A DNA stretch of 64,000 nucleotides, taken from the sequence record OR539221.1. The stretch is one strand, 5' to 3'. The notes beneath the pieces are model-generated. The model saw only the letters and a program-made list of their open reading frames with translations, did not search any database and was not told the origin of the DNA. The first letter of the stretch is position 1, and the number at the start of each line of letters is the position of its first letter. This document shows, one piece after another, positions 1 through 64,000 of the stretch. The position numbers and the translations under genes are program-made. Origin of the DNA: Escherichia phage vB-Eco-KMB42.

Positions 1-1237
1 TTCTGCATTACTCCCAATTTATCCAGGTGGTGGTACTCGCGCATCTACTGCCAAAGCAGTGTTTGGATATGGACCACAAACTGATTCACAGTACGCTATT
101 ATAGTTCGTCGTAATGATGCTATTGTTCAAAGCGTTGTTCTTTCAACTAAGCGCGGTGAAAAAGATATTTACGATAGTAACATCTATATCGATGACTTTT
201 TCGCAAAAGGTGGTTCAGAATATATTTTTGCAACTGCACAAAACTGGCCAGAAGGCTTCTCTGGAATTTTAACTCTGTCTGGTGGATTATCATCAAATGC
301 TGAAGTAACAGCAGGAGATTTGATGGAAGCTTGGGACTTCTTTGCTGACCGTGAATCTGTTGACGTTCAACTGTTTATTGCGGGTTCTTGCGCTGGTGAA
401 TCTTTAGAAACAGCATCTACTGTCCAAAAACACGTCGTTTCAATTGGTGATGCTCGCCAGGATTGCTTAGTATTGTGCTCACCACCGCGTGAAACTGTAG
501 TTGGAATTCCTGTAACCCGTGCTGTTGATAACTTAGTCAATTGGAGAACTGCAGCAGGTTCATACACTGATAATAACTTTAATATCAGTTCAACCTATGC
601 AGCAATCGATGGCAACTACAAATATCAGTATGACAAATATAATGATGTGAATCGTTGGGTTCCATTAGCAGCTGATATTGCTGGTTTATGCGCGAGAACC
701 GATAACGTTTCTCAGACTTGGATGTCTCCAGCTGGTTATAATCGTGGCCAGATTCTTAACGTTATTAAACTTGCTATTGAAACTCGCCAGGCTCAGCGCG
801 ACCGTTTATACCAAGAAGCTATCAACCCGGTAACTGGTACAGGTGGTGATGGTTACGTATTGTATGGTGATAAAACAGCTACTTCTGTTCCTTCTCCATT
901 TGATCGTATTAACGTTCGTCGTCTGTTTAATATGTTGAAAACGAATATCGGACGTAGTTCAAAATATCGTTTGTTCGAATTAAACAATGCGTTTACTCGT
1001 TCATCATTCCGCACAGAAACTGCCCAGTACTTACAGGGAATTAAAGCTCTCGGTGGAATTTATGAATATCGTGTAGTTTGCGATACAACAAATAACACTC
1101 CGTCAGTAATTGATAGAAATGAGTTTGTTGCAACATTCTACATCCAACCGGCTAGAAGCATTAACTACATTACCTTAAACTTCGTAGCAACTGCTACCGG
1201 TGCAGATTTCGATGAGTTAACTGGTCTTGCTGGTTAA
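1..1237 (+). CDS. 18: Tail sheath protein gp18, 5'-truncated by window edge (C-terminal ~411 aa present)
   Basis: Frame open from position 2 with no stop; position upstream of tail tube gene 19 as in T4; length/context consistent with C-terminal part of 659-aa gp18. Confidence 0.88.
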   Translation, partial: SALLPIYPGGGTRASTAKAVFGYGPQTDSQYAIIVRRNDAIVQSVVLSTKRGEKDIYDSNIYIDDFFAKGGSEYIFATAQNWPEGFSGILTLSGGLSSNAEVTAGDLMEAWDFFADRESVDVQLFIAGSCAGESLETASTVQKHVVSIGDARQDCLVLCSPPRETVVGIPVTRAVDNLVNWRTAAGSYTDNNFNISSTYAAIDGNYKYQYDKYNDVNRWVPLAADIAGLCARTDNVSQTWMSPAGYNRGQILNVIKLAIETRQAQRDRLYQEAINPVTGTGGDGYVLYGDKTATSVPSPFDRINVRRLFNMLKTNIGRSSKYRLFELNNAFTRSSFRTETAQYLQGIKALGGIYEYRVVCDTTNNTPSVIDRNEFVATFYIQPARSINYITLNFVATATGADFDELTGLAG

Positions 1238-1272
1238 TACGGTGCATTCTAAAGGCCTGTTTCGACAGGCCA

Positions 1273-1280
1273 TATAAATA
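1273..1280 (+). promoter_or_regulatory. Late promoter-like TATAAATA
   Basis: Exact TATAAATA in 18-19 intergenic region. Confidence 0.4.
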
Positions 1281-1331
1281 CACTATATCCTTAATTCTTT
1301 AATTCTATATGCCCTAGGTTAAACATAGGGA

Positions 1332-1339
1332 TATAAATA
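1332..1339 (+). promoter_or_regulatory. Late promoter (TATAAATA) for gene 19
   Basis: Exact TATAAATA 15 nt upstream of gene 19 ATG. Confidence 0.6.
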
Positions 1340-1353
1340 CTACAGAGGCTAAT

Positions 1354-1845
1354 ATGTTTGTAGATGATGTAACACGAGCGTTTGAATCTGGTGATTTTGC
1401 TCGACCTAACTTATTCCAAGTAGAAATTTCTTATCTTGGACAAAATTTTACGTTCCAATGTAAAGCCACTGCTTTACCAGCTGGTATTGTAGAAAAAATT
1501 CCAGTCGGATTTATGAACCGTAAAATTAACGTGGCAGGCGATCGTACATTCGATGACTGGACTGTTACAGTAATGAACGATGAAGCTCATGATGCTCGCC
1601 AGAAGTTTGTTGATTGGCAAAGCATTGCCGCAGGACAAGGAAACGAAATTACTGGTGGAAAACCTGCAGAGTATAAAAAGAGCGCTATTGTTCGTCAATA
1701 TGCTCGTGATGCTAAAACAGTAACAAAAGAAATTGAAATTAAAGGTCTGTGGCCTACTAACGTGGGTGAACTTCAATTAGATTGGGATTCAAACAATGAA
1801 ATCCAAACCTTTGAAGTAACTCTTGCTCTCGATTATTGGGAATAA
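1354..1845 (+). CDS. 19: Tail tube protein gp19
   Basis: 163 aa, same length as T4 gp19; follows gene 18. Confidence 0.9.
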   Translation: MFVDDVTRAFESGDFARPNLFQVEISYLGQNFTFQCKATALPAGIVEKIPVGFMNRKINVAGDRTFDDWTVTVMNDEAHDARQKFVDWQSIAAGQGNEITGGKPAEYKKSAIVRQYARDAKTVTKEIEIKGLWPTNVGELQLDWDSNNEIQTFEVTLALDYWE

Positions 1846-1877
1846 AATGAATGGGGAGAAATCCCCATCCTGCTTAA

Positions 1878-3502
<1,625 letters not shown>

Positions 3503-3503
<1 letters not shown>

Positions 3504-3748
3504 TGGAAGGTTTAATTGAAGCTATTAAATCAAACGACCTCGTAGCCGCTCGTAAATTATTTGCTGAAGCCATGGCTGCAAGAACGACTGATTTAATCAA
3601 AGAAGAAAAAATCACTATCGCTCGTAATTTCTTAATTGAAGGTGAAGAACCTGAAGACGAGGATGAAGATGAAGATGATGACGAAGATAGCGATGATAAA
3701 GACGACAAAAAAGACAAAGACTCTGACGAAGACGAGGATGATGAATAA
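3503..3748 (+). CDS. 67: Prohead core protein gp67 with acidic D/E-rich C-terminal tail
   Basis: 81 aa, ATGA-type overlap with gene 20 stop; position between 20 and 68. Confidence 0.8.
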
Positions 3749-4173
3749 TGATTCTAATCCCTGAAACTCATGAATTAGTTCTCGAGAATGTCGAAGCACT
3801 TATTCCTGAAGCACAGGGTCGCTTTGACGAGTTGTCTTCTGCTTTAAATAAAGACGATATAAATAAAATTATCGAGAATATGCTTGATGATGAAACTGAT
3901 TTAGCGGTTGCATTAGCTTCTATTAATGAAAATATGCCGTTAAATGAATTCATCGTTAAACATGTTTCTGCCCGTGGTGAAATTACTCGCACTAAAGATC
4001 GCAAAACCCGCGAACGTAATGCATTTCAAACTACCGGGTTGTCTAAAGCAAAACGTAGACAAATTGCTCGTAAAGCTACCAAAACGAAGATTGCCAATCC
4101 AGCAGGTCAATCTCGTGCTCAGCGTAAGCGTAAAAAAGCTCTTAAACGCCGTAAAGCATTAGGATTAAGCTAA
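3748..4173 (+). CDS. 68: Prohead core protein gp68
   Basis: 141 aa, basic C-terminus, overlaps gene 67 stop and gene 21 start. Confidence 0.8.
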
Positions 4174-4811
4174 TGAATGAACCCCAATTGCTAATTGAAA
4201 CTTGGGGTCAACCTGGCGAAATTATTGATGGCGTGCCAATGCTTGAATCCCATGATGGAAAAGACTTAGGTTTAAAACCTGGTTTATACATCGAAGGAAT
4301 ATTCATGCAAGCAGAAGTCGTCAATAGAAATAAACGTCTTTATCCAAAACGTATATTAGAAAAAGCGGTAAAAGACTATATTAATGAGCAAGTTTTAACT
4401 AAACAAGCTCTCGGAGAATTAAATCATCCTCCACGCGCTAATGTTGACCCGATGCAAGCCGCTATCATTATAGAAGATATGTGGTGGAAAGGAAATGACG
4501 TATACGGACGAGCTCGTGTTATTGAAGGTGACCATGGTCCTGGAGATAAATTAGCAGCTAATATTCGTGCCGGATGGATTCCAGGAGTTTCTTCTCGTGG
4601 ATTAGGTTCATTGACTGACACAAATAAAGGTTATCGTATCGTAAACGAAGGATTCAAATTAACTGTAGGTGTTGATGCAGTATGGGGTCCAAGTGCTCCA
4701 GATGCATGGGTAACTCCTAAGGAAATTACAGAATCACAGACGGCGGAAGCCGATACAAGTGCCGATGACGCCTATATGGCTCTCGCAGAGGCCATGAAAA
4801 AAGCGTTATAA
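4173..4811 (+). CDS. 21: Prohead core protease gp21
   Basis: 212 aa as T4 gp21; position between 68 and 22. Confidence 0.9.
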   Translation: MNEPQLLIETWGQPGEIIDGVPMLESHDGKDLGLKPGLYIEGIFMQAEVVNRNKRLYPKRILEKAVKDYINEQVLTKQALGELNHPPRANVDPMQAAIIIEDMWWKGNDVYGRARVIEGDHGPGDKLAANIRAGWIPGVSSRGLGSLTDTNKGYRIVNEGFKLTVGVDAVWGPSAPDAWVTPKEITESQTAEADTSADDAYMALAEAMKKAL

Positions 4812-4814
4812 ATA
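4807..4814 (+). promoter_or_regulatory. Late promoter (TATAAATA) for gene 22
   Basis: Exact TATAAATA overlapping gene 21 stop, ~28 nt upstream of gene 22 ATG. Confidence 0.55.
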
Positions 4815-4841
4815 TTATTATCTAAACAACAGGACTACAAA

Positions 4842-5651
4842 ATGCTTAAAGAACAACTGATTGCCGAAGCGCAGAAAATTGATGCTTCCGTTGCTCTTGA
4901 TAGTATTTTCGAATCAGTTAATATTTCTCCGGAAGCAAAAGAAACTTTCGGCACTGTATTCGAAGCTACCGTCAAGCAGCACGCCGTTAAATTAGCTGAA
5001 TCTCATATCGCTAAAATTGCTGAAAAAGCAGAAGAAGAAGTAGAAAAAAATAAAGAAGAAGCAGAAGAAAAAGCTGAGAAGAAAATCGCTGAGCAAGCTT
5101 CTAAATTCCTTGACCATCTTGCAAAAGAATGGCTCACTGAAAATAAATTAGCAGTAGATAAAGGTATCAAAGCCGAACTGTTTGAATCCATGCTTGGTGG
5201 ATTGAAAGAGCTCTTCGTTGAACACAACGTTGTTGTTCCAGAAGAATCAGTTGATGTTGTAGCTGAAATGGAAGAAGAGCTGCAAGAACATAAAGAAGAA
5301 TCAGCTCGTCTGTTCGAAGAACTCAATAAGCGTGACGCATATATCAATTATGTGCAGCGTGAAGTGGCATTGAGCGAAAGTACTAAAGATCTGACTGAGT
5401 CTCAAAAAGAAAAAGTCTCTGCTCTGGTCGAAGGTATTGATTATTCAGATGCATTCTCAAGCAAATTGAGTGCCATCGTAGAAATGGTGAAGAAATCTAA
5501 TAAAGATGAAAGCACTATTACTGAGAGTATAAATACTCCTGATACTGAAGCAGCCGGACTGAATTTCGTCACTGAAGCTGTAGAAGATAAATCTGCACAA
5601 GGTGCAGAAGATATTGTAAGTGTATATGCGAAAGTCGCATCTCGTTTCTAA
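4842..5651 (+). CDS. 22: Prohead core scaffold protein gp22
   Basis: 269 aa, E/K-rich coiled-coil-like composition; gene order. Confidence 0.9.
   Translation: MLKEQLIAEAQKIDASVALDSIFESVNISPEAKETFGTVFEATVKQHAVKLAESHIAKIAEKAEEEVEKNKEEAEEKAEKKIAEQASKFLDHLAKEWLTENKLAVDKGIKAELFESMLGGLKELFVEHNVVVPEESVDVVAEMEEELQEHKEESARLFEELNKRDAYINYVQREVALSESTKDLTESQKEKVSALVEGIDYSDAFSSKLSAIVEMVKKSNKDESTITESINTPDTEAAGLNFVTEAVEDKSAQGAEDIVSVYAKVASRF
5528..5535 (+). promoter_or_regulatory. Late promoter-like TATAAATA inside 3' end of gene 22 (candidate P23)
   Basis: Exact TATAAATA ~135 nt upstream of gene 23 ATG. Confidence 0.4.
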
Positions 5652-5669
5652 TTTTAAAGGTTAACACAA

Positions 5670-7235
5670 ATGACTATCAAAACTAAAGCTGAACTTTTGA
5701 ACAAATGGAAGCCATTACTGGAAGGTGAAGGTTTACCGGAAATTGCTAATAGCAAACAAGCGATTATCGCTAAAATCTTTGAAAACCAGGAAAAAGATTT
5801 CCAGACAGCTCCGGAATATAAAGACGAAAAAATTGCTCAGGCATTCGGTTCTTTCTTAACAGAAGCTGAAATCGGTGGTGACCACGGTTACAATGCTACC
5901 AACATCGCCGCAGGTCAGACTTCTGGCGCAGTAACTCAGATTGGCCCAGCTGTTATGGGTATGGTACGTCGTGCTATTCCTAACCTGATTGCTTTCGATA
6001 TTTGCGGTGTTCAGCCGATGAACAGCCCGACTGGTCAGGTATTCGCACTGCGCGCAGTATATGGTAAAGACCCAATCGCTTCCGGCGCTAAAGAAGCATT
6101 CCACCCAATGTATGGTCCAGATGCAATGTTCTCTGGTCAGGGTGCTGCTAAGAAATTCGCTGCTTTGAAAGCAAGTGATACTCTTGAAGTCGGAACTATT
6201 TACACCCACTTCTTCCAGGACACTGGTACTGTGTATCTGCAAGCTACAGCAGCTAAACAAATTGATTCAGGTGCATCTGACGCAGACAAATTAGATGCTG
6301 AAATTAAGAAACAAATGGAAGCTGGTGTACTGGTAGAAATCGCTGAAGGTATGGCTACTTCTATCGCTGAACTTCAAGAAGGTTTTAACGGTTCTACCGA
6401 TAACCCGTGGAATGAAATGGGCTTCCGTATCGATAAACAAGTTATCGAAGCTAAATCTCGCCAGCTGAAAGCTGCTTACTCTATTGAATTAGCACAAGAC
6501 CTCCGCGCTGTTCATGGTATGGATGCTGATGCTGAACTGTCTGGTATTCTGGCTACAGAAATTATGCTGGAAATCAACCGTGAAGTTGTTGACTGGATTA
6601 ACTACTCAGCACAGGTTGGTAAATCTGGTATGACCCTGACTCCGGGTTCTAAAGCTGGTGTATTTGACTTCCAGGACCCAATCGATATTCGTGGTGCTCG
6701 CTGGGCAGGTGAATCCTTTAAAGCTCTGTTGTTCCAGATTGATAAAGAAGCAGTTGAAATCGCTCGTCAAACCGGTCGTGGTGAAGGTAACTTCATTATC
6801 GCTTCCCGTAACGTAGTTAACGTTCTGGCTTCAGTTGATACCGGCATTTCTTATGCTGCGCAAGGTCTGGCTACCGGCTTTAACACTGATACTACCAAGT
6901 CAGTATTTGCTGGTGTTCTGGGTGGTAAATACCGTGTATATATCGACCAGTATGCTAAACAGGATTATTTCACTGTAGGTTATAAAGGTCCGAACGAAAT
7001 GGATGCTGGTATTTACTACGCTCCATATGTAGCTCTGACTCCACTGCGTGGTTCTGATCCGAAGAACTTCCAACCGGTAATGGGGTTCAAAACTCGTTAC
7101 GGTATCGGTATCAACCCATTTGCAGAATCCGCTGCTCAGGCTCCGGCTTCTCGCATTCAGAGTGGTATGCCTTCTATCCTGAACAGCCTTGGTAAGAACG
7201 CTTACTTCCGCCGTGTATATGTTAAAGGTATCTAA
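5670..7235 (+). CDS. 23: Major capsid protein gp23
   Basis: 521 aa as T4 gp23; strong RBS; gene order 22-23-24. Confidence 0.95.
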   Translation: MTIKTKAELLNKWKPLLEGEGLPEIANSKQAIIAKIFENQEKDFQTAPEYKDEKIAQAFGSFLTEAEIGGDHGYNATNIAAGQTSGAVTQIGPAVMGMVRRAIPNLIAFDICGVQPMNSPTGQVFALRAVYGKDPIASGAKEAFHPMYGPDAMFSGQGAAKKFAALKASDTLEVGTIYTHFFQDTGTVYLQATAAKQIDSGASDADKLDAEIKKQMEAGVLVEIAEGMATSIAELQEGFNGSTDNPWNEMGFRIDKQVIEAKSRQLKAAYSIELAQDLRAVHGMDADAELSGILATEIMLEINREVVDWINYSAQVGKSGMTLTPGSKAGVFDFQDPIDIRGARWAGESFKALLFQIDKEAVEIARQTGRGEGNFIIASRNVVNVLASVDTGISYAAQGLATGFNTDTTKSVFAGVLGGKYRVYIDQYAKQDYFTVGYKGPNEMDAGIYYAPYVALTPLRGSDPKNFQPVMGFKTRYGIGINPFAESAAQAPASRIQSGMPSILNSLGKNAYFRRVYVKGI

Positions 7236-7250
7236 TCTTTGACGATTTAA

Positions 7251-7275
7251 GGGACCTTCGGGTCCCTTTAGTTGT
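7251..7275 (+). terminator. Rho-independent terminator after gene 23
   Basis: GGGACC-UUCG-GGUCCC hairpin followed by U-rich tract. Confidence 0.6.
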
Positions 7276-7283
7276 TTTTATGG

Positions 7284-7291
7284 TATAAATA
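7284..7291 (+). promoter_or_regulatory. Late promoter (TATAAATA) for gene 24
   Basis: Exact TATAAATA ~28 nt upstream of gene 24 ATG. Confidence 0.6.
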
Positions 7292-7318
7292 AATCATATA
7301 AACTGAAAGGAAAGCGCA

Positions 7319-8602
7319 ATGGCTAAAATCAACGAACTTCTGCGCGAATCAACCACAACGAATAGCAACTCAATCGGTCGCCCAAATCTCGTTGCTTTGA
7401 CTCGCGCTACCACTAAATTAATATATTCTGACATTGTAGCAACGCAAAGAACTAATCAACCTGTTGCTGCTTTTTATGGTATCAAATACCTTAACCCAGA
7501 CAATGAGTTTACATTTAAAACTGGTGCTACTTACGCTGGCGAAGCTGGATATGTAGACCGAGAAAAAATCACAGAATTAACAGAAGAGTCTAAATTAACT
7601 CTCAATAAAGGCGATTTATTCAAATATAATAATATCGTTTATAAAGTATTAGAAGATACACCATTTGCTGATATTGAAGAAAGCGACTTAGAGTTAGCTC
7701 TTCAGATTGCAATTGTTCTTTTAAAGGTTCGTCTATTTTCTGACGCAGCGTCAACAAGCAAATTTGAAAGCTCTGATAGTGAAATTGCGGATGCTAGATT
7801 CCAGATTAATAAATGGCAAACCACAGTTAAATCTCGCAAACTTAAAACTGGTATCACAGTTGAATTAGCACAAGATTTAGAAGCAAACGGATTCGATGCT
7901 CCTAATTTCTTAGAAGATTTGCTTGCAACCGAAATGGCAGATGAAATCAATAAAGATATTCTGCAGTCTTTGATTACAGTATCAAAACGTTATAAAGTTA
8001 CAGGAATTACTGATACTGGATTCATTGATTTGAGTTATGCATCTGCACCTGAAGCTGGTCGTTCATTATACCGAATGGTATGTGAAATGGTTTCGCATAT
8101 CCAAAAAGAATCAACTTATACAGCAACGTTCTGTGTTGCTTCTGCTCGTGCCGCTGCGATTCTTGCTGCATCAGGTTGGTTAAAACATAAACCAGAAGAT
8201 GACAAGTATCTTTCACAAAATGCCTACGGGTTCTTAGCTAATGGTTTACCGCTTTATTGCGATACTAACAGCCCATTAGATTATGTAATCGTTGGCGTAG
8301 TAGAAAATATCGGTGAAAAAGAAATTGTTGGATCAATTTTCTATGCTCCGTATACAGAAGGTCTCGACTTGGATGACCCTGAACATGTAGGTGCATTTAA
8401 AGTTGTTGTTGATCCAGAAAGCTTGCAACCGTCTATCGGTTTATTAGTTAGATATGCTTTATCTGCAAATCCTTACACCGTAGCAAAAGATGAAAAAGAA
8501 GCAAGAGTAATTGATGGTGGAGACATGGATAAAATGGCGGGTCGTTCAGATTTGTCTGTTTTATTAGGTGTTAAGCTACCAAAAATTATCATTGATGAAT
8601 AA
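7319..8602 (+). CDS. 24: Capsid vertex protein gp24
   Basis: 427 aa as T4 gp24; gene order. Confidence 0.9.
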   Translation: MAKINELLRESTTTNSNSIGRPNLVALTRATTKLIYSDIVATQRTNQPVAAFYGIKYLNPDNEFTFKTGATYAGEAGYVDREKITELTEESKLTLNKGDLFKYNNIVYKVLEDTPFADIEESDLELALQIAIVLLKVRLFSDAASTSKFESSDSEIADARFQINKWQTTVKSRKLKTGITVELAQDLEANGFDAPNFLEDLLATEMADEINKDILQSLITVSKRYKVTGITDTGFIDLSYASAPEAGRSLYRMVCEMVSHIQKESTYTATFCVASARAAAILAASGWLKHKPEDDKYLSQNAYGFLANGLPLYCDTNSPLDYVIVGVVENIGEKEIVGSIFYAPYTEGLDLDDPEHVGAFKVVVDPESLQPSIGLLVRYALSANPYTVAKDEKEARVIDGGDMDKMAGRSDLSVLLGVKLPKIIIDE

Positions 8603-8608
8603 ATCAAA

Positions 8609-8630
8609 GGGACCGAAAGGTCCCTTTTTA
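8609..8630. terminator. Bidirectional terminator hairpin between convergent gene 24 and rnlB
   Basis: GGGACC-GAAA-GGUCCC stem-loop with U-tract on plus strand and U-rich tract on minus strand. Confidence 0.6.
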
Positions 8631-8631
8631 T

Positions 8632-9636
8632 TTAGCTCACCAACTCAATCCAAGCCGGACGAAGTACATCTTGTACCATTTTAACTAATTCCTTTTTAAC
8701 CAAAGAAGGATTATCCGCTTGAGTTAGAGTAATACCTTCACGAGAAGTTTCTTCCAAAATATCTTGAACAGTTAGTCCCATCACCTTTCCAAAATCTTTT
8801 GGACCAATTTCGCCAATTTTAGAAATAACGTTATTTACTCGGTTCAGTGTAACGTAACAAGCTAAAATCCCCACCAATTTGTTATCAGCTTCTGACAATT
8901 CAACTTTAGCTTTAATAGGCTTATCAGACTTTTTCTTTTCACTAAATTTAGAATTCTTACATTTGATGGCTACACGATTTCCATTATGAAGCCAAGAAGG
9001 ATAACAAGGTTTCAATACATATCCTTCAGCAGTAAATACTTCGCCTTTTGCTTCGGCATTCCAAACGCATTTATTTGCATCAACTAATCCAGCATGGTCT
9101 ACTGTAAAATTATAATCTTGGACGACAGAATCTAAATCATTTGGCAATTTAATAAGCTCTTCAAATTTACCGCGACCTAAAAGTGGAGCCATTTTAAATT
9201 TAAATGTATTACAGAATGATTCCATCATATAATCATCGACATAAGTCACATCACCACTTTCTGTAGTGACAATAATGTCAAATACATAAAAATCTTTATC
9301 ACCATAATCAACATTCTTCTGAATGCCAGGTCCAGCGAATTCGCCAAAGACTTGATAAGATACAACCGCTGAAGTTTCCATAATATCTTGTACTGCTTTA
9401 ATGGAATCAGCGTAATTCTTTAGAATAATTTCATACCCAAAGAAATCTTCAGCAGGAAGAATCGGTCCAGTACGTTTAGCGCAAGTTACTTTATCACGCC
9501 CAATAATCAATGAGAAATTTGTGCCGTGAATCTTTTCACGAGCTACCCATTCGCCGCCAGTCAATCCTAAGCTATAAAGTTTTTCAATAAATTTAGAGTT
9601 GTAATGATTTTCAAGACTGCTATACTTTTTAAACAT
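8632..9636 (-). CDS. rnlB: RNA ligase 2 (Rnl2)
   Basis: 334 aa as T4 Rnl2; N-terminal nucleotidyltransferase motif KIHGTN; position downstream of gene 24. Confidence 0.85.
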
Positions 9637-9645
9637 AATTAATCC

Positions 9646-9924
9646 TCAAAATGTAATTTCTAACCAATCACCATCACGCTGATCACTATTGACTTTAAAG
9701 CTGAATCCTTCTTTTCTCAGCCAATCACCAATTTCTTCAGTAATCAATTTATCACGAGCAGTACAATAATAACTAAAATATGTTTTACCTTGTTCAGCTG
9801 CTTTATTAGCAAGTTCCGAAAAATCTTTAATAAAACACTCTAGTTTAAACTGTTTGCTTTTAAGTGCTTTTTCGCGTAATTGATTAGCAAAAGATTCATT
9901 TTCATAAAGATCATACTGTTCCAT
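9646..9924 (-). CDS. Hypothetical protein (T4 24.2-like position)
   Basis: 92-aa ORF tightly packed between rnlB and next ORF. Confidence 0.6.
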   Translation of the reverse strand: MEQYDLYENESFANQLREKALKSKQFKLECFIKDFSELANKAAEQGKTYFSYYCTARDKLITEEIGDWLRKEGFSFKVNSDQRDGDWLEITF

Positions 9925-10126
9925 TTTTCACCTTTTTATTAATATGTCTTTTTCTATAGACAACTTTTTCTCGAGTCTCAAATTTATTCTTAGCAGTCAT
10001 AGCTCGAGCCCATAATACAGCCACTTCTTTTGCCTGTAAGTTCAATTCACGAGCAATTTCAATGAATGACTTTCCAGACTCATGAAGAGTAAACACCACA
10101 ACCTCAGTTCTCATAATCAATCTCAT
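9911..10126 (-). CDS. Small hypothetical protein with putative helix-turn-helix (T4 24.3-like position)
   Basis: 71-aa ORF; segment SGKSFIEIARELNLQAKEV resembles HTH of sigma region 4/LuxR type. Confidence 0.5.
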   Translation of the reverse strand: MRLIMRTEVVVFTLHESGKSFIEIARELNLQAKEVAVLWARAMTAKNKFETREKVVYRKRHINKKVKNGTV

Positions 10127-10195
10127 GTTATCGAGTTGGTGCCATTATATACATCGTTTTCTGACTATGTTTCGTGTGCTTTCAAAATGAAGAAA

Positions 10196-10209
10196 GGGGC
10201 CGAAGCCCC
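10196..10209 (-). terminator. Stem-loop downstream of hoc (GGGGC-UUCG-GCCCC on minus strand)
   Basis: Perfect 5-bp GC stem with UUCG tetraloop followed by U-rich tract on minus strand. Confidence 0.45.
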
Positions 10210-10215
10210 TTACGA

Positions 10216-11634
10216 TTATGGATAGGTATAGATGATACCAGTTTCTAAAGCAGTTTTATGAATGATGTATCCATTGCGCGATTCTTGGACATCAACTTCT
10301 GGATAGTCTTTCATCATCTTCTGAAGCGTATAACGATGCAAGTAGTACTTACTATCTGGGTCGTCAGTTTTCCAATCTTTACCTTCTTCAGTCATTTTTT
10401 GGATTTCATCCATAACCCACCAACCGCACCAGATATAAGCTGAAGTACGGTGCGGAAGAGGATGAACATAAGGCAATTCACCTTCTGGTTCTGGAGCAAC
10501 TTTATCAGTCACTTGAACTTGACCTGTTGTTTTAACTGTTTTGCTATCATAATCAGTTGCTGTAACGACAGCAGTAACTTCAATAGTTTGACTTCCAACA
10601 GATGAGGTATCGACAGTATATACGTTAGTTGACCCTTCTACAGGAGAAGAATCTTTCTTCCACGAGTAAGTAATTTGTGCTTCTTCTGGAGCATCCGTAA
10701 CATTAGCCGTAAATGTAGCTGAAGCATCTTGCTGAACGTTAATAGAAGGAGGAGTCAATGTAACCTGTGGATTCATTGTCTTCTTATTAACTGTCAATGA
10801 CACTTCATTAGAAGTAACTTCCTTTTCATTGTAATTTTCTGCTGTTACTTGGGCTACGCATTTAATTCTTTTTACTCCACTTGTAGTTGGAGTATAGCTA
10901 AATGTAGAGTTAGTTTCTCCACCAACTTGTGAATCATCTACATACCACTGATACGTAGCAGATGCTCCATCAGGTTGAGAAGCTAAGGCAGCAGTAAATT
11001 GAACTGGGGTTCCAATTACTCCAGCTGAAGGACTATCGGGAGTTACTGCCAAAGTAGTTGTCTGTGTCTTTTTATTAACAGTCAGTGACACTTCATTAGA
11101 AGTAACTTCTTTTGCATCATAATCTGTCGCGGTTACTTGAGCTACACACTTAATTGTTTTAACTCCACTTGTGTCAGGAGTGTAATTGAATGTAGCGCTA
11201 GTCGCTTCGCTCACAGGAGAACTGTCAACGTACCATTGATACGTAGCAGATGCGCCTGATGGCTGCGAAGCCAAAGCAGCGGTAAATTTAACAGCTGTTC
11301 CAATCACTCCAGCCGCAGGACTAGCAGGAGTTACGGCTAAGGTAGTCGTCTGTGTCTTATTTTTAACTGTGATAGTTGTTGTCGCTTCAGCCGTTTCCGG
11401 GCCTCCTTCAGAAAGTGTATTTGTTGCAACTACTTTAATAGTCTTTTGACCAGCAGGACCTTTTAATACATAATCAAAAGTTGCTTCAGACCCATCTTGT
11501 GGAGCATTATCTACACTCCAAGCATAAGTAATAGTTCCACCTCCAGTTTCACCACTGGGTGCAGCAGTAAACTGCTTGGTTTCATCAATAACTCCTGACG
11601 GTGTTTTAGGAGTTATATCAACTGTAAAAGCCAT
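10216..11634 (-). CDS. hoc: Highly immunogenic outer capsid protein Hoc, 472 aa with four Ig-like domains
   Basis: Position between rnlB-cluster and inh; tandem Ig-like repeats plus conserved C-terminal capsid-binding region. Confidence 0.85.
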   Translation of the reverse strand: MAFTVDITPKTPSGVIDETKQFTAAPSGETGGGTITYAWSVDNAPQDGSEATFDYVLKGPAGQKTIKVVATNTLSEGGPETAEATTTITVKNKTQTTTLAVTPASPAAGVIGTAVKFTAALASQPSGASATYQWYVDSSPVSEATSATFNYTPDTSGVKTIKCVAQVTATDYDAKEVTSNEVSLTVNKKTQTTTLAVTPDSPSAGVIGTPVQFTAALASQPDGASATYQWYVDDSQVGGETNSTFSYTPTTSGVKRIKCVAQVTAENYNEKEVTSNEVSLTVNKKTMNPQVTLTPPSINVQQDASATFTANVTDAPEEAQITYSWKKDSSPVEGSTNVYTVDTSSVGSQTIEVTAVVTATDYDSKTVKTTGQVQVTDKVAPEPEGELPYVHPLPHRTSAYIWCGWWVMDEIQKMTEEGKDWKTDDPDSKYYLHRYTLQKMMKDYPEVDVQESRNGYIIHKTALETGIIYTYP

Positions 11635-11643
11635 AAGTTATCC

Positions 11644-12324
11644 TTATTTTAATGTTACGAAAGAAGAATTGCGTGTTTCACGAATTAAAACTGATCCGTC
11701 GCGATTAATGTAATAAATTAAGCTAAACAGAGTTTGGTGTGCTGACGCGTGTTCAAAACTAGTTGGATGAGATTTCCAATCAGGAGTTTCAGCGATCCAT
11801 TGATAAATCCACCAAGGAACCGTACAGAATCCTGGATTTTTCCCCAATAATTGAAGATTCGGGCTAAAGTTTTCCGGAAGAGTAAATACAGACGGCTTTT
11901 CAGATTCAATAATCTCAGCTACAGCTTGTTCAAACTTTTCTTCAACAAAAGGAGTGTCTTCAATCAAACCATCAGTATTTTCAGGAATTTTATCCGTTTC
12001 TACCACTTCAATTTTAACATCAGATTTAACTGGAGAATCAATCAGAAGTGCTGCTTCTGGATTAACTTCTTCATCGTCATATTTTAATCCCTCTGCAGCA
12101 TCAGCAGCATCAATTAAGTCTTTAATAGATAACCCATCAGTCTCTGGCATAGGTTCACTAGCGAGCTTCTGGAGGGCTTCTTCAATATCAACAACGATAT
12201 TATCAAAAGATTTATTCTTTTTGACCTTTATACCAAACTGTTCAGCGTATTCAGCTAATTTAGCTTTAGCTTCTTTATTATCATCAAGAGCCTTCAGCTC
12301 TGCAATATAATCTTTATCTATCAT
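11644..12324 (-). CDS. inh: Inhibitor of prohead protease Inh
   Basis: 226 aa acidic protein immediately upstream of hoc as in T4. Confidence 0.7.
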   Translation of the reverse strand: MIDKDYIAELKALDDNKEAKAKLAEYAEQFGIKVKKNKSFDNIVVDIEEALQKLASEPMPETDGLSIKDLIDAADAAEGLKYDDEEVNPEAALLIDSPVKSDVKIEVVETDKIPENTDGLIEDTPFVEEKFEQAVAEIIESEKPSVFTLPENFSPNLQLLGKNPGFCTVPWWIYQWIAETPDWKSHPTSFEHASAHQTLFSLIYYINRDGSVLIRETRNSSFVTLK

Positions 12325-12337
12325 AATATTTCCTCAG

Positions 12338-12345
12338 TATAAATA
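12338..12345 (+). promoter_or_regulatory. Late promoter (TATAAATA) for uvsW
   Basis: Exact TATAAATA 30 nt upstream of uvsW ATG. Confidence 0.5.
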
Positions 12346-12374
12346 TAGATATATTTATTACATGGTATTTAGAC

Positions 12375-13886
12375 ATGACTGACATTAAAGTACATTTTTA
12401 TGATTTTAGTCACGTGAGAATTGATTGTGAAGAAAGTACATTTCATGAACTCCGTGATTTCTTTAGCTTTGAAGCTGATGGGTATCGTTTTAATCCGAAA
12501 TACAAATATGGCAACTGGGATGGACGAATCCGTCTTTTAGATTATAATCGTCTTCTTCCATTCGGCTTAGTCGGGCAAATTAAAAAGTTCTGTGATAACT
12601 TTGGCTATAAAGCCTGGATTGACCCACAAATTAACGAAAAAGAAGAATTATCAAGAAAAGATTTTGATGAATGGCTTTCTAAATTAGAAATCTATTCAGG
12701 AAATAAAAGAATTGAACCACACTGGTATCAAAAAGATGCAGTGTTCGAAGGATTAGTTAATCGTCGTAGAATTCTTAATCTTCCAACTTCGGCTGGTAAA
12801 TCTTTAATTCAAGCTTTGCTTGCGCGATATTATTTGGAAAATTATGAAGGTAAAATTCTTATCATTGTTCCAACAACTGCTCTGACAACTCAGATGGCTG
12901 ATGACTTTGTTGATTATCGTTTATTCAGTCACGCAATGATAAAGAAAATTGGTGGCGGAGCATCAAAAGATGATAAATATAAAAATGATGCACCAGTCGT
13001 TGTTGGTACATGGCAAACTGTAGTAAAACAACCAAAAGAATGGTTCTCACAGTTTGGAATGATGATGAATGATGAATGCCATCTTGCTACAGGAAAAAGT
13101 ATTTCATCTATCATATCAGGTTTAAATAACTGCATGTTCAAATTTGGTCTATCTGGTTCATTACGTGATGGCAAAGCCAATATCATGCAGTATGTTGGAA
13201 TGTTTGGTGAAATATTTAAGCCAGTAACGACTTCTAAATTAATGGAAGATGGGCAAGTAACTGAGCTAAAAATTAATAGTATTTTTCTTCGCTATCCCGA
13301 TGAGTTCACTACTAAATTAAAGGGAAAAACTTATCAAGAAGAAATAAAAATTATTACGGGGCTTAGTAAAAGAAATAAATGGATCGCTAAATTAGCTATT
13401 AAGCTTGCGCAAAAAGATGAAAACGCTTTTGTCATGTTTAAACATGTATCGCACGGTAAAGCTATTTTCGATTTAATTAAAAATGAATACGATAAAGTTT
13501 ATTACGTATCAGGGGAAGTTGATACCGAAACACGCAATATAATGAAAACCTTAGCTGAAAATGGTAAAGGAATAATTATAGTAGCTAGTTATGGTGTATT
13601 TTCTACTGGTATTTCAGTTAAAAATCTGCATCACGTTGTTTTAGCGCACGGTGTTAAATCAAAAATCATTGTATTACAAACAATCGGTCGTGTATTACGT
13701 AAGCATGGTTCTAAGACAATAGCAACAGTCTGGGACCTCATAGATGATTGTGGTGTTAAGCCAAAATCTGCTAATACGAAAAAGAAATATGTTCATTTGA
13801 ACTATCTTTTAAAACACGGCATTGATCGTATTCAGCGCTACGCAGATGAAAAATTCAATTACGTAATGAAAACAGTTAATTTATAA
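12375..13886 (+). CDS. uvsW: UvsW DNA helicase
   Basis: 503 aa; Walker A (PTSAGKS) and DECH box motifs; T4 gene order. Confidence 0.9.
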   Translation: MTDIKVHFYDFSHVRIDCEESTFHELRDFFSFEADGYRFNPKYKYGNWDGRIRLLDYNRLLPFGLVGQIKKFCDNFGYKAWIDPQINEKEELSRKDFDEWLSKLEIYSGNKRIEPHWYQKDAVFEGLVNRRRILNLPTSAGKSLIQALLARYYLENYEGKILIIVPTTALTTQMADDFVDYRLFSHAMIKKIGGGASKDDKYKNDAPVVVGTWQTVVKQPKEWFSQFGMMMNDECHLATGKSISSIISGLNNCMFKFGLSGSLRDGKANIMQYVGMFGEIFKPVTTSKLMEDGQVTELKINSIFLRYPDEFTTKLKGKTYQEEIKIITGLSKRNKWIAKLAIKLAQKDENAFVMFKHVSHGKAIFDLIKNEYDKVYYVSGEVDTETRNIMKTLAENGKGIIIVASYGVFSTGISVKNLHHVVLAHGVKSKIIVLQTIGRVLRKHGSKTIATVWDLIDDCGVKPKSANTKKKYVHLNYLLKHGIDRIQRYADEKFNYVMKTVNL

Positions 13887-13899
13887 GGGCTTCGGCCCT

Positions 13900-14145
13900 T
13901 TGGAGAAAAAGATGTTACTAGAATTTAAACAATTTCTTTATGAAGCTTCTATTGATGAATTTATGGGTAAAATTGCCTCTTGTCAAACATTAGAAGGTTT
14001 AGAAGAACTTGAAGCTTATTATAAGAAAAGAGTCAAAGAAACTGAATTAAAAGATACTGATGACATCTCTGTGAGAGATGCTTTGGCAGGAAAAAGAGCT
14101 GAATTAGAAGATTCAGACGATGATGAAGTAGAAGAAAGTTTTTAA
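13900..14145 (+). CDS. uvsW.1: UvsW.1 small acidic protein
   Basis: 81-aa ORF directly after uvsW, preceded by GGGC-UUCG-GCCC hairpin and GGAG RBS. Confidence 0.7.
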   Translation: MEKKMLLEFKQFLYEASIDEFMGKIASCQTLEGLEELEAYYKKRVKETELKDTDDISVRDALAGKRAELEDSDDDEVEESF

Positions 14146-14176
14146 ATAAAAAAGGCCCAACCGAAAAGGAAGGGCC
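14146..14176 (-). terminator. Putative terminator at end of uvsY transcription unit
   Basis: GGCCC/GGGCC stem with U-run on minus strand after small ORF stop. Confidence 0.4.
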
Positions 14177-14199
14177 AAAACTATAGACTAAAGGTCACA

Positions 14200-14367
14200 C
14201 TATAGCAAAAGTTGTGTTTCATTTAATTGTTCTTCCGAACTTTCTGAAACTGGTAGTTCTTTAATGTAATTATAGCAAGGCCCAGGATGTACAGGACCTT
14301 TGTCTGTTTCAACAACCAATGCAGAATCGATTGGAGTTTTACAGACAACACAAATCTTATCTGACAT
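14200..14367 (-). CDS. Small Cys-containing protein (55 aa, uvsY.-2-like position)
   Basis: ORF below the 60-aa cutoff of the ORF track; hand-translated MSDKICVVCKTPIDSALVVETDKGPVHPGPCYNYIKELPVSESSEEQLNETQLLL; CxxC plus H/C. Confidence 0.5.
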   Translation of the reverse strand: MSDKICVVCKTPIDSALVVETDKGPVHPGPCYNYIKELPVSESSEEQLNETQLLL

Positions 14368-14395
14368 GATTGTCTCCTCTGAATTATATATCTAT

Positions 14396-14620
14396 TTATA
14401 CAACTCTCATATGCATATCAATGCCCATATCTTTAGAATAAAAATATTCATCAAGATATCCAGCAAATTTTCCTTTAATATAAAGGACATCTTCACCACA
14501 TGGATGGTCGGCCAGGATACGAATATCCTGACGCTTAAGATTATACTTTTTCATTAAGAATTGAATTTCCGTTTCAAATTCTTCTTCATAATTAAAAGCA
14601 TCATCAATGTTATATCTCAT
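14396..14620 (-). CDS. Hypothetical protein (uvsY.-1-like)
   Basis: 74-aa ORF start-stop overlapping uvsY. Confidence 0.65.
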   Translation of the reverse strand: MRYNIDDAFNYEEEFETEIQFLMKKYNLKRQDIRILADHPCGEDVLYIKGKFAGYLDEYFYSKDMGIDMHMRVV

Positions 14621-15033
14621 TATTTTCCAGCCTCAAATGCCCGCATGTCTTGAATATGCTTAATAGCAAATCCACGTGATTTAATAGCATCAAGAGCTCC
14701 GCTACAGAAATCTAATAAAATCCCCCAATATTGTAACGAGGTATCAACCTTTAAAACATCCTTATCAGCTGATAGAACTGTCTTCATTTCTGATTTCTCG
14801 TAACGATCCATACTAAATTCATCACCATCTCCTCGTCCCGAGTAGTAATCTAATTTAGCTTTAAGAGCAACTTTTTTCTGTGCTTCAATTCTAAGCATTT
14901 CCTTTTTAATACTTGAATGCTTATTAAGCCATTTACTATATAACATCACATTATTAGCTGCTTCATACTGTAATTTAGTCGAATCTATAAACACATCTTT
15001 CTTCAATTCTTCTTGAAGATCTTCTAATCTCAT
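14620..15033 (-). CDS. uvsY: Recombination mediator UvsY
   Basis: 137 aa as T4 UvsY; N-terminus MRLEDLQEELKKD. Confidence 0.9.
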   Translation of the reverse strand: MRLEDLQEELKKDVFIDSTKLQYEAANNVMLYSKWLNKHSSIKKEMLRIEAQKKVALKAKLDYYSGRGDGDEFSMDRYEKSEMKTVLSADKDVLKVDTSLQYWGILLDFCSGALDAIKSRGFAIKHIQDMRAFEAGK

Positions 15034-15073
15034 ATTGTTCTCTATTCAATTGTTATTGGATGGACTTAGATTC

Positions 15074-15099
15074 ATTATACCACGTTTTAACGTGAAGCA
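15074..15099 (-). promoter_or_regulatory. MotA-dependent middle promoter for uvsY
   Basis: Minus strand reads aaTGCTTCA (MotA box) - 13 nt - TATAAT upstream of uvsY. Confidence 0.55.
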
Positions 15100-15498
15100 T
15101 TATACCCTATTACTGGAAGCCAGTTGCAGTTTTATCTGCTCAATATCATCAGGATTATCGATGACCGAAAAGCGTATTTCTACTATCAGAGTATAATCAT
15201 CATAAACCGGTATTACATTAACTGCTAATTTATCAATACGTGGCTCATAGTTTCTTACTGCGCTTTCGATATTACGCTCAACCGTGTCAGCAGTAAGAGG
15301 AGTCATATTCTCAAAAAGTTGGTCAGATAAATCACATCCAAATTCAGGGTCAAACGGTCTTGAACCTTTTCTTGTTGTAATAATTCCTAAAAGACTATTT
15401 TTAATTGACCTTAATCCAAGTGATCTTGAAACGTCTTTGTTCCAATCCATTTTCATCTCTGGGTCAATATCAGAATAAAGCTTATTAATATTTGCCAT
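15100..15498 (-). CDS. 25: Baseplate wedge protein gp25
   Basis: 132 aa as T4 gp25; adjacent to gene 26. Confidence 0.9.
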   Translation of the reverse strand: MANINKLYSDIDPEMKMDWNKDVSRSLGLRSIKNSLLGIITTRKGSRPFDPEFGCDLSDQLFENMTPLTADTVERNIESAVRNYEPRIDKLAVNVIPVYDDYTLIVEIRFSVIDNPDDIEQIKLQLASSNRV

Positions 15499-16124
15499 TA
15501 CAATAGCTCAAAGAATTCTTTGAGTCCTCTTATTACATGAGCGTGAATTTTTCCACACTCTGGACATTTAATTGGAACAGCCAAATAAACAGTAGGCTTT
15601 AAAAGCATATCTTTTATAGCTACAATATCTGACTCTGTGATGATAGAATATAAATCTTCCAATTCTTTTTCATTTAAGTCTTCAACTGGAATGCTTTCCC
15701 CGTTAGCGTGAATCGTTTCTATACATGATACTATCATGTGGGCTATATTTTTATCATCAAAAATTTTAGGGTAATGGAATTTAATTTTAATGTCACCCAG
15801 TGTATACCAGAGGTCTTCTGGTGCATCTATTTGTGTATGTAATAGATTTATATGGGTTGGTATTTCAGTTCCGCAGGTGCACTTCCAGGAGTTTTCGTGA
15901 TTAACTTCGCCAAGAGAATGTGCCCATAAATGAATCAACAATAGTTCTGATTCTTGACGATTTAAATCTTTTGCATTTGTGCAGTCTTTGATTAGCTTTT
16001 TAACAATTACTTCTACGGAACCATTATTTTTGGCAGTAATAAGTTCTAGATATTCTTTAAGCGTGAATGCGCGACAATTGATTATTTTAGAACCAACTCT
16101 CACATCAAATTTGTATTCATACAT
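15498..16124 (-). CDS. 26: Baseplate hub protein gp26
   Basis: 208 aa as T4 gp26; divergent from gene 51. Confidence 0.85.
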
Positions 16125-16145
16125 ATTTAGCTCCTTTATTTATCA

Positions 16146-16153
16146 TATTTATA
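16146..16153 (-). promoter_or_regulatory. Late promoter (TATAAATA on minus strand) for genes 26-25
   Basis: Reverse complement of TATTTATA is TATAAATA, 22 nt upstream of gene 26 ATG. Confidence 0.5.
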
Positions 16154-16157
16154 AATA
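16150..16157 (+). promoter_or_regulatory. Late promoter (TATAAATA) for gene 51
   Basis: Exact TATAAATA 18 nt upstream of gene 51 ATG; overlaps divergent minus-strand late promoter. Confidence 0.55.
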
Positions 16158-16174
16158 GAATAAAAGGAGCATCT

Positions 16175-16927
16175 ATGGCAAACATTATTCGTTGTAAATT
16201 ACCAGATGGTGTTCATCGTTTTAAACCATTTACGGTAGAAGATTATCGAGATTTTTTGTTAGTTCGAAACGATATAGAACATCGGTCACCACAAGAACAA
16301 AAAGAAGTAATTGCTGATTTAATTGCTGATTATTTTGGAGACTATCCAAAGACTTGGCAACCATTTATATTTTTGCAGGTATTTGTAGGTTCAATAGGTA
16401 AAACTAAAGTACCAGTCACATTTGTATGTCCAAAATGTAAAAAAGAAAAGACAGTTCCATTTGAAATATATCAAAAAGAATTAAAGGAACCTATTTTTGA
16501 TGTAGCTAATGTTAAAATTAAATTAAATTTTCCTTCTGAGTTTTATGAAAATAAAGCAAAGATGATTACTGAAAATATTCATTCTGTTCAAGTAGATGAA
16601 ATGTGGTATGATTGGAAGGAAATTAGTGAATCAAGTCAAATAGAACTTGTTGACGCCATCGAGATAGAAACATTAGAAAAAATTCTCGATGCAATGAATC
16701 CTATTAATTTAACATTGCACATGTCGTGTTGTGATAAGTACATTAAAAAATACACTGATATAGTAGATGTGTTTAAGCTATTAGTTAATCCAGATGAGAT
16801 ATTTACTTTTTATCAAATTAATCACACGCTTGTAAAAAGTAATTATAGCTTAAATTCAATAATGAAAATGATTCCTGCCGAGCGCGGATTCGTATTAAAA
16901 CTGATTGAGAAGGATAAACATCAATGA
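16175..16927 (+). CDS. 51: Baseplate hub assembly catalyst gp51
   Basis: 250 aa; divergent from gene 26; overlaps gene 27 start. Confidence 0.85.
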
Positions 16928-18096
16928 GTATGTTACAACGTCCTGGATATCCAAATCTCAGCGTTAAATTATTTGAGAGTTATGACGCTTGGAGTAATAA
17001 TAGATTTGTTGAATTAGCTGCTACTATTACCACATTAACTATGCGTGACTCTCTTTATGGTCGAAATGAAGGAATGCTACAATTTTATGATTCTAAAAAC
17101 ATTCATACAAAAATGGATGGAAATGAAATAATTCAGATTTCTGTAGCTAATGCAAACGATATTAATAATGTTAAAACACGAATTTATGGATGCAAGCATT
17201 TTTCCGTGTCAGTAGATTCAAAAGGCGATAACATCATTGCTATTGAATTGGGAACTATTCATTCTATAGAAAATCTTAAATTTGGTAGACCATTTTTCCC
17301 TGATGCCGGTGAATCTATAAAGGAAATGCTTGGCGTAATTTATCAAGATCGTACATTATTAACTCCAGCGATAAATGCTATTAATGCTTATGTTCCTGAT
17401 ATTCCATGGACTAGCACATTTGAAAACTATTTGTCATATGTAAGAGAAGTTGCTCTAGCGGTAGGAAGCGATAAGTTCGTATTTGTATGGCAAGACATCA
17501 TGGGAGTTAACATGATGGACTATGATATGATGATAAATCAAGAACCATATCCAATGATTGTAGGTGAGCCAACTTTAATAGGTCAATTCGTCCAAGAATT
17601 GAAATATCCATTAGCATATGATTTTGTTTGGTTGACTAAATCAAATCCGCATAAACGCGATCCAATGAAAAATGCTACTATCTATGCTCATTCATTTTTA
17701 GATTCTTCATTACCAATGATTACTACAGGAAAGGGTGAAAACTCTATTGTAGTGTCAAGGTCAGGTGCTTATTCTGAAATGACTTATAGAAATGGATATG
17801 AAGAAGCTATTCGTCTTCAGACTATGGCGCAGTATGATGGTTACGCTAAATGTTCTACTGTCGGTAATTTTAACTTGACTCCTGGCGTTAAAATTATTTT
17901 TAATGATAGTAAAAACCAATTTAAAACAGAATTTTACGTTGATGAAGTTATTCACGAATTATCAAATAATAATTCCGTAACTCATCTTTATATGTTCACT
18001 AATGCAACGAAACTGGAAACAATCGACCCAGTTAAGGTTAAAAATGAATTTAAAACTGATACTACCACTGAAGAAAGTAGTTCTTCCGATAAGTAA
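16924..18096 (+). CDS. 27: Baseplate hub protein gp27
   Basis: 390 aa; gene order 51-27-28-29. Confidence 0.9.
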
Positions 18097-18577
18097 TAAA
18101 GAAGTTTCTATTCCTAAGATGGGTCTTAAACATTATAACATTTTAAAAGATGTTAAAGGTCCTGATGAAAATTTAAAGCTTCTTATTGATTCTATTTGTC
18201 CAAATTTATCACCTGCAGAAGTTGATTTCGTTTCTATTCATTTGCTAGAATTTAATGGAAAGATTAAATCTCGTAAAGAAATAGATGGTTATACTTATGA
18301 TATTAATGACGTTTATGTATGTCAAAGATTGGAATTTCAATACCAAGGAAATACATTTTATTTTAGACCTCCTGGAAAATTTGAACAATTTTTAACTGTA
18401 AGCGATATGTTATCCAAATGCTTGCTTAAGGTCAATGATGAAGTTAAAGAAATTAATTTTCTTGAGATGCCAGCATTTGTTTTAAAATGGGCAAATGATA
18501 TTTCTACAACTTTAGCAATTCCTGGCCCTAATGGTCCAATAACCGGAATTGGCAATATTATTGGATTATTTGAATGA
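18044..18577 (+). CDS. 28: Baseplate hub distal protein gp28
   Basis: ORF track starts at 18002; ATG at 18044 gives 177 aa (T4 gp28 length) overlapping end of gene 27. Confidence 0.8.
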
Positions 18578-20346
18578 AAAAGCCACAAGAAATGCAAACG
18601 ATGCGTAGAAAAGTTATTTCAGATAATAAACCAACACAGGAAGCGGCTAAATCCGCTTCCAACACTTTATCTGGACTTAATGACATATCTACGAAATTGG
18701 ATGATGCTCAAGCTGCCTCTGAATTAATAGCTCAAACTGTCGAAGAAAAATCGAATGAAATAGTTGGAGCAATTGATAACGTTGAAAGCGCAGTAAGTGA
18801 TACTACTGTCGGTTCTGAGTTAATTGCTGAAACTGTTGAAATTGGCAACAATATTAATAAAGAAATCGGTGAATCGCTCGGAAGCAAATTAGATAAATTA
18901 ACAAGTTTACTGGAACAAAAAATTCAGACAGCTGGAATTCAGCAAACTGGAACGAGTTTAGCAGTAGTCGAAAATGCTATTCCTGTTAAAGTCGTCGAGG
19001 ATGATACAGCTGAATCTGTGGGTCCTTTATTACCGGCTCCTGAAGCAGTTAATAATGATCCTGATGCTGATTTTTTCCCTACTCCTCAGCCAATTGAACC
19101 AAAACAAGAGTCTCCAGAAGAGAAGCAAAAAAGAGACGCATTTAACTTAAAAATATCTAATGCATTAGATAAATTAACAAAGACAGTTGATTTCGGATTT
19201 AAGAAATCTATTTCAATTACTGATAAAATATCTAGTATGCTATTTAAGTATACCGTCAGTGCTGCTATTGAAGCTGCTAAAATGGTTGCATTGATAATGG
19301 CTGTTGTTATTGGAATAGACCTGCTGATGGTTCATTTTAAATACTGGTCAGATAAATTTTCAAAAGCCTGGGATTTATTTGGTACTGATTTTACTAAATT
19401 CTCTAGCGAAACCGGAACATGGGGTCCTTTATTACAGAGCATCTTTGATTCTATTGATAAAATTAAACAACTTTGGGAAGCTGGAGATTGGGGCGGATTA
19501 ACAGTAGCTATTGTTGAAGGGCTTGGAAGTGTTCTTTATAATTTAGGAGAGCTTATTCAATTAGGTATGGCTAAATTATCTGCTGCAATTCTTCGAGTCA
19601 TTCCTGGCATGAAGGATACTGCTGATGAAGTAGAAGGAAGAGCATTAGAAAATTTCCAAAATTCTACTGGAGCATCTCTTAATAAAGAAGACCAAGAAAA
19701 AGTAGCAAATTATCAAGATAAACGAATGAATGACGATCTTGGCCCAATAGCAAAAGGATTAGACAAAATTGCGAACTGGAAAACTCGTGCATCTAACTGG
19801 ATTCGTGGTGTAGATAATAAAGAAGCATTGACTACTGACGAAGAACGTGCAGCAGAAGAAGAAAAATTAAAACAACTTTCACCGGAAGAAAGAAAAAATG
19901 CTTTAATGAAAGCTAATGAAGCTCGTGCTGCGATGATTCGTTTTGAAAAATACGCTGATTCAGCTGATATGAGCAAAGACTCGACAGTTAAATCAATTGA
20001 AGCTGCTCATGAAGACCTTAAAAAACGAATGAATGATCCGGATTTAAATAATTCACCAGCGGTTAAAAAAGAGCTTGCTTCTAGATTTGCTAAAATTGAT
20101 GCCACTTATCAAGAGCTCAAGAAAAATCAACCTGAAGCAAAACCTGAAACTTCTGCTAAATCACCAGAAGCAAAACAGGTCCAGGTGATTGAAAAGAACA
20201 AAGCACAACAAGCTCCTGTTCAACAAGCATCTCCTTCAATCAATAATACTAATAATGTTATTAAGAAAAATACTGTCGTTCATAATATGACACCTGTCAC
20301 AAGCACAACTGCTCCTGGTGTATTTGGTGCGACGGGAGTTAATTAA
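18574..20346 (+). CDS. 29: Baseplate hub / tail length determining protein gp29
   Basis: 590 aa as T4 gp29; overlaps gene 28 stop. Confidence 0.85.
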   Translation: MKKPQEMQTMRRKVISDNKPTQEAAKSASNTLSGLNDISTKLDDAQAASELIAQTVEEKSNEIVGAIDNVESAVSDTTVGSELIAETVEIGNNINKEIGESLGSKLDKLTSLLEQKIQTAGIQQTGTSLAVVENAIPVKVVEDDTAESVGPLLPAPEAVNNDPDADFFPTPQPIEPKQESPEEKQKRDAFNLKISNALDKLTKTVDFGFKKSISITDKISSMLFKYTVSAAIEAAKMVALIMAVVIGIDLLMVHFKYWSDKFSKAWDLFGTDFTKFSSETGTWGPLLQSIFDSIDKIKQLWEAGDWGGLTVAIVEGLGSVLYNLGELIQLGMAKLSAAILRVIPGMKDTADEVEGRALENFQNSTGASLNKEDQEKVANYQDKRMNDDLGPIAKGLDKIANWKTRASNWIRGVDNKEALTTDEERAAEEEKLKQLSPEERKNALMKANEARAAMIRFEKYADSADMSKDSTVKSIEAAHEDLKKRMNDPDLNNSPAVKKELASRFAKIDATYQELKKNQPEAKPETSAKSPEAKQVQVIEKNKAQQAPVQQASPSINNTNNVIKKNTVVHNMTPVTSTTAPGVFGATGVN

Positions 20347-20354
20347 GGAATAAT

Positions 20355-21449
20355 ATGGCAATTGTTAAAGAAATAACTGCTGATTTAATTAAAAAGTCCG
20401 GTGAAACAATTTCAGCCGGACAGAGTACTAAATCAGAAGTAGGAACTAAAACATACACAGCCCAGTTTCCAACTGGGCGTGCTAGTGGTAATGACACTAC
20501 AGGGGACTTCCAGGTAACAGATCTATATAAGAATGGATTATTATTTACTGCATACAATATGTCATCTAGGGATTCTGGAAGTCTTAGAACGATGAGATCT
20601 AACTACTCTTCTTCATCTTCGAGTATTTTACGTACAGCCAGAAACACTATCAGTAATACAGTATCAAAACTATCAAATGGACTAATATCAGATAATAATT
20701 CAGGAACAATAAGTAAAGTTCCTGTTGCAAATATTCTTTTACCTAGATCTAAATCTGACGTCGATACGTCATCACATAGATTTAATGATGTTCAAGATAG
20801 TCTTATTACAAAAGGCGGAGGAACTGCTACTGGTGTGCTAAGCAATATGGCTTCAACCGCAGTATTTGGAGCGTTGGAAAGTATAACACAAGGTATAATG
20901 GCTGATAATAATGAACAGATCTATACAACAGCCAGAAGCATGTACGGCGGTGCTGAAAATAGAACTAAAGTGTTCACCTGGGATTTAACTCCGCGCTCAA
21001 CAGAAGATTTAATGGCTATTATTAATATCTATCAGTATTTTAACTATTTTTCTTACGGTGAAACTGGTAAATCTCAATATGCTGCTGAAATAAAAGGATA
21101 TTTAGATGAGTGGTATCGTTCTACATTTATTGAACCATTAACGCCAGAAGACGCGATTAAAAACAAGACGTTATTTGAAAAAATGACATCGAGTTTAACG
21201 AACGTTCTTGTAGTTTCAAACCCGACAATTTGGATGGTGAAAAACTTTGGTGCAACTTCTAAATTTGATGGAAAGACTGAAGTATTCGGTCCATGCCAAA
21301 TACAGAGTATTAGATTTGATAAAACACCAAATGGTAACTTTAATGGATTAGCTATTGCTCCTAACCTTCCAAGTTCTTTTACACTCGAGATTACTATGAG
21401 AGAGATTATTACGTTAAACCGTGCTTCTTTATATACGGGGACTTTCTAA
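20355..21449 (+). CDS. 48: Baseplate tail tube cap protein gp48
   Basis: 364 aa as T4 gp48; gene order. Confidence 0.85.
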   Translation: MAIVKEITADLIKKSGETISAGQSTKSEVGTKTYTAQFPTGRASGNDTTGDFQVTDLYKNGLLFTAYNMSSRDSGSLRTMRSNYSSSSSSILRTARNTISNTVSKLSNGLISDNNSGTISKVPVANILLPRSKSDVDTSSHRFNDVQDSLITKGGGTATGVLSNMASTAVFGALESITQGIMADNNEQIYTTARSMYGGAENRTKVFTWDLTPRSTEDLMAIINIYQYFNYFSYGETGKSQYAAEIKGYLDEWYRSTFIEPLTPEDAIKNKTLFEKMTSSLTNVLVVSNPTIWMVKNFGATSKFDGKTEVFGPCQIQSIRFDKTPNGNFNGLAIAPNLPSSFTLEITMREIITLNRASLYTGTF

Positions 21450-22414
21450 TGTATTCTTTAGAGGAATTTAATAATCAAGCAATAAACGCAGACTTCCAAC
21501 GTAATAATATGTTCAGCTGTGTTTTTGCTACAACTCCATCAACTAAAAGCTCATCGTTAATAAGCTCAATTAGTAACTTTGCTTATAATAACTTGGGTCT
21601 AAATTCAGATTGGTTGGGATTAACTCAAGGTGATATTAATCAGGGAATTACCACGCTAATTACTGCTGGCACACAAAAACTAATAAGAAAATCGGGAGTC
21701 AGTAAATATCTTATTGGCGCTATGAGTCAGCGTACTGTTCAGAGTTTATTAGGCTCATTTACAGTTGGTACATATTTAATTGACTTCTTTAACATGGCAT
21801 ATAACTCATCTGGATTGATGATATACTCTGTAAAAATGCCAGAGAATAGATTATCCTATGAAACTGACTGGAACTATAATTCTCCTAATATTCGTATAAC
21901 TGGAAGAGAATTAGACCCTTTGGTTATTTCATTCAGAATGGATTCAGAAGCTTGTAACTATCGTGCAATGCAAGACTGGGTTAACGCTGTTCAAGACCCA
22001 GTAACTGGATTGCGTGCTTTGCCGCAAGATGTCGAGGCAGATATTCAGGTTAATCTTCATTCTCGCAATGGATTACCTCATACTGCGGTGATGTTCACTG
22101 GATGCATTCCAATATCAGTGAGCGCTCCTGAGTTATCATATGATGGAGATAACCAAATAACTACATTTGACGTTACTTTTGCGTATAGAGTGATGCAGGC
22201 TGGAGCAGTTGATAGACAAGCTGCCCTTGAATGGCTTGAATCTGCTACTATAAATGGTATTCAAAGCGTTCTCGGAAATAGTGGAGGTGTTACTGGACTA
22301 TCTAATTCGCTTTCACGACTTAGTAGATTAGGGGGAACTGCAGGAAGCATTTCAAATATTAATACTATGACAGGAATTGTCAATTCGCAAAGTAAAATAT
22401 TAGGAGCAATATAA
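21449..22414 (+). CDS. 54: Baseplate tail tube initiator gp54
   Basis: 321 aa; overlaps gene 48 stop. Confidence 0.85.
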   Translation: MYSLEEFNNQAINADFQRNNMFSCVFATTPSTKSSSLISSISNFAYNNLGLNSDWLGLTQGDINQGITTLITAGTQKLIRKSGVSKYLIGAMSQRTVQSLLGSFTVGTYLIDFFNMAYNSSGLMIYSVKMPENRLSYETDWNYNSPNIRITGRELDPLVISFRMDSEACNYRAMQDWVNAVQDPVTGLRALPQDVEADIQVNLHSRNGLPHTAVMFTGCIPISVSAPELSYDGDNQITTFDVTFAYRVMQAGAVDRQAALEWLESATINGIQSVLGNSGGVTGLSNSLSRLSRLGGTAGSISNINTMTGIVNSQSKILGAI

Positions 22415-22418
22415 CAAT

Positions 22419-22442
22419 GGGGACCGAAAGGTCCCCATATTT
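22419..22442 (+). terminator. Rho-independent terminator after gene 54
   Basis: GGGGACC-GAAA-GGUCCCC hairpin followed by U-rich tract. Confidence 0.6.
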
Positions 22443-22733
22443 TTATTTACGGAATGAAATAAAAGCAGCAACTGAAGCAACAGAGGTTTCTTCAATATAA
22501 ACCTCAATTTTTACCGGAGCTTCTGACTCAAATTTACCTGTTACTACACCTTGGAAAATACTTTCAGTCTGTTCTGGCTTTGAAAAATTTTCAGAAGGAA
22601 AAATTCCAAACTTTTTATCGGTTCCGAAAATTTTAATAAATTCATCATAAACTGCTTCATTGAAAGCGTTATCAGCGGGAATAACGCCTTCAACGACGAG
22701 TTCTTGACCTAAAAAGCGCAAAGAAGATTTCAT
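22443..22733 (-). CDS. Hypothetical early protein
   Basis: 96-aa ORF with GAGG RBS directly downstream of a conserved early promoter. Confidence 0.6.
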   Translation of the reverse strand: MKSSLRFLGQELVVEGVIPADNAFNEAVYDEFIKIFGTDKKFGIFPSENFSKPEQTESIFQGVVTGKFESEAPVKIEVYIEETSVASVAAFISFRK

Positions 22734-22763
22734 TTTGTGTTCCTCATGTTATGTCAGTAAAAC

Positions 22764-22793
22764 TACTATAACACAATACGAGGGACTTGTAAA
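22764..22793 (-). promoter_or_regulatory. Early (sigma70-type) promoter, copy 1 of duplicated cassette
   Basis: Minus strand: GTTTAC - 18 nt - TGtTATAGT; near-identical to promoter at 38120-38149. Confidence 0.55.
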
Positions 22794-24851
22794 CTACATT
22801 TTGAACTTTTTAGACATTCCGTTGATGTTAACCAAAGAAGCTAAGATTTGAGAAACTTCGTTTTCCTCTTCTTTTGATTCTTCTACAAGGAATTGATTAA
22901 ATCCAGCCATTGGACGAACTTCACCAGTTTCCATCAGATGGTCGCCATCATATACTGATTCTTCTAATTGTTCAGAAGGAGAAACGATTGTACCTTCGAT
23001 TAGATACTTGTTATAAGCAGTTTCTTTCATCATGTACGTACTTACTTTATTAATCTTCAGTAAAATTCCACGCGGCAAAATAACTTCAGCTTCGGATGGA
23101 AATCCTGATAAATGACCTGGAACGATAACTTTAACTCGTTCAGCTCCTTTAATTACCATACCTACATTAGTTTCAGCGTCTTCATTCGCATATGTAGAAT
23201 GACTACCCATATGCATTAAATCTTCAGCATCAACTGAACCTTCTCCTTCACCAGAAAATACTGTTCCAGCGTCATCTAAAGCCATATAATTTTTACCATA
23301 TTCACCGAAGATATTTGGCTTGAGTGAAGTAGATACAAAGTTCTTGAAATAGAACATTTTATTTTCTATATTATGACGTAAAGTTTTAAAAGTAACTTCT
23401 TGGCCACGGTAAAGTGTAGTTCCCGGAGGAAGAACTGAACCTTTAGCAAATGCAGAATCCAACGTCTCAATGTGCTTAATAGCACGTTCCATATATTCTT
23501 CACGTGTAGAATCAGGTTTACCTAAAAGGAATGAGTTCATTTCAACATATGAATCTGCACAATAATCTTCAATTACATCAGATTCAGCCTGAGTTAATCC
23601 TTTTGGAGTTACTTCAGTGCTTGCATATTCATATGCCTGAGCAGCAGATTCATCAATTAATTTATAAATTCCATTCATTACAAATTGAATAATAGCTGTC
23701 TTTTCATCTGGTGTAGCTTTAGAACCTTTAACTAAATCATTGATAATTTTCTTAATAACATCAAAACTATTAGAAATATTAATATCAGCAAGATCACTTA
23801 AAATTTTATCAGTTTTATAATCAAAGAATTCTTTATTCTTTAAATATTCTTGAGAACCTTGATATGTTATATCGCTCTGCAGCTTGATAGATGGATCGCG
23901 TAAACGTGCATGGGCCAATGCAATATGATTTCGGAAGCTTTCGAGTTCATAATCACTAGATTTAAAACGAGAAGCACTTCTCATACCACCGATAGCTCCT
24001 TTGCTAAAGTTTGAACCAACCTGAATAACGCCAGAGTTCATTGGTCCTTCTGCTTTATATACCGGAACTTTAGATTCAAACTCTTGATATTTCTTAGCAG
24101 CGAAGCTATCACCCTGAAGTGAAGCATCAACAGTAGAATATTGAGCTTGCGCTGCTAATCGACGACTAATTTTAGTTTTCTGAATAACAGCTTGATCCGT
24201 GCGCTTATCATTTTCTAAAGCAATAGAAGCAGCAACAGCAACAGCTTTAGGAACAGCATTACCTGTTTTAACGTCTACATAAACATCACCAACCTTTGAT
24301 TCAACTTTTGTGAATAACTCGGTTGAAATAGGAGGTACACCTGGAATGTCTTCTAAATTGGCATTTTTACGGTAAACCATAATATATGCGTACTTTTTAT
24401 CATAATCCCAGATTTCCTTTAAAAGAACATATCGACCTGCTCCTTTAGTACGTACTAAACGGTCAGCAATAACTTGCATTTGACGAGCAGCGCCATTTGT
24501 TTTACTTTTTAGTACGCGGAATAAGCATGCATCAATTTTATACTGTTTCATTGTTTGAAGAGCAGTATCAAAAACAGCATTAATGACGCCAATTGGATTT
24601 CCACCCAAGTTTTTAAGCTTAACTAATGATAGTTTCTCATTAACACCTATCATTACGATATGCATCATTTTGTCGCCTGGCTTAACGTTTTTATTCGTAT
24701 CACCGCCAGAGGTGTATGTACAAAATCTAAATCCAGGAAGCACGCTTTCTTCACCGGCTTGAATAGCAAAAATTTGTGGTATTTTATGCTTAGGATTTAA
24801 GTTAACAACCGGCGCCGAAGCGCCGTCAAATAATTCTGTAATAAGTTCCAT
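22794..24851 (-). CDS. Alt-like ADP-ribosyltransferase paralog (685 aa)
   Basis: Starts MELITELFD like neighbour; shares N-terminal ~230 aa and C-terminal ART region (FYFKNFVSTSL; SEAEVILPRG; YDGDHLMETGE) with adjacent ORF. Confidence 0.8.
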   Translation of the reverse strand: MELITELFDGASAPVVNLNPKHKIPQIFAIQAGEESVLPGFRFCTYTSGGDTNKNVKPGDKMMHIVMIGVNEKLSLVKLKNLGGNPIGVINAVFDTALQTMKQYKIDACLFRVLKSKTNGAARQMQVIADRLVRTKGAGRYVLLKEIWDYDKKYAYIMVYRKNANLEDIPGVPPISTELFTKVESKVGDVYVDVKTGNAVPKAVAVAASIALENDKRTDQAVIQKTKISRRLAAQAQYSTVDASLQGDSFAAKKYQEFESKVPVYKAEGPMNSGVIQVGSNFSKGAIGGMRSASRFKSSDYELESFRNHIALAHARLRDPSIKLQSDITYQGSQEYLKNKEFFDYKTDKILSDLADINISNSFDVIKKIINDLVKGSKATPDEKTAIIQFVMNGIYKLIDESAAQAYEYASTEVTPKGLTQAESDVIEDYCADSYVEMNSFLLGKPDSTREEYMERAIKHIETLDSAFAKGSVLPPGTTLYRGQEVTFKTLRHNIENKMFYFKNFVSTSLKPNIFGEYGKNYMALDDAGTVFSGEGEGSVDAEDLMHMGSHSTYANEDAETNVGMVIKGAERVKVIVPGHLSGFPSEAEVILPRGILLKINKVSTYMMKETAYNKYLIEGTIVSPSEQLEESVYDGDHLMETGEVRPMAGFNQFLVEESKEEENEVSQILASLVNINGMSKKFKM

Positions 24852-24854
24852 GAT

Positions 24855-26948
24855 TTATCCTTGAACGAACTTGTAAGGCATGTTTGTAATATCTATGCAA
24901 GACGCAATAATTCCAAGAGATGATTCTACTTTCTGTTTAATATTTGATGAAACAAATGATGCAAAGTCAACTCTGTCTTCTATTTCAATATCACCTGTCA
25001 TTGCAACCAATTCACCAGTTTCCATTAAATGGTCTCCATCATAGATTACCGATTCGGTGAGCTCTTCCGTGGTCATAACTTCAGCTTGAATGAGTTTTGT
25101 ATTATTAGATGTTGTTCCGTCATTATTAGAAGCATCAGTTATTTTATTAACCTTGACCATCAATCCGCGTGGTAGAATAACTTCAGCTTCTGTTGCTATT
25201 CCGAGACTTCCTGGATATACAACATTAACTTTATGAGCTCCATCAATTGCCCATCCTATTTGAACTTTAACATATTCAGGATTTTCTTTATACGCTCTTA
25301 TTTCGTTTGGATTAATAGTTATTCCTTCTTCATTTTTATCAACTGTTAATTCGTTACGAGCTTCTGGTTCTAAAAGACCAATACCAGCATGTGTGATTCC
25401 AAAACGTCCAAAAATGATAGGAGTTAAAGAAGTAGATACAAAATTTCTGAAGTAGAACACTTTATTTTTAACTAACGCTTCATATATAGGAGCAGTCATA
25501 CTTTGAGCACGATAAACTGTAATGCCTTCTGGTATACGGTCACCATTTTCAAAAGCTGAATCTAAGTTATTTATAGCAGATTCAATTTCTTTTTCACTCA
25601 TTACATCGTATCGTTCTGGATTGTAACGACCTAAAAGAAGATTATTGATGTCAGTATATCCTGAACCGCAATATTCTCTAATGCCACGCTTTTGTGATGG
25701 AGTATATTTAGAACCATCGCGGGCAATAGTAATATCAATCATTGGACCAGCACCAATTCCAGAAAAACTGTAAATCATTCGTTTGAGGAATTTAGTTTTT
25801 GCTGCGTTCCAGGAATTTTTAGTTATTTCTTCCCAGACTTCATCTGGTTGTCCTTTACGATTTTTATTATGATTAGCAAGCCATTTATCTTTATAATCTT
25901 CAAAGAATTGATTTACAGCTGCTGCGTATTTCTCTAAACATTTTATTGAAGTAGTTGGTTCATTTTTAATTGCATTAAAAATTACTTCTTTAATTTTTTC
26001 TGAAACTTCACCGACTTGACTCATTGGAAAGAATTTATAATCATAGTGAAGTTCATCTGCCGTTCCTTCAGCAATAATTTTTGCTGCCTTTGTTTTAGAA
26101 GCTAATGAATTAATTCCAATTTTCATTTCTTCTGCTTCGGGAATTAAAGGTGCAGTAGCTGGTTTATTAAAATTAGCTGCTGTAGATTCATACTTCTGGA
26201 ATAATTCACTTTCAAATCTAGAAGATTCCAATGACTGACTTTGTGCAATTGCTCTACGGGAAATTTTAACTTTAACGATTACAGCTTGGTCAGAACGTTT
26301 ATCATTTTCTTGTGCAATTGATGCTGCAATTGCCTCATTTTTAGTTACTTGGGCTCCAGTATCTTTATTGATATAAACATCACCGACTTTCGATTCAACT
26401 TTAGTAAAGAGTTCAGTGCTAATTTCTGGAACTCCTGGAATGTCTTCTAGTGATACATTTTTACGATGTATAAGAATATATGCATACTTTTTATCGTAAT
26501 CCCAGAGTTCCTTAAGAAGGACGTATCTGCCACCTGAACGACTACGGATAAGTCTATCAGCAATAACTTGAATTTGTCTAGCTTGGCCAGCAGTTTTAGA
26601 CTTAAGAATACGAAGCATACAGGCATCAATTTTATATTGACGCATTGTTTGCATTGCAACAGTAAAAACTGAATTGATATAATTAATCGGGCTTGGACCA
26701 AGACCTTTTAATTTGGCAATTGAACCTTTAGCAGTTAATGTAAAAGGAACAATATGCATCATTTTATCGCCCATCTTTAAATCGCGATTAGTATCACCTC
26801 CAGATGTATAGGTACATAAACGAAAGCCTGGTTGTTCAATTGCATCATCAACATGAACTGAAAAAATTTGTGGTATTTTCTTCTTTGGATTTAAGTTTGT
26901 AATCGGAAGAGTAGTATCTTCGTCAAATAATTCTGTAATAAGTTCCAT
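24855..26948 (-). CDS. alt: ADP-ribosyltransferase Alt (697 aa)
   Basis: N-terminus MELITELFDEDTTLPITNL matches remembered T4 Alt; R-S-E ART hallmarks (FYFRNFVSTSL; ATEAEVILPRG); position between 54 and 30. Confidence 0.85.
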   Translation of the reverse strand: MELITELFDEDTTLPITNLNPKKKIPQIFSVHVDDAIEQPGFRLCTYTSGGDTNRDLKMGDKMMHIVPFTLTAKGSIAKLKGLGPSPINYINSVFTVAMQTMRQYKIDACMLRILKSKTAGQARQIQVIADRLIRSRSGGRYVLLKELWDYDKKYAYILIHRKNVSLEDIPGVPEISTELFTKVESKVGDVYINKDTGAQVTKNEAIAASIAQENDKRSDQAVIVKVKISRRAIAQSQSLESSRFESELFQKYESTAANFNKPATAPLIPEAEEMKIGINSLASKTKAAKIIAEGTADELHYDYKFFPMSQVGEVSEKIKEVIFNAIKNEPTTSIKCLEKYAAAVNQFFEDYKDKWLANHNKNRKGQPDEVWEEITKNSWNAAKTKFLKRMIYSFSGIGAGPMIDITIARDGSKYTPSQKRGIREYCGSGYTDINNLLLGRYNPERYDVMSEKEIESAINNLDSAFENGDRIPEGITVYRAQSMTAPIYEALVKNKVFYFRNFVSTSLTPIIFGRFGITHAGIGLLEPEARNELTVDKNEEGITINPNEIRAYKENPEYVKVQIGWAIDGAHKVNVVYPGSLGIATEAEVILPRGLMVKVNKITDASNNDGTTSNNTKLIQAEVMTTEELTESVIYDGDHLMETGELVAMTGDIEIEDRVDFASFVSSNIKQKVESSLGIIASCIDITNMPYKFVQG

Positions 26949-26972
26949 GTTATCCTCTCTAGTGTTTATTCT

Positions 26973-26980
26973 ATTTATAA
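26973..26980 (-). promoter_or_regulatory. Late promoter (TATAAATA on minus strand) for alt
   Basis: Reverse complement of TATTTATA ~25 nt upstream of alt ATG. Confidence 0.55.
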
Positions 26981-27002
26981 AATTAAAGGCCCGAAGGCCT
27001 TT
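26981..27002 (-). terminator. Stem-loop / terminator upstream of alt promoter
   Basis: AAAGGCC-UUCG-GGCCUUU hairpin on minus strand followed by U-rich tract. Confidence 0.45.
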
Positions 27003-27004
27003 AA

Positions 27005-27190
27005 TTAATAGAGAGCTAAAAGAGTACGATATACTTCAAACTTTGGACCTTTTTCATATGGATCAAATCTTTCCGTGAATTCATCATATGCTAGTTTATC
27101 TGGGAATTCAAGAATAACCTGCGATACCGCAGTGGAAACATCTCCACCTTCTTTTTGAGCCACGACAATTGTTTCTAAGTAAGCTTTCAT
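27005..27190 (-). CDS. Hypothetical small protein
   Basis: 61-aa ORF overlapping ligase gene stop by 4 nt. Confidence 0.5.
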   Translation of the reverse strand: MKAYLETIVVAQKEGGDVSTAVSQVILEFPDKLAYDEFTERFDPYEKGPKFEVYRTLLALY

Positions 27191-28650
27191 AAACCAGTTA
27201 CCTCATGAAAATCGCCAAATACATCTTCGAACGTATTAGCTTTAGTTTTATCTTCACGTAAACGAATTGCAATTGGAAGAAATAGCTTAACGTAATCAGT
27301 ACGTCCATCTAATTTTACCCAGCCGTTGCATTCGCACTCTAGAATTTTTCCAATATAATAATTTTGGTTTTCCATAATGCGAGTACGATCAAGTTCATGC
27401 GATTTTATACCGGCTTTATCTTTTAAGCCTGAACCAGCATTTACTTTAATTTTTCCACACTCTGATTCAAGAATGAAACCACCTGCTTTAGTAGGGTCTT
27501 TACGGTGAGGATAAATTCCTACAATTTTTAAATCAACATCAATTACTTCTTTAAATTTATAAAGATTTTTTGAACGAGCATTTTCCCATAATCCATCGAT
27601 ATTTTTAAGAATAATACCTTCAAGACCTTGGTCAATATACTTTTTATAAATTACCTTAGCTTCATCTAGGTTATTTACTATCTGGTTTTCAATTAAAATT
27701 ACTTTATCATAGCCTGATGTCATTTGTTCTAGTTTAGAAAAACGTACATCATATTTTAAACGAAATGCTGGAAGACCATATATTTCTACTAATGGAACAT
27801 AGTCCCAGACCTGAAACTTCATGCATTGTGCTTCTTTTTCAGAAATGGTTCCCTTTAAAGATTTATTAGCGATTCCATTAGAAGTAGTACGTGATTCAGC
27901 TACTTCGGCGAATTCTTTAGCTTTACTAATTTCAGGATAAGCATCAAAAAGAAAATCTAGGCCTTCTGGCTCCTTTTTAACCTGCTCATGGTATACCAAT
28001 TCGCCATCAATTAACACACCTTCTGGATGAATCTGGCGAGCTTCTGCAGTCATTTTGATTAACTCTTCCTTGAGAAGATCTAATCCTAGATATTCATTAC
28101 CAGCTCGTGATAAAAGACGAACATCATCTAATTCATCACCTCTGACTTCAGCAAAGCACCGAGCTCCATCAGCTTTTAACTGGGCAAAAGCTGGAAATTT
28201 AATATTCTTATTAATGCCTTTTTCATCATAAGAACTTGCCAGCATTTGAGGTTGTTCAGGAATTAAACCTGGCCAAACTTTATTTGCAATAGATACAGAA
28301 GCACCACATTCAAGGTCTCGCATCATTACTCGACGTAATACTTCAACATCATCTTTTTTACCATCGGTGATATATCCGATTAATTCCTCAATTGCCGCAT
28401 TTCCAGTCAATTTCCGAGTAGCTAACGTGAATTCAATGAAGTCAAGCATATCGGTAAGAGTCAACATTCCAAAACTCTGGGTAGTAATACCCGGTTTAGG
28501 CCATTTCTTGATATAATACTGTAACCCACGAGAATAAGTCAGACGATATACTCGTTTAAGCAATTCATTATCTTTATTCTTTTCAAGAATTGCTTGCTTC
28601 TGCTTAGTTGAACCAATAGATGCTATTTCGTTCAGAATTTTAAGAATCAT
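27187..28650 (-). CDS. 30: ATP-dependent DNA ligase gp30
   Basis: 487 aa as T4 DNA ligase; N-terminus MILKILNEIASIGSTKQKQAILEK; adenylation motif KADGAR. Confidence 0.95.
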   Translation of the reverse strand: MILKILNEIASIGSTKQKQAILEKNKDNELLKRVYRLTYSRGLQYYIKKWPKPGITTQSFGMLTLTDMLDFIEFTLATRKLTGNAAIEELIGYITDGKKDDVEVLRRVMMRDLECGASVSIANKVWPGLIPEQPQMLASSYDEKGINKNIKFPAFAQLKADGARCFAEVRGDELDDVRLLSRAGNEYLGLDLLKEELIKMTAEARQIHPEGVLIDGELVYHEQVKKEPEGLDFLFDAYPEISKAKEFAEVAESRTTSNGIANKSLKGTISEKEAQCMKFQVWDYVPLVEIYGLPAFRLKYDVRFSKLEQMTSGYDKVILIENQIVNNLDEAKVIYKKYIDQGLEGIILKNIDGLWENARSKNLYKFKEVIDVDLKIVGIYPHRKDPTKAGGFILESECGKIKVNAGSGLKDKAGIKSHELDRTRIMENQNYYIGKILECECNGWVKLDGRTDYVKLFLPIAIRLREDKTKANTFEDVFGDFHEVTGL

Positions 28651-28916
28651 TGTTCATCCTTTAGAGTTTGGTTTACAGCTCTATTATAAATCAATTCATC
28701 ATTAAGCTCAGTCAAAGACCTGTGGTACGTGGTTCTAACTTTATTTCCTTGCATCCAGTGCTTGACGTAAATGAAACCTTGCTCTACACATTTTTTAAAA
28801 ATTCGTTCGTCTTTTTGAGCTCGGAATTCTGGATTGCATCTAAAAAATTGATTTACGTGACCGTAATCACGTGTAGTATTACCTTCATTTTCATAAATAG
28901 TGTGAACGACAAACAT
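28647..28916 (-). CDS. Hypothetical protein (30.1-like position)
   Basis: 89-aa ORF start overlapping ligase; tight packing. Confidence 0.55.
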   Translation of the reverse strand: MFVVHTIYENEGNTTRDYGHVNQFFRCNPEFRAQKDERIFKKCVEQGFIYVKHWMQGNKVRTTYHRSLTELNDELIYNRAVNQTLKDEQ

Positions 28917-29009
28917 TAGAATGCTCCTTGGAAAATATTATCACCACTAGTAGGTCTATTATACAAATACTCTATGCCACCGGGTTTAATATAGTTCCAT
29001 GTCTGAAAC

Positions 29010-29119
29010 GGATGCGTCTGATATGGATGATATAGATTATAAGGATTAAATCCAGGAGTTCTCCGGATGCGTCTGATATGGATGATATAGATTATAAGGA
29101 TTAAATCCAGGAGTTCTCC
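29010..29119. repeat. Perfect 55-bp direct tandem duplication (2 copies: 29010-29064 and 29065-29119)
   Basis: Identical 55-mer ggatgcgtctgatatggatgatatagattataaggattaaatccaggagttctcc repeated head-to-tail. Confidence 0.95.
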
Positions 29120-29807
29120 AGGTAGTGTTCCAAGGAAAAGAATCATTTTTAATCATCTTTTCAATTACATCTTTTATAGCTTTTTCACTATCAAAACTTT
29201 CTTTATTTTCATTCGATGGAAAAAGCTTATTCTCTACATCATTCCATGTATAAACTCGCTGTGCAGTTTTTGGAATACTGTCACGCTCCCCTCGAGCCAT
29301 CCAATAAACAGGAACATTTAATATTTCACTCGCATGATCGCAGTGGTGAGCGAGATCGTCAATATAACAAATTACGTTATATTTCTCTTTTGCCTTTTTG
29401 AACAACTCTTCTTTTGAAGAATCATGACCACACATCAATACTTCTGAGAAGGCACCAGGAAAAAGAGCATTCAAATTAAATTGACGATTCAGCAGAGCGT
29501 CAATAGAATCACCCAGTGCTGTAACAGCTACAAAATTATAATCTTCTTTTAATTTGTTAATTACACACAGGGCATCTTTATATGGAGACAAATAGCGAAT
29601 AAAATCTGAACGATTATACTTTTCGATTAATTTAACACCAAGTTCTTCATCGCAATTAAAGAGCTTACCAGGAGAAATAAATTTTTCGTCCTGAATCATT
29701 TTTAAAATATGTTCCAACGGAAGATTATATTTTTGGGCAAAATAAGGAAGGCCCGATTGCCAGCTTAAACACACCCCGTCAATATCAGTCAAAATAGTAG
29801 GCTTCAT
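29046..29807 (-). CDS. HAD-superfamily hydrolase-like protein (30.2-like), C-terminus disrupted by the 55-bp duplication
   Basis: 253 aa; N-terminal LTDIDGV (HAD motif I-like) and later YIDD; ORF ends inside tandem repeat; downstream remnant ORF 28916-29146 repeats RTPGFNPYNLYHPYQTHP in a shifted frame. Confidence 0.65.
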   Translation of the reverse strand: MKPTILTDIDGVCLSWQSGLPYFAQKYNLPLEHILKMIQDEKFISPGKLFNCDEELGVKLIEKYNRSDFIRYLSPYKDALCVINKLKEDYNFVAVTALGDSIDALLNRQFNLNALFPGAFSEVLMCGHDSSKEELFKKAKEKYNVICYIDDLAHHCDHASEILNVPVYWMARGERDSIPKTAQRVYTWNDVENKLFPSNENKESFDSEKAIKDVIEKMIKNDSFPWNTTWRTPGFNPYNLYHPYQTHPENSWI

Positions 29808-30268
29808 AGAGAGTCTCTTAATAGGTTTAACACATCAATAAATTCAGCTTCGGTTAGTATTGTATCATCTTTTGTTAGACCACTAGCCATGCTATGCTTC
29901 AAAATTTTTCCTTTAGAGGCTTGTAAGGCATCACGAAACCCCTTGTTTTGAATCGCTGCTTCAAAATATGCATTTGTATACAACTCTTTCCATGCTACAG
30001 AGTATCTTGAAAAGGGAATTCCAAGCCAGAAAAGCGTCCCACGGTCCGCAGCTCTTGCATAAGCTCTTCCACTTTGCTGGGCGGCCAAGCCGGAGAGCCC
30101 AAATATACGTTTTTGTTGTTCAACATTTTTCACCTTGCATCCTTGGAGGAATCCTTCAAGACCTCCGAATTGAATACCATCCATGACGAAAGGCCATTGG
30201 GCGAAATTACTTAATGCACACGATGGCCATCTAAAATTGCTTCTAATCTCTAACTCAGACATTTTCAA
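29804..30268 (-). CDS. NADAR/YbiA-like (DUF1768-type) domain protein (30.3-like position)
   Basis: 154 aa; N-terminal pattern LSNFAQWPFVMDGIQFGGLEGFLQGCK resembles the SNF..P...DG....E..FQ..K signature of YbiA/NADAR proteins (from memory, not searched). Confidence 0.6.
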   Translation of the reverse strand: MKMSELEIRSNFRWPSCALSNFAQWPFVMDGIQFGGLEGFLQGCKVKNVEQQKRIFGLSGLAAQQSGRAYARAADRGTLFWLGIPFSRYSVAWKELYTNAYFEAAIQNKGFRDALQASKGKILKHSMASGLTKDDTILTEAEFIDVLNLLRDSL

Positions 30269-30461
30269 TACTTATAATTTCAACATCAGCCCAATGACCA
30301 TAGCAAGGAAGACGAAATTCAACTGGCCAGTTAGGGTCCTTTTCTAATATAATAGACTCAACTTGTGGTTCTTCATGTTCATCAGTATATGGATTTTTAT
30401 CTGTTACTTTATATGTGACCTTAATGTACTGAATTCCAAAAATCTTATTAATTATATTCAT
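30255..30461 (-). CDS. Hypothetical small protein
   Basis: 68-aa ORF in tightly packed co-directional cluster. Confidence 0.5.
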   Translation of the reverse strand: MNIINKIFGIQYIKVTYKVTDKNPYTDEHEEPQVESIILEKDPNWPVEFRLPCYGHWADVEIISIENV

Positions 30462-30655
30462 ACTAATTCCTTTAATCCGTAAATAGGAGACAATTCATCA
30501 CCCATACGAAGGTCTTCATTTCCATCTACCCAGGAAACAATATAAGCCTCTTTTATTTGAACACCACTCCATTTAAATGGAGGTAGAACCTTAGAAATTA
30601 ATCCAGGTATACCAACTCCCTTTAATTCAACAGTTTGACCTAAAAAGAATTTCAT
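30458..30655 (-). CDS. Hypothetical small protein
   Basis: 65-aa ORF, 4-nt overlaps with neighbours. Confidence 0.5.
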   Translation of the reverse strand: MKFFLGQTVELKGVGIPGLISKVLPPFKWSGVQIKEAYIVSWVDGNEDLRMGDELSPIYGLKELV

Positions 30656-30942
30656 TAGAACCTCATCTGAAAACCATGCGATTTAACATTACCGCCGCCA
30701 ATATCAGAAATATTAATTTCACGCGCAATTGAAGGGTCAATGTCAATTTCACGATTAAGTTTAGCGATAGCTAAAGTATCACGCCCATTTACTGTACGGA
30801 ATTCTAAAGGACAAACCACATCAACGTAATTTTTAATCGATTCACTGGTAGGCTGCAAATGAGCAGGAAGGTCTTTAGGTGCCTTTGAGAAAACCACTTC
30901 ACAAAAATTTTTGCGGGTGTCAAAATAAGTAGTCATAAACAT
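30655..30942 (-). CDS. Hypothetical protein
   Basis: 95-aa ORF; RBS GAGG upstream. Confidence 0.55.
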   Translation of the reverse strand: MFMTTYFDTRKNFCEVVFSKAPKDLPAHLQPTSESIKNYVDVVCPLEFRTVNGRDTLAIAKLNREIDIDPSIAREINISDIGGGNVKSHGFQMRF

Positions 30943-30983
30943 AATATTTTCCTCAGTAAGGGGCCGAAGCCCCTCATTTTATT

Positions 30984-31349
30984 TTAAATATCAAATTCGT
31001 TAAGAACTACATCAAAGATTGCTTCAAGATGCTCAGGTTTAGCTCTGTTACTCAGAATATGACGAATCCAAGTTTTAACCAAAAGCTTGCGATTATCACC
31101 ATTCCAGCAAGGATGAGTCCCTAAATCGCGTTGACGAAAATCATCATCTAAAGCGATTTTAAAATTTGAACCTTCCATTGTGATTGAAACCGTGATGCCA
31201 TTTTCAAATCGCATATAAACGTAGTTAGGAGTCATATACTGTTCAATTTCGCATACTGATCCATTTTGATGTTTCCAAAGGCAAATAGTATCAATAGAAC
31301 CTGCAATACCATTAGAAACATATTTACGTTCAAAGTTGATGTAGTTCAT
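30984..31349 (-). CDS. Hypothetical protein
   Basis: 121-aa ORF. Confidence 0.55.
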   Translation of the reverse strand: MNYINFERKYVSNGIAGSIDTICLWKHQNGSVCEIEQYMTPNYVYMRFENGITVSITMEGSNFKIALDDDFRQRDLGTHPCWNGDNRKLLVKTWIRHILSNRAKPEHLEAIFDVVLNEFDI

Positions 31350-31417
31350 TTTTGTTCTCCGAGATGTTTAATTGCGGTACAGGTATATAATATCATATCC
31401 TGTACCAAAGTAAACAA

Positions 31418-31750
31418 TTATTTTACTACTTTCCAGTGCTTCATGTCAAGTTTACCGACTTTTTTCATCTTCTCAATTAAGCGTTCGGCACGTTGGCGAG
31501 CTGTAACATAATACCATTCACCTAATTCATTTTGTTCAATTTTTCCAACGATTACTGTATTCAATTCATAAATCCAACCAGTAAAGAAATTATGAACTTG
31601 AATTGTAAAGGTGAAATCTGTTCCCATACCTTCTGTTGTTTCTACTTCAATAATATCACCTTCAACTGCCATTAAGAACCACATAGTTTCGTTATATTCA
31701 CCATTGAAGCATTTAGCTTTAACTGCAGCGTTCAGATTAATCGTTTTCAT
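31418..31750 (-). CDS. Hypothetical protein
   Basis: 110-aa ORF with GGAG RBS, downstream of predicted early promoter. Confidence 0.55.
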   Translation of the reverse strand: MKTINLNAAVKAKCFNGEYNETMWFLMAVEGDIIEVETTEGMGTDFTFTIQVHNFFTGWIYELNTVIVGKIEQNELGEWYYVTARQRAERLIEKMKKVGKLDMKHWKVVK

Positions 31751-31777
31751 TTTATTCTCCTTTGTTTGTGTAAGATA

Positions 31778-31807
31778 ATACTATCACAAAGGAACCATAC
31801 TGTAAAC
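31778..31807 (-). promoter_or_regulatory. Putative early promoter
   Basis: Minus strand GTTTAC - 18 nt - TAGTAT upstream of ORF 31418-31750. Confidence 0.4.
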
Positions 31808-31825
31808 AACTTTATGCAATCTTTG

Positions 31826-31856
31826 GAAAATAAAAAAGGACTCCCGAAGGAGTCCT
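31826..31856 (-). terminator. Rho-independent terminator
   Basis: Minus strand AGGACUCC-UUCG-GGAGUCCU followed by UUUUUUAUUUU. Confidence 0.65.
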
Positions 31857-31860
31857 CAAC

Positions 31861-32037
31861 TTATGCTTTCTGCTTACCAAAACGAGAAGCATCATCTCGA
31901 AGAACCGCACGTGCTCGGCGCATGATCTTCTCAACAGTTTGATTGATACGAGAGTTCGACCCACGCTTGTAGCCAGCGCGTTTAGAATCACCAACTTTCT
32001 TTTCAACTGCTTTCTTTGCTTTAGCTTGTTTTGCCAT
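31861..32037 (-). CDS. Small highly basic protein (58 aa from ATG at 32037)
   Basis: ORF track gives 72 aa from 32079; internal ATG MAKQAKAKKAVEKK... is K/R-rich; followed by strong terminator. Confidence 0.5.
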   Translation of the reverse strand: MAKQAKAKKAVEKKVGDSKRAGYKRGSNSRINQTVEKIMRRARAVLRDDASRFGKQKA

Positions 32038-32282
32038 TATAAATTCTCTTTTAAATGAAAATGCAGGACTTATTGGCATTGCCTGCGCAAGCCCTCAAGG
32101 GGAACATAGGTTTTTGGGTATTTAACGACCAGGATAACCATAAACCCGTCATCATTCACATTCAAGAGGTACACCATAAAACTGCCGGGGTCTTAAAACT
32201 ATAATGATTCGCAAATCATTAATCAGACAGTTCGATGGCTCCTCGATTTTAGCTCACACTAAGGCAGTGAATCTCCAATAAA

Positions 32283-32531
32283 TTACTTCAATGTTACCAC
32301 AAAGTGACGAACTGCTTTTCGTGCAGCAGAAGCCAGAGGCTTAGCATACTTAAGTTCATCTTTTTCCTGAAGCTCAGCAGCTAATGCAGTTTGAGCAGGA
32401 TTTAGATGTTTGAAATAACGCAGGATTTCAAGAGCTTCGGCTTCAACATCAATAGATGCGCCATAGTTTTCGTGACCATTATTCCATGCGTTTCGTTGCA
32501 GTTCAAGAGCGTGTTGTAATTGTTTAATCAT
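32283..32531 (-). CDS. rIII: Lysis inhibition accessory protein rIII
   Basis: 82 aa as T4 rIII; position adjacent to gene 31. Confidence 0.85.
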   Translation of the reverse strand: MIKQLQHALELQRNAWNNGHENYGASIDVEAEALEILRYFKHLNPAQTALAAELQEKDELKYAKPLASAARKAVRHFVVTLK

Positions 32532-32678
32532 TTAAAAATTCTCGTTAGAGATTAAAACTCGGTAGTCACGTTCTTCTGAATTTCATCTTCTTTCGACAGA
32601 TCTCTCAGTTGTAGACTACCACATAGAATTGTTCGGTTAACTTATTATTCCGACACCCAATTCATATTATTATTTATA

Positions 32679-33014
32679 TCACTTATAAAGACATGGAATA
32701 GCTTTATAGTGGCAAGTGACGAATTTTTGTTTAATTTCTTTTGGCTGCTTAAGACCCAGAGCTACAAAAGGATGCGGAACATTTCGAATTTGACCAACTG
32801 GAAGAGAAGTCAAATCACCAACTTCGCAGAAACCTTCAGGAACATCAGGACCAACAGAGTGAACTACACACAGTTCAGGAACTTCACCTTGAACACGTTT
32901 ACCGATAATAAGTCCTGATTCTGTAACTTCTTCATCACCAGCCTGTGCAGGTTCAGAAACTAAAATAACATATTCACCGACAGCACGAATTGGTAGCTGT
33001 TGTACTTCAGACAT
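32679..33014 (-). CDS. 31: Co-chaperonin gp31 (GroES analogue for capsid folding)
   Basis: 111 aa as T4 gp31; N-terminus [22 protein letters not shown]. Confidence 0.9.
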
Positions 33015-33044
33015 CGTTTTTCCTTTTTGTTAACAGATGAATTA

Positions 33045-33071
33045 ATAATAACAAATAATTCTTAAAGCATT
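33045..33071 (-). promoter_or_regulatory. Putative MotA-dependent middle promoter for gene 31
   Basis: Minus strand aaTGCTTTA - 12 nt - TATTAT upstream of gene 31. Confidence 0.4.
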
Positions 33072-33379
33072 TATTTACCAATAAATTGAAGCAAATGCTC
33101 AACTTTCATACCATTAACAGAAATCAATTTGCCAATAGAAAAACCTCGCCATGCGCCAAGTTCAACATCAAATACTGGAATCATGTCAGTAGATTCTTTC
33201 CGAGTAGATTCAGTCAATTTACCAGTTTGCATGGTTGGCATAAAGTCTGCATCACGAGTACCTTTCATAGTACGAATAGTACCATCAGACTTTTCAAAAA
33301 CTACGTTTGAAACACCCATGGACAATTTGGTTTTCAAAATTTCGCGAATTGCTACTTTCTGCTCAGTTGTCAGTTTCAT
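33071..33379 (-). CDS. Hypothetical protein (31.1-like position)
   Basis: 102-aa ORF. Confidence 0.55.
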   Translation of the reverse strand: MKLTTEQKVAIREILKTKLSMGVSNVVFEKSDGTIRTMKGTRDADFMPTMQTGKLTESTRKESTDMIPVFDVELGAWRGFSIGKLISVNGMKVEHLLQFIGK

Positions 33380-33616
33380 TTATTTACCTATTACAGTTTT
33401 AATATGAGTTGTTCCACGTTCTTTAAGGGTGGAAAGTAATTTTTGGCATTTTTCTAAATCAGATTTCCAACTATACGGTCTATCAATACAAACCCATTCT
33501 GACTTATAATACTGCTTCCATTTAGAGAAAAAATATTTCTTATACTCTACAGCAAATGAAATGTTCTCGTTAGAATAAGAACTAATTGCTGTGAGCTTTA
33601 CCAAACGAAATTTCAT
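33380..33616 (-). CDS. Hypothetical protein (31.2-like position)
   Basis: 78-aa ORF abutting cd. Confidence 0.5.
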   Translation of the reverse strand: MKFRLVKLTAISSYSNENISFAVEYKKYFFSKWKQYYKSEWVCIDRPYSWKSDLEKCQKLLSTLKERGTTHIKTVIGK

Positions 33617-34197
33617 TATTCACCACAGAATTCGTTGATATTTTCCCAGTTTAACTTATTCAAGTTTTTCTTAGGAACATTAAACACTTCAATACCTGCA
33701 TTTCGCAGAATATCATCCCAGCCAGGTTTATTTTTATCGTATGTTTCGCAATAAACCAGCTTTTTAATACCAGATTGAGCTATCGCTTTTGCACAATCTG
33801 GACAAGGAGAAAGTGTTACATACATAGTAGCACCTTCAATTGAAGAACCATTTCGTGCAGCAAACAAAATTGCATTTAGTTCAGCATGAATTTCATTTTT
33901 AGACGACCATTCAGAGTGAGCGCTACGGTGTTCTTTCGCCAAGACAAAGCGATCAGTTGAACCAAATGATACGCATTCAGGCTTATGGCCTTGGATAATA
34001 GTATGTTTAGGTTTATTCAGCAACCAACCTTGCTCAGCGGCATAATCACAACAGTTCACACCACCAGCAGGTGAACCATTATATCCGGTAGAAATAATAC
34101 GTCCATTCTTTTCAATTACTGCTCCTACCTTCCAGGAGCAACATTTGGATTCTTGTGATACTAAATATGCAATTTGAAGTACTGTACTCGCTTTCAT
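33616..34197 (-). CDS. cd: dCMP deaminase
   Basis: 193 aa; cytidine/dCMP deaminase zinc motifs HAELNAI and SPCPDCAK. Confidence 0.9.
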   Translation of the reverse strand: MKASTVLQIAYLVSQESKCCSWKVGAVIEKNGRIISTGYNGSPAGGVNCCDYAAEQGWLLNKPKHTIIQGHKPECVSFGSTDRFVLAKEHRSAHSEWSSKNEIHAELNAILFAARNGSSIEGATMYVTLSPCPDCAKAIAQSGIKKLVYCETYDKNKPGWDDILRNAGIEVFNVPKKNLNKLNWENINEFCGE

Positions 34198-34532
34198 TTC
34201 ATAATCACCAGATAAGCAGATTTAGCAGTTTCAACACGATAAATTTCGTGACGAAGTTTAGTTATACTTTTAATAACAGAACTAATTATATTCTGCCCAT
34301 CTTTAAAGCGGTTTTTCTTATCAATAAAAACTGCGCCAACCATCTTTTTGTGAAGCTCAACTGGATACTTCGTCACAATAATAGCATCATACACAGAAGG
34401 ATGAATACTATTCACCAGAGTGTCATTCATTAAAGTTATTCTAATGAACTGAGCTGTTTCAGAATCAAGTGCTCTATGATCGCCAGTATCATTTTCAAGA
34501 CAATTATCAATTATATCAGTTAAATTCATCAT
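34194..34532 (-). CDS. Hypothetical protein (cd.1-like position)
   Basis: 112-aa ORF overlapping cd start by 4 nt. Confidence 0.55.
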   Translation of the reverse strand: MMNLTDIIDNCLENDTGDHRALDSETAQFIRITLMNDTLVNSIHPSVYDAIIVTKYPVELHKKMVGAVFIDKKNRFKDGQNIISSVIKSITKLRHEIYRVETAKSAYLVIMK

Positions 34533-34768
34533 AGTACGCCATACACCCTTTGTGCTTCAACTAATCCATCAAAATCTAATTTAAGATGCGATATTTGATC
34601 GCCATCACCTGGATTCACAATTACTAATACTGAACGAGGAGTTTCGGTAATAACACGAACCGATGTTTCAGGAAATCGTTCAGAAACCTTATTTACCAAT
34701 TCCTGCGCAAATAGCTTAACTTTTTCTTGGAATTCTTTAACAGTAATCGGTTTTTCACTTAGCAGCAT
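34529..34768 (-). CDS. Hypothetical protein (start adjusted to internal ATG)
   Basis: ORF track extends to 34864 but predicted early promoter lies inside that extension; ATG at 34768 preceded by GAGG RBS. Confidence 0.5.
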   Translation of the reverse strand: MLLSEKPITVKEFQEKVKLFAQELVNKVSERFPETSVRVITETPRSVLVIVNPGDGDQISHLKLDFDGLVEAQRVYGVL

Positions 34769-34797
34769 TTTGTTTTCCTCATTTGTTTGGTAGAGCC

Positions 34798-34827
34798 ATA
34801 ATATCACAACTCTACCGTAAAGTAAAC
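34798..34827 (-). promoter_or_regulatory. Putative early promoter
   Basis: Minus strand GTTTAC - 18 nt - TATTAT. Confidence 0.45.
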
Positions 34828-34829
34828 TA

Positions 34830-35105
34830 TTAAATTGCTTTGAATTCTGATGTCTGTGATTCAAAACGAATATCGCCTTTGATGACTAGCTCAGCATCAA
34901 GACCGAATACGACAATGATATGCGCGGAACCTGGATACAACGTAATGGCAATAGAATCCACCTGGTCTGGAAGCAAAGTGTTCAATACATGAGTCACTTG
35001 AGCATGGATTCGAAGTTCAGCTGCGTTATCAAGCTTTTCAAACATATTATTAGCGATAATTTGACTAAACACTACTTCTACGATTTTAGAATAAGTCGGA
35101 AACAT
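34830..35105 (-). CDS. Hypothetical protein
   Basis: 91-aa ORF. Confidence 0.5.
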   Translation of the reverse strand: MFPTYSKIVEVVFSQIIANNMFEKLDNAAELRIHAQVTHVLNTLLPDQVDSIAITLYPGSAHIIVVFGLDAELVIKGDIRFESQTSEFKAI

Positions 35106-35107
35106 AT

Positions 35108-35308
35108 TTACCTCACATAATTTTCTTCAAGCCAATCAATAACATCCAACGCATTATCAAAAGTTGAACCATCTACTTTGTCTTCTGTTTCATAATCAAG
35201 AACATCTAAACCTACTCTTCCATTAACAATAGGCCATAAACAAAACAGGTATTTCTTTTCTTTTTCAATTTTATCACAAAGATGATAAATTTTTTCTATG
35301 TTATTCAT
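35108..35308 (-). CDS. Hypothetical protein
   Basis: 66-aa ORF. Confidence 0.5.
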   Translation of the reverse strand: MNNIEKIYHLCDKIEKEKKYLFCLWPIVNGRVGLDVLDYETEDKVDGSTFDNALDVIDWLEENYVR

Positions 35309-35497
35309 AAGTTTTCCATGGTAAAGGCAGTTTAGTTTTCTTTACTGTTAGTTCAACATCAGGATTCTTTTCTCTTAATTTAAGGCATTCCTCCCAAGCT
35401 CTGATTTCACTAGTGAATACACAAAATTGCCCATTACTAGTACCGACTAAACCACTATTTACAATAATAATAGCCCAAGTTTCATGATGCAATGCCA

Positions 35498-35498
<1 letters not shown>
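35301..35498 (-). CDS. Hypothetical protein
   Basis: 65-aa ORF abutting pseT. Confidence 0.5.
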
Positions 35499-36720
<1,222 letters not shown>

Positions 36721-36954
36721 TTATTTTTTCTCAACCAATGATTGAATATAATCATGCAGGTCTTTAGATGCTTTGCCCCATTTATTTTGATATTCATTTT
36801 TAAGATTAGCCCGAGATTGAGCTAATAAAACATCATTAGTTGGAGGTAAAGATTCTAATCGTTGAATCTGTCGTCCATAAATCATTGCAGCCATCTCGGA
36901 TTCATAAATCAATCCTTTGAGATGTTCAAATTGATGCCATGAAATCATTTGCAT
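36721..36954 (-). CDS. Hypothetical protein
   Basis: 77-aa ORF. Confidence 0.5.
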   Translation of the reverse strand: MQMISWHQFEHLKGLIYESEMAAMIYGRQIQRLESLPPTNDVLLAQSRANLKNEYQNKWGKASKDLHDYIQSLVEKK

Positions 36955-37244
36955 TTATCCTCTTTTAACTCTCGACGATAATAACATATCATAGTTTTTT
37001 GGTCATGTACATATCGTTTTACATCATTAAGCCAAATACGAAATTCCTGGGAATCTTCAAATGGCATACCGACCCAAGCTTTACCATCAATAACTTTAAC
37101 TTGCCAAGATAGTTTAGCTTCATCATATGACTTTATTTGTACAGGCCAATTAGGATGAACTGTTTCTTTCTTTACTTCTAGAGGCTTTGTCGAACAACCA
37201 ACTAGAAGACCAATAGATAATATTACTGCTGATAGTTTAATCAT
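36945..37244 (-). CDS. Putative o-spanin (outer-membrane lipoprotein)
   Basis: 99 aa; N-terminal signal with lipobox LLVGC; overlaps upstream i-spanin-like gene by 4 nt. Confidence 0.65.
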   Translation of the reverse strand: MIKLSAVILSIGLLVGCSTKPLEVKKETVHPNWPVQIKSYDEAKLSWQVKVIDGKAWVGMPFEDSQEFRIWLNDVKRYVHDQKTMICYYRRELKEDKCK

Positions 37245-37594
37245 TTAGAAAGGTCCTGGATGTCTTCTGCGAACTTGTTGAAGGAGTTGTTGATTTGTTT
37301 TTCAACCAATCCTGGCTTATGAGCCACCACATCCGCCTTCTTTGCGTCTTTGCGCAGTTTTTCATTTTCACGCTCAATAGCAGCAATTGCCTCACGATTT
37401 TTATTATTCATCGCATCAATATAATTATACTGAATTCGCAAATTATTTAATGCTAAAGCGTTTTCATTGGCCGTTTTTGTAATTTCTACAACAGACGTTT
37501 CTAATCTTTCAATTTTATTTTTTAAAATTAAAGAAGTTCCGCCCAATGCAATTACAATTAATAGCAAGCCTGCTGTCGTATTACTTAATTGCAT
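37241..37594 (-). CDS. Putative i-spanin (N-terminal TM helix plus periplasmic coiled coil)
   Basis: 117 aa; hydrophobic segment AGLLLIVIALGGTSLIL followed by heptad-rich region. Confidence 0.65.
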   Translation of the reverse strand: MQLSNTTAGLLLIVIALGGTSLILKNKIERLETSVVEITKTANENALALNNLRIQYNYIDAMNNKNREAIAAIERENEKLRKDAKKADVVAHKPGLVEKQINNSFNKFAEDIQDLSK

Positions 37595-38088
37595 AAAGTT
37601 TTAATAACCTCTATAATATCGTCTTGAGAAAGACCGTTAATTAAAATATGATGTTCAGCCGGAGATTTAGAAATTTTAAAGCATGCCTCAACATTTTCTG
37701 CCATATCTGATGCGCTACGATTTGGATTACTAATTCCAAGACGATGTTTTCCCGTCAAAGGATTAACGATGATATAGCATTTACAGTTGTTAATATGAAC
37801 ATTAGGTTGAGTCTGATTAATGAACACATCACAATCATATTTCGCAAGCTGATTTTCTAAAAAGACTTTCATCTCCTCAACTGCATCAGGAAGCATATCA
37901 CGGGCTTGCTCAAGACGACGATTTCGATATTCTTTAATGGTCGTTTTCCGCTTGACTTGCTTAGCTAAATCTTTCTTAAGATCGGTGATATATCCAACTC
38001 GACGATTTCCTTTGAATACAGAAATCCCATCTGTAGTATCACCGTATGCTTCAACGACCATCTCAGTAGTAATAAGCTGCAAATCCAT
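37585..38088 (-). CDS. alc: Alc (blocks transcription of cytosine-containing host DNA)
   Basis: 167 aa from second Met; N-terminus MDLQLITTEMVVEAYGD as remembered for T4 Alc; downstream of early promoter. Confidence 0.8.
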   Translation of the reverse strand: MDLQLITTEMVVEAYGDTTDGISVFKGNRRVGYITDLKKDLAKQVKRKTTIKEYRNRRLEQARDMLPDAVEEMKVFLENQLAKYDCDVFINQTQPNVHINNCKCYIIVNPLTGKHRLGISNPNRSASDMAENVEACFKISKSPAEHHILINGLSQDDIIEVIKTLCN

Positions 38089-38119
38089 CATAAAGTCCTC
38101 ATGTTATGTCAGTAAGACT

Positions 38120-38149
38120 ACTATAACACAACACGAGGGACTTGTAAAC
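38120..38149 (-). promoter_or_regulatory. Early promoter, copy 2 of duplicated cassette (upstream of alc)
   Basis: Minus strand GTTTAC - 18 nt - TATAGT; 50/52 identical to 22742-22793. Confidence 0.55.
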
Positions 38150-38152
38150 AGC

Positions 38153-39740
<1,588 letters not shown>

Positions 39741-39767
39741 AATAAAATGGGCCTTGCGGCCCACTCC

Positions 39768-40946
39768 TTAAAAGTATTTTTTAAAACTCATCATAACTTT
39801 ATCATCAACATCATTATCAATCTGTGCAACAAGATAAGATGACAGTTCTACTTCTTGCGGCGCGGATTGAACATTATCAGAATTAAGGTATTCACGAATC
39901 CAAGGATATGGATGTTTAACCGGAGCATCGGTAATTGGGCATGGAAGACCACACTGTTTCATACGAGATACAGTTAAGTAATCAATAAAGCTCCACATGC
40001 TATTTGTATTTAATCCAGGAACATCGCCATCTTTAAATAAATGAACTGCCCAATCTTTTTCTTGGCGGTTAACTTCCATGAAAATATCAACTGCTTCTTG
40101 TTCACACTCTTTGGCAATTTTAACCCATTCATCACCATCAGTGCCAAGTTGAAGTTGACGAATAATATACTGGGTGCCTTTAAGGTGGAGTTGTTCGTCT
40201 CGAGCAATGAATTTCATAATCTTCGCATTACCTTCCATGATTTCCATATTTTTATGGAAGTTGAAAGTACATGCAAAGGATACATAAAAACGAATAGCTT
40301 CCAGGGCATTGATAACATGAAGGCAGAGATAAAGCGACTTCATCAATGCATATTTACATTCTTCCACATGCATAAGACTATTTGAATATGCATCTAAATC
40401 ATATTCATTTTCGGAAAAACATTTAAAAATTTCTTTTGCATTTTCCCATTCGCGCGTCTTAACCAGAACATCATCATAATAACGACCAATAGATTCAGCA
40501 CGTTTCATGATAGCTTTATCTAATACAATCTCATCAAATACCTTTGACGGATCAGTATAAAGATTTCGCATAATATGAGTGTATGAACGACTGTGAATAG
40601 TTTCACTAAAAGTCCATGTAGCAACCCATGTATCAAGACTTGGGTCTGAAATTAACGACATAAGTACAGCAGACGGTGCACGACCCTGAATGCTATCTAG
40701 AAGTGATTGATACTTCAGGTTATTAGTAAAAATATCTTGCTGATATTGAGGAAGCTTGTTAAATTGCGCAGCATCCATCATTAAGTTTACTTCTTCAGGA
40801 CGCCAGAAAAATGACAACTGCTTTTCGGTTAAATCTTCAAAAACTTTATGACGTTGAATATCATAACGCGCAATACCAAGGCCTGAACCAAAAAACATAG
40901 GTTCTTTTAAAACATCAACTGGATTTGTATTAAAAACTGTGCTCAT
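39768..40946 (-). CDS. nrdB: Ribonucleotide reductase small subunit NrdB (uninterrupted, no intron)
   Basis: 392-aa continuous ORF with di-iron/tyrosyl radical protein features; directly downstream of nrdA. Confidence 0.9.
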   Translation of the reverse strand: MSTVFNTNPVDVLKEPMFFGSGLGIARYDIQRHKVFEDLTEKQLSFFWRPEEVNLMMDAAQFNKLPQYQQDIFTNNLKYQSLLDSIQGRAPSAVLMSLISDPSLDTWVATWTFSETIHSRSYTHIMRNLYTDPSKVFDEIVLDKAIMKRAESIGRYYDDVLVKTREWENAKEIFKCFSENEYDLDAYSNSLMHVEECKYALMKSLYLCLHVINALEAIRFYVSFACTFNFHKNMEIMEGNAKIMKFIARDEQLHLKGTQYIIRQLQLGTDGDEWVKIAKECEQEAVDIFMEVNRQEKDWAVHLFKDGDVPGLNTNSMWSFIDYLTVSRMKQCGLPCPITDAPVKHPYPWIREYLNSDNVQSAPQEVELSSYLVAQIDNDVDDKVMMSFKKYF

Positions 40947-40997
40947 AAATTTTCCACTTAGTTAATAGATAGTGACTCGTCCGTGAGTCAAATTATA

Positions 40998-43262
40998 TCA
41001 TAATTTACAGGATGAACAATCTTCAGCTTTTGGAGTTTCTATTTCATAATCATCAGTACCAGAACCATCACGGGTATTATGATAATAGAAATTTTTTCCG
41101 CCAAAATACCAAAAATACAAAAGGTCATCAATCATTATTGACATTGGAACCTTTCCTTTTGGAAAAATCTGCGGGTCATAATATGTATTCGCTGAAGCTG
41201 ATTGACATACCCATTTCAGCATAATAGCTACCTGCGTAAGATAAGGTTTATTACCTTTCTTAGCTAATTTCCATGTATAATCATAGAGGTCTATGTTATG
41301 CTCAATATTGGGCACGACTTGATTAAAGGAGCCCTCTTTTGATTCTTTAACAGAGACTGGTCCACGTGGAGGCTCGATACCGTTTGTACTGTTAGAAACT
41401 TGGGAAGATGACTCACATGGCATAAGTGCTGATAATGTGCTATTACGGATGCCAAAGAGCTTAAGGTCTTCCCGCAGCGACGACCAGTCACAAACGTATT
41501 TTGGAGCTGCGATTTGGTCAATCTTTTTATTGTACCAGTCGATAGGTAATTCGCCTCGAGACCAACGAGTGTCTGAATAATATTCGCAAGGTCCTTTTTC
41601 TTTGGCGAGCTTAATGGATGCTTTAATGAGTCCATACTGTAATCTCTCAAATAGTTCATGTGTTAAATCGTTAGCATCTTCATAAGAAGCAAAGTTACTT
41701 GCCAGCCAAGCTGCATAGTTAGTAACACCTACACCGAGGTTACGACGCTTTTTAGCTTTTTCTGCTTCAGGAACTGGATATCCTTGGTAATCCAAAAGAT
41801 TATCAAGAGCACGAACTTGGACTTCTGCCAATTCATTAATTTTATCTTGGTCTTGCCAGTCAAAATTATCCAGTACGAATGCAGAGAGAGTACACAATCC
41901 AATTTCAGCATCAGGACTATTCACATCATTTGTTGGAATAGCAATTTCACAACACAAGTTACTCTGACGAATAGGTGCCTTTTCACGAATAAACGGAGTA
42001 TAATTATTCGTATTATCGATGAACTGCACATAAATCCTTGCTGTTCCTGAGCGTTCAGTCATGAGCAATTCAAATAGTTCACGGGCTTTAATGCGCTTTT
42101 TACGAATATTAGGGTCTTTTTCTGCGGCTTCATACAATTCACGGAAACGGTCTTGGTCTTTAAAATAAGAATAATAAAGCTCGCCACCCATTTCATGTGG
42201 ACTGAACAAAGTAATGTAATCGTTCTTTCCAAAACGTTCCATCATCAAATCATTCAGCTGGACGCCATAATCCATATGACGGATACGGTTTTCTTCTACA
42301 CCTTTGTTATTTTTTAGAACGAGAAGATTTTCAACTTCCAAATGCCAAATAGGATAATAAGCAGTAGCAGCGCCGCCACGAATTCCACCCTGTGAGCATG
42401 ATTTAACAGCAGTCTGAAAATGTTTCCAAAAAGGAATAACACCAGTATGGCGTACTTCACCCATGCCAATCTTAGAACCTTCGGCACGAATCATACCAAC
42501 GTTAATACCAATTCCAGCACGTTTGGAGATATATTCAACAATTGAAGCGGAAGCCTTATTGATAGACTTTAATGAATCACCTGCCTCAATAACAACACAT
42601 GAACTAAACTGTCGAGTCGGAGTACGACAACCAGCCATAATAGGAGTTGGTAATGAAATCTGTCGAGTAGATACTGCTTCATAAAAATGAATAACATGTT
42701 TTAATCTATCAATAGGTTCATCTTGATGCAATGCCATTCCAATAGTCATAAATGCAAACTGAGGAGTTTCATAAATTTGACCAGTGGTTTTATCTTTAAC
42801 TAGATATTTTTCTTTTAATTGCATCGCCCCGGAATAAGTAAATTCCATATCCCGCTCGTGCTTAATTTTTGATTCTAAAAATGTAATTTCTTCTGCTGAA
42901 TATTTTGACAATAATTCAGGGTCATATTTACCTTCATTTACACAGTAAGAAATATGGTCAATAAATGAACGTGGTTCATACTGCCCATAAACATGCTTAC
43001 GAAGAGCAAACATTAAACAACGTGCAGCTACATATTGATAATCAGGCTCTTCAACCGAAATAGAATTCGCAGCAGCCTTAATGACAATAGTCTGAATATC
43101 ATCAGTTGTCATTCCATCACGGAGATAAGATTTAATATTTTCATATAATTCATAAGGATCGACTGATGTTCCTTCAGCTGCCCAAGATAAAACTTTAATA
43201 ATTTTTTGTGGGTCAAAGCTCTGAGAAACACCACTACTTTTGATAACATTAATTAATTGCAT
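40998..43262 (-). CDS. nrdA: Ribonucleotide reductase large subunit NrdA
   Basis: 754 aa as T4 NrdA; C-terminal CSSCKL-like redox tail. Confidence 0.95.
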   Translation of the reverse strand: MQLINVIKSSGVSQSFDPQKIIKVLSWAAEGTSVDPYELYENIKSYLRDGMTTDDIQTIVIKAAANSISVEEPDYQYVAARCLMFALRKHVYGQYEPRSFIDHISYCVNEGKYDPELLSKYSAEEITFLESKIKHERDMEFTYSGAMQLKEKYLVKDKTTGQIYETPQFAFMTIGMALHQDEPIDRLKHVIHFYEAVSTRQISLPTPIMAGCRTPTRQFSSCVVIEAGDSLKSINKASASIVEYISKRAGIGINVGMIRAEGSKIGMGEVRHTGVIPFWKHFQTAVKSCSQGGIRGGAATAYYPIWHLEVENLLVLKNNKGVEENRIRHMDYGVQLNDLMMERFGKNDYITLFSPHEMGGELYYSYFKDQDRFRELYEAAEKDPNIRKKRIKARELFELLMTERSGTARIYVQFIDNTNNYTPFIREKAPIRQSNLCCEIAIPTNDVNSPDAEIGLCTLSAFVLDNFDWQDQDKINELAEVQVRALDNLLDYQGYPVPEAEKAKKRRNLGVGVTNYAAWLASNFASYEDANDLTHELFERLQYGLIKASIKLAKEKGPCEYYSDTRWSRGELPIDWYNKKIDQIAAPKYVCDWSSLREDLKLFGIRNSTLSALMPCESSSQVSNSTNGIEPPRGPVSVKESKEGSFNQVVPNIEHNIDLYDYTWKLAKKGNKPYLTQVAIMLKWVCQSASANTYYDPQIFPKGKVPMSIMIDDLLYFWYFGGKNFYYHNTRDGSGTDDYEIETPKAEDCSSCKL

Positions 43263-43579
43263 AAGTCCTCAACTTGAAAATCGTCTTTAAACAATCGGTT
43301 AACTATATGAGCTATTATATCACCATGACACGGCTTTGGTTTACATGTGCATCCTAGCCTCATTCCACGTAAAGGCTCTAAATGTGCTTTAGTTATTTCT
43401 CCGGATTTAATTCGACGTATAAAATCTTTTTTGAATAATTCAATGGCAGCCTCCCGGCTGCCAGCATCTTTACCGACGTAATTTCCCCAAAATGTACCAC
43501 GGTGAATATTAACATCAAAGTCGGATTTATATTTATTCACTACTCGGCATATACGGCCTGCGCGGTTGTAGGTGTTCAT
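43253..43579 (-). CDS. Hypothetical Cys/His-containing protein (nrdA.1-like position)
   Basis: 108-aa ORF with [11 protein letters not shown] segment. Confidence 0.55.
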
Positions 43580-43808
43580 ATTGTTCTTCCGTTAAAACAG
43601 TAATATCGTAGTAACAGTCAGAAGAAGTTTTAACTGTAGAAATTTTATTATCAAAATACTCACGAGTCATTTTATGAGTATAATATTTTTTGCCATAAAT
43701 GATAATAGGCTGATTTGGTCCTGGAACTTCTAACTCGCTTGGATTAGGAAGTGTAAAAAGAACTACACCAGAAGTATCTTTAAATCGTAAAATCATATAT
43801 CCTCGCAA
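43533..43808 (-). CDS. Hypothetical protein (nrdA.2-like position)
   Basis: 91-aa ORF. Confidence 0.5.
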
Positions 43809-43819
43809 TTAAATTAAAA

Positions 43820-44680
43820 TTATACCGCCATTTTTCCTTTAATTGGCGGGTGAGATACATAGTTTTTAAGAACAAAATCATGTGGCTTTGCAAATTGACT
43901 CAACCAAAATACCTGCGATTCTGTGTCCCATTCATCAAATTCATCTGGAAATTTTAATTGTAATTCGCATAAATCCATAGGTTCACGGCGTAAAATTTCT
44001 TTACATTGTTCTACGTGATTCATATAGATATGAGTATTACCACCAGAAAATATCAAATCTCCAGGAATAAGATTACACATTTTAGCTACAATATGAACTA
44101 ACGTAGCATATGATGCAATATTAAATGGAAGACCGAGGAAAACATCTACCGAACGTTGATACCACTGCAAATCCAAATAGCAATTACGCACATTAAACTG
44201 ATAGAACATATGACAAGGAGGTAATGCCATATATTTAAGTTCAGCTGGATTCCATGCAGAAACAATTTGACGCCTATCATTTGGCAGTTTTTTAATACGA
44301 TCAACAACTTCTATAATTTGGTCTACACCGCCAAAATCACGCCACTGTTTTCCATAAATTGGACCAAGTTCACCGCTATGGTATCCTAAATCTTTTGCCT
44401 GATTTTCGTAATTTTCATCCCAAACTGTTTTGCCTTGGATTAACGAATCGTGTTGAATTAATCGTAAATCATTGACATTTGTGCTTCCTGATAAAAACCA
44501 TATTAGCTCAGCAATGCATGCATTCCAGGCGAGCTTTTTAGTTGTTACTGCAGGAAAACCTTTAGTTAAATCCCAGCGTAATTTAGTACCGAACAAAGCA
44601 ATTGTTCCTGTGCCTGTTCGATCATCGGTTTCATAGCCATTTTCAAAAATGTCTTTAATTAAATCTTGGTATTGTTTCAT
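43820..44680 (-). CDS. td: Thymidylate synthase (uninterrupted, no intron)
   Basis: 286-aa continuous ORF with TS motifs (catalytic Cys in ALPPCHMFYQF); T4 td is split by a group I intron but is not here. Confidence 0.95.
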   Translation of the reverse strand: MKQYQDLIKDIFENGYETDDRTGTGTIALFGTKLRWDLTKGFPAVTTKKLAWNACIAELIWFLSGSTNVNDLRLIQHDSLIQGKTVWDENYENQAKDLGYHSGELGPIYGKQWRDFGGVDQIIEVVDRIKKLPNDRRQIVSAWNPAELKYMALPPCHMFYQFNVRNCYLDLQWYQRSVDVFLGLPFNIASYATLVHIVAKMCNLIPGDLIFSGGNTHIYMNHVEQCKEILRREPMDLCELQLKFPDEFDEWDTESQVFWLSQFAKPHDFVLKNYVSHPPIKGKMAV

Positions 44681-44725
44681 TTAGTACCTTATATAAATTA
44701 TAATACATTTTATGAAGCTAAATAA

Positions 44726-45073
44726 TCAATACGGTTTAGCATCAAATTTTCTCTCAATTTCAGGCGTGAAATATAATTCTTTACCACGTTTGGAAAAGCG
44801 ACCAATAATATGATAATTATTCTCATCAAACGTGATATTACCAATATCCATAGCTTTCAACCAAATATCAATATTTCTATCCAGCTTTATGTCAAAATTC
44901 CAATACGGAGAACTATTACCGAAAATACTGCAAGCGGATTCAGTGAAACAACTGCTATAAATCTTGTCTTTAGGAACTACTAATTGATAGACACCTTTAA
45001 TAAACTGAGGACCCTGCCACTTTGGCTGTTTCTCGTCTTTTTCTAATAGAATAGGGTAATAATTAAAATTCAT
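44726..45073 (-). CDS. Hypothetical protein located between frd and td
   Basis: 115-aa ORF with AGG RBS occupying the frd-td junction. Confidence 0.55.
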   Translation of the reverse strand: MNFNYYPILLEKDEKQPKWQGPQFIKGVYQLVVPKDKIYSSCFTESACSIFGNSSPYWNFDIKLDRNIDIWLKAMDIGNITFDENNYHIIGRFSKRGKELYFTPEIERKFDAKPY

Positions 45074-45092
45074 ATTTCCGCCACGCGTTATT

Positions 45093-45915
<823 letters not shown>

Positions 45916-45931
<16 letters not shown>

Positions 45932-46275
45932 TGAAAGGGGCCAGAAGCAAATCCGCTATCTTTAATCATTTTAACTAAAGTTACCATTCCTCTGTTAACT
46001 GCTTGTGCGATTTCATTAAAAACTTCATCACTATCACCATAAAGATCGCTAAAAAGTTCTAACACGTTCTTCTGAACCTTTAATTTACAACCAACAAATT
46101 CGCCTACAGTAAATTCGTTTCCGCCAACTCCAGCGTAAAACGTAATTACACCAGTTAATGGTCTTTCACTAGAACATAGGTCGTGTGATAAATTAATATA
46201 AGCCGTCCCGGGCGCAGTTTTAAGTTGGCAACGAATACTTACTCGAGCAATTCCAGCTACACGAATGTCAGACAT
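45916..46275 (-). CDS. Hypothetical protein
   Basis: 119-aa ORF in frd-32 cluster. Confidence 0.5.
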
Positions 46276-46285
46276 AATATTTTCC

Positions 46286-46528
46286 TCAGACAGACTTTTT
46301 CACAATTTTCCAATCAGCTTTAAACTGATCAACATCAGAATGATAAATCCAGAATCCTGCGCTTTCTCCGTCTTCATAAAGAGGACATCCATCACATTCA
46401 TCTTCCCATCCCATATCACGTAAAAGATGTTCAGCTTTTTCAACGAGTTCAGAATCTTTACCGATGATATTAAAATACCATTTACCTCTAACTTCCGAAT
46501 CTTTAATGCTCTGGCGTTGTAATCTCAT
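46286..46528 (-). CDS. Hypothetical small protein
   Basis: 80-aa ORF with GAGG RBS. Confidence 0.5.
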   Translation of the reverse strand: MRLQRQSIKDSEVRGKWYFNIIGKDSELVEKAEHLLRDMGWEDECDGCPLYEDGESAGFWIYHSDVDQFKADWKIVKKSV

Positions 46529-46588
46529 TTTATTCTCCTCAGTAGTTGATAGGGTAATAGTATCACACTACTACCCTGTTGTAAACAA

Positions 46589-46891
46589 TTATTTTTGAAT
46601 TTTATCGAGCCACTTACCAAGCTTAATCATTTCTTTAGTAGCCTTTTCCATACTTCTGAACTTAACTAATAGAGGATAGGTATCGACACCCATAACTAAA
46701 TTGGTTGCAAGACTGTGTTCACCCACAAGCCATAACGAATACGTTTGAATATCGAGTCCGTAATTTCTGTCTTTATGGACCCGTACACCCATCACTTCAA
46801 ATTTCTCACTAGCTTTTTCTACCGCATCCAGGAAATCATCTTTAGTCATATTAGGCCTTAAAAGTTTTTCGCAAAAGTTCAATGATTTCAT
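46589..46891 (-). CDS. Hypothetical protein
   Basis: 100-aa ORF. Confidence 0.5.
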   Translation of the reverse strand: MKSLNFCEKLLRPNMTKDDFLDAVEKASEKFEVMGVRVHKDRNYGLDIQTYSLWLVGEHSLATNLVMGVDTYPLLVKFRSMEKATKEMIKLGKWLDKIQK

Positions 46892-47237
46892 CTACATTGT
46901 TTTCGTCAACAATACAGTGAATTTTTGTTACGCCAGAAACTATACCTTCATTAGCGGATTGAGGCTTTTCTAAAGCTACCTCAGTAAAGTATTTGAATTC
47001 TTCAGGGTAAATCTCAAAATACGTCTCAAGTGGGCCACCCGCCATGTATTCAGTGCCATCTTCCATAGTTACACGTACCACACATTCACCAGTACAATCA
47101 TCACTTTCCATTTCATCTACAACAAAACTAGGTCCGTGCTTCTCTATTAAATTTAGCATCATTACATTGCAACGGCACTCGTTAGCAAAGTCATTTTTAA
47201 ATAAAGGGTTAATGATATAAGTTTTTCCAACTTCCAT
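46851..47237 (-). CDS. Hypothetical protein
   Basis: 128-aa ORF with GAGG RBS. Confidence 0.5.
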   Translation of the reverse strand: MEVGKTYIINPLFKNDFANECRCNVMMLNLIEKHGPSFVVDEMESDDCTGECVVRVTMEDGTEYMAGGPLETYFEIYPEEFKYFTEVALEKPQSANEGIVSGVTKIHCIVDENNVDEIIELLRKTFKA

Positions 47238-47281
47238 TTTGATTTCCTCATTTTAACGGGGCTATTATAGCCCCTTGATAA

Positions 47282-47575
47282 TTATTGTTCAATCAATCCC
47301 ATGTAAAATTCTGCGTCTTCAGAATCCATACCATCACAATATTCATTAGCCATAAAGCGGGTGAGGTCTTCAAGAGGACCTTCAATGACAATAGAAAAAT
47401 TGCAATAATTGGGATCATCATGAATACTTGTGATACTAAGTTCAGGATAACGATTACGAATAATCTCTTCAATATATTCAAAATCAACGATGTCAATATC
47501 AACTTTAGCCATATCATTTTCCTCTTTAATCATCAGCAGTATTGCCGATAGTTGTATAGTACCATGGAAGGACAA
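47282..47575 (-). CDS. Hypothetical acidic protein
   Basis: 97-aa ORF with GAGG RBS. Confidence 0.5.
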
Positions 47576-47604
47576 GGATGTAAACAGTTTTGTGAAAAAA
47601 TTTT

Positions 47605-47635
47605 TGAAATAAAAAAGGGGACCTCTAGGGTCCCC
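47605..47635 (-). terminator. Rho-independent terminator after gene 32
   Basis: Minus strand GGGGACC-CUAGA-GGUCCCC followed by UUUUUUAUUU. Confidence 0.6.
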
Positions 47636-47657
47636 AATTAATTAGTAATATAATCTA

Positions 47658-48566
47658 TTAAAGGTCATTCAAAAGGTCATCCAGGTCCGTGTCATCAGCA
47701 CTAGATGAACTGCCAGAGCTTGAGCTCATAAAATCATCTTCAGTTTTTGTTTTGAAGTCATCAACATTGAATGCATCTAAATCATCAGCAACTTTATCAG
47801 CTTTCTTAGCAGCAGTTGCAGCGGCACCACCCATAGCAGCAGTTCCCATAACTTGACTGAACTTAGTGCTCAGTTCTTCAAACGATTTGAATTTATCTTT
47901 AGAAGTCATTTCAGAAAGGTCAACCATTTGTTCGAACAGTTCTTTCTGGAAAGATTCATCGTCAATGTTTGGAATCGCAGATTGATTCAGGAATTTAGAT
48001 TCGTCGTAGTTACTAAAACCAGAAACTTGTTTAACTTTCAGTACAAAGTTAGCACCTTCCCACGGACAAGTTACATCAACAGGAGTTTCACCCATTTCAA
48101 CATCAACTGCAATCATTGCGTTGATTTTATCCCAGATTTTCTTACCGAAACGGTATTTAAATACTTTACCTTCATTTTCTGGAGCAGCTGGGTCTTTTAC
48201 TACAAGAATGTTAGCCCAGTAAGAAGTTTTACGTTTAACAAGACCGTACTCTTTATTGTCAGTGTTGTACAAATCATTTTTACTGATGTACTGACATACT
48301 GGACAAGAATCGTAATCACCGTGGGTAGATGAACAGTTTTCAATATACCATTTACCATTTTTCTTGAAACCGTGATTTACAAGAATTGCGAATGGTGCTT
48401 GTTCATCATTTTTAGACGGAAGAAAACGAATTACTGCTTGACCGTTACCCGCATTATCGAGTTTCAGTTTCCACTCGCCTTTATCTTCAGAAGAAAAACC
48501 ACCTTTATTTCCAGCCAGTTTAGCCATTTGTGCAGCGAGTTCAGCAGTAGATTTACGTTTAAACAT
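47658..48566 (-). CDS. 32: Single-stranded DNA-binding protein gp32
   Basis: 301 aa as T4 gp32; N-terminus [17 protein letters not shown]; zinc-binding H/C cluster; acidic C-terminus. Confidence 0.95.
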
Positions 48567-48633
48567 TTTTATTTCCTTTTTAATTTAATTAACAGTTGGT
48601 GCTATGACGATGTATGACCTCATAGCTGGTCAG
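48567..48633 (-). promoter_or_regulatory. Gene 32 mRNA leader: translational operator with pseudoknot-forming element and unstructured AU-rich tract
   Basis: Minus strand ...CUGACCAGCUAUGAGGUCAUACAUCGUCAUAGC...UUAAUUAAAUUAAAAAGGAAAUAAAAAUG, the pattern I recall for the T4 gene 32 autoregulatory leader. Confidence 0.55.
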
Positions 48634-48649
48634 TGAGATAATTATAATC

Positions 48650-48657
48650 TATTTATA
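48650..48657 (-). promoter_or_regulatory. Late promoter-like TATAAATA upstream of gene 32
   Basis: Reverse complement of TATTTATA. Confidence 0.4.
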
Positions 48658-48665
48658 ATAAGCAA

Positions 48666-49319
48666 TTAATACTTGCAAGATTTCACAGTTTCAATAAAAA
48701 CTTTTTTAGCTTCCTGTGAATCAATATTTAAAATTTTTCTATAAGCCTTTAACTTTATAGAATAATTATTCCAGACTAAATTATCAGTCTGTTCATCATG
48801 TTTATCGATTATATTTAAAAACGAATCAAGCAAGATAAACGTCTCAAACGAAATTATATTCGATTGAAGTAGTTTAAAAATATAACTTGACTGAACTTTT
48901 GGATTATAATCAAAGATTTCTTTAAAAGCAGAAACTTCAACTTTTTTACTAAAATAATAAATGTTGCGAATATCTTCTTCAAACTTAAATTTAATTTGCT
49001 TTAAGCGTCCGATATATTCACGATAAAACACAAGTGCATCAGCGTCAGAGATGTCACCAATCCAAGCATCCTGGTTAGCAACAAGATTGCTTATAAAGAT
49101 TAAAGCAAGTTCCTTTAATTTATATTTTTCTGATAACTTCTGAAAAAAATACTTATCCCTTCGCTTTTGATAAGCGGCATCAGACACCCGCATGCACCAA
49201 TTGTACTTAATAACATCATATTTTCCATTCATATGTTGTTTTATCATTAAGTATAATTTATAAACTGATTTACCATCAATATATCTTTCACCACCAGCAG
49301 GCATGCGGAGTTTAATCAT
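48666..49319 (-). CDS. 59: Helicase loader gp59
   Basis: 217 aa as T4 gp59; position between 33 and 32. Confidence 0.9.
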   Translation of the reverse strand: MIKLRMPAGGERYIDGKSVYKLYLMIKQHMNGKYDVIKYNWCMRVSDAAYQKRRDKYFFQKLSEKYKLKELALIFISNLVANQDAWIGDISDADALVFYREYIGRLKQIKFKFEEDIRNIYYFSKKVEVSAFKEIFDYNPKVQSSYIFKLLQSNIISFETFILLDSFLNIIDKHDEQTDNLVWNNYSIKLKAYRKILNIDSQEAKKVFIETVKSCKY

Positions 49320-49654
49320 AGCAGAAAATCTAATGTATTAGTTTTTTCACAACGAACAACAGAAGGGCGTAAAAGATTTTCGTCAATAGCTTCTGACTGA
49401 ATTTTTTCAATTATACCCGAAGGAATAAATTTAGCAAATTGAGTTTCAGGAATAGAGTTTTCTTCCAAGAATGCTGTTGTAGCTTCAAGATAACTCATTC
49501 CAAACTCTTCTACCATTTTTTCAATAATAAATCCATTTTCTTGACGATCAAGAAGCTTTGCTATTTCATCCTTTTCTTTCTTGATTGAAAGTTCTTTTTC
49601 TGAAAGACCGGTCTCATCGACCGGACGAATATCATTTAGAGAAAACTGTGTCAT
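49316..49654 (-). CDS. 33: Late transcription co-activator gp33
   Basis: 112 aa from ATG at 49654 (ORF track 115 aa); ATGA overlap with gene 59. Confidence 0.8.
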   Translation of the reverse strand: MTQFSLNDIRPVDETGLSEKELSIKKEKDEIAKLLDRQENGFIIEKMVEEFGMSYLEATTAFLEENSIPETQFAKFIPSGIIEKIQSEAIDENLLRPSVVRCEKTNTLDFLL

Positions 49655-49901
49655 AAAGTTCAACTACCTCTTCAGTTTCAGCTTCAAACACATCACGGTT
49701 ATCTTTATGATACAAAGCTAATAGACGATTAAACATCTTACCATCAACGCCAAGTTCATCTTTGGCACGAATTCGAATGTCTTTAATCAATTCATTATAA
49801 CCGGAAATTTTCAGTTTATGATCAGATGCTTCTTTAATAAATTTAGCCAAGTCTTCGCCATGGATAGCTTCATCAAATTCAACCATTTCTTTTTTAGCCA
49901 T
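49632..49901 (-). CDS. dsbA: Double-stranded DNA-binding protein DsbA
   Basis: 89 aa as T4 DsbA; position between rnh and 33. Confidence 0.8.
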   Translation of the reverse strand: MAKKEMVEFDEAIHGEDLAKFIKEASDHKLKISGYNELIKDIRIRAKDELGVDGKMFNRLLALYHKDNRDVFEAETEEVVELYDTVFSK

Positions 49902-49909
49902 TATTCACC

Positions 49910-50827
49910 TCAAAATTCATTAATGCTATTAGTTAATTTAGAAAGACCCGCTTTTACAAAATATGAATAAATTTTGCCACGCGGTGGTAATTTATATGAA
50001 TTATAGTAATTCACAATGTTTGAAGCAATATTATCAGGAATATAATCAAAATCAATTAGAACTAAATTTTCTTTATAACGATTATATTCAGATTCTGTGA
50101 GAAGCACCTTAGCTTGCTCACGGTCATTAGCAATAGCTTCAACGATTGAAGTTTTCATTGAAGGAGTTCGTTCACCTTCAACTCTGGTAAACCAAAAGTC
50201 AGATCGTACTTTAACTGAAGCAACGTTATCCTTTTTGTCGCCTTTAAGGATTTTAGTCATACAGTCAATTTCAGCAGAACCGCTTTTAATTTTAACCCAT
50301 TTCTTATGCATCGGTGACCATTGCTTAACATTTGGGTATTTGTGAAGCTGTGTAAAGTCACCATCCGATGAAATGATTAAAATCTTGTGTCCTTCTAAAG
50401 AGAACTTTTTAACAAGAACAGCAATATGGTCATCTGCTTCATACTTATCAATATCCATAACAATGTATGGCATATAAGCTTTCAATTCATCTATAACTTT
50501 ATGGCTGGATTCAAAATAACCTTCCCAGTCCCAAGTAGATTCTTCTCGTGCTTTTCCACGGTTTTTCTTGTAATAGTAAGCGAAATCACGACGCCAGTAT
50601 CCAGATTTCGCATTATCAATACACAGTACAATTTTAGTGTATCCAAGAGTTTTTGCTTTTTTGACATTAAACTTAATTGAGTTCAATATCAAATGACGAA
50701 CCATTGATAAATTAATTTTTTCTTTATCTGGGAAGTTTACTAAAGCAGTTGAAAGCGCAATTTGACTAAAGTCAATAAAGCAAATTCCTTCTTTGTAATC
50801 TTCATCCAGCATCATTTCTAAATCCAT
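49910..50827 (-). CDS. rnh: RNase H (5'-3' exonuclease / flap endonuclease)
   Basis: 305 aa from ATG at 50827 (MDLEMMLDEDYKEG); FEN-family acidic residues. Confidence 0.9.
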   Translation of the reverse strand: MDLEMMLDEDYKEGICFIDFSQIALSTALVNFPDKEKINLSMVRHLILNSIKFNVKKAKTLGYTKIVLCIDNAKSGYWRRDFAYYYKKNRGKAREESTWDWEGYFESSHKVIDELKAYMPYIVMDIDKYEADDHIAVLVKKFSLEGHKILIISSDGDFTQLHKYPNVKQWSPMHKKWVKIKSGSAEIDCMTKILKGDKKDNVASVKVRSDFWFTRVEGERTPSMKTSIVEAIANDREQAKVLLTESEYNRYKENLVLIDFDYIPDNIASNIVNYYNSYKLPPRGKIYSYFVKAGLSKLTNSINEF

Positions 50828-50856
50828 ATGAACCTCGTTCAATTAGTGAGATTTCT

Positions 50857-50886
50857 ATTATATACCATCCAAATCTTAAAGTAAAC
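50857..50886 (-). promoter_or_regulatory. Putative early promoter for rnh
   Basis: Minus strand GTTTAC - 18 nt - TATAAT. Confidence 0.45.
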
Positions 50887-50889
50887 AAG

Positions 50890-50897
50890 TATAAATA
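50890..50897 (+). promoter_or_regulatory. Late promoter (TATAAATA) for gene 34
   Basis: Exact TATAAATA ~35 nt upstream of gene 34 ATG. Confidence 0.6.
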
Positions 50898-50931
50898 CTT
50901 ATTATTGAAAACACAATAGGAGCCCGGGAGA

Positions 50932-53900
50932 ATGGCCGAGATTAAAAGAAAGTTCAGAGCAGAAGACGGTCTGGACGCAGGTGGCGATAAAATAATCAAC
51001 GTAGCTTTAGCTGATCGTACCGTAGGAACTGACGGTGTTAACGTTGATTACTTAATTCAAGAAAACACAGTTCAACAATATGATCCAACTCGTGGATATT
51101 TAAAAGATTTTGTAATCATTTATGATAACCGCTTTTGGGCTGCTATAAATGATATTCCAAAACCAGCAGGAGCTTTTAATAGCGTACGATGGAGAGCGTT
51201 ACGTACTGATGCAAACTGGACAACTGTTTCGTCAGGACCTTATCAATTAAAATCAGGCGAATCGATTTCAGTTAACACTGCAGCGGGTAATGACATTACA
51301 TTTACTTTGCCATCTTCTCCAATTGATGGTGATACTATCGTTCTCCAAGATATTGGAGGAAAACCTGGAGTTAACCAGGTTTTAATTACAGCTCCGGTAC
51401 AAAGCATTGTAAACTTTAGAGGTCAACAAGTACGCTCAGTACTAATGACTCATCCAAAATCACAGATAGTTTTAATTTTTAGTAATCGTCTGTGGCAAAT
51501 GTATGTTGCTGATTATAGCAGAGAAGCGGCAGTTGTAACGCCAGCGAGTCTTTATCAAGCGCAATCAAACGATTTTATCGTGCGTAGATTTACTTCTGCT
51601 TCAGCAATTAATATTAAACTTCCTAGATTTGCTAATCATGGGGATATTATTAATTTTGTTGATTTAGATAAATTAAATCCGTTATATCATACTATCGTTA
51701 CTACATACGATGAAACGACTTCAGTACAAGAAGTTGGAACTCATTCCATTGAAGGCCGTACATCTATTGATGGTTTCTTAATGTTTGATGATAATGAGAA
51801 ATTGTGGAGATTATTTGACGGGGATAGTAAAGCACGTTTACGCATTATAACGACTAATTCTAATATTCGTCCAAATGAAGAAGTCATGGTATTTGGTGCG
51901 AATAATGGAACAACCCAAACAATTGAACTTCAGCTTCCAACTGATATTTCTATCGGTGATACTGTTAAGATTTCCATGAATTATATGAGAAAAGGACAAA
52001 CAGTTAAAATCAAAGCTGCTGGTGAAGATAAAATTGCTTCTTCAGTTCAATTGCTGCAATTTCCAAAACGTTCAGAATACCCACCTGAAACTAAATGGGT
52101 AACTGTTCAAGAATTAGTTTTTAATGGCGAAACCAATTATGTTCCAGTTTTACAGCTTGCTTATATCGAAGATTCCGATGGAAAATATTGGGTTGTACAG
52201 CAAAACGTTCCAACCGTAGAAAGAGTAGACTCTTTAAATAATTCTACTAGAGCAAGATTAGGTGTAATTGCATTAGCTACACAGGCTCAAGCTAATGCAG
52301 ATTTAGAAAATTCTCCACAAAAAGAATTGGCAATTACTCCAGAAACGTTAGCTAATCGTACTGCTACAGAAACTCGTAGAGGTATTGCAAGAATAGCAAC
52401 AACTGCGCAAGTAAACCAGGATACCACATTCTCTTTTGCAGATGACCTTATCATCACTCCTAAAAAGTTGAATGAAAGAACTGCTACAGAAACTCGCAGA
52501 GGTGTCGCTGAAATTGCTACACAGCAAGAAACTAATGCAGGAACCGATGATACGACAATCATCACTCCTAAAAAGCTTCAAGCTCGTCAAGGTTCTGAAT
52601 CATTATCTGGTATTGTAACTTTTGTATCTACTGCAGGTGCTACTCCGGCTTCTAGCCGTGAATTAAATGGTACGAATGTTTATAATAAAAACACTAATAA
52701 CTTAGTTGTTTCGCCTAAAGCTTTGGATCAGTATAAAGCTACTCCAACGCAACAAGGTGCAGTAATTTTAGCAGTTGAAAGTGAAGTAATTGCTGGACAA
52801 AGCCAAGAAGGATGGGCAAATGCGGTTGTAACGCCAGAAACGTTACATAAAAAGACATCAACTGATGGAAGAATTGGTTTAATTGAAATTGCTACTCAAA
52901 GTGAAGTTAATACAGGAACTGATTATACTCGTGCAGTCACTCCTAAAACTTTAAATGACCGTAGAGCAACTGAAAGTTTAAGTGGTATAGCTGAAATTGC
53001 TACACAAGTTGAATTCGACGCAGGCGTCGACGATACTCGTATCTCTACACCATTAAAAATTAAAACTAGATTTAATAGTACTGATCGTACTTCTGTTGTT
53101 GCTCTATCTGGATTAGTTGAATCAGGAACTCTCTGGGACCATTATACCCTTAATATTCTTGAAGCAAATGAGACACAACGTGGTACACTTCGTGTGGCTA
53201 CACAAGTTGAAGCTGCTGCTGGAAAATTAGATAATGTTTTAATAACTCCTAAAAAGCTTTTAGGTACTAAATCTACTGAAGCGCAAGAAGGTGTTATTAA
53301 AGTTGCAACTCAGTCTGAAACTGTGACTGGAACGTCAGCAAATACTGCTGTATCTCCAAAAAATTTAAAATGGATTGTGCAGAGTGAACCTACCTGGGCA
53401 GCTACTACTGCAGTAAGAGGCTTTGTTAAAACTTCATCTGGTTCAATTACATTTGTCGGTAATGATACAGTCGGTTCTACCCAAGATTTAGAACTGTATG
53501 AGAAAAATAGTTATGCAGTATCACCATATGAATTAAACCGTGTATTAGCAAATTATTTGCCATTAAAAGCAAAAGCTGCAGATAGTAATTTATTGGATGG
53601 TCTAGATTCATCTCAGTTCATTCGTAGGGACATTGCGCAGACGGTTAATGGTTCACTAACCTTAACTCAACAAACGAATCTGAGTGCCCCTCTTGTATCA
53701 TCTAGTACTGCTACGTTTGGTGGTTCAGTTACAGCAAATAGTGTACTAACGATTTCTAATACTGGAACAGCAACTCGATTGATTTTTGAGAAAGGACCTC
53801 AAACTGGAACAAACCCAGCCCAAACGATGACTGTTAGAGTGTGGGGAAATCAATTTAGTGGGGAATTAGATACAACACGTTCTACCGTATTTGAAGTTAG

Positions 53901-54801
53901 TGATGAAACATCTAGTCATTTTTATTCTCAGCGCAATAAAGCCGGAAATATAACATTTAATATCAACGGTACAGTAACACCGATAAATGTTAATGCTTCA
54001 GGAACATTGAATGCAAATGGCGTAGCAACATTTGGTAATTCAGTCACTGCAACTGGTGAAATTATTTCTCGAAGCGCAAATGCTTTCCGTGCTATTAACG
54101 GAAATTATGGTTTCATTGTTCGCAATGATGGATCAGTAACGAATTTTATGCTTACTGCATCGGGTGATCAGACTGGTGGATTTAACGGATTACGTCCTTT
54201 GGCTATTAATAATGCATCTGGTCAAGTAACGATTGGTGAAAGCTTAATCATCGCCAAAGGTGCTACTATAAATTCTGGTGGTTTAACTGTTAATTCGAGA
54301 ATTCGTTCTCAAGGTACTAAAACTTCTGATTTATATACCCGTGCGCCAACATCTGATACTGTAGGATTCTGGTCAATTGATATTAATGATTCAGCTACTT
54401 ATAACCAGTTCCCCGGTTATTTTAAAATGGTTGAAAAAACTAATGAAGTGACTGGACTTCCGTACTTAGAACGTGGCGAAGAAGTTAAATCTCCTGGTAC
54501 ACTGACACAGTTTGGTAACACACTTGATTCGCTTTACCAAGATTGGATTACTTATCCAACGACACCAGAAGCGCGTACCACTCGCTGGACACGTACATGG
54601 CAGAAAACCAAAAATTCTTGGTCAAGTTTTGTTCAGGTATTTGATGGAGGTAACCCTCCTCAACCGTCTGATATCGGTGCTTTACCATCTGATAATGCTA
54701 CAATGGGGAATCTTACTATTCGTGATTTCTTACGAATTGGTAATGTTCGCATTATTCCTGACCCAGTGAATAAAACTGTTAAATTTGAATGGGTTGAATA
54801 A
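50932..54801 (+). CDS. 34: Long tail fibre proximal subunit gp34
   Basis: 1289 aa as T4 gp34; N-terminus MAEIKRKFRAEDGLDAGGDKIINVALADRT; internal repeated ATQ/TPK motifs. Confidence 0.95.
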   Translation: MAEIKRKFRAEDGLDAGGDKIINVALADRTVGTDGVNVDYLIQENTVQQYDPTRGYLKDFVIIYDNRFWAAINDIPKPAGAFNSVRWRALRTDANWTTVSSGPYQLKSGESISVNTAAGNDITFTLPSSPIDGDTIVLQDIGGKPGVNQVLITAPVQSIVNFRGQQVRSVLMTHPKSQIVLIFSNRLWQMYVADYSREAAVVTPASLYQAQSNDFIVRRFTSASAINIKLPRFANHGDIINFVDLDKLNPLYHTIVTTYDETTSVQEVGTHSIEGRTSIDGFLMFDDNEKLWRLFDGDSKARLRIITTNSNIRPNEEVMVFGANNGTTQTIELQLPTDISIGDTVKISMNYMRKGQTVKIKAAGEDKIASSVQLLQFPKRSEYPPETKWVTVQELVFNGETNYVPVLQLAYIEDSDGKYWVVQQNVPTVERVDSLNNSTRARLGVIALATQAQANADLENSPQKELAITPETLANRTATETRRGIARIATTAQVNQDTTFSFADDLIITPKKLNERTATETRRGVAEIATQQETNAGTDDTTIITPKKLQARQGSESLSGIVTFVSTAGATPASSRELNGTNVYNKNTNNLVVSPKALDQYKATPTQQGAVILAVESEVIAGQSQEGWANAVVTPETLHKKTSTDGRIGLIEIATQSEVNTGTDYTRAVTPKTLNDRRATESLSGIAEIATQVEFDAGVDDTRISTPLKIKTRFNSTDRTSVVALSGLVESGTLWDHYTLNILEANETQRGTLRVATQVEAAAGKLDNVLITPKKLLGTKSTEAQEGVIKVATQSETVTGTSANTAVSPKNLKWIVQSEPTWAATTAVRGFVKTSSGSITFVGNDTVGSTQDLELYEKNSYAVSPYELNRVLANYLPLKAKAADSNLLDGLDSSQFIRRDIAQTVNGSLTLTQQTNLSAPLVSSSTATFGGSVTANSVLTISNTGTATRLIFEKGPQTGTNPAQTMTVRVWGNQFSGELDTTRSTVFEVSDETSSHFYSQRNKAGNITFNINGTVTPINVNASGTLNANGVATFGNSVTATGEIISRSANAFRAINGNYGFIVRNDGSVTNFMLTASGDQTGGFNGLRPLAINNASGQVTIGESLIIAKGATINSGGLTVNSRIRSQGTKTSDLYTRAPTSDTVGFWSIDINDSATYNQFPGYFKMVEKTNEVTGLPYLERGEEVKSPGTLTQFGNTLDSLYQDWITYPTTPEARTTRWTRTWQKTKNSWSSFVQVFDGGNPPQPSDIGALPSDNATMGNLTIRDFLRIGNVRIIPDPVNKTVKFEWVE

Positions 54802-54809
54802 GAGGTATT

Positions 54810-55925
54810 ATGGAAAAATTTATGGCAGAGTTTGGACAAGGATATGTCCAAACGCCATTTTTATCGGAAAGCAATTCAGTAAGATATAAAATAAGTATAG
54901 CGGGTTCTTGCCCGCTTTCTACCGCAGGACCATACGTTAAATTTCAAGATAATCCTGTAGGAAGTCAAACATTTAGTGCAGGTCTTCATTTAAGAGTTTT
55001 TGACCCTTCCACGGGAGCATTGGTTGATAGTAAGTCATATGTTTTTTCGACTTCAAATGATACTACATCAGCTGCTTTTGTTAGTTTCATGAATTCTTTT
55101 TCAAACAACAGACTTGTTGCTATATTAACCAGTGGAAAGGTTAATTTTCCTCCTGAAGTAGTATCTTGGTTAAGAACAGCAGGAACATCTGCTTTTCCAT
55201 CTGATTCTTTATTGTCAAGATTTGATGTATCATATGCTGCCTTTTACACTTCTTCTAAAAGAGCTATCGCACTAGAGCATGTTAAACTGAGTAACAGAAA
55301 AAGCACAGATGACTATCAAACTATATTAGATGTAGTATTTGACAGTTTAGAAGATGTTGGAGCGACAGGATTTCCTAAAAGAACATATGAAAGCGTTGAG
55401 CAATTTATGTCAGCTGTTGGTGGAACTAATAACGAAATTGCACGTCTACCTACAGCATCTGCAATAAGTAAACTCTCTGACTATAATTTAATTCCTGGAG
55501 ATGTTCTTTATCTTAAAGCACAACTATATGCTGATGCTGATTTACTTGCTCTTGGAACTACAAATATATCTATCCGTTTTTATAATGCGTCGAATGGATA
55601 TATTTCCTCGACACAAGCTGAGTTTACTGGACAAGCTGGGTCTTGGGAATTAAAAGAAGATTATGTAGTTGTTCCTGAAAATGCAGTAGGATTTACGATA
55701 TACGCACAGAGAACTGCACAAGCGGGTCAAGGCGGTATGAGAAATTTAAGCTTTTCTGAAGTGTCAAGAAATGGCGGCATTTCAAAACCTGCTGAGTTTG
55801 GCGTCAATGGTATTCGAGTTAATTATATCTGCGAATCTGCTTCACCTCCAGATATAATGGTACTTCCTACGCAAGCATCGTCTAAAACTGGTAAAGTGTT
55901 TGGGCAAGAATTTAGAGAAGTTTAA
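54810..55925 (+). CDS. 35: Long tail fibre hinge protein gp35
   Basis: 371 aa; gene order 34-35-36-37. Confidence 0.85.
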   Translation: MEKFMAEFGQGYVQTPFLSESNSVRYKISIAGSCPLSTAGPYVKFQDNPVGSQTFSAGLHLRVFDPSTGALVDSKSYVFSTSNDTTSAAFVSFMNSFSNNRLVAILTSGKVNFPPEVVSWLRTAGTSAFPSDSLLSRFDVSYAAFYTSSKRAIALEHVKLSNRKSTDDYQTILDVVFDSLEDVGATGFPKRTYESVEQFMSAVGGTNNEIARLPTASAISKLSDYNLIPGDVLYLKAQLYADADLLALGTTNISIRFYNASNGYISSTQAEFTGQAGSWELKEDYVVVPENAVGFTIYAQRTAQAGQGGMRNLSFSEVSRNGGISKPAEFGVNGIRVNYICESASPPDIMVLPTQASSKTGKVFGQEFREV

Positions 55926-55930
55926 ATTGA

Positions 55931-55955
55931 GGGAGCCTTCGGGCTCCCTTTTTCT
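55931..55955 (+). terminator. Rho-independent terminator after gene 35
   Basis: GGGAGCC-UUCG-GGCUCCC hairpin followed by UUUUUCUUU. Confidence 0.65.
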
Positions 55956-55956
55956 T

Positions 55957-55964
55957 TATAAATA
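55957..55964 (+). promoter_or_regulatory. Late promoter (TATAAATA) for gene 36
   Basis: Exact TATAAATA ~24 nt upstream of gene 36 ATG. Confidence 0.6.
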
Positions 55965-55987
55965 CTATTAAAATAAAGGGGCATACA

Positions 55988-56644
55988 ATGGCTGATTTAA
56001 AAGTAGGTTCAACAACTGGAGGCTCTGTCATTTGGCATCAAGGAAATTTTCCATTGAATCCAGCCGGTGACGATGTACTCTATAAATCATTTAAAATATA
56101 TTCAGAATATAATAAACCACAAGCTGCTGATAACGATTTCGTTTCTAAAGCTAATGGTGGTACATATTTAAATAAAGTAATTTTTAATAAAGGAATGACT
56201 GTTCCTGGTGCTGGGTCAGGTGACAACGGTATTTTTGCCGGTCCTGGTGATAATGCCACATATGATACTACAAATATGGATATTGTTTCATGGTATGGTA
56301 TCGGCTTTAAATCATCACAAGGGGCAGCAGGTAGAACTGTAGTAATTAACACACGAAACGGAGATATTAGCTCAAAGGGTGTAATTGAAGCATCACAAAT
56401 ACGCGCAACTTCGTTATCACCAGTAAATAATTATGACCTTACGAGAAAAGATTATGTTGATGGAGCAATAAATATTGTTACAACAAATGCAAACTCTAGA
56501 GTATTACGCTCTGGAGACACTATGACAGGAAATTTAACTGCGCCAAACCTTTTTTCACAGAATCCTGCATCTCAACCCTCGCATGTTCCGCGATTTGACC
56601 AAATCGTAATTAAGGATTCTGTTCAAGATTTCGGCTATTATTAA
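55988..56644 (+). CDS. 36: Long tail fibre distal connector gp36
   Basis: 218 aa; gene order. Confidence 0.85.
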   Translation: MADLKVGSTTGGSVIWHQGNFPLNPAGDDVLYKSFKIYSEYNKPQAADNDFVSKANGGTYLNKVIFNKGMTVPGAGSGDNGIFAGPGDNATYDTTNMDIVSWYGIGFKSSQGAAGRTVVINTRNGDISSKGVIEASQIRATSLSPVNNYDLTRKDYVDGAINIVTTNANSRVLRSGDTMTGNLTAPNLFSQNPASQPSHVPRFDQIVIKDSVQDFGYY

Positions 56645-56652
56645 GAGGACTT

Positions 56653-60790
<4,138 letters not shown>

Positions 60791-60822
60791 TTTTTGAATA
60801 AATATCCTTAAAAGGAGGGTCT

Positions 60823-61479
60823 ATGGCAGCACCTAGAATATCATTTTCGCCCTCTGATATTCTATTTGGTGTTCTAGATCGCTTGTTCAAAGATAACGCT
60901 ACCGGGAAAGTTCTTGCTTCCCGGGTAGCTGTCGTAATTCTTTTGTTTATGATGGCGATTGTTTGGTATAGGGGAGATAGTTTCTTTGAGTACTATAAGC
61001 AATCAAAGTATGAAACATACAGTGAAATTATTGAAAAGGAAAGAAATGCACGCTTTGAATCTGTCGCCCTGGAACAACTCCAGATAGTTCACATATCATC
61101 TGAGGCAGACTTTAGTGCGGTGTATTCTTTCCGCCCTAAAAACTTAAACTATTTTGTCGATATTATAGCATATGAAGGAAAATTACCTTCAACAATAAGT
61201 GAAAAATCACTTGGAGGATATCCTGTTGATAAAACTATGGATGAATATGCAGTTCATTTAAATGGACGTCATTATTATTCCAACTCAAAATTTGCTTTTT
61301 TACCAACTAAAAAGCCTACTCCCGAAATAAACTACATGTACAGTTGTCCATATTTTAATTTGGATAATATCTATGCTGGAACGATAACCATGTACTGGTA
61401 TAGAAATGATCATATAAGTAATGACCGCCTTGAATCAATATGCGCCCAGGCGGCCAGAATATTAGGAAGGGCTAAATAA
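60823..61479 (+). CDS. t: Holin T
   Basis: 218 aa as T4 holin; N-terminal TM segment VAVVILLFMMAIVWY and large periplasmic domain. Confidence 0.9.
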   Translation: MAAPRISFSPSDILFGVLDRLFKDNATGKVLASRVAVVILLFMMAIVWYRGDSFFEYYKQSKYETYSEIIEKERNARFESVALEQLQIVHISSEADFSAVYSFRPKNLNYFVDIIAYEGKLPSTISEKSLGGYPVDKTMDEYAVHLNGRHYYSNSKFAFLPTKKPTPEINYMYSCPYFNLDNIYAGTITMYWYRNDHISNDRLESICAQAARILGRAK

Positions 61480-61752
61480 TTATTTGTTCGTATACATCTC
61501 TAGATATCGATATACACCCTCAAAACCCTCGTTGAATTCGTCGATGAGGGTTTTCTTATCTTCTTGGGTTAATTCAGAAACAATTTTACGGAATGAATTC
61601 TGATTTAACTTTCTACCTTCATGCGTTACTCCAATCTCATTCAGAAATGCAATAAAATTAGCACGATTCTCAACAATATCTTCTCTGGAAAATTTAATCA
61701 AAATAGATGCAACAGTAATAATTTCACGAACTGTATCAATGTTTTTATTCAT
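61480..61752 (-). CDS. asiA: Anti-sigma-70 factor AsiA
   Basis: 90 aa; N-terminus MNKNIDTVREIITVASILIKFSREDIVENRANFIAFLNEIG as remembered for T4 AsiA. Confidence 0.9.
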   Translation of the reverse strand: MNKNIDTVREIITVASILIKFSREDIVENRANFIAFLNEIGVTHEGRKLNQNSFRKIVSELTQEDKKTLIDEFNEGFEGVYRYLEMYTNK

Positions 61753-61764
61753 TAACTATACCAC

Positions 61765-61917
61765 TCAATTAGTTGACTTTATTATAATATCATCAGACGC
61801 TTGATTTGTAAACTGGTCTGTGTTATTTTCTTCAAAAATTTTTTCTACGAATTCCTTGAACGACTCACGTTCCTGAGCTACATTATGCTCGATTACCTTT
61901 TCAAGATTATGACTCAT
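61765..61917 (-). CDS. Possible small ORF (50 aa) between arn and asiA
   Basis: Hand-translated MSHNLEKVIEHNVAQERESFKEFVEKIFEENNTDQFTNQASDDIIIKSTN; ATGA overlap with arn stop; below ORF-track cutoff; no good RBS. Confidence 0.35.
   Translation of the reverse strand: MSHNLEKVIEHNVAQERESFKEFVEKIFEENNTDQFTNQASDDIIIKSTN
61784..61813 (-). promoter_or_regulatory. Early promoter for asiA
   Basis: Minus strand GTTTAC - 18 nt - TATTAT ~30 nt upstream of asiA ATG. Confidence 0.5.
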
Positions 61918-62192
61918 TCGAAATAATCTTCAATTTCGTAATCATGGACATAAATCATTATAGTTTTTAATACATCATCAATACTTTTTCCTGGAGCTGG
62001 AATTACGTAGAAATATCCTGCTTTTGAGAGGTCTTTATAAGTTCCAATCAAGAAATCATTATTCTCAAGATGCAGTTCTTCAACTAATTCATTAACAATT
62101 GAATGGTATAAATTTGGTAGAAACTTATATAGCTTTTCTAGAATATCAATTTTGATTGTGTATTGAACCACAGACTGAGAATCAATAATCAT
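61914..62192 (-). CDS. arn: Arn (anti-restriction nuclease, inhibitor of McrBC)
   Basis: 92 aa as T4 Arn; position upstream of asiA. Confidence 0.75.
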   Translation of the reverse strand: MIIDSQSVVQYTIKIDILEKLYKFLPNLYHSIVNELVEELHLENNDFLIGTYKDLSKAGYFYVIPAPGKSIDDVLKTIMIYVHDYEIEDYFE

Positions 62193-62275
62193 AGACCTTC
62201 CCCTTATGTTTCTGTTTGCGATTAGATTCTTTAAACGCTTTCTTCTTATCCTTATGAACAGAAGCTTTATTAAAA

Positions 62276-62494
62276 TTATGCTTTGCGACTAAATTGTTCA
62301 TAGTGCTGAATTACCTCTCTTAAACATTTGCATGTGAATGAAAACTTTTTAGCTACACCACATTCAAATATATGTTCTCTTAAATCACGTGTATCAGTAT
62401 ATCCCATCTCAACAATAAAATGCCGTATTAGATTTTTATCTTTATCATTGAGAGAATTAAAATAATCGGATTTTGAATTAATTTCCCTGGCCAA
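62276..62494 (-). CDS. Hypothetical small protein with Cys pairs (arn.x-like)
   Basis: 72-aa ORF. Confidence 0.5.
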   Translation of the reverse strand: MAREINSKSDYFNSLNDKDKNLIRHFIVEMGYTDTRDLREHIFECGVAKKFSFTCKCLREVIQHYEQFSRKA

Positions 62495-62774
62495 ATTGAA
62501 TCACCTTCAGTTGACGTTTTAGCTCTTTTATCATCTCTTCATTCATCGCAATATAAAGATCACGTAAAGCAGGTTTTAACATTCCATTTACTGGAGAACT
62601 AAATGGACATACATAATCTTTTCCTACGAGCTTTTTAGTTAATTCCATGTCACAGAACTGAAATGCCGGTTCATTGGCATAAATTCCCCAATTGGTTGAC
62701 ATCATTTTATTGGCATATTCCAATGCCTGGATTTGATTCATAATTCCATCAATTTGAAACTTTTTAATATTCAT
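62478..62774 (-). CDS. Hypothetical protein (arn.x-like)
   Basis: 98-aa ORF. Confidence 0.5.
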   Translation of the reverse strand: MNIKKFQIDGIMNQIQALEYANKMMSTNWGIYANEPAFQFCDMELTKKLVGKDYVCPFSSPVNGMLKPALRDLYIAMNEEMIKELKRQLKVIQFGQGN

Positions 62775-63235
62775 TAGTAAAGGTCCTCAGAGTAAAGTTC
62801 TTTTTCACTACCGCCGCGTTCAATACGTACTTGTCCAGCGTAAGTTGCAATAATCATTGCTTCTTCACGTGTCCAATAATTACTGTATTGGTCAATAAAC
62901 CCTTGGTCATCATCACAAACTTGTTGAGTAACTAATTGAGGTTTAACTACATCTAAAACTTCTGCCATATCTTTAGAATAATGACGAGCACCTGGAATAA
63001 TAAGAGTTCGTCCATCTTTTAATTTAAAACGATTAGCTGCGCAGACAATTCGTCGTTGATACTTTTGGTTTTCATCCCAGTATGCAGACTGCCAGCAAAT
63101 TTCAGGAACTTCTTTTAGAATATCTTCTTCTGTGCATTTATAACCATGTGCTTTAAATTTTTCAACAAGACTTTCTGGAGTTTCACGAGATAAAGGAACA
63201 TTCAGCATTTTTAAACGATTAATAAATGGGTTCAT
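62774..63235 (-). CDS. Hypothetical protein (arn.x-like)
   Basis: 153-aa ORF with GAGG RBS. Confidence 0.5.
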
Positions 63236-63561
63236 TTAAACCATCCTTTAATACGTTTCCACAAAGTTTTCTGCTGAGCTTTGTTAACACCAATTGAACG
63301 AATAACCGGTTGAGATTCCTGGAATTCTTTATAATCGGCAAGGTAAATTTCGTAAGCTGCATCAGTAAATGAACTTATCGCTGCCATAAAATTATTGCGA
63401 ATACCTACTGGAGCATCTTTACTTTCACGAATAATCATGTATTTACCAGTCTTAATCTTTACGATAGTTCCAAGATAAGCTCCATGATACCAGATGTCCC
63501 AACCCTCTTGAGTAGGTTCTGCACAACGACGAAGTTCATTAACAATTTCTAACTTGTTCAT
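63232..63561 (-). CDS. Hypothetical protein (arn.x-like)
   Basis: 109-aa ORF. Confidence 0.5.
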
Positions 63562-63571
63562 TATTTATTCC

Positions 63572-64000
63572 TCACAGTTCAGATGCTACAGCGATTACAG
63601 CTTCAATGTTTTCTGCCGAGCGTTTAATGTCAAGATACACATTACCGTTTTTAGCGATTTTACATGACATTCCGATATCAGTAAATTTCTGAATATGATG
63701 TTCCATCATTTTGTATCCAAAAATTCGCATATTTCCATTGTTGTTAATTTCAAAATTGCGAATTCCGTGAGTGCGTTTTTCTAAAATAGCGAGATAGTTA
63801 CTGCGATAAGTTTCAACCTTTTTAAGAACAAATCCATTTTCATCTAAAAGTTTTAACATGAGGTCTTTATCTTCTTCCATATCAGAAGTAATCTCACGAG
63901 CTTTACGAGTTGCTCGTTTTTTCAGTAGTTCCGGAGCATTTTCTTGCGCGTATAAAGTTGCTGCATTTGAAATAATATCCTGAGCTTCACCAGTAATGAT
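63572..64000 (-). CDS. motA: Middle transcription activator MotA, N-terminus beyond window edge
   Basis: Frame open to window end; hand translation of 63881-64000 gives IITGEAQDIISNAATLYAQENAPELLKKRATRKAREITSD continuing into MEEDKDLMLKLLD..., matching remembered T4 MotA. Confidence 0.85.
   Translation of the reverse strand: MITGEAQDIISNAATLYAQENAPELLKKRATRKAREITSDMEEDKDLMLKLLDENGFVLKKVETYRSNYLAILEKRTHGIRNFEINNNGNMRIFGYKMMEHHIQKFTDIGMSCKIAKNGNVYLDIKRSAENIEAVIAVASEL

Follow-up and report, generated by a model that had tools for sequence, protein, structure and literature searches.

Tandem Ig-like domain-2 units in the hoc gene of Escherichia phage vB-Eco-KMB42 and their age

Introduction

Antigen display makes wide use of Hoc, a protein that has also been implicated in mucus and bacterial adherence. 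The hoc gene in a 64,000-nucleotide stretch of DNA from Escherichia phage vB-Eco-KMB42 (sequence record OR539221.1; the whole stretch is called the window here) contains two similar segments in a row. This raises the question of whether a whole Ig-like domain has been duplicated in this phage, how long ago, and what the additional domain would mean for the protein. An earlier note on this DNA had read the arrangement as a recent tandem duplication of near-identical units.

In T4, Hoc is attached through its C-terminal domain to the centre of gp23 hexamers, and its Ig-like domains are arranged in a roughly straight fibre of ~180 Å (PMC10385173). This capsid-binding domain has been resolved on gp23 hexamers (Fokine 2023, PMC10385173). 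Domains 2 and 3 of Hoc bind E. coli surfaces (PMC10385173), and the protein is tied to mucin-glycan adherence (PMC9271167). The literature states in general terms that T4 Hoc has three Ig domains (PMC9271167) and that their number is variable (PMC10385173). Among Hoc homologues the capsid-binding domain is conserved and the Ig-like domains attached to it number from 1 to 10; proteins with one, two and ten have been given as examples (PMC10385173).

Results

Many Tequatrovirus genomes match the first 25 kb of the window at 98-99% identity. The gene order rnlB-24.2-24.3-hoc-inh of the T4 late-gene block is shared by the window and T4, and hoc lies between 24.3 and inh in both. The ORFs of this block are T4-like in order, strand and, except for 24.3, length:

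8632-9636: rnlB
9646-9924: 24.2
9911-10126: 24.3
10216-11634: hoc
11644-12324: inh

The hoc gene and its parts are as follows:

10216..11634, minus strand: hoc coding sequence, an ORF of 1419 nt (472 aa plus stop) for the highly immunogenic outer capsid (head decoration) protein
11359..11634, minus strand: Ig-like domain 1 (aa 1-92), aligned with T4 Hoc 1-92; beta-sandwich in the AlphaFold2 model, pLDDT about 75-91
11071..11358, minus strand: unit 1, Ig-like domain 2a, type A (aa 93-188), delimited by repeat searches; pLDDT 80-95; Pfam Ig_2 and BiPBP_C at aa 121-177
10783..11070, minus strand: unit 2, Ig-like domain 2b, type B (aa 189-284), delimited by repeat searches; Pfam PKD at aa 195-267
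10495..10782, minus strand: Ig-like domain 3 (aa 285-380), aligned with T4 Hoc 189-284; Pfam Ig_3 and I-set at aa 289-356
10216..10494, minus strand: C-terminal capsid-binding domain (aa 381-472) and stop, nearly identical to T4 Hoc 285-376
10194..10211, minus strand: candidate terminator, a G+C-rich hairpin with T-run just past the hoc stop, found as a pattern match in a consensus scan (AAGGGGCTTCGGCCCCTT then TCTTCATTTT)

The ORF has the length of 472 aa given in the earlier note. Its product is identical to the already public WPJ71885.1 of Escherichia phage vB-Eco-KMB42. In a phmmer search against solved structures it matches T4 Hoc (NP_049793.1; PDB 5vf3 chain Z, 376 aa) with E = 4e-223. 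Residues 1-113 of T4 Hoc align with residues 1-113 of the query, and residues 105-376 with residues 201-472. The two proteins differ in length by exactly one 96-aa unit, and the remainder is collinear. Both have nearly the same domain 1, domain 3 and capsid-binding domain. T4 Hoc possesses one domain-2 unit, mostly of type B with mosaic ends, and has three Ig-like domains compared with four in the window. Four Ig-like domains plus a capsid-binding domain, against three plus one in T4, had been anticipated in the earlier note, and the phmmer alignment, AlphaFold2 and Foldseek agree with this count. The repeat is an in-frame tandem duplication of one whole Ig-like domain, domain 2, inside hoc. 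An equal architecture and length in T4, which the note had named as the finding that would overturn its reading, is ruled out, T4 Hoc being 376 aa long and T4 hoc 1131 nt.

The AlphaFold2 model, built with 31 homologues, has four confident beta-sandwich domains over residues 1-376 (pLDDT about 75-96), with values of about 87-93 across most of domain 3. The C-terminal domain is predicted with low confidence (pLDDT <50 in places). Because the model is poor there, this domain is assigned by its sequence identity to T4 Hoc. Query residues 377-472 differ from T4 residues 281-376 by just one or two substitutions, most columns of the segment are invariant among the 31 homologues, and its mean Ka among ten phages is 0.008. 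Domain 1 is 36% identical to each domain-2 unit. Among the Pfam matches, PKD, Ig_2 and BiPBP_C are above the cut-offs, and Ig_3 and I-set are below. The top PDB matches of the model in Foldseek are four-Ig-domain fragments, for example of Dscam1 and ICAM-5 D1-D4. Neither T4 Hoc nor RB49 Hoc is among the top 50 PDB matches, which are generic multi-Ig proteins instead. For the predicted structure, the Foldseek result supports the fold count and not the family membership.

The repeat was found at the expected place by two methods. Tandem Repeats Finder reports it at 10777-11367 with a period of 288, 2.1 copies, 79% matches and a score of 728. In a repeat search of the window, 10777-11064 and 11065-11352 are 77% identical without gaps. 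The coordinates given in the earlier note, 10786-11073 and 11074-11364, describe this repeat with an offset of 3 nt. When the units are set to follow the interdomain linkers, units 1 and 2 agree at 223 of 288 nt (77.4%) and at 77 of 96 aa (80%). The remaining in-frame offsets across hoc give 30.4 +/- 2.9% identity with a maximum of 43% (z = 16 for the repeat), and the top identity in codon-shuffled hoc (n=200) is 39.6%. Since the identity of the units lies far above both controls, the repeat is real and chance similarity is rejected as its source.

The description of the units as near-identical was overstated, for they differ at 65 nt and 19 aa. Third codon positions hold 41 of the 65 nucleotide differences. 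Predicted strands make up 55% of the positions and yet hold only 4 of the 19 amino acid differences. The third-position bias and the few strand differences indicate that change is concentrated in loops and that both units have been kept as folded domains.

The two-unit arrangement is widespread. A 120-nt probe across the junction of units 1 and 2, a target that cannot occur in a single-unit hoc, is covered over at least 80% of its length in at least 144 phage records. In 60 evenly spaced records of the 678 that match hoc, the gene spans ~1419 nt in about 17 and ~1131 nt in about 33. The top 120 homologue clusters include 77 with Hoc of 376 aa, 29 with 472 aa and 7 with 568 aa. Overall, relatives carry 1, 2, 3 or 4 units, corresponding to 376, 472, 568 and 664 aa.

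The closest named counterparts are RB30 (AY101183, AAM52483.1) and RB27, whose Hoc proteins, like that of the window, have 472 aa and two 96-aa domain-2 units at equal positions. The two 288-nt units have the same position and register in the window and in the RB30 allele (residues 93-284 in both), and RB30 Hoc shares a 90%-identity cluster with the window protein. Over the whole gene, hoc of RB30 and RB27 is 93% identical to that of the window at the nucleotide level, with allelic substitutions only (unit 1 94%, unit 2 92%). The 2002 entry AY101183 for RB30 hoc annotates a repeat_region at record positions 367-944, which spans both 96-aa units, and describes this intragenic repeat as having produced an additional Ig-like domain. 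The same record calls the C-terminal segment a fifth Ig-like domain. Later structural work has identified this segment of Hoc as a distinct capsid-binding domain (PMC10385173). The duplication is therefore already known: it is annotated in GenBank for RB30, the exact protein is public, and the arrangement is common in sequenced phages. In full-text literature searches we found no published discussion of the RB30-type hoc repeat, and the text parts of the supplements of Fokine 2023 (PMC10385173) mention neither RB30 nor RB27 nor 472-aa proteins.

Longer arrays are built from the same unit. UGKSEcP1/P2 (568-570 aa, three units) and slur03 (664 aa, four units) show the window's unit, register and flanking domains with one or two more units, and the units within each gene are 74-84% identical at the nucleotide level. 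With this inter-unit identity, these arrays are also old or were assembled from diverged units. The gene of Escherichia phage slur03 (LN881728.1, locus 901-2895), 1995 nt long with four domain-2 units and six Ig-like domains, is the longest Tequatrovirus allele that we found. RB49 Hoc and the Hoc of Serratia phage Muldoon, which has 10 Ig-like domains, are Hoc-like decoration proteins with sequences distant from that of the window. The phmmer search against solved structures gave no match between the window protein and RB49 Hoc at an E-value cut-off of 1e-3.

To date the units, hoc was compared in ten phages: the window, RB30, RB27, wV7, OZ035759.1 (labelled Mosigvirus mar005p1), UGKSEcP1, T4, KIT03, RB7 and JB75. 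Units 1 and 2 of the window differ by a Ka of 0.118 and a Ks of 1.11, the latter near saturation over 96 codons. The Ka/Ks of 0.11 indicates that both units are under purifying selection. Mean Ks values in the set and nucleotide identities of the window units to their counterparts are:

Type A versus type B, all phages: mean Ks 1.07
Type A orthologues: mean Ks 0.38
Type B orthologues: mean Ks 0.27
Domain 1 orthologues: mean Ks 0.24
Domain 3 and C-terminal domain orthologues: mean Ks 0.26
Window unit 1 and unit 1 of RB30 and RB27: 94% nt
Window unit 1 and the single unit of JB75: 89% nt
Window unit 2 and the single unit of RB7: 96% nt
Window unit 2 and the single unit of T4: 91% nt
Window unit 2 and unit 2 of RB30: 92% nt

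Each window unit is nearer to its positional counterpart elsewhere (94% for unit 1; 92-96% for unit 2) than to its neighbour (77%). By these comparisons, the paralogous units are several-fold older than the divergence of the compared phages, a ratio that is rough with 96 codons and a Ks near saturation. The apparent ages could also be biased by inter-unit gene conversion or by diversifying selection acting on domain 2.

The single domain-2 unit of KIT03 carries a trace of recombination. Its nt 1-122 are those of window unit 1 and its nt 106-227 those of window unit 2, with zero mismatches, and these stretches hold 23 and 30 sites, respectively, that separate the two window units. The KIT03 gene is otherwise a close allele, with 6 differences in 276 nt of domain 1 and 17 in 567 nt of domain 3 and the C-terminal domain. 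On this pattern, the KIT03 unit is read as the footprint of an unequal crossover within a 17-nt stretch common to both units. Over nt 1-48 the T4 unit has exactly the type A sequence and over nt 73-216 exactly that of type B (window unit 2), and over nt 217-264 it is closest to RB30 unit 1. With its type A-like 5' end and type B core it resembles a crossover product. At its 3' end, window unit 2 agrees with the third unit of the three-unit allele. The domain-2 array would thus be a mosaic shaped by recombination between units, with patterns that fit either direction of copy-number change.

Discussion

We conclude with high confidence that the window gene is an ordinary hoc of a T4-like (Tequatrovirus) phage in a common long allele, in which domain 2 is present as two tandem 96-aa units. 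These units are old type A and type B paralogues whose differences lie mostly at synonymous sites and in predicted loops, and purifying selection maintains the two of them. As judged from the allele sequences, unequal homologous recombination or gene conversion is the most likely process by which the domain-2 copy number varies between 1 and 4 across Tequatrovirus. It would act at the conserved ends and core of the units, and T4-type recombination-dependent replication and mixed infections would provide the setting. The earlier note had described the repeat as a ready substrate for expansion and contraction. This fits the natural variants with 1-4 units and the clean crossover product in KIT03.

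A different history of the array may be considered, in which misaligned recombination during a co-infection fused two single-unit alleles that had already diverged, one of type A as in JB75 and one of type B as in T4 and RB7. Single-unit genes of pure type A (JB75) and near-pure type B (RB7, T4) do exist, and the Ks of ~1.07 between the types, far above that of the rest of hoc, is expected for long-lived alternative alleles. The mosaic nature of hoc units, such as the T4 unit that is A-like at its start, B in the middle and A-like again near its 3' end, would also agree with exchange between alleles. However, a pure single-unit A or B gene is equally expected from contraction of an A-B array by crossover in the conserved ends (KTQTTTLAVTP, EVSLTVNKK), and KIT03 indicates that contraction does occur. 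Moreover, a join out of register needs recombination at domain linkers that are short and only weakly similar. We regard such a joining of alleles as possible but rather doubtful. It bears on the history of the gene only and not on its present nature.

A recent tandem duplication in the lineage of the window phage itself is highly improbable. The units are indeed adjacent, in frame and equal in length (288 nt) with no indels, as such an event would leave them. However, their Ks of about 1.1 is three to five times that of orthologous hoc segments in different phage species (0.2-0.4), and on this ground the duplication is not recent. Both units are closer to their positional orthologues than to each other, and the arrangement recurs in the many records that cover the junction probe, the classical isolates RB30 and RB27 among them. 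Low Ks and copies closer to each other than to orthologues, the marks of a recent segmental duplication, were not found, and the word recent in the earlier note has to be withdrawn.

A repeat wrongly expanded in assembly has next to no probability: Shigella phage KNP5 (NC_055713.1) does have a run of 990 N at locus 1151-2140, exactly over the hoc domain-2 repeat region, but the window copies differ at 65 of 288 nt (23%) and so are no duplicated read pile-up, the reading frame is intact, and many independent records from 2002 (AY101183) to recent genomes agree.

A wider view of the array can also be formulated. The domain-2 array of Tequatrovirus hoc would be naturally tunable, with frequent unequal recombination among old, diverged units (1-4 copies of types A, B and C) by which phage populations adjust fibre length and glycan-binding repertoire to the niche, and the three-Ig Hoc of the laboratory reference T4 would be the contraction product of a longer ancestral array. 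We consider this view speculative and on present evidence unlikely.

As for the protein, the window Hoc would be a fibre on the capsid surface, anchored by its C-terminal domain at the centre of the gp23 hexamer with the four Ig-like domains projecting outward. From the near-identity of its binding domain to that of T4, one copy would be expected per gp23 hexamer centre on the mature capsid. Since the Ig-like domains of T4 Hoc form a roughly linear fibre, the four-Ig fibre should be longer by about one Ig domain, roughly 40-45 Å beyond the ~180 Å of T4. The extra domain may alter binding to bacterial or mucosal glycans, and plausibly avidity or specificity would differ with two copies of domain 2 whose loops have diverged.

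The finding carries little weight as a discovery, given the GenBank annotation, the public protein and the variation in Ig number described in the literature (PMC10385173). For users of Hoc it is nevertheless useful to know that natural T4 relatives have 3, 4, 5 and 6 Ig-like domains made from one repeated unit. These alleles offer a natural series in which adherence, clustering and immunogenicity can be related to fibre length and domain-2 dosage. It is also known that the repeat makes hoc difficult to assemble from short reads and to annotate. As the 990-N gap of KNP5 indicates, the repeat evidently breaks short-read assemblies; Hoc is annotated in that record only as a 588-nt fragment.

Additional observations

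No T4 late promoter motif (TATAAATA) was found on the minus strand from hoc to position 14393, and a scan for sigma-70-type promoters gave no more sites than in shuffles.

The 24.3 homologue has 71 aa in the window. The gene is 171 nt long in T4 (56 aa) and 204 nt in both wV7 and RB7, and either a variable choice of start codon or a variable N-terminus may account for the difference. The gap between inh and uvsW is only 50 nt in the window (12325-12374), where segE is absent as in wV7 and JB75. In T4 and RB7 this gene for a GIY-YIG homing endonuclease sits between inh and uvsW. In the region 12375-14145 of the window, uvsW is an ORF of 503 aa that ends at 13886. It is followed by a hairpin, GGGCTTCGGCCC, and then by a separate ORF at 13900-14145 (81 aa, TTG start, with an in-frame ATG at 13912), which is consistent with uvsW.1. 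In the T4 RefSeq record, one uvsW gene of 1764 nt (587 aa) occupies this locus.

Some database records show irregularities at hoc. In those of UFV09/10/11, UPWr_E2, SfPhi01, vb_GEC_SH_GT, ACG-C40 and ZCEC14, the gene is split in two CDSs or has an odd span, which could come from misreading of the repeat during sequencing or from frameshifts, hoc being non-essential. A T4-type hoc with 87.8% identity is present in a record under the name Pseudomonas phage vB_PSGBLB0006, which suggests that this record is mislabelled or contaminated. The record OZ035759.1 has a two-unit hoc of Tequatrovirus type, 93.4% identical and with full coverage of the junction probe, while only 57% of the probe is covered in LR027387.1 (vB_Eco_mar005P1). 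These two records of the same name are apparently different phages at hoc.

Follow-up and report, generated by a model that had tools for sequence, protein, structure and literature searches.

The minus strand of the window (the whole 64,000-nucleotide stretch of phage DNA that was analysed) carries, at positions 22794–26948, an ordinary alt/alt.-2 operon of a T2/T6-like Tequatrovirus, a coliphage group, encoding two related ADP-ribosylating enzymes. The reading that best explains the locus as a whole, to which I assign a probability of about 70%, is that of a late-made, gp21-trimmed and injected pair of enzymes with different substrates. The layout is as an earlier note on this DNA had described it, with two ORFs of 697 and 685 residues lying head-to-tail on the minus strand, 3 nt apart, behind one late promoter:

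26985–27002, minus strand: hairpin AAAGGCCTTCGGGCCTTT, G+C-rich and with a T-rich run behind it, as read from the sequence
26972–26979, minus strand: T4-type late promoter box TATAAATA, an exact match, 23 nt upstream of the ORF1 ATG
24855–26948, minus strand: ORF1, alt, T2/T6-type allele (697 aa), an Alt-family arginine-type mono-ADP-ribosyltransferase by similarity
22794–24851, minus strand: ORF2, alt.-2, an intact second Alt-family ADP-ribosyltransferase gene (685 aa)

The pair is flanked by DNA ligase/alt.1 and the baseplate genes 54/48 and has the late promoter ahead, which is the genome position of the Alt family. The two genes are separated by a 3-nt spacer (TAA-ATC-ATG), and an AAGGA Shine-Dalgarno sequence lies within the end of ORF1. 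Their first 28 nt are identical, and both proteins start with MELITELFD. The hairpin is likely the terminator of the upstream ligase/alt.1 unit, directly ahead of the late promoter. No terminator-like site was found between ORF1 and ORF2 in a simple terminator scan, which also missed the hairpin at 26985–27002. This hairpin and the promoter box (in the same place) are kept in T4, T2, T6, L004 and SCS4; the gene junction is conserved too, and alt of T4 is expressed late (PMC9697503). Because the promoter is conserved, no terminator was found between the genes and T4 alt is a late gene, both genes would be transcribed late from the single TATAAATA promoter, on one transcript.

The pair is no discovery, as the second paralog is annotated (as alt.-2, alt_2 or "Alt-like") in T2, T6, RB32 and hundreds of genomes in the public records. 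The 697 + 685 aa pair is also present in T2 and T6, and the same pair occurs in a more distant phage contig. ORF1 is 97.4% identical to the Alt proteins of T2 and T6 and 100% identical to alt_1 of vB_EcoM-BECP11. The alt.-2 genes of T6, RB32 and T2 are the same gene as ORF2, encoding 685 residues with 98% amino acid identity in the same place 3 nt past alt, with no substantive difference.

Each gene product would consist of five parts, namely a 6-residue propeptide, a conserved alpha/beta domain of ~230 residues, a variable helical region, an R-S-ExE ADP-ribosyltransferase (ART) domain, and a disordered C-terminal propeptide of ~55–65 residues. For ORF1 these are:

26931–26948, minus strand: propeptide MELITE at the N-terminus, with a gp21 cut predicted after Glu6; T4 Alt has the same residues 1–6
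26235–26930, minus strand: N-terminal alpha/beta domain, residues 7–238 (PF26846, Tevenvirinae_ADPRT), 99.6% identical to the T4 Alt segment
25713–26234, minus strand: variable middle region, residues 239–412, with 16% identity to ORF2 and 32% to T4 Alt
25053–25712, minus strand: ART domain, residues 413–632, with R480, S505-T-S507 and E587-x-E589, ending at the predicted gp21 site L-T-E632
24855–25052, minus strand: C-terminal propeptide, residues 633–697 (SVIYDGDHLMETGE...), and stop codon, aligned with the T4 Alt C-terminal propeptide

The corresponding parts of ORF2 are:

24834–24851, minus strand: propeptide MELITE at the N-terminus, again with a gp21 cut predicted after Glu6, which is invariant in 20 sequences
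24138–24833, minus strand: N-terminal alpha/beta domain, residues 7–238 (AF2 pLDDT 85.4, pTM 0.83)
23607–24137, minus strand: variable middle region, residues 239–415, predicted all-helical in the AF2 secondary structure, pLDDT mostly 65–85
22959–23606, minus strand: ART domain, residues 416–631, with R482, S507-T-S509, F584 (ARTT position) and E587-x-E589, ending at the predicted gp21 site L-E-E631
22794–22958, minus strand: C-terminal propeptide, residues 632–685 (SVYDGDHLMETGE...), and stop codon, pLDDT below 50 for residues 629–671

The full-length AF2 model of ORF2 is of moderate confidence (pLDDT 68.6), with both termini disordered (residues 1–9 at the N-terminus). By analogy with this model, the middle region of ORF1 is predicted to be helical; its only family match is phrog_802. 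The PF26846 assignment comes from precomputed matches on homologs 88–98% identical to ORF2, rather than on the window proteins themselves.

Both ORFs belong to the Alt family, as had been proposed, since they match PF03496 (E 9.6e-38 for ORF1, 4.4e-20 for ORF2) and, end to end, phrog_802 (residues 1–696 of ORF1, E 8e-273; residues 1–685 of ORF2, E 2e-256). Their R, S-T-S and E-x-E elements occur in the right order, at positions matching those of CdtA/iota Ia, Vis and Lmo0066; the Arg and the ExE were located by aligning with CdtA/iota Ia, and phmmer alignments were used for Lmo0066 and Vis. The earlier note had named a loss of the catalytic Arg/Ser/Glu from the second paralog as one result that would count against it, and all of these residues are in place, R482, S507/S509 and E587/E589 being invariant in 20 sequences. 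It had also assigned three conserved motifs, FYF[RK]NFVSTSL, [ST]EAEVILPRG and YDGDHLMETGE, to the ART fold. All three are present, but YDGDHLMETGE lies outside that fold: it comes behind the mapped C-terminal cut that gp21 makes in T4 Alt (LTE-619, PMC5694885), and therefore belongs to the propeptide. The catalytic Arg is likewise not the R/K of FYF[RK]N, but R480 (ORF1) or R482 (ORF2) in a V/L-Y-R motif, aligned to the Arg of the toxins. A Foldseek search with the ORF2 model matched its ART domain to Vis, C3bot, Certhrax, CDTa and VIP2, with E-values of 1e-6 to 1e-4 and a probability of 1.00.

The catalytic-domain fold and active-site motifs of Alt-type proteins are thus those of the C3, VIP2, iota Ia, CDTa and Vis toxins (PF03496; R-S-E clade). 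The route to the target differs, as the C3/VIP2-type toxins use secretion or a binary-toxin pore and Alt-type proteins use the phage head and DNA injection, and the adaptor domains of the binary toxins are unrelated to the Alt-type N-terminal domain. From sequence, and for ORF2 also from the modelled fold, both proteins are predicted to be active R-S-E (C3/VIP2-type) ADP-ribosyltransferases. The E-x-E motif in ARTs of this type generally accompanies arginine-specific protein modification. In a new host, both enzymes would use NAD+ to ADP-ribosylate host proteins on arginines.

The closest known system is Alt of T4 (gpAlt, an NAD+--arginine ADP-ribosyltransferase of 682 residues), which has the same genome position, late promoter, hairpin and domain order, and shares with both ORFs the catalytic R / S-T-S / E-x-E and the ITE-6 and L-x-E sites. 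The protein on which the biochemistry was done is T4 Alt rather than either of the window proteins. ORF1 is 72% identical to it (70.7% by BLASTP), but unevenly so: the N-terminal domain (99.6%) and the tail (95%) are nearly the same, while the middle region (32%) and the ART domain (66.5%) are not, so that ORF1 is a different cassette allele. The alt gene exists as at least two cassette alleles, differing in the middle and catalytic regions. ORF2 is 41% identical to T4 Alt overall.

The two window proteins are likewise 41% identical to each other over their full length (BLASTP, E 1e-161). The pattern of conserved ends and a diverged middle noted earlier is confirmed by block, with 68% identity in the N-terminal domain (1–238), 16% in the middle region (239–415), 34% in the ART domain (416–625) and 45% in the tail. 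With dS saturated between them, the paralogs are, by their sequences, old. The shared N-terminal domain and propeptides may form a common assembly and delivery part, and the diverged helical region, together with active-site loops, may give the two enzymes different substrates. One such difference is found in the ARTT loop: three residues ahead of the first Glu, ORF2 has Phe584, ORF1 has Ile and T4 Alt has Pro. That the middle region chooses the target is an assumption.

In T4 Alt, the gp21 cuts were mapped by mass spectrometry to ITE-6 and LTE-619, giving a product of 68.2 kDa and removing a 63-residue C-terminal propeptide (PMC5694885); the mass calculated here for residues 7–619 is also 68.2 kDa. 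The N-terminal MELITE/LFD, which the earlier note had matched to the L/I-x-E cleavage motif, is identical in T4 Alt, ORF1 and ORF2, at the mapped ITE-6. The C-terminal sites homologous to LTE-619 are LTE-632 in ORF1 and LEE-631 in ORF2; at this site the Glu is invariant in 20 of 20 sequences, with L, I or M three residues before. In the ORF2 tail, E631, YDGD, E641 and G643-E644 are invariant in the same 20-sequence alignment. Because L/I-x-E occurs 7–11 times per protein, the motif alone is weak evidence, and its strength here comes from the identity with the mapped T4 sites. By homology with T4 Alt, both proteins would enter the prohead core and be trimmed by gp21 after Glu6 and at the L-x-E near residue 631, to predicted mature sizes of 70.1 and 69.1 kDa, remain in the filled head, and be injected along with the DNA. 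Single-copy Alt-family proteins have been detected by mass spectrometry in virions of other Tevenvirinae genera (PMC6563131, PMC13119998). For ORF2, I infer that it is co-transcribed with alt, that its product is packaged, processed and injected, and that this product is arginine-specific with targets of its own.

It could be argued that ORF2 is active and late-made but stays unpackaged and acts in the producing cell, as ModA and ModB do, or that it is packaged and not injected. ModA and ModB of T4 share an ART clade with Alt (Alt/VIP2), and are not injected from the head (PMC5512222); they are small proteins that the infected cell makes early, and they lack both the N-terminal domain and propeptides. 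The literature has yet to explain how Alt is directed to the prohead (PMC9958956, PMC5694885), so sequence alone is no proof of ORF2 targeting, and a literature search for the alt.-2 product found no virion proteomics, activity assay, mutant phenotype or other functional paper, the model phage T4 having only a broken remnant of the gene. However, ORF2 has in common with Alt the first 9 residues, the 68% identical N-terminal domain and the conserved start of the C-terminal propeptide, which together make up all that lies outside the catalytic region. Moreover, natural single-crossover hybrids carry an Alt-type N-terminal domain on an ORF2 body, joined at four different points. I therefore consider this alternative unlikely, if worth bearing in mind.

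Less probable still is redundancy, with ORF2 a duplicate of alt that hits the same targets, or else a gradual loss of the gene. This draws on the situation in T4, where alt itself is non-essential (PMC9026906) and where alt.-1 and alt.-2 (61 and 67 aa), listed as paralogous duplications by Nolan et al. 2006 (PMC1524935), are 95–98% identical to ORF2 residues 1–56 and 62–116. The two small ORFs are what is left of ORF2 after the loss of 1 nt, which breaks the reading frame, and of 1.69 kb between two direct repeats, which takes codons ~117–679. The repeats are both present in the window:

24504–24512, minus strand: 9-nt direct repeat CTAAAAAGT, upstream copy, marking the left end of the deletion behind T4 alt.-2
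22805–22813, minus strand: 9-nt direct repeat CTAAAAAGT, downstream copy, marking the right end of the T4-type 1.69-kb deletion

Some 91 phage records contain the T4-type deletion junction, and a single hybrid gene is all that one phage carries, so alt.-2 is dispensable in nature. Against decay, ~400 phage records hold ORF2 at 90% or higher amino acid identity, its catalytic residues are invariant, and dN/dS is 0.039 against T2 and 0.048 against T6 (at dS 0.2–0.24), and 0.126 against a 75%-identical ortholog. All segments are constrained (0.02–0.03 for the N-terminal domain, 0.04–0.06 for the middle region among orthologs); this strong purifying selection throughout ORF2 marks it as a working gene. 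Redundancy does not fit, because the middle regions of these old paralogs have diverged to 16% identity, although within its own set of orthologs each one is conserved.

The N-terminal domain is always N-terminal, and almost always has an ART domain in the same protein, which, like the natural hybrids, speaks for a shared delivery module. It might, beyond its part in assembly and delivery, be a second enzyme of the GNAT-like acyltransferase type or a ligand-binding domain, which I regard as a long shot. A search with the domain gave no Pfam or PDB sequence match, even at E 10. The acetyl-CoA pyrophosphate-binding motif of GNAT enzymes, Q/R-x-x-G-x-G/A, was looked for together with sequence similarity, and is not conserved: close homologs have K117-x-x-G120-x-A122, and two remote homologs (P0183, P0184) have Glu at the last position. 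Were this so, such phages would inject two bifunctional effectors, and the intact alt.-2 product would strike host or defence targets beyond the reach of T4, which is without it.

I give hardly any weight to ORF2 having moved to substrates other than protein or arginine, such as RNA, DNA or small molecules, or attaching NAD-capped RNA as T4 ModB does, since it keeps the E-x-E motif that generally goes with arginine-specific protein modification. ARTs of this clade are admittedly very varied in substrate, as the RNAylation by ModB reported in PMC10468400 illustrates, and the ARTT-loop residue differs among the three proteins.

Nearly all that is known of injected phage ADP-ribosyltransferases comes from T4, which is a deletion variant at the alt.-2 locus, and most of its relatives, T2 and T6 included, have a strongly conserved, intact second Alt-family gene with packaging signatures. 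MazF is reported as a target of T4 Alt (Alawneh et al. 2016, as cited in PMC9697503).

In the records of T6, RB32 and T2, alt.-2 is labelled variously, as "alt.-2; apparent insertion in alt.-2; also similar to alt" (the T6 note), "Alt-like RNA polymerase ADP-ribosyltransferase" or "hypothetical protein". The direction implied by the T6 label is reversed, as it is T4 that has a deletion and T6 has no insertion. The GenBank note on alt.-1/alt.-2 of T4 describes an old duplication of the first part of alt.

The window is a segment of a T4-like (Tequatrovirus) genome. Its 4.85-kb region 22400–27250 shares 99.0% identity with vB_EcoM-BECP11, an Escherichia phage of the species Tequatrovirus sf23, and at least 80% of this region is covered in 364 phage records. 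Two large genes, ORF1 (alt) and ORF2 (alt.-2, a second Alt-family gene), are found there in the following arrangement:

27187–28650, minus strand: DNA ligase
27005–27190, minus strand: alt.1 homologue, 61 aa
26985–27002, minus strand: hairpin
26972–26979, minus strand: late promoter box, TATAAATA
24855–26948, minus strand: ORF1, 697 aa
22794–24851, minus strand: ORF2, 685 aa, after a 3-nt spacer following ORF1
22765–22793, minus strand: sigma-70/T4-early-like promoter (TTTACA, 17 nt, TATAGT, with TG), between ORF2 and the DUF5498 gene
22443–22733, minus strand: 96-aa DUF5498 protein, homologue of T4 alt.-3

The baseplate genes 54 and 48 come next after the alt.-3 homologue, on the opposite strand. 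Given the sigma-70/early-like promoter upstream of it, the alt.-3 homologue probably has its own, earlier expression. ORF1 contains a second exact TATAAATA (25568–25575, minus strand), ∼0.7 kb before the start of ORF2. This copy may serve ORF2 as an internal late promoter or may have arisen by chance; the window contains 18 exact matches to this box, against ∼9 expected. Across the whole 64-kb window (1–64000), ARAGORN identified no tRNA genes, and no Rfam family exceeded its gathering score.

The earlier note had described a tandem pair of ORFs, 3 nt apart, with the same start, conserved ends and a diverged middle, and this is borne out by the coordinates and by alignment. Both proteins start with MELITELFD, and align over their full length with 41% identity (BLASTP, E 1e-161), distributed unevenly between the N-domain (residues 1–238, 68%), the middle (residues 239–415, 16%), the ART domain (34%) and the tail (45%). 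Synonymous sites are saturated between the paralogues (Nei-Gojobori dS 1.0–1.7), and the duplication is therefore old, with the likeness of the N-domains reflecting constraint. Recent gene conversion was rejected as its cause, as the N-domain dS is 1.7 and the stretch of identical nucleotides comprises only the initial 28 nt of each gene (26921–26948 and 24824–24851, minus strand). Set against the saturation of synonymous sites elsewhere, these identical 5′ ends suggest either selection on the nucleotide sequence or on translation initiation, or conversion over a very short tract. ORF2 shares slightly more identity with Alt of other phages (JS10, 48%; KM16, 47%) than with ORF1 (41%, BLASTP).

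Both ORFs are squarely within the Alt family. They match the Pfam ADP-ribosyltransferase exoenzyme family PF03496 (E 9.6e-38 for ORF1 and 4.4e-20 for ORF2), and phrog_802, ‘Alt-like RNA polymerase ADP-ribosyltransferase’, from end to end; close homologues have both PF26846 (Tevenvirinae_ADPRT) and PF03496 among their precomputed Pfam domains. NCBIfam has no model for either ORF. By sequence alignment to toxins whose structures are known, the catalytic Arg belongs to the V/L-Y-R motif (R480 in ORF1, R482 in ORF2), not to FYF[RK]N as the earlier note implied; the S-T-S falls within FVSTSL, and the E-x-E within [ST]EAEVILPRG. All three are invariant across a 20-sequence alignment (43–95% identity to ORF2), and the second paralogue has thus not lost its catalytic triad. 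An AlphaFold2 model of ORF2 (mean pLDDT 68.6) consists of an alpha/beta N-domain (residues ∼12–225), an all-helical region (∼250–470), an ART sandwich (480–622) and a disordered tail (629–685). In Foldseek, the ART sandwich hits Vis, C3bot, Certhrax, CDTa and VIP2 with E 1e-6 to 1e-4. The motif YDGDHLMETGE had also been attributed to the ART fold, but lies just past the C-terminal gp21 cut, in a propeptide that is predicted disordered in the ORF2 model. With the Arg and YDGDHLMETGE placements corrected, the overall interpretation of two Alt-type enzymes, both probably injected, holds.

The prohead core contains ∼40 copies of T4 Alt, which the prohead protease gp21 trims and which is injected along with the DNA (PMC9958956, PMC9026906). 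Mass spectrometry mapped its cuts to ITE-6 and LTE-619, removing 63 C-terminal residues and leaving a mature protein of 68.2 kDa (PMC5694885). The mass I computed for residues 7–619 is also 68.2 kDa, and this agreement indicates that the site mapping is right. The candidate gp21 sites are ITE-6 and LTE at 632 in ORF1, and ITE-6 and LEE-631 in ORF2, the latter in the column aligned to the T4/ORF1 site, with predicted mature products of 70.1 kDa and 69.1 kDa respectively. At the C-terminal site the Glu is invariant, and L, I or M is found three positions earlier in 20/20 homologues. The motif alone means little, because L/I-x-E occurs 7–11 times per protein; it is the coincidence of position with the sites mapped in T4 that makes packaging of ORF2 a well-founded expectation. 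An enzyme that is active but not packaged is an unlikely alternative for ORF2.

That ORF2 is redundant or decaying is less probable still. Its dN/dS (Nei-Gojobori) is 0.039 against T2 (dS 0.24), 0.048 against T6, and 0.126 against a 75%-identical orthologue. Constraint is present in all four of its four segments, including the middle region (0.04–0.06). A pseudogene or decaying duplicate was rejected on the dN/dS of 0.04–0.05 together with the invariant catalytic residues.

Beyond the gene-level facts of the alt/alt.-2 locus, which are observed directly, the cell-biological steps are proposed by analogy with T4 Alt. ORF1 and ORF2 would be co-transcribed late, and both proteins would enter the prohead core, be trimmed by gp21 at both ends, be injected with the DNA, and ADP-ribosylate arginines of host proteins. 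Different substrate ranges may be set by the variable helical region and the active-site loops, for example by the residue at the ARTT position. This residue, which precedes the first Glu by three, is Phe584 in ORF2, Ile in ORF1 and Pro in T4 Alt. A different substrate class for ORF2 is very improbable.

T4 also has, 3 nt downstream of alt, the short ORFs alt.-1 (61 aa) and alt.-2 (67 aa); the GenBank record explains them as the first part of alt, duplicated long ago, and they are listed among paralogous duplications by Nolan et al., 2006 (PMC1524935). T4 alt.-1 is 95% identical to ORF2 residues 1–56, and alt.-2 is 98% identical to residues 62–116. The T4 DNA keeps the first 348 nt of ORF2 minus one base (window position 24692), followed by a 1.69-kb deletion (∼5104 in the T4 locus, L001) whose ends are two copies of the 9-nt direct repeat CTAAAAAGT (window 24504–24512 and 22805–22813, minus strand). 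T4 therefore holds a decayed copy of ORF2, and on this alignment its alt.-1/alt.-2 remnant is derived from an ORF2-type gene by the 1-nt and 1.69-kb deletions. The T4-type junction is found in 91 phage records, natural isolates among them, and is thus a natural polymorphism rather than a laboratory artefact.

T2 and T6 both possess the intact 697 + 685 aa pair, as in the window. ORF2 is encoded at ≥90% amino acid identity in ∼402 phage records, and on a contig from a more distant phage the pair measures 697 + 694 aa, its second gene being 75% identical to ORF2. From this wide occurrence, the tandem pair is the common state. Genome annotations already list it, as alt_1/alt_2 or as ‘Alt-like ...’ twice; the second gene is annotated as alt.-2 in RB32, and as ‘alt.-2; apparent insertion in alt.-2; also similar to alt’ in T6. 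My literature search, with most subscription journals outside its scope so that absence is not proven, turned up no functional work on the second paralogue, the product of alt.-2; it yielded only the 2006 note of alt.-1/alt.-2 as alt duplications, and database annotations. The finding is of value as a pointer: the model phage T4 is without a conserved enzyme, probably an injected one, which is present in T2, T6 and most of its relatives.

ORF1 (24855–26948, minus strand) also differs from T4 Alt (L001:5455–7503), the biochemically studied protein. The N-domain (99.6% identity) and tail (95%) are nearly the same, while the middle (32%) and ART domain (66.5%) are not, and by this comparison alt is itself mosaic. 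Two main alleles are present in the phage collection, the ORF1 type (≥90%) in 316 records and the T4 type (∼70%, 60–80%) in 212.

Four database homologues (P0003, P0004, P0005 and P0007) each join, by one clean crossover, an Alt-type N-terminal part to an ORF2-type body. The four crossover points (residues 43–54, 102–110, 174–192 and 218–224) are all inside the N-domain, which fits an N-domain that is functionally interchangeable between Alt and ORF2 proteins. The complete genome of phage SCS4 (an isolate record containing Ns) has a single hybrid gene, of 686 aa, in the interval from alt.1 to alt.-3, and the same layout is found on a Logan contig. Hybrid genes lie at L005 3001–5061 (SCS4) and L003 5001–7061; some metagenomic hybrids may be assembly chimeras. 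Among 1.84 billion cluster representatives, only 69 clusters matched the N-domain, in nearly all of which it is N-terminal in a ∼600–710-aa protein, those checked having PF03496. A general delivery module on other effector types is thus insufficiently supported.

In the N-domain, a loop between a strand and a helix contains the motif K-x-x-G-x-A, with K117 and G120 invariant, in the manner of GNAT motif A, and GNATs ranked top in two fold searches, below significance. Profile searches of the N-domain against Pfam and PDB sequences found nothing, and in remote homologues the cofactor motif breaks down, its last position being Glu. A GNAT identity was therefore kept only as a weak lead, an assembly or delivery domain being the more economical reading.

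Two remote N-domain homologues depart from the common architecture. P0183 (485 aa) has a degenerate ART, with LYK/SCS/N-x-E replacing YR/STS/E-x-E. The C-terminal part of P0184 (541 aa) has no recognisable family, and this protein may be an N-domain joined to a different effector.

Follow-up and report, generated by a model that had tools for sequence, protein, structure and literature searches.

A perfect 55-bp tandem duplication in gene 30.2 of the T4-like phage record OR539221.1 is most probably an untrimmed assembly overlap

T4-type genomes are circularly permuted, and when a template is circular or circularly permuted, the contig that a de Bruijn-graph assembler produces from it carries an identical stretch of k bases at its two ends. 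The standard SPAdes k values are 21, 33, 55, 77, 99 and 127; default metaSPAdes runs, like many SPAdes runs, finish at 55. Tandem repeats also arise in the phages themselves: the spontaneous tandem-duplication frameshifts known from the classical rII genetics of T-even phages usually have short end homologies and show no preferred length. K-mer overlaps at contig ends have been documented, including 55-bp and 127-bp cases (PMC13631441, PMC12686479, PMC5923482, PMC8851603). SPAdes contigs from circular templates carried 55-bp repeats at k=55 and 77-bp repeats when the assembly was re-run at k=77 (PMC13631441). In a circularly permuted phage contig, the first 55 bases were repeated at the end and were removed before circularisation (PMC12686479), and an overlap of 55 bp has also been described at the ends of a circular contig (PMC8851603).

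Here, we analysed a stretch of 64,000 nucleotides (hereafter, the window) of the Escherichia phage vB-Eco-KMB42 record OR539221.1, in which gene 30.2 contains a head-to-tail duplication of 55 bp. As in the documented SPAdes and metaSPAdes overlaps, the two copies are identical, their length equals a final k of 55, and the template belongs to a circularly permuted type. In those cases, however, the copies lie at opposite contig ends, whereas in the window they are adjacent and internal; thus, an additional rotation or concatenation step without trimming is needed to explain them. The window shares with the T-even rII events a head-to-tail duplication that shifts the frame of a gene, but differs from them in that the boundary homology is 1 bp and the length coincides with an assembler k. 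Our literature search on tandem duplication and microhomology in T4 returned nothing specific.

The window comes from a T4-like phage (Tequatrovirus) and is 98-99% identical to phages ECP52 and BECP11 (Escherichia phage vB_EcoM-BECP11, MW286157.1), with the closest match over 24 kb being 98.7% identical. Genes 30, 30.1, 30.2 and 30.3 are all encoded on the minus strand, and the features of the locus are as follows:

27187 to 28650, minus strand: gene 30, ATP-dependent DNA ligase, the landmark of the locus (annotation of relatives; PF01068 on an identical protein)
28647 to 28916, minus strand: gene 30.1 (DUF3045; Pfam PF11243, E = 3e-64)
28916 to 29064, minus strand: native 3′ end of gene 30.2, no longer in the frame of the preceding part of the gene, encoding ...FQTWNYIKPGGIEYLYNRPTSGDNIFQGAF, which includes the GIEYLxxxPT motif
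29010 to 29064, no strand assigned: copy 1 of the 55-bp unit (GGATGCGTCTGATATGGATGATATAGATTATAAGGATTAAATCCAGGAGTTCTCC), which the minus-strand reading meets second and out of frame (ENSWI-stop)
29064/29065: novel junction between the two copies, CTCC/GGAT
29065 to 29119, no strand assigned: copy 2 of the 55-bp unit, identical to copy 1, which the minus-strand reading meets first and in the native frame (RTPGFNPYNLYHPYQTHP)
29046 to 29807, minus strand: gene 30.2 as it stands in the record, 253 aa, consisting of 248 native residues plus ENSWI, with the whole conserved HAD-fold core (aa 1-195) kept
29804 to 30268, minus strand: gene 30.3 (Pfam Phage_30_3), the upstream neighbour of gene 30.2 (PF08010, E = 2e-67)

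The ATG of gene 30.1 overlaps the native stop codon of gene 30.2 (TAATG). A Shine-Dalgarno sequence belonging to gene 30.1 itself, AAGGAG, precedes this ATG; therefore, any polarity on gene 30.1 need not be severe.

Several features were also noted elsewhere in the window. The thymidylate synthase gene (td), at 43820-44680 on the minus strand, encodes its 286 aa in one continuous ORF (Pfam Thymidylat_synt, E = 6e-94), whereas the td gene of ECP52 is split by approximately 1 kb carrying the I-TevI homing endonuclease; the window thus holds an intron-less td allele. A 288-nt tandem repeat of two copies with 77% identity lies at 10777-11352, inside the minus-strand ORF 10216-11637, whose 473-aa product, a homologue of the 'head decoration protein' of ECP52, has PKD and Ig-like domain matches; the repeat has the appearance of a single 96-aa Ig-like domain that was duplicated in tandem long ago. 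Between 58198 and 60336, identity to ECP52 falls to about 86%, compared with 96-99% elsewhere. This segment corresponds in ECP52 to tail-fibre and tail-fibre-assembly genes, and its low identity is the usual T-even host-range mosaic. Additionally, a 69-nt direct repeat with 120-nt spacing and 72% identity at 52333-52521 encodes peptide repeats of the I(T/S)PxxLxxRTATETRRG type, presumably within a fibre protein gene.

Based on Tandem Repeats Finder, the repeat in gene 30.2 extends over 29009-29119 with a period of 55, 2.0 copies, 100% matches and zero indels, and a direct string comparison showed that 29010-29064 is identical to 29065-29119, in head-to-tail arrangement. The sequence around the 29064/29065 junction is ...GGAGTTCTCC/GGATGCGTCTG..., or, in a shorter form, ...AATCCAGGAGTTCTCC/GGATGCGTCTGATATGG... 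According to the same string comparison, the match between the copies runs one base further to the left (a C at both 29009 and 29064) and no further to the right, so that the boundary homology amounts to 1 bp on one side; by our estimate, chance alone would give one or more matching bases on one side in approximately 40-50% of cases. From the 36% GC composition, we calculated a chance expectation of 64000 x 0.27^55, or about 1e-27, for a 55-bp repeat; therefore, the match between the copies is not due to chance. A repeat search of the whole 64-kb window found no second perfect tandem repeat, and the window holds 0 N bases.

Since 55 mod 3 = 1, the extra copy causes a +1 frameshift of the minus-strand gene 30.2, and translation beyond copy 2 continues with ENSWI and a stop. 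The 253-aa ORF accordingly ends in ...RTPGFNPYNLYHPYQTHP-ENSWI-stop, while the native C-terminus is held by a 76-aa remnant ORF (28916-29146, minus strand), of which 28916-29064 is the lower part. When one copy was deleted in silico, a single ORF of 278 aa was obtained, which is the length of the annotated 30.2 protein in BECP11 and ECP52 (837 nt). The first-pass annotation had described a perfect 55-bp tandem duplication at 29010-29119 that shifts the frame of the gene and leads to a stop after 5 more codons, and the repeat analyses and the list of ORFs agree with it on both points. It had also anticipated that removal of one copy would restore a single ORF of about 279 aa, and that the remnant ORF carries the same peptide followed by 31 residues in the original frame. 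The single ORF, the shared peptide and the frame were recovered, with the lengths corrected to 278 aa and to 30 further residues, and the comparison of the one-copy allele with relatives that it had proposed gave the agreement in 30.2 length with BECP11 and ECP52.

The product of gene 30.2, gp30.2, belongs to PHROG 420 (function unknown; E = 4e-93), and, as written in the record, it lacks its last 30 residues. For its earlier description as the product of a HAD-like gene, sequence searches gave negative or marginal results: no Pfam match was found at E <= 0.01, HAD models included, and the only hit of a phmmer search of PDB sequences was a marginal one (E = 1.4) to a 5′(3′)-deoxyribonucleotidase. 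The description was upheld by the fold search and by the conserved motifs. A search of a collection of 5.8 billion proteins yielded 100 gp30.2 homologues, and two sources call homologues HAD or deoxyribonucleotidase. An alignment of 93 sequences shows no variation at D8, D10 and K132, and conservation of 90% or more at G11, T96, D150 and D151. Assigned by position and pattern, these residues would fit HAD motifs I (DxDx(T/V)), II (S/T), III (K/R) and IV (DD). The AlphaFold2 model built on the 93-homologue alignment has a mean pLDDT of 84.7, with values above 90 in the core (aa 1-195) and low confidence in the tail (approximately residues 200-279). A Foldseek comparison of this model with the PDB gave 95 matches at E <= 0.001, and the best 50 of the 95 are all HAD-type hydrolases; the matches include the cytosolic and mitochondrial 5′(3′)-deoxyribonucleotidases. 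PDB 2jao, 2i7d and 3bwv are among the HAD hydrolases matched. Within the HAD superfamily, the predicted fold of the gp30.2 family is closest to the 5′(3′)-deoxyribonucleotidases. Predicted fold and motifs together support the view that gene 30.2 encodes a HAD-fold protein.

The homologues fall into two size classes, a short class of about 196-220 aa that consists of the core only and a long class of about 260-300 aa. A C-terminal motif, GTGIEYLxRQPT, is present in 15 of the 48 long homologues; the native tail of the gp30.2 of the window has it as GGIEYLYNRPT, which the 253-aa product would lose. Long homologues with an overall identity of only about 50% (P0001, P0005, P0023, P0040, P0042 and others) share the motif, and it ends an otherwise variable tail of low pLDDT, its counterpart in the window lying in 28916-29010 on the minus strand. 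GTGIEYLxRQPT could be a docking peptide for some partner. Among the short homologues, the 220-aa cluster representative P0002 (39 member sequences) equals gp30.2 over approximately its first 206 residues and finishes with RSEEHTSELQSQN, an ending that looks like a translated Illumina adapter; if so, P0002 would be a contig chimera in a public assembly.

We then compared the number of copies in relatives. A megablast search with 28600-29900 matched 676 phage records. For the best relatives (99.9-97.9% identity), the alignment is broken into two pieces and covers 55 bp less than the query; these relatives, therefore, have one copy. Likewise, when an 80-mer across the junction was used as the query, relatives matched it only in two overlapping pieces spanning 56 bp. 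One copy was found in each of the 321 records matching the site, and none of them contains the junction. In a base-level alignment, the window minus one copy equals BECP11 and ECP52 base for base at the site; other relatives differ there by in-frame indels of 3 nt or 6 nt. Relative to ECP52, no multi-base indel other than the 55-bp insertion occurs across positions 14404-43840 of the window. A 40-mer centred on the junction, which can match only a two-copy genome, gave no megablast match, either among 50,697 phage records or among 20,395 E. coli records, and a junction 33-mer had no exact match in IMG/VR, in metagenome contigs or in genome contigs. At the protein level, our search found no record of the 253-aa product, and the contigs that encode an identical DNA ligase belong to other strains, which are 97-99% identical and have a 30.2 protein of 278 aa or 280 aa. 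An ancestral two-copy arrangement shared with related phages, the finding that the first-pass annotation had named as contrary to a disruption, was thus seen in no relative.

Related records show overlaps of the same kind at their ends. We compared the first and last 300 nt in 11 related Tequatrovirus GenBank records and found exact overlaps between prefix and suffix in 2 of these 11 'complete genome' records. BECP11, the closest relative at the locus, has an exact 99-nt end overlap, and Pseudomonas phage PsgM02F (OR584013.1) has one of 127 nt; both lengths are SPAdes k values. These overlaps look like untrimmed SPAdes k-mer overlaps that make the stated genome lengths too long by 99 and 127 nt, respectively, and rotating either record as deposited would produce the same kind of internal tandem repeat as that in gene 30.2. 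The two records and the window are alike in that all are Tequatrovirus with an exactly duplicated stretch as long as an assembler k; they differ in that the overlaps of 99 and 127 nt lie at the record ends, whereas the copies of 55 bp in the window are internal. Related records have also been deposited as circular or with end overlaps.

Taken together, these observations point to an assembly or finishing artefact, that is, an untrimmed k=55 overlap rather than a part of the phage genome, as the very probable origin of the 55-bp duplication. The two copies are 100% identical, their length is a standard k, the template is circularly permuted and the extra copy is absent from relatives. In the mechanism that we propose, the circularly permuted T4-like genome would have been closed into a circle by a de Bruijn-graph assembler, and the circle would then have been written as a linear contig whose first k bases equal its last k; if the last k used by SPAdes or metaSPAdes was 55, the overlap between the contig ends would be exactly 55 bp. 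If this contig was rotated to a conventional start, or if graph-adjacent contigs were concatenated, in either case with the overlap left in place, the copies would come to lie side by side. An untrimmed join of this type would create a perfect two-copy tandem repeat with period k at an arbitrary genome position, and the old contig ends would have happened to fall inside gene 30.2. The gene would appear frameshifted because the old ends lie inside it and 55 is not divisible by 3. Both the k=55 assembly and the later rotation or joining of the OR539221.1 record are steps that we infer. The 1-bp boundary homology is at chance level, which would fit an arbitrary contig cut point better than slippage between short repeats. 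The orientation of the window is that of the T4-convention records wV7, RB14 and RB51 (locus at approximately 124-127 kb, plus strand), which is compatible with a rotated record, although this agreement is expected half the time by chance. On the opposite side, a real truncation of gp30.2 might be tolerable, as gene 30.2 is grouped with other small genes without known function and the C-terminal tail of its product varies among homologues.

Among the biological explanations, the one that survives best is a genuine and very recent 55-bp tandem duplication, generated by replication slippage, template switching or illegitimate recombination, that converts gp30.2 into 248 residues plus ENSWI; we consider it unlikely. 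Such an event would keep the HAD core and remove the final 30 residues, including the conserved C-terminal motif. The two copies are present in the sequence as given, in a local assembly that is otherwise clean, with no N bases and with flanks 99.9% identical to BECP11, and some local slippage is indicated by the imperfect 9-nt and 15-nt repeats of the region and by the in-frame 3-nt and 6-nt indels of the relatives. Nevertheless, a boundary homology of just 1 bp does not favour this origin, and a genuine duplication would have no reason for a length of exactly 55 bp, a canonical assembler k. We estimate the likelihood of this exact length at no more than approximately 1-2% under a genuine duplication, whereas under an artefact 55 is one of about four common values; considered together with the frequency of untrimmed overlaps in the related records, the odds therefore strongly favour an artefact. 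T4 recombines efficiently on homologies of about 50 bp, and a 55-bp duplication would therefore be unstable. The many natural homologues of 196-220 aa that have no tail indicate that a truncated protein could be tolerated, and the downstream gene 30.1 has a separate Shine-Dalgarno sequence; against a genuine duplication, the conservation of GTGIEYLxRQPT, which the truncated product loses, across homologues of about 50% identity argues for selection against its loss. The arrangement is, moreover, unique with respect to the 676 matching records and to all the other collections searched.

It is correspondingly improbable that the duplication is physically real and forms a natural tail-less gp30.2 allele that retains the catalytic core, has had GIEYLxxxPT removed and can revert by recombination between the 55-bp copies. 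If this were true, such a reversible allele would be useful for probing the role of the tail in this uncharacterised protein.

We regard as highly improbable a programmed or recurrent copy-number switch, i.e., phase variation at a contingency locus that would toggle the C-terminal tail of gp30.2. The 55-bp unit does shift the frame, and losing one copy would restore it; however, no copy-number variation was seen, with one copy in 321 of 321 site-matching records and the junction in none, only two copies of a long unit are present instead of an array of short units, and the one-copy sequence is without flanking repeats that would make the event recurrent. Because the copy number is constant among hundreds of relatives, slippage or phase variation is unsupported. 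Of the three readings that the first-pass annotation had left side by side, the assembly artefact is therefore favoured, now with a k=55 mechanism attached to it, the frameshift as a biological event is less likely, and slippage or phase variation is left without support.

Two further explanations were rejected: a chimeric join of two phages at the junction, given that both flanks are 99.9% identical to BECP11 across 28600-29900 (the divergence of BECP11 from the window starts further left, in the ligase gene), and a generally error-prone assembly, given the lack of N bases and the presence, apart from the duplication site, of only two single-base indels relative to ECP52 in 29 kb, which lie in or near short, possibly coding open frames of 74-88 codons.

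The duplication is present in the sequence, yet it is most probably not a biological feature, and its main value is one of quality control, as a flag for the OR539221.1 record and for a wider class of records. As 2 of the 11 related records have untrimmed overlaps, this class of error looks common enough for automatic screening, and the target of such a screen would be perfect two-copy repeats whose period equals an assembler k, either at record ends or inside the record. Biological conclusions on gene 30.2 drawn from the duplication site, such as pseudogenisation or phase variation, need read-level evidence first. If the duplication is an artefact, the record contains 55 spurious bases and overstates the genome length by 55 bp, and gene 30.2, a conserved gene with a predicted HAD-fold product, has been wrongly split into ORFs of 253 aa and 76 aa.

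Follow-up and report, generated by a model that had tools for sequence, protein, structure and literature searches.

NADAR proteins hydrolyse the guanine-N2-ADP-ribose that DarT1 forms (Schuller et al., Mol Cell 2023, PMC11543638), and an E. coli phage member of the group, gp30.3, removes guanosine-ADPr, not thymidine-ADPr, in vitro (Cihlova et al., Toxins 2024, PMC11125620). In T-even phages, resistance to DarTG1 has been mapped by phage crosses to gene 30.3, renamed adfN for anti-DarT factor NADAR (Johannesman, Carlson & LeRoux, bioRxiv 2024, PMC11257639; Nat Commun 2025;16:1598, PMC11825919). Deletion of adfN from T4 or T2 leads to a ~10^4-fold sensitivity to DarTG1, DNA modified by DarT1 loses its ADP-ribose upon treatment with purified AdfN, and the protein neither binds DarT1 nor counters DarTG2 (PMC11257639, PMC11825919). 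Phage RB69 is sensitive to DarTG1 because of a frameshift in its own gene 30.3 and is rescued by ectopic AdfN, a rescue that the substitutions E36A and K43A abolish (PMC11257639, PMC11825919). The specificity of the enzyme is for the guanine-ADP-ribose of DarT1, not the thymidine-ADP-ribose of DarT2, with no protein substrates known (PMC11825919, PMC11125620). It should be added that outside infection AdfN fails to protect E. coli against DarT1 (PMC11257639, PMC11125620), which leaves its specificity in vivo only partly explained.

In the mechanism of this system, the DarT1 toxin of an infected DarTG1 cell places ADP-ribose on the N2 amino group of guanine in single-stranded phage DNA and thereby blocks phage replication; AdfN then hydrolyses the guanine-ADP-ribose bond by means of Glu36, Lys43 and His123, restoring DNA that can be replicated. 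A small single-domain enzyme with the NADAR fold, AdfN is a clear case of a phage-borne “orphan antitoxin” whose enzymatic action reverses a DNA modification introduced by host defense. The NADARs of the Bas32/Bas60 type are likewise phage-encoded and directed against DarTG1, but they were acquired independently, belong to other NADAR branches, are active on unmodified DNA and neutralise DarT1 without infection; T4 AdfN, in contrast, works mainly in the hydroxymethylated-DNA context of T-even phages. The feature described below is already known, having been characterised experimentally for T4, T2 and relatives in 2023–2025, and the window analysed here, a stretch of 64,000 nucleotides from Escherichia phage vB-Eco-KMB42 (OR539221.1), contributes one further, near-identical adfN allele.

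The adfN gene of the window

An open reading frame of 154 codons with a TTG start occupies positions 29804..30268 on the minus strand. The initial annotation had proposed it as a 154-aa NADAR/YbiA-like protein, giving no strand; the frame is real and represents the orthologue of T4 gene 30.3 (AdfN) in this T4-like phage. Its product aligns with T4 gp30.3 free of gaps and through residue 152, with 144 of 152 residues identical (95%). The eight differences, written with the window residue first (K51R, S64A, A67S, A72Q, I82V, V89P, I120V and M125I), all fall outside the invariant columns and the catalytic positions of an alignment of 90 full-length homologues, which were taken from a search of 5.8 billion proteins where 105 protein clusters match the window protein. 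Pfam family PF08010 (“Phage_30_3”) is matched with E=1.6e-67 and a score of 226 bits, where the gathering cutoff is 36, residues 11–150 covering profile positions 1–138 of 138, and the protein also matches PHROG 652, which carries the annotation “unknown function”. Matches to the region are found in 726 phage records, almost all of the Tequatrovirus type, including Escherichia phage vb_EcoM_bov9_1 with 99.9% identity. Gene order across 22.8–33 kb (two Alt paralogues, alt.1, ligase gp30, 30.1, 30.2, 30.3, 30.4–30.9, rIII and gp31) agrees with the T4 annotation, adfN being placed between 30.2 and 30.4 in both.

The coding sequence of adfN, encoding the NADAR-fold DNA ADP-ribosylglycohydrolase, is best delimited as 29804..30262 (minus strand; 152 aa and a stop). 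The ATG at 30262-30260, two codons downstream of the TTG at 30268, yields a product of the length annotated for T4 gp30.3 and overlaps the TGA stop (30257-30255) of the upstream gene 30.4, which occupies 30255..30461; this start region (30255..30262, minus strand) reads ATGTCTGA. The same 8-nt overlap is present in the T4 annotation, where 30.3 spans 128307..128765 and 30.4 spans 128758..128964. The ATG is therefore the more likely start, and the TTG, taken as the start in the ORF list, probably does not serve as one. At its other end the gene is joined to gene 30.2 by an ATGA read directly from the sequence (29804..29807, minus strand), in which the adfN stop overlaps the start of the downstream frame, as is typical of genes whose translation is coupled. 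A scan of 28500..33200 for promoters and terminators returned 21, near the chance level set by shuffling (15±3.9).

Inside adfN, out of frame, lies the equivalent of T4 30.3' (29995-30126, minus strand), with 43 codons in the window versus 75 in T4, and with 13 aa in L018. Of 12 close relatives, 7 have ACG, ATT or ATC in place of its ATG. Given this shortening and the frequent replacement of the start codon, 30.3' does not behave as a conserved gene and, on these sequence grounds, is probably not a real one.

Neighbouring genes and the idea of a functional module

Two genes encoding Alt-type ADP-ribosyltransferases lie about 2.9 kb downstream of adfN on the same (minus) strand, one at 22794..24851 (685 aa) and the other at 24855..26948 (697 aa), and both match PF03496. 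The two paralogues stand in tandem and are of full length in the window, whereas T4 has a single alt together with the short remnants alt.-1 and alt.-2; in some relatives (L009 and L010) the second paralogue is 98% conserved. The neighbouring equivalent of alt.1 (27005-27190, minus strand, 61 aa) matches PF24647 “Phage blade protein”, a family recently added to Pfam, with E=6.8e-28.

Adjoining adfN on its downstream side, gene 30.2 (29046..29807, minus strand) appears in the window as an ORF of 253 aa, and its product is annotated as “hypothetical” everywhere. Pfam gives sub-threshold matches only (HAD_2, 0.051; NT5C, 0.074), and a profile built from eight homologues retrieved nothing beyond noise or sub-threshold matches from PDB sequences and Pfam, so that structure prediction and Foldseek were needed for the assignment. 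The AlphaFold2 model (pLDDT 87) has 102 PDB matches at E≤1e-3, with 5'(3')-deoxyribonucleotidases (2jao, E=9.3e-8) and other HAD hydrolases at the top. Invariant positions among 49 homologues are D8, D10 and K132, and at least 90% keep T96 and D151; the D8-x-D10 pair corresponds to the N-terminal DxD nucleophile motif of the Rossmann-like HAD fold. By its modelled fold, gp30.2 is thus a HAD-superfamily protein closest to 5'(3')-deoxyribonucleotidases, for which a role as a nucleotide phosphatase is plausible.

The window copy of gene 30.2 carries a perfect tandem duplication of 55 bp (minus strand, 29009-29063 identical to 29064-29118). The duplication shifts the reading frame after residue 248, so that the final 30 codons fall in a different ORF, of 76 aa (28916..29146); removal of one copy restores 278 codons whose product is nearly identical to T4 gp30.2. 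The junction is contiguous in none of the matches listed from a search of 50,697 phage records, each listed match being split in two. The duplication has arisen either as a mutation private to this genome or during assembly.

The presence of two ADP-ribosyltransferases, a possible ADP-ribose-processing enzyme and an adjacent HAD-like phosphohydrolase had suggested, in the initial annotation, a writer/eraser or counter-defense module. The components are indeed there, both Alt genes matching PF03496 and gp30.2 having a HAD fold, and what fails is the functional linkage between them. Co-location was surveyed in 86 loci with a 30.3 homologue (80 viral and 6 metagenomic) by tblastn over 8 kb on each side, with gp30.2, ligase, Alt, 30.1, 30.4–30.7 and gp31 as queries. 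Within 8 kb, Alt is found in about 19 of these 86 loci and gp30.2 in roughly 25, of which nearly all share the block that extends from ligase to gene 31; roughly 19 close T4-like loci hold all the surveyed neighbours together. A few more distant T4-like genomes have gp30.2 and ligase without Alt, gp30.2 standing beside the ligase gene at 0.7–1.2 kb from NADAR, and one further locus, which lacks ligase, has just a 26% match to gp30.2. In about 60 loci, whose homologues are 37–44% identical, none of the surveyed neighbour genes was found within 8 kb, and the genes flanking NADAR in two distant lineages bear no relation to gp30.2. Since co-location is confined to T4-like synteny, the proximity of adfN, Alt and gp30.2 is to be read from its distribution as inherited gene order of the T4 type and not as a functional unit.

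These observations bear on two related proposals about what else the protein may do. According to the first, T-even AdfN would also have a second class of substrates tied to Alt, ModA or ModB, or would act together with gp30.2 in clearing released ADP-ribose or damaged nucleotides; nothing in the present data speaks in support of it, and it appears very unlikely. The second proposal assigns to AdfN the reversal of ADP-ribosylation or RNAylation carried out by the phage's own Alt paralogues or by ModA/ModB, by which the modification of host proteins would be tuned or recycled, possibly with the participation of the HAD-like gp30.2. The two PF03496 genes on the same strand and the ATGA junction with a gene for a deoxyribonucleotidase-like HAD fold would fit such a role. 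Alt modifies arginine in proteins, whereas guanine-ADPr is the reported substrate of the NADARs that have been assayed. Moreover, the linkage is a matter of T4-type synteny and is absent from the about 60 loci with distant homologues, which have neither Alt nor gp30.2, the window copy of 30.2 is itself frameshifted by the 55-bp duplication, and the phenotype of the T4 adfN deletion is reported only on DarTG1 hosts (PMC11257639). Such a writer/eraser function, with or without gp30.2, is accordingly considered highly improbable, and the DarT1-directed activity of AdfN is retained as the preferred reading.

NADAR fold, catalytic residues and predicted activity

The assignment of the window protein to the NADAR superfamily goes back to a motif, LSNFAQWPFVMDGIQFGGLEGFLQGCK, quoted in the initial annotation and found at residues 17–43 (152-aa numbering). 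A direct search with the PF08719 (NADAR) HMM, which had been named there as the first check, gives no match for the window protein even at E≤1 (hmmscan), and phmmer against all PDB sequences returns nothing at E≤10. Among the 90 homologues, 35 match PF08719, the best with E=1.5e-7, and both Pfam labels, PF08010 and PF08719, occur on one cluster among the matches. A profile of the 90 homologues, run against PDB sequences, aligns the motif region to residues 29–83 of E. coli YbiA (FSNFAAWPIKVDGKTWPTSEHYFQAQK) with a marginal E-value of 0.014. The AlphaFold2 model built on the homologue alignment has a mean pLDDT of 93.1 and a pTM of 0.88, and its three leading Foldseek matches in the PDB are YbiA (2b3w, E=3.7e-5), the Phytophthora NADAR in complex with ADP-ribose (8bau) and the Geobacter lovleyi NADAR (8bat), all matches beyond these three having E>1. 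The fold comparison that had been suggested alongside the HMM search has therefore returned a NADAR fold with YbiA at its head.

As fold and catalytic residues agree and 35 of the 90 relatives do match PF08719, the failure of the window protein to match that model is not taken as a refutation. It is a consequence of how Pfam partitions the superfamily, the phage branch being kept apart as PF08010, and is no sign that the fold differs; used alone, the PF08719 test would for just this reason have led to the dismissal of an idea that was right. On the strength of its fold, its catalytic residues and the transitive links in sequence, the window protein is a member of the NADAR superfamily and belongs to its phage (His-type) branch, and the NADAR/YbiA-like assignment made from the motif was correct. 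The methodological lesson is that remote homology proposed from a motif resemblance was confirmed only by fold comparison together with checks of catalytic residues.

Three positions are of particular importance for the function. Glu36 (codon GAA, 30155..30157, minus strand), equivalent to E43 of PnNADAR, is invariant in the 90 homologues, and Lys43 (codon AAG, 30134..30136, minus strand), equivalent to PnNADAR K50, is kept in at least 90% of them. The lysine at this position coordinates phosphate (Schuller et al., 2023, PMC11543638), and in T4 AdfN E36A and K43A each cause loss of function (PMC11257639). The third residue, His123 (codon CAT, 29894..29896, minus strand), is invariant in all 90 homologues and is located in the modelled strand 120–123, the last beta-strand of the AlphaFold2 model. 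The residue in this strand serves as a subfamily marker, being Glu in YbiA-type proteins, Asp in the DarT1-associated BC4488 type and His in phage gp30.3 (PMC11125620, PMC11543638). The window protein accordingly lacks both the Glu of the YbiA type and the Asp of the BC4488 type.

The antitoxins of the DarG1/BC4488 type, represented by the Geobacter lovleyi NADAR (8bat) and the E. coli C7 NADAR, are 14% identical to the window protein, have the last-strand Asp and are encoded beside darT1. The window protein, in contrast, has His123 and is a phage orphan, with 30.2 and 30.4 as its neighbours and no toxin gene in the surrounding T4-type block; T4 AdfN, for its part, cannot take over the antitoxin role of DarG1 when cells are not infected. 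The YbiA-type proteins, E. coli YbiA (2b3w) and the P. nicotianae NADAR (8bau), are about 20% identical to the window protein, match PF08719, have Glu in the last strand and belong to another biological context, whereas the window protein has His and no PF08719 match. Closest by far is T4 AdfN itself, which shares with the window protein the length of 152 aa, 95% identity, the slot between 30.2 and 30.4, E36, K43 and a full-length C-terminal helix, and differs from it in the eight substitutions outside conserved columns.

The rank of E. coli YbiA among the structural matches raises the question of a metabolic function. In such a reading the protein would be a YbiA-type N-glycosidase acting on intermediates of the riboflavin pathway or on free metabolites derived from NAD or ADP-ribose, rather than on DNA. 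Besides the leading Foldseek match, it could draw on the label “YbiA (DUF1768 family)” given by JGI to some metagenomic homologues and on the proposal that the YbiA family comprises N-glycosidases of riboflavin biosynthesis (cited in PMC11125620). The Glu that defines that subfamily is, however, replaced here by an invariant His, ADP-ribosylated DNA is a substrate of the T4 orthologue, whose anti-DarTG1 phenotype is clear, and even YbiA itself hydrolyses guanosine-ADPr in vitro (PMC11125620). A metabolic role of the YbiA type is consequently extremely improbable.

The C-terminal part of the protein deserves separate mention, as the frameshift in RB69 gene 30.3 removes the last 15 residues and leaves the protein non-functional (PMC11257639). 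In the window the last 14 codons and the stop (29804..29848, minus strand) encode the C-terminal end of helix 138–151, which is intact and modelled at high confidence. A decayed allele, which would make the phage dependent on another factor such as AdfA, has a natural loss-of-function precedent in RB69 (PMC11257639) and would sit in a genome that is not free of lesions, as the duplication in the adjoining 30.2 indicates, but it is barely credible with the frame intact to residue 152, the three catalytic residues and the C-terminal helix present and the 8 substitutions relative to T4 outside invariant columns.

Because E36, K43, H123 and the C-terminal helix are all present and the eight differences avoid invariant columns, the window allele is very probably an AdfN with the same anti-DarTG1 mechanism as the T4 protein. 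Orthology, fold, key residues, C-terminus and synteny come from the window, while activity, specificity and the necessity and sufficiency against DarTG1 come from the T4 protein, and it is from the two together that we infer equal behaviour of the allele. The suggestion that the protein reverses ADP-ribosylation and counters DarT-type toxins, made for nucleic acid and protein substrates alike, thus holds for DNA, as established with the 95% identical T4 orthologue, and does not extend to ADP-ribosylated thymidine, nor are protein substrates known (PMC11825919, PMC11125620).

Distant homologues in large phage-like contigs

Beyond the T4-like phages, distant NADAR homologues matching PF08010 (37% identity) are encountered in very large phage-like contigs amid small unannotated genes. 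Some of these contigs exceed 300 kb and resemble those of jumbo phages; in one of them, an ENA contig of 308 kb (L002), the homologue is located at 6001-6468, whereas L005 is a contig of 82 kb. No DarT-like, Alt-like or gp30.2-like gene adjoins NADAR in the distant large contigs (L002–L005). A gene of 254 aa directly following NADAR in the 308-kb contig is of the size of gp30.2 and was considered as a candidate counterpart; it proved unrelated (BLASTP E=1.2) and has no PHROG match. A NUDIX hydrolase gene is found within about 4 kb of NADAR in L002–L004, accompanied in L002 and L004 by a Thg1-like gene; SprT-like genes and one resembling PRPP synthetase lie near NADAR in L005.
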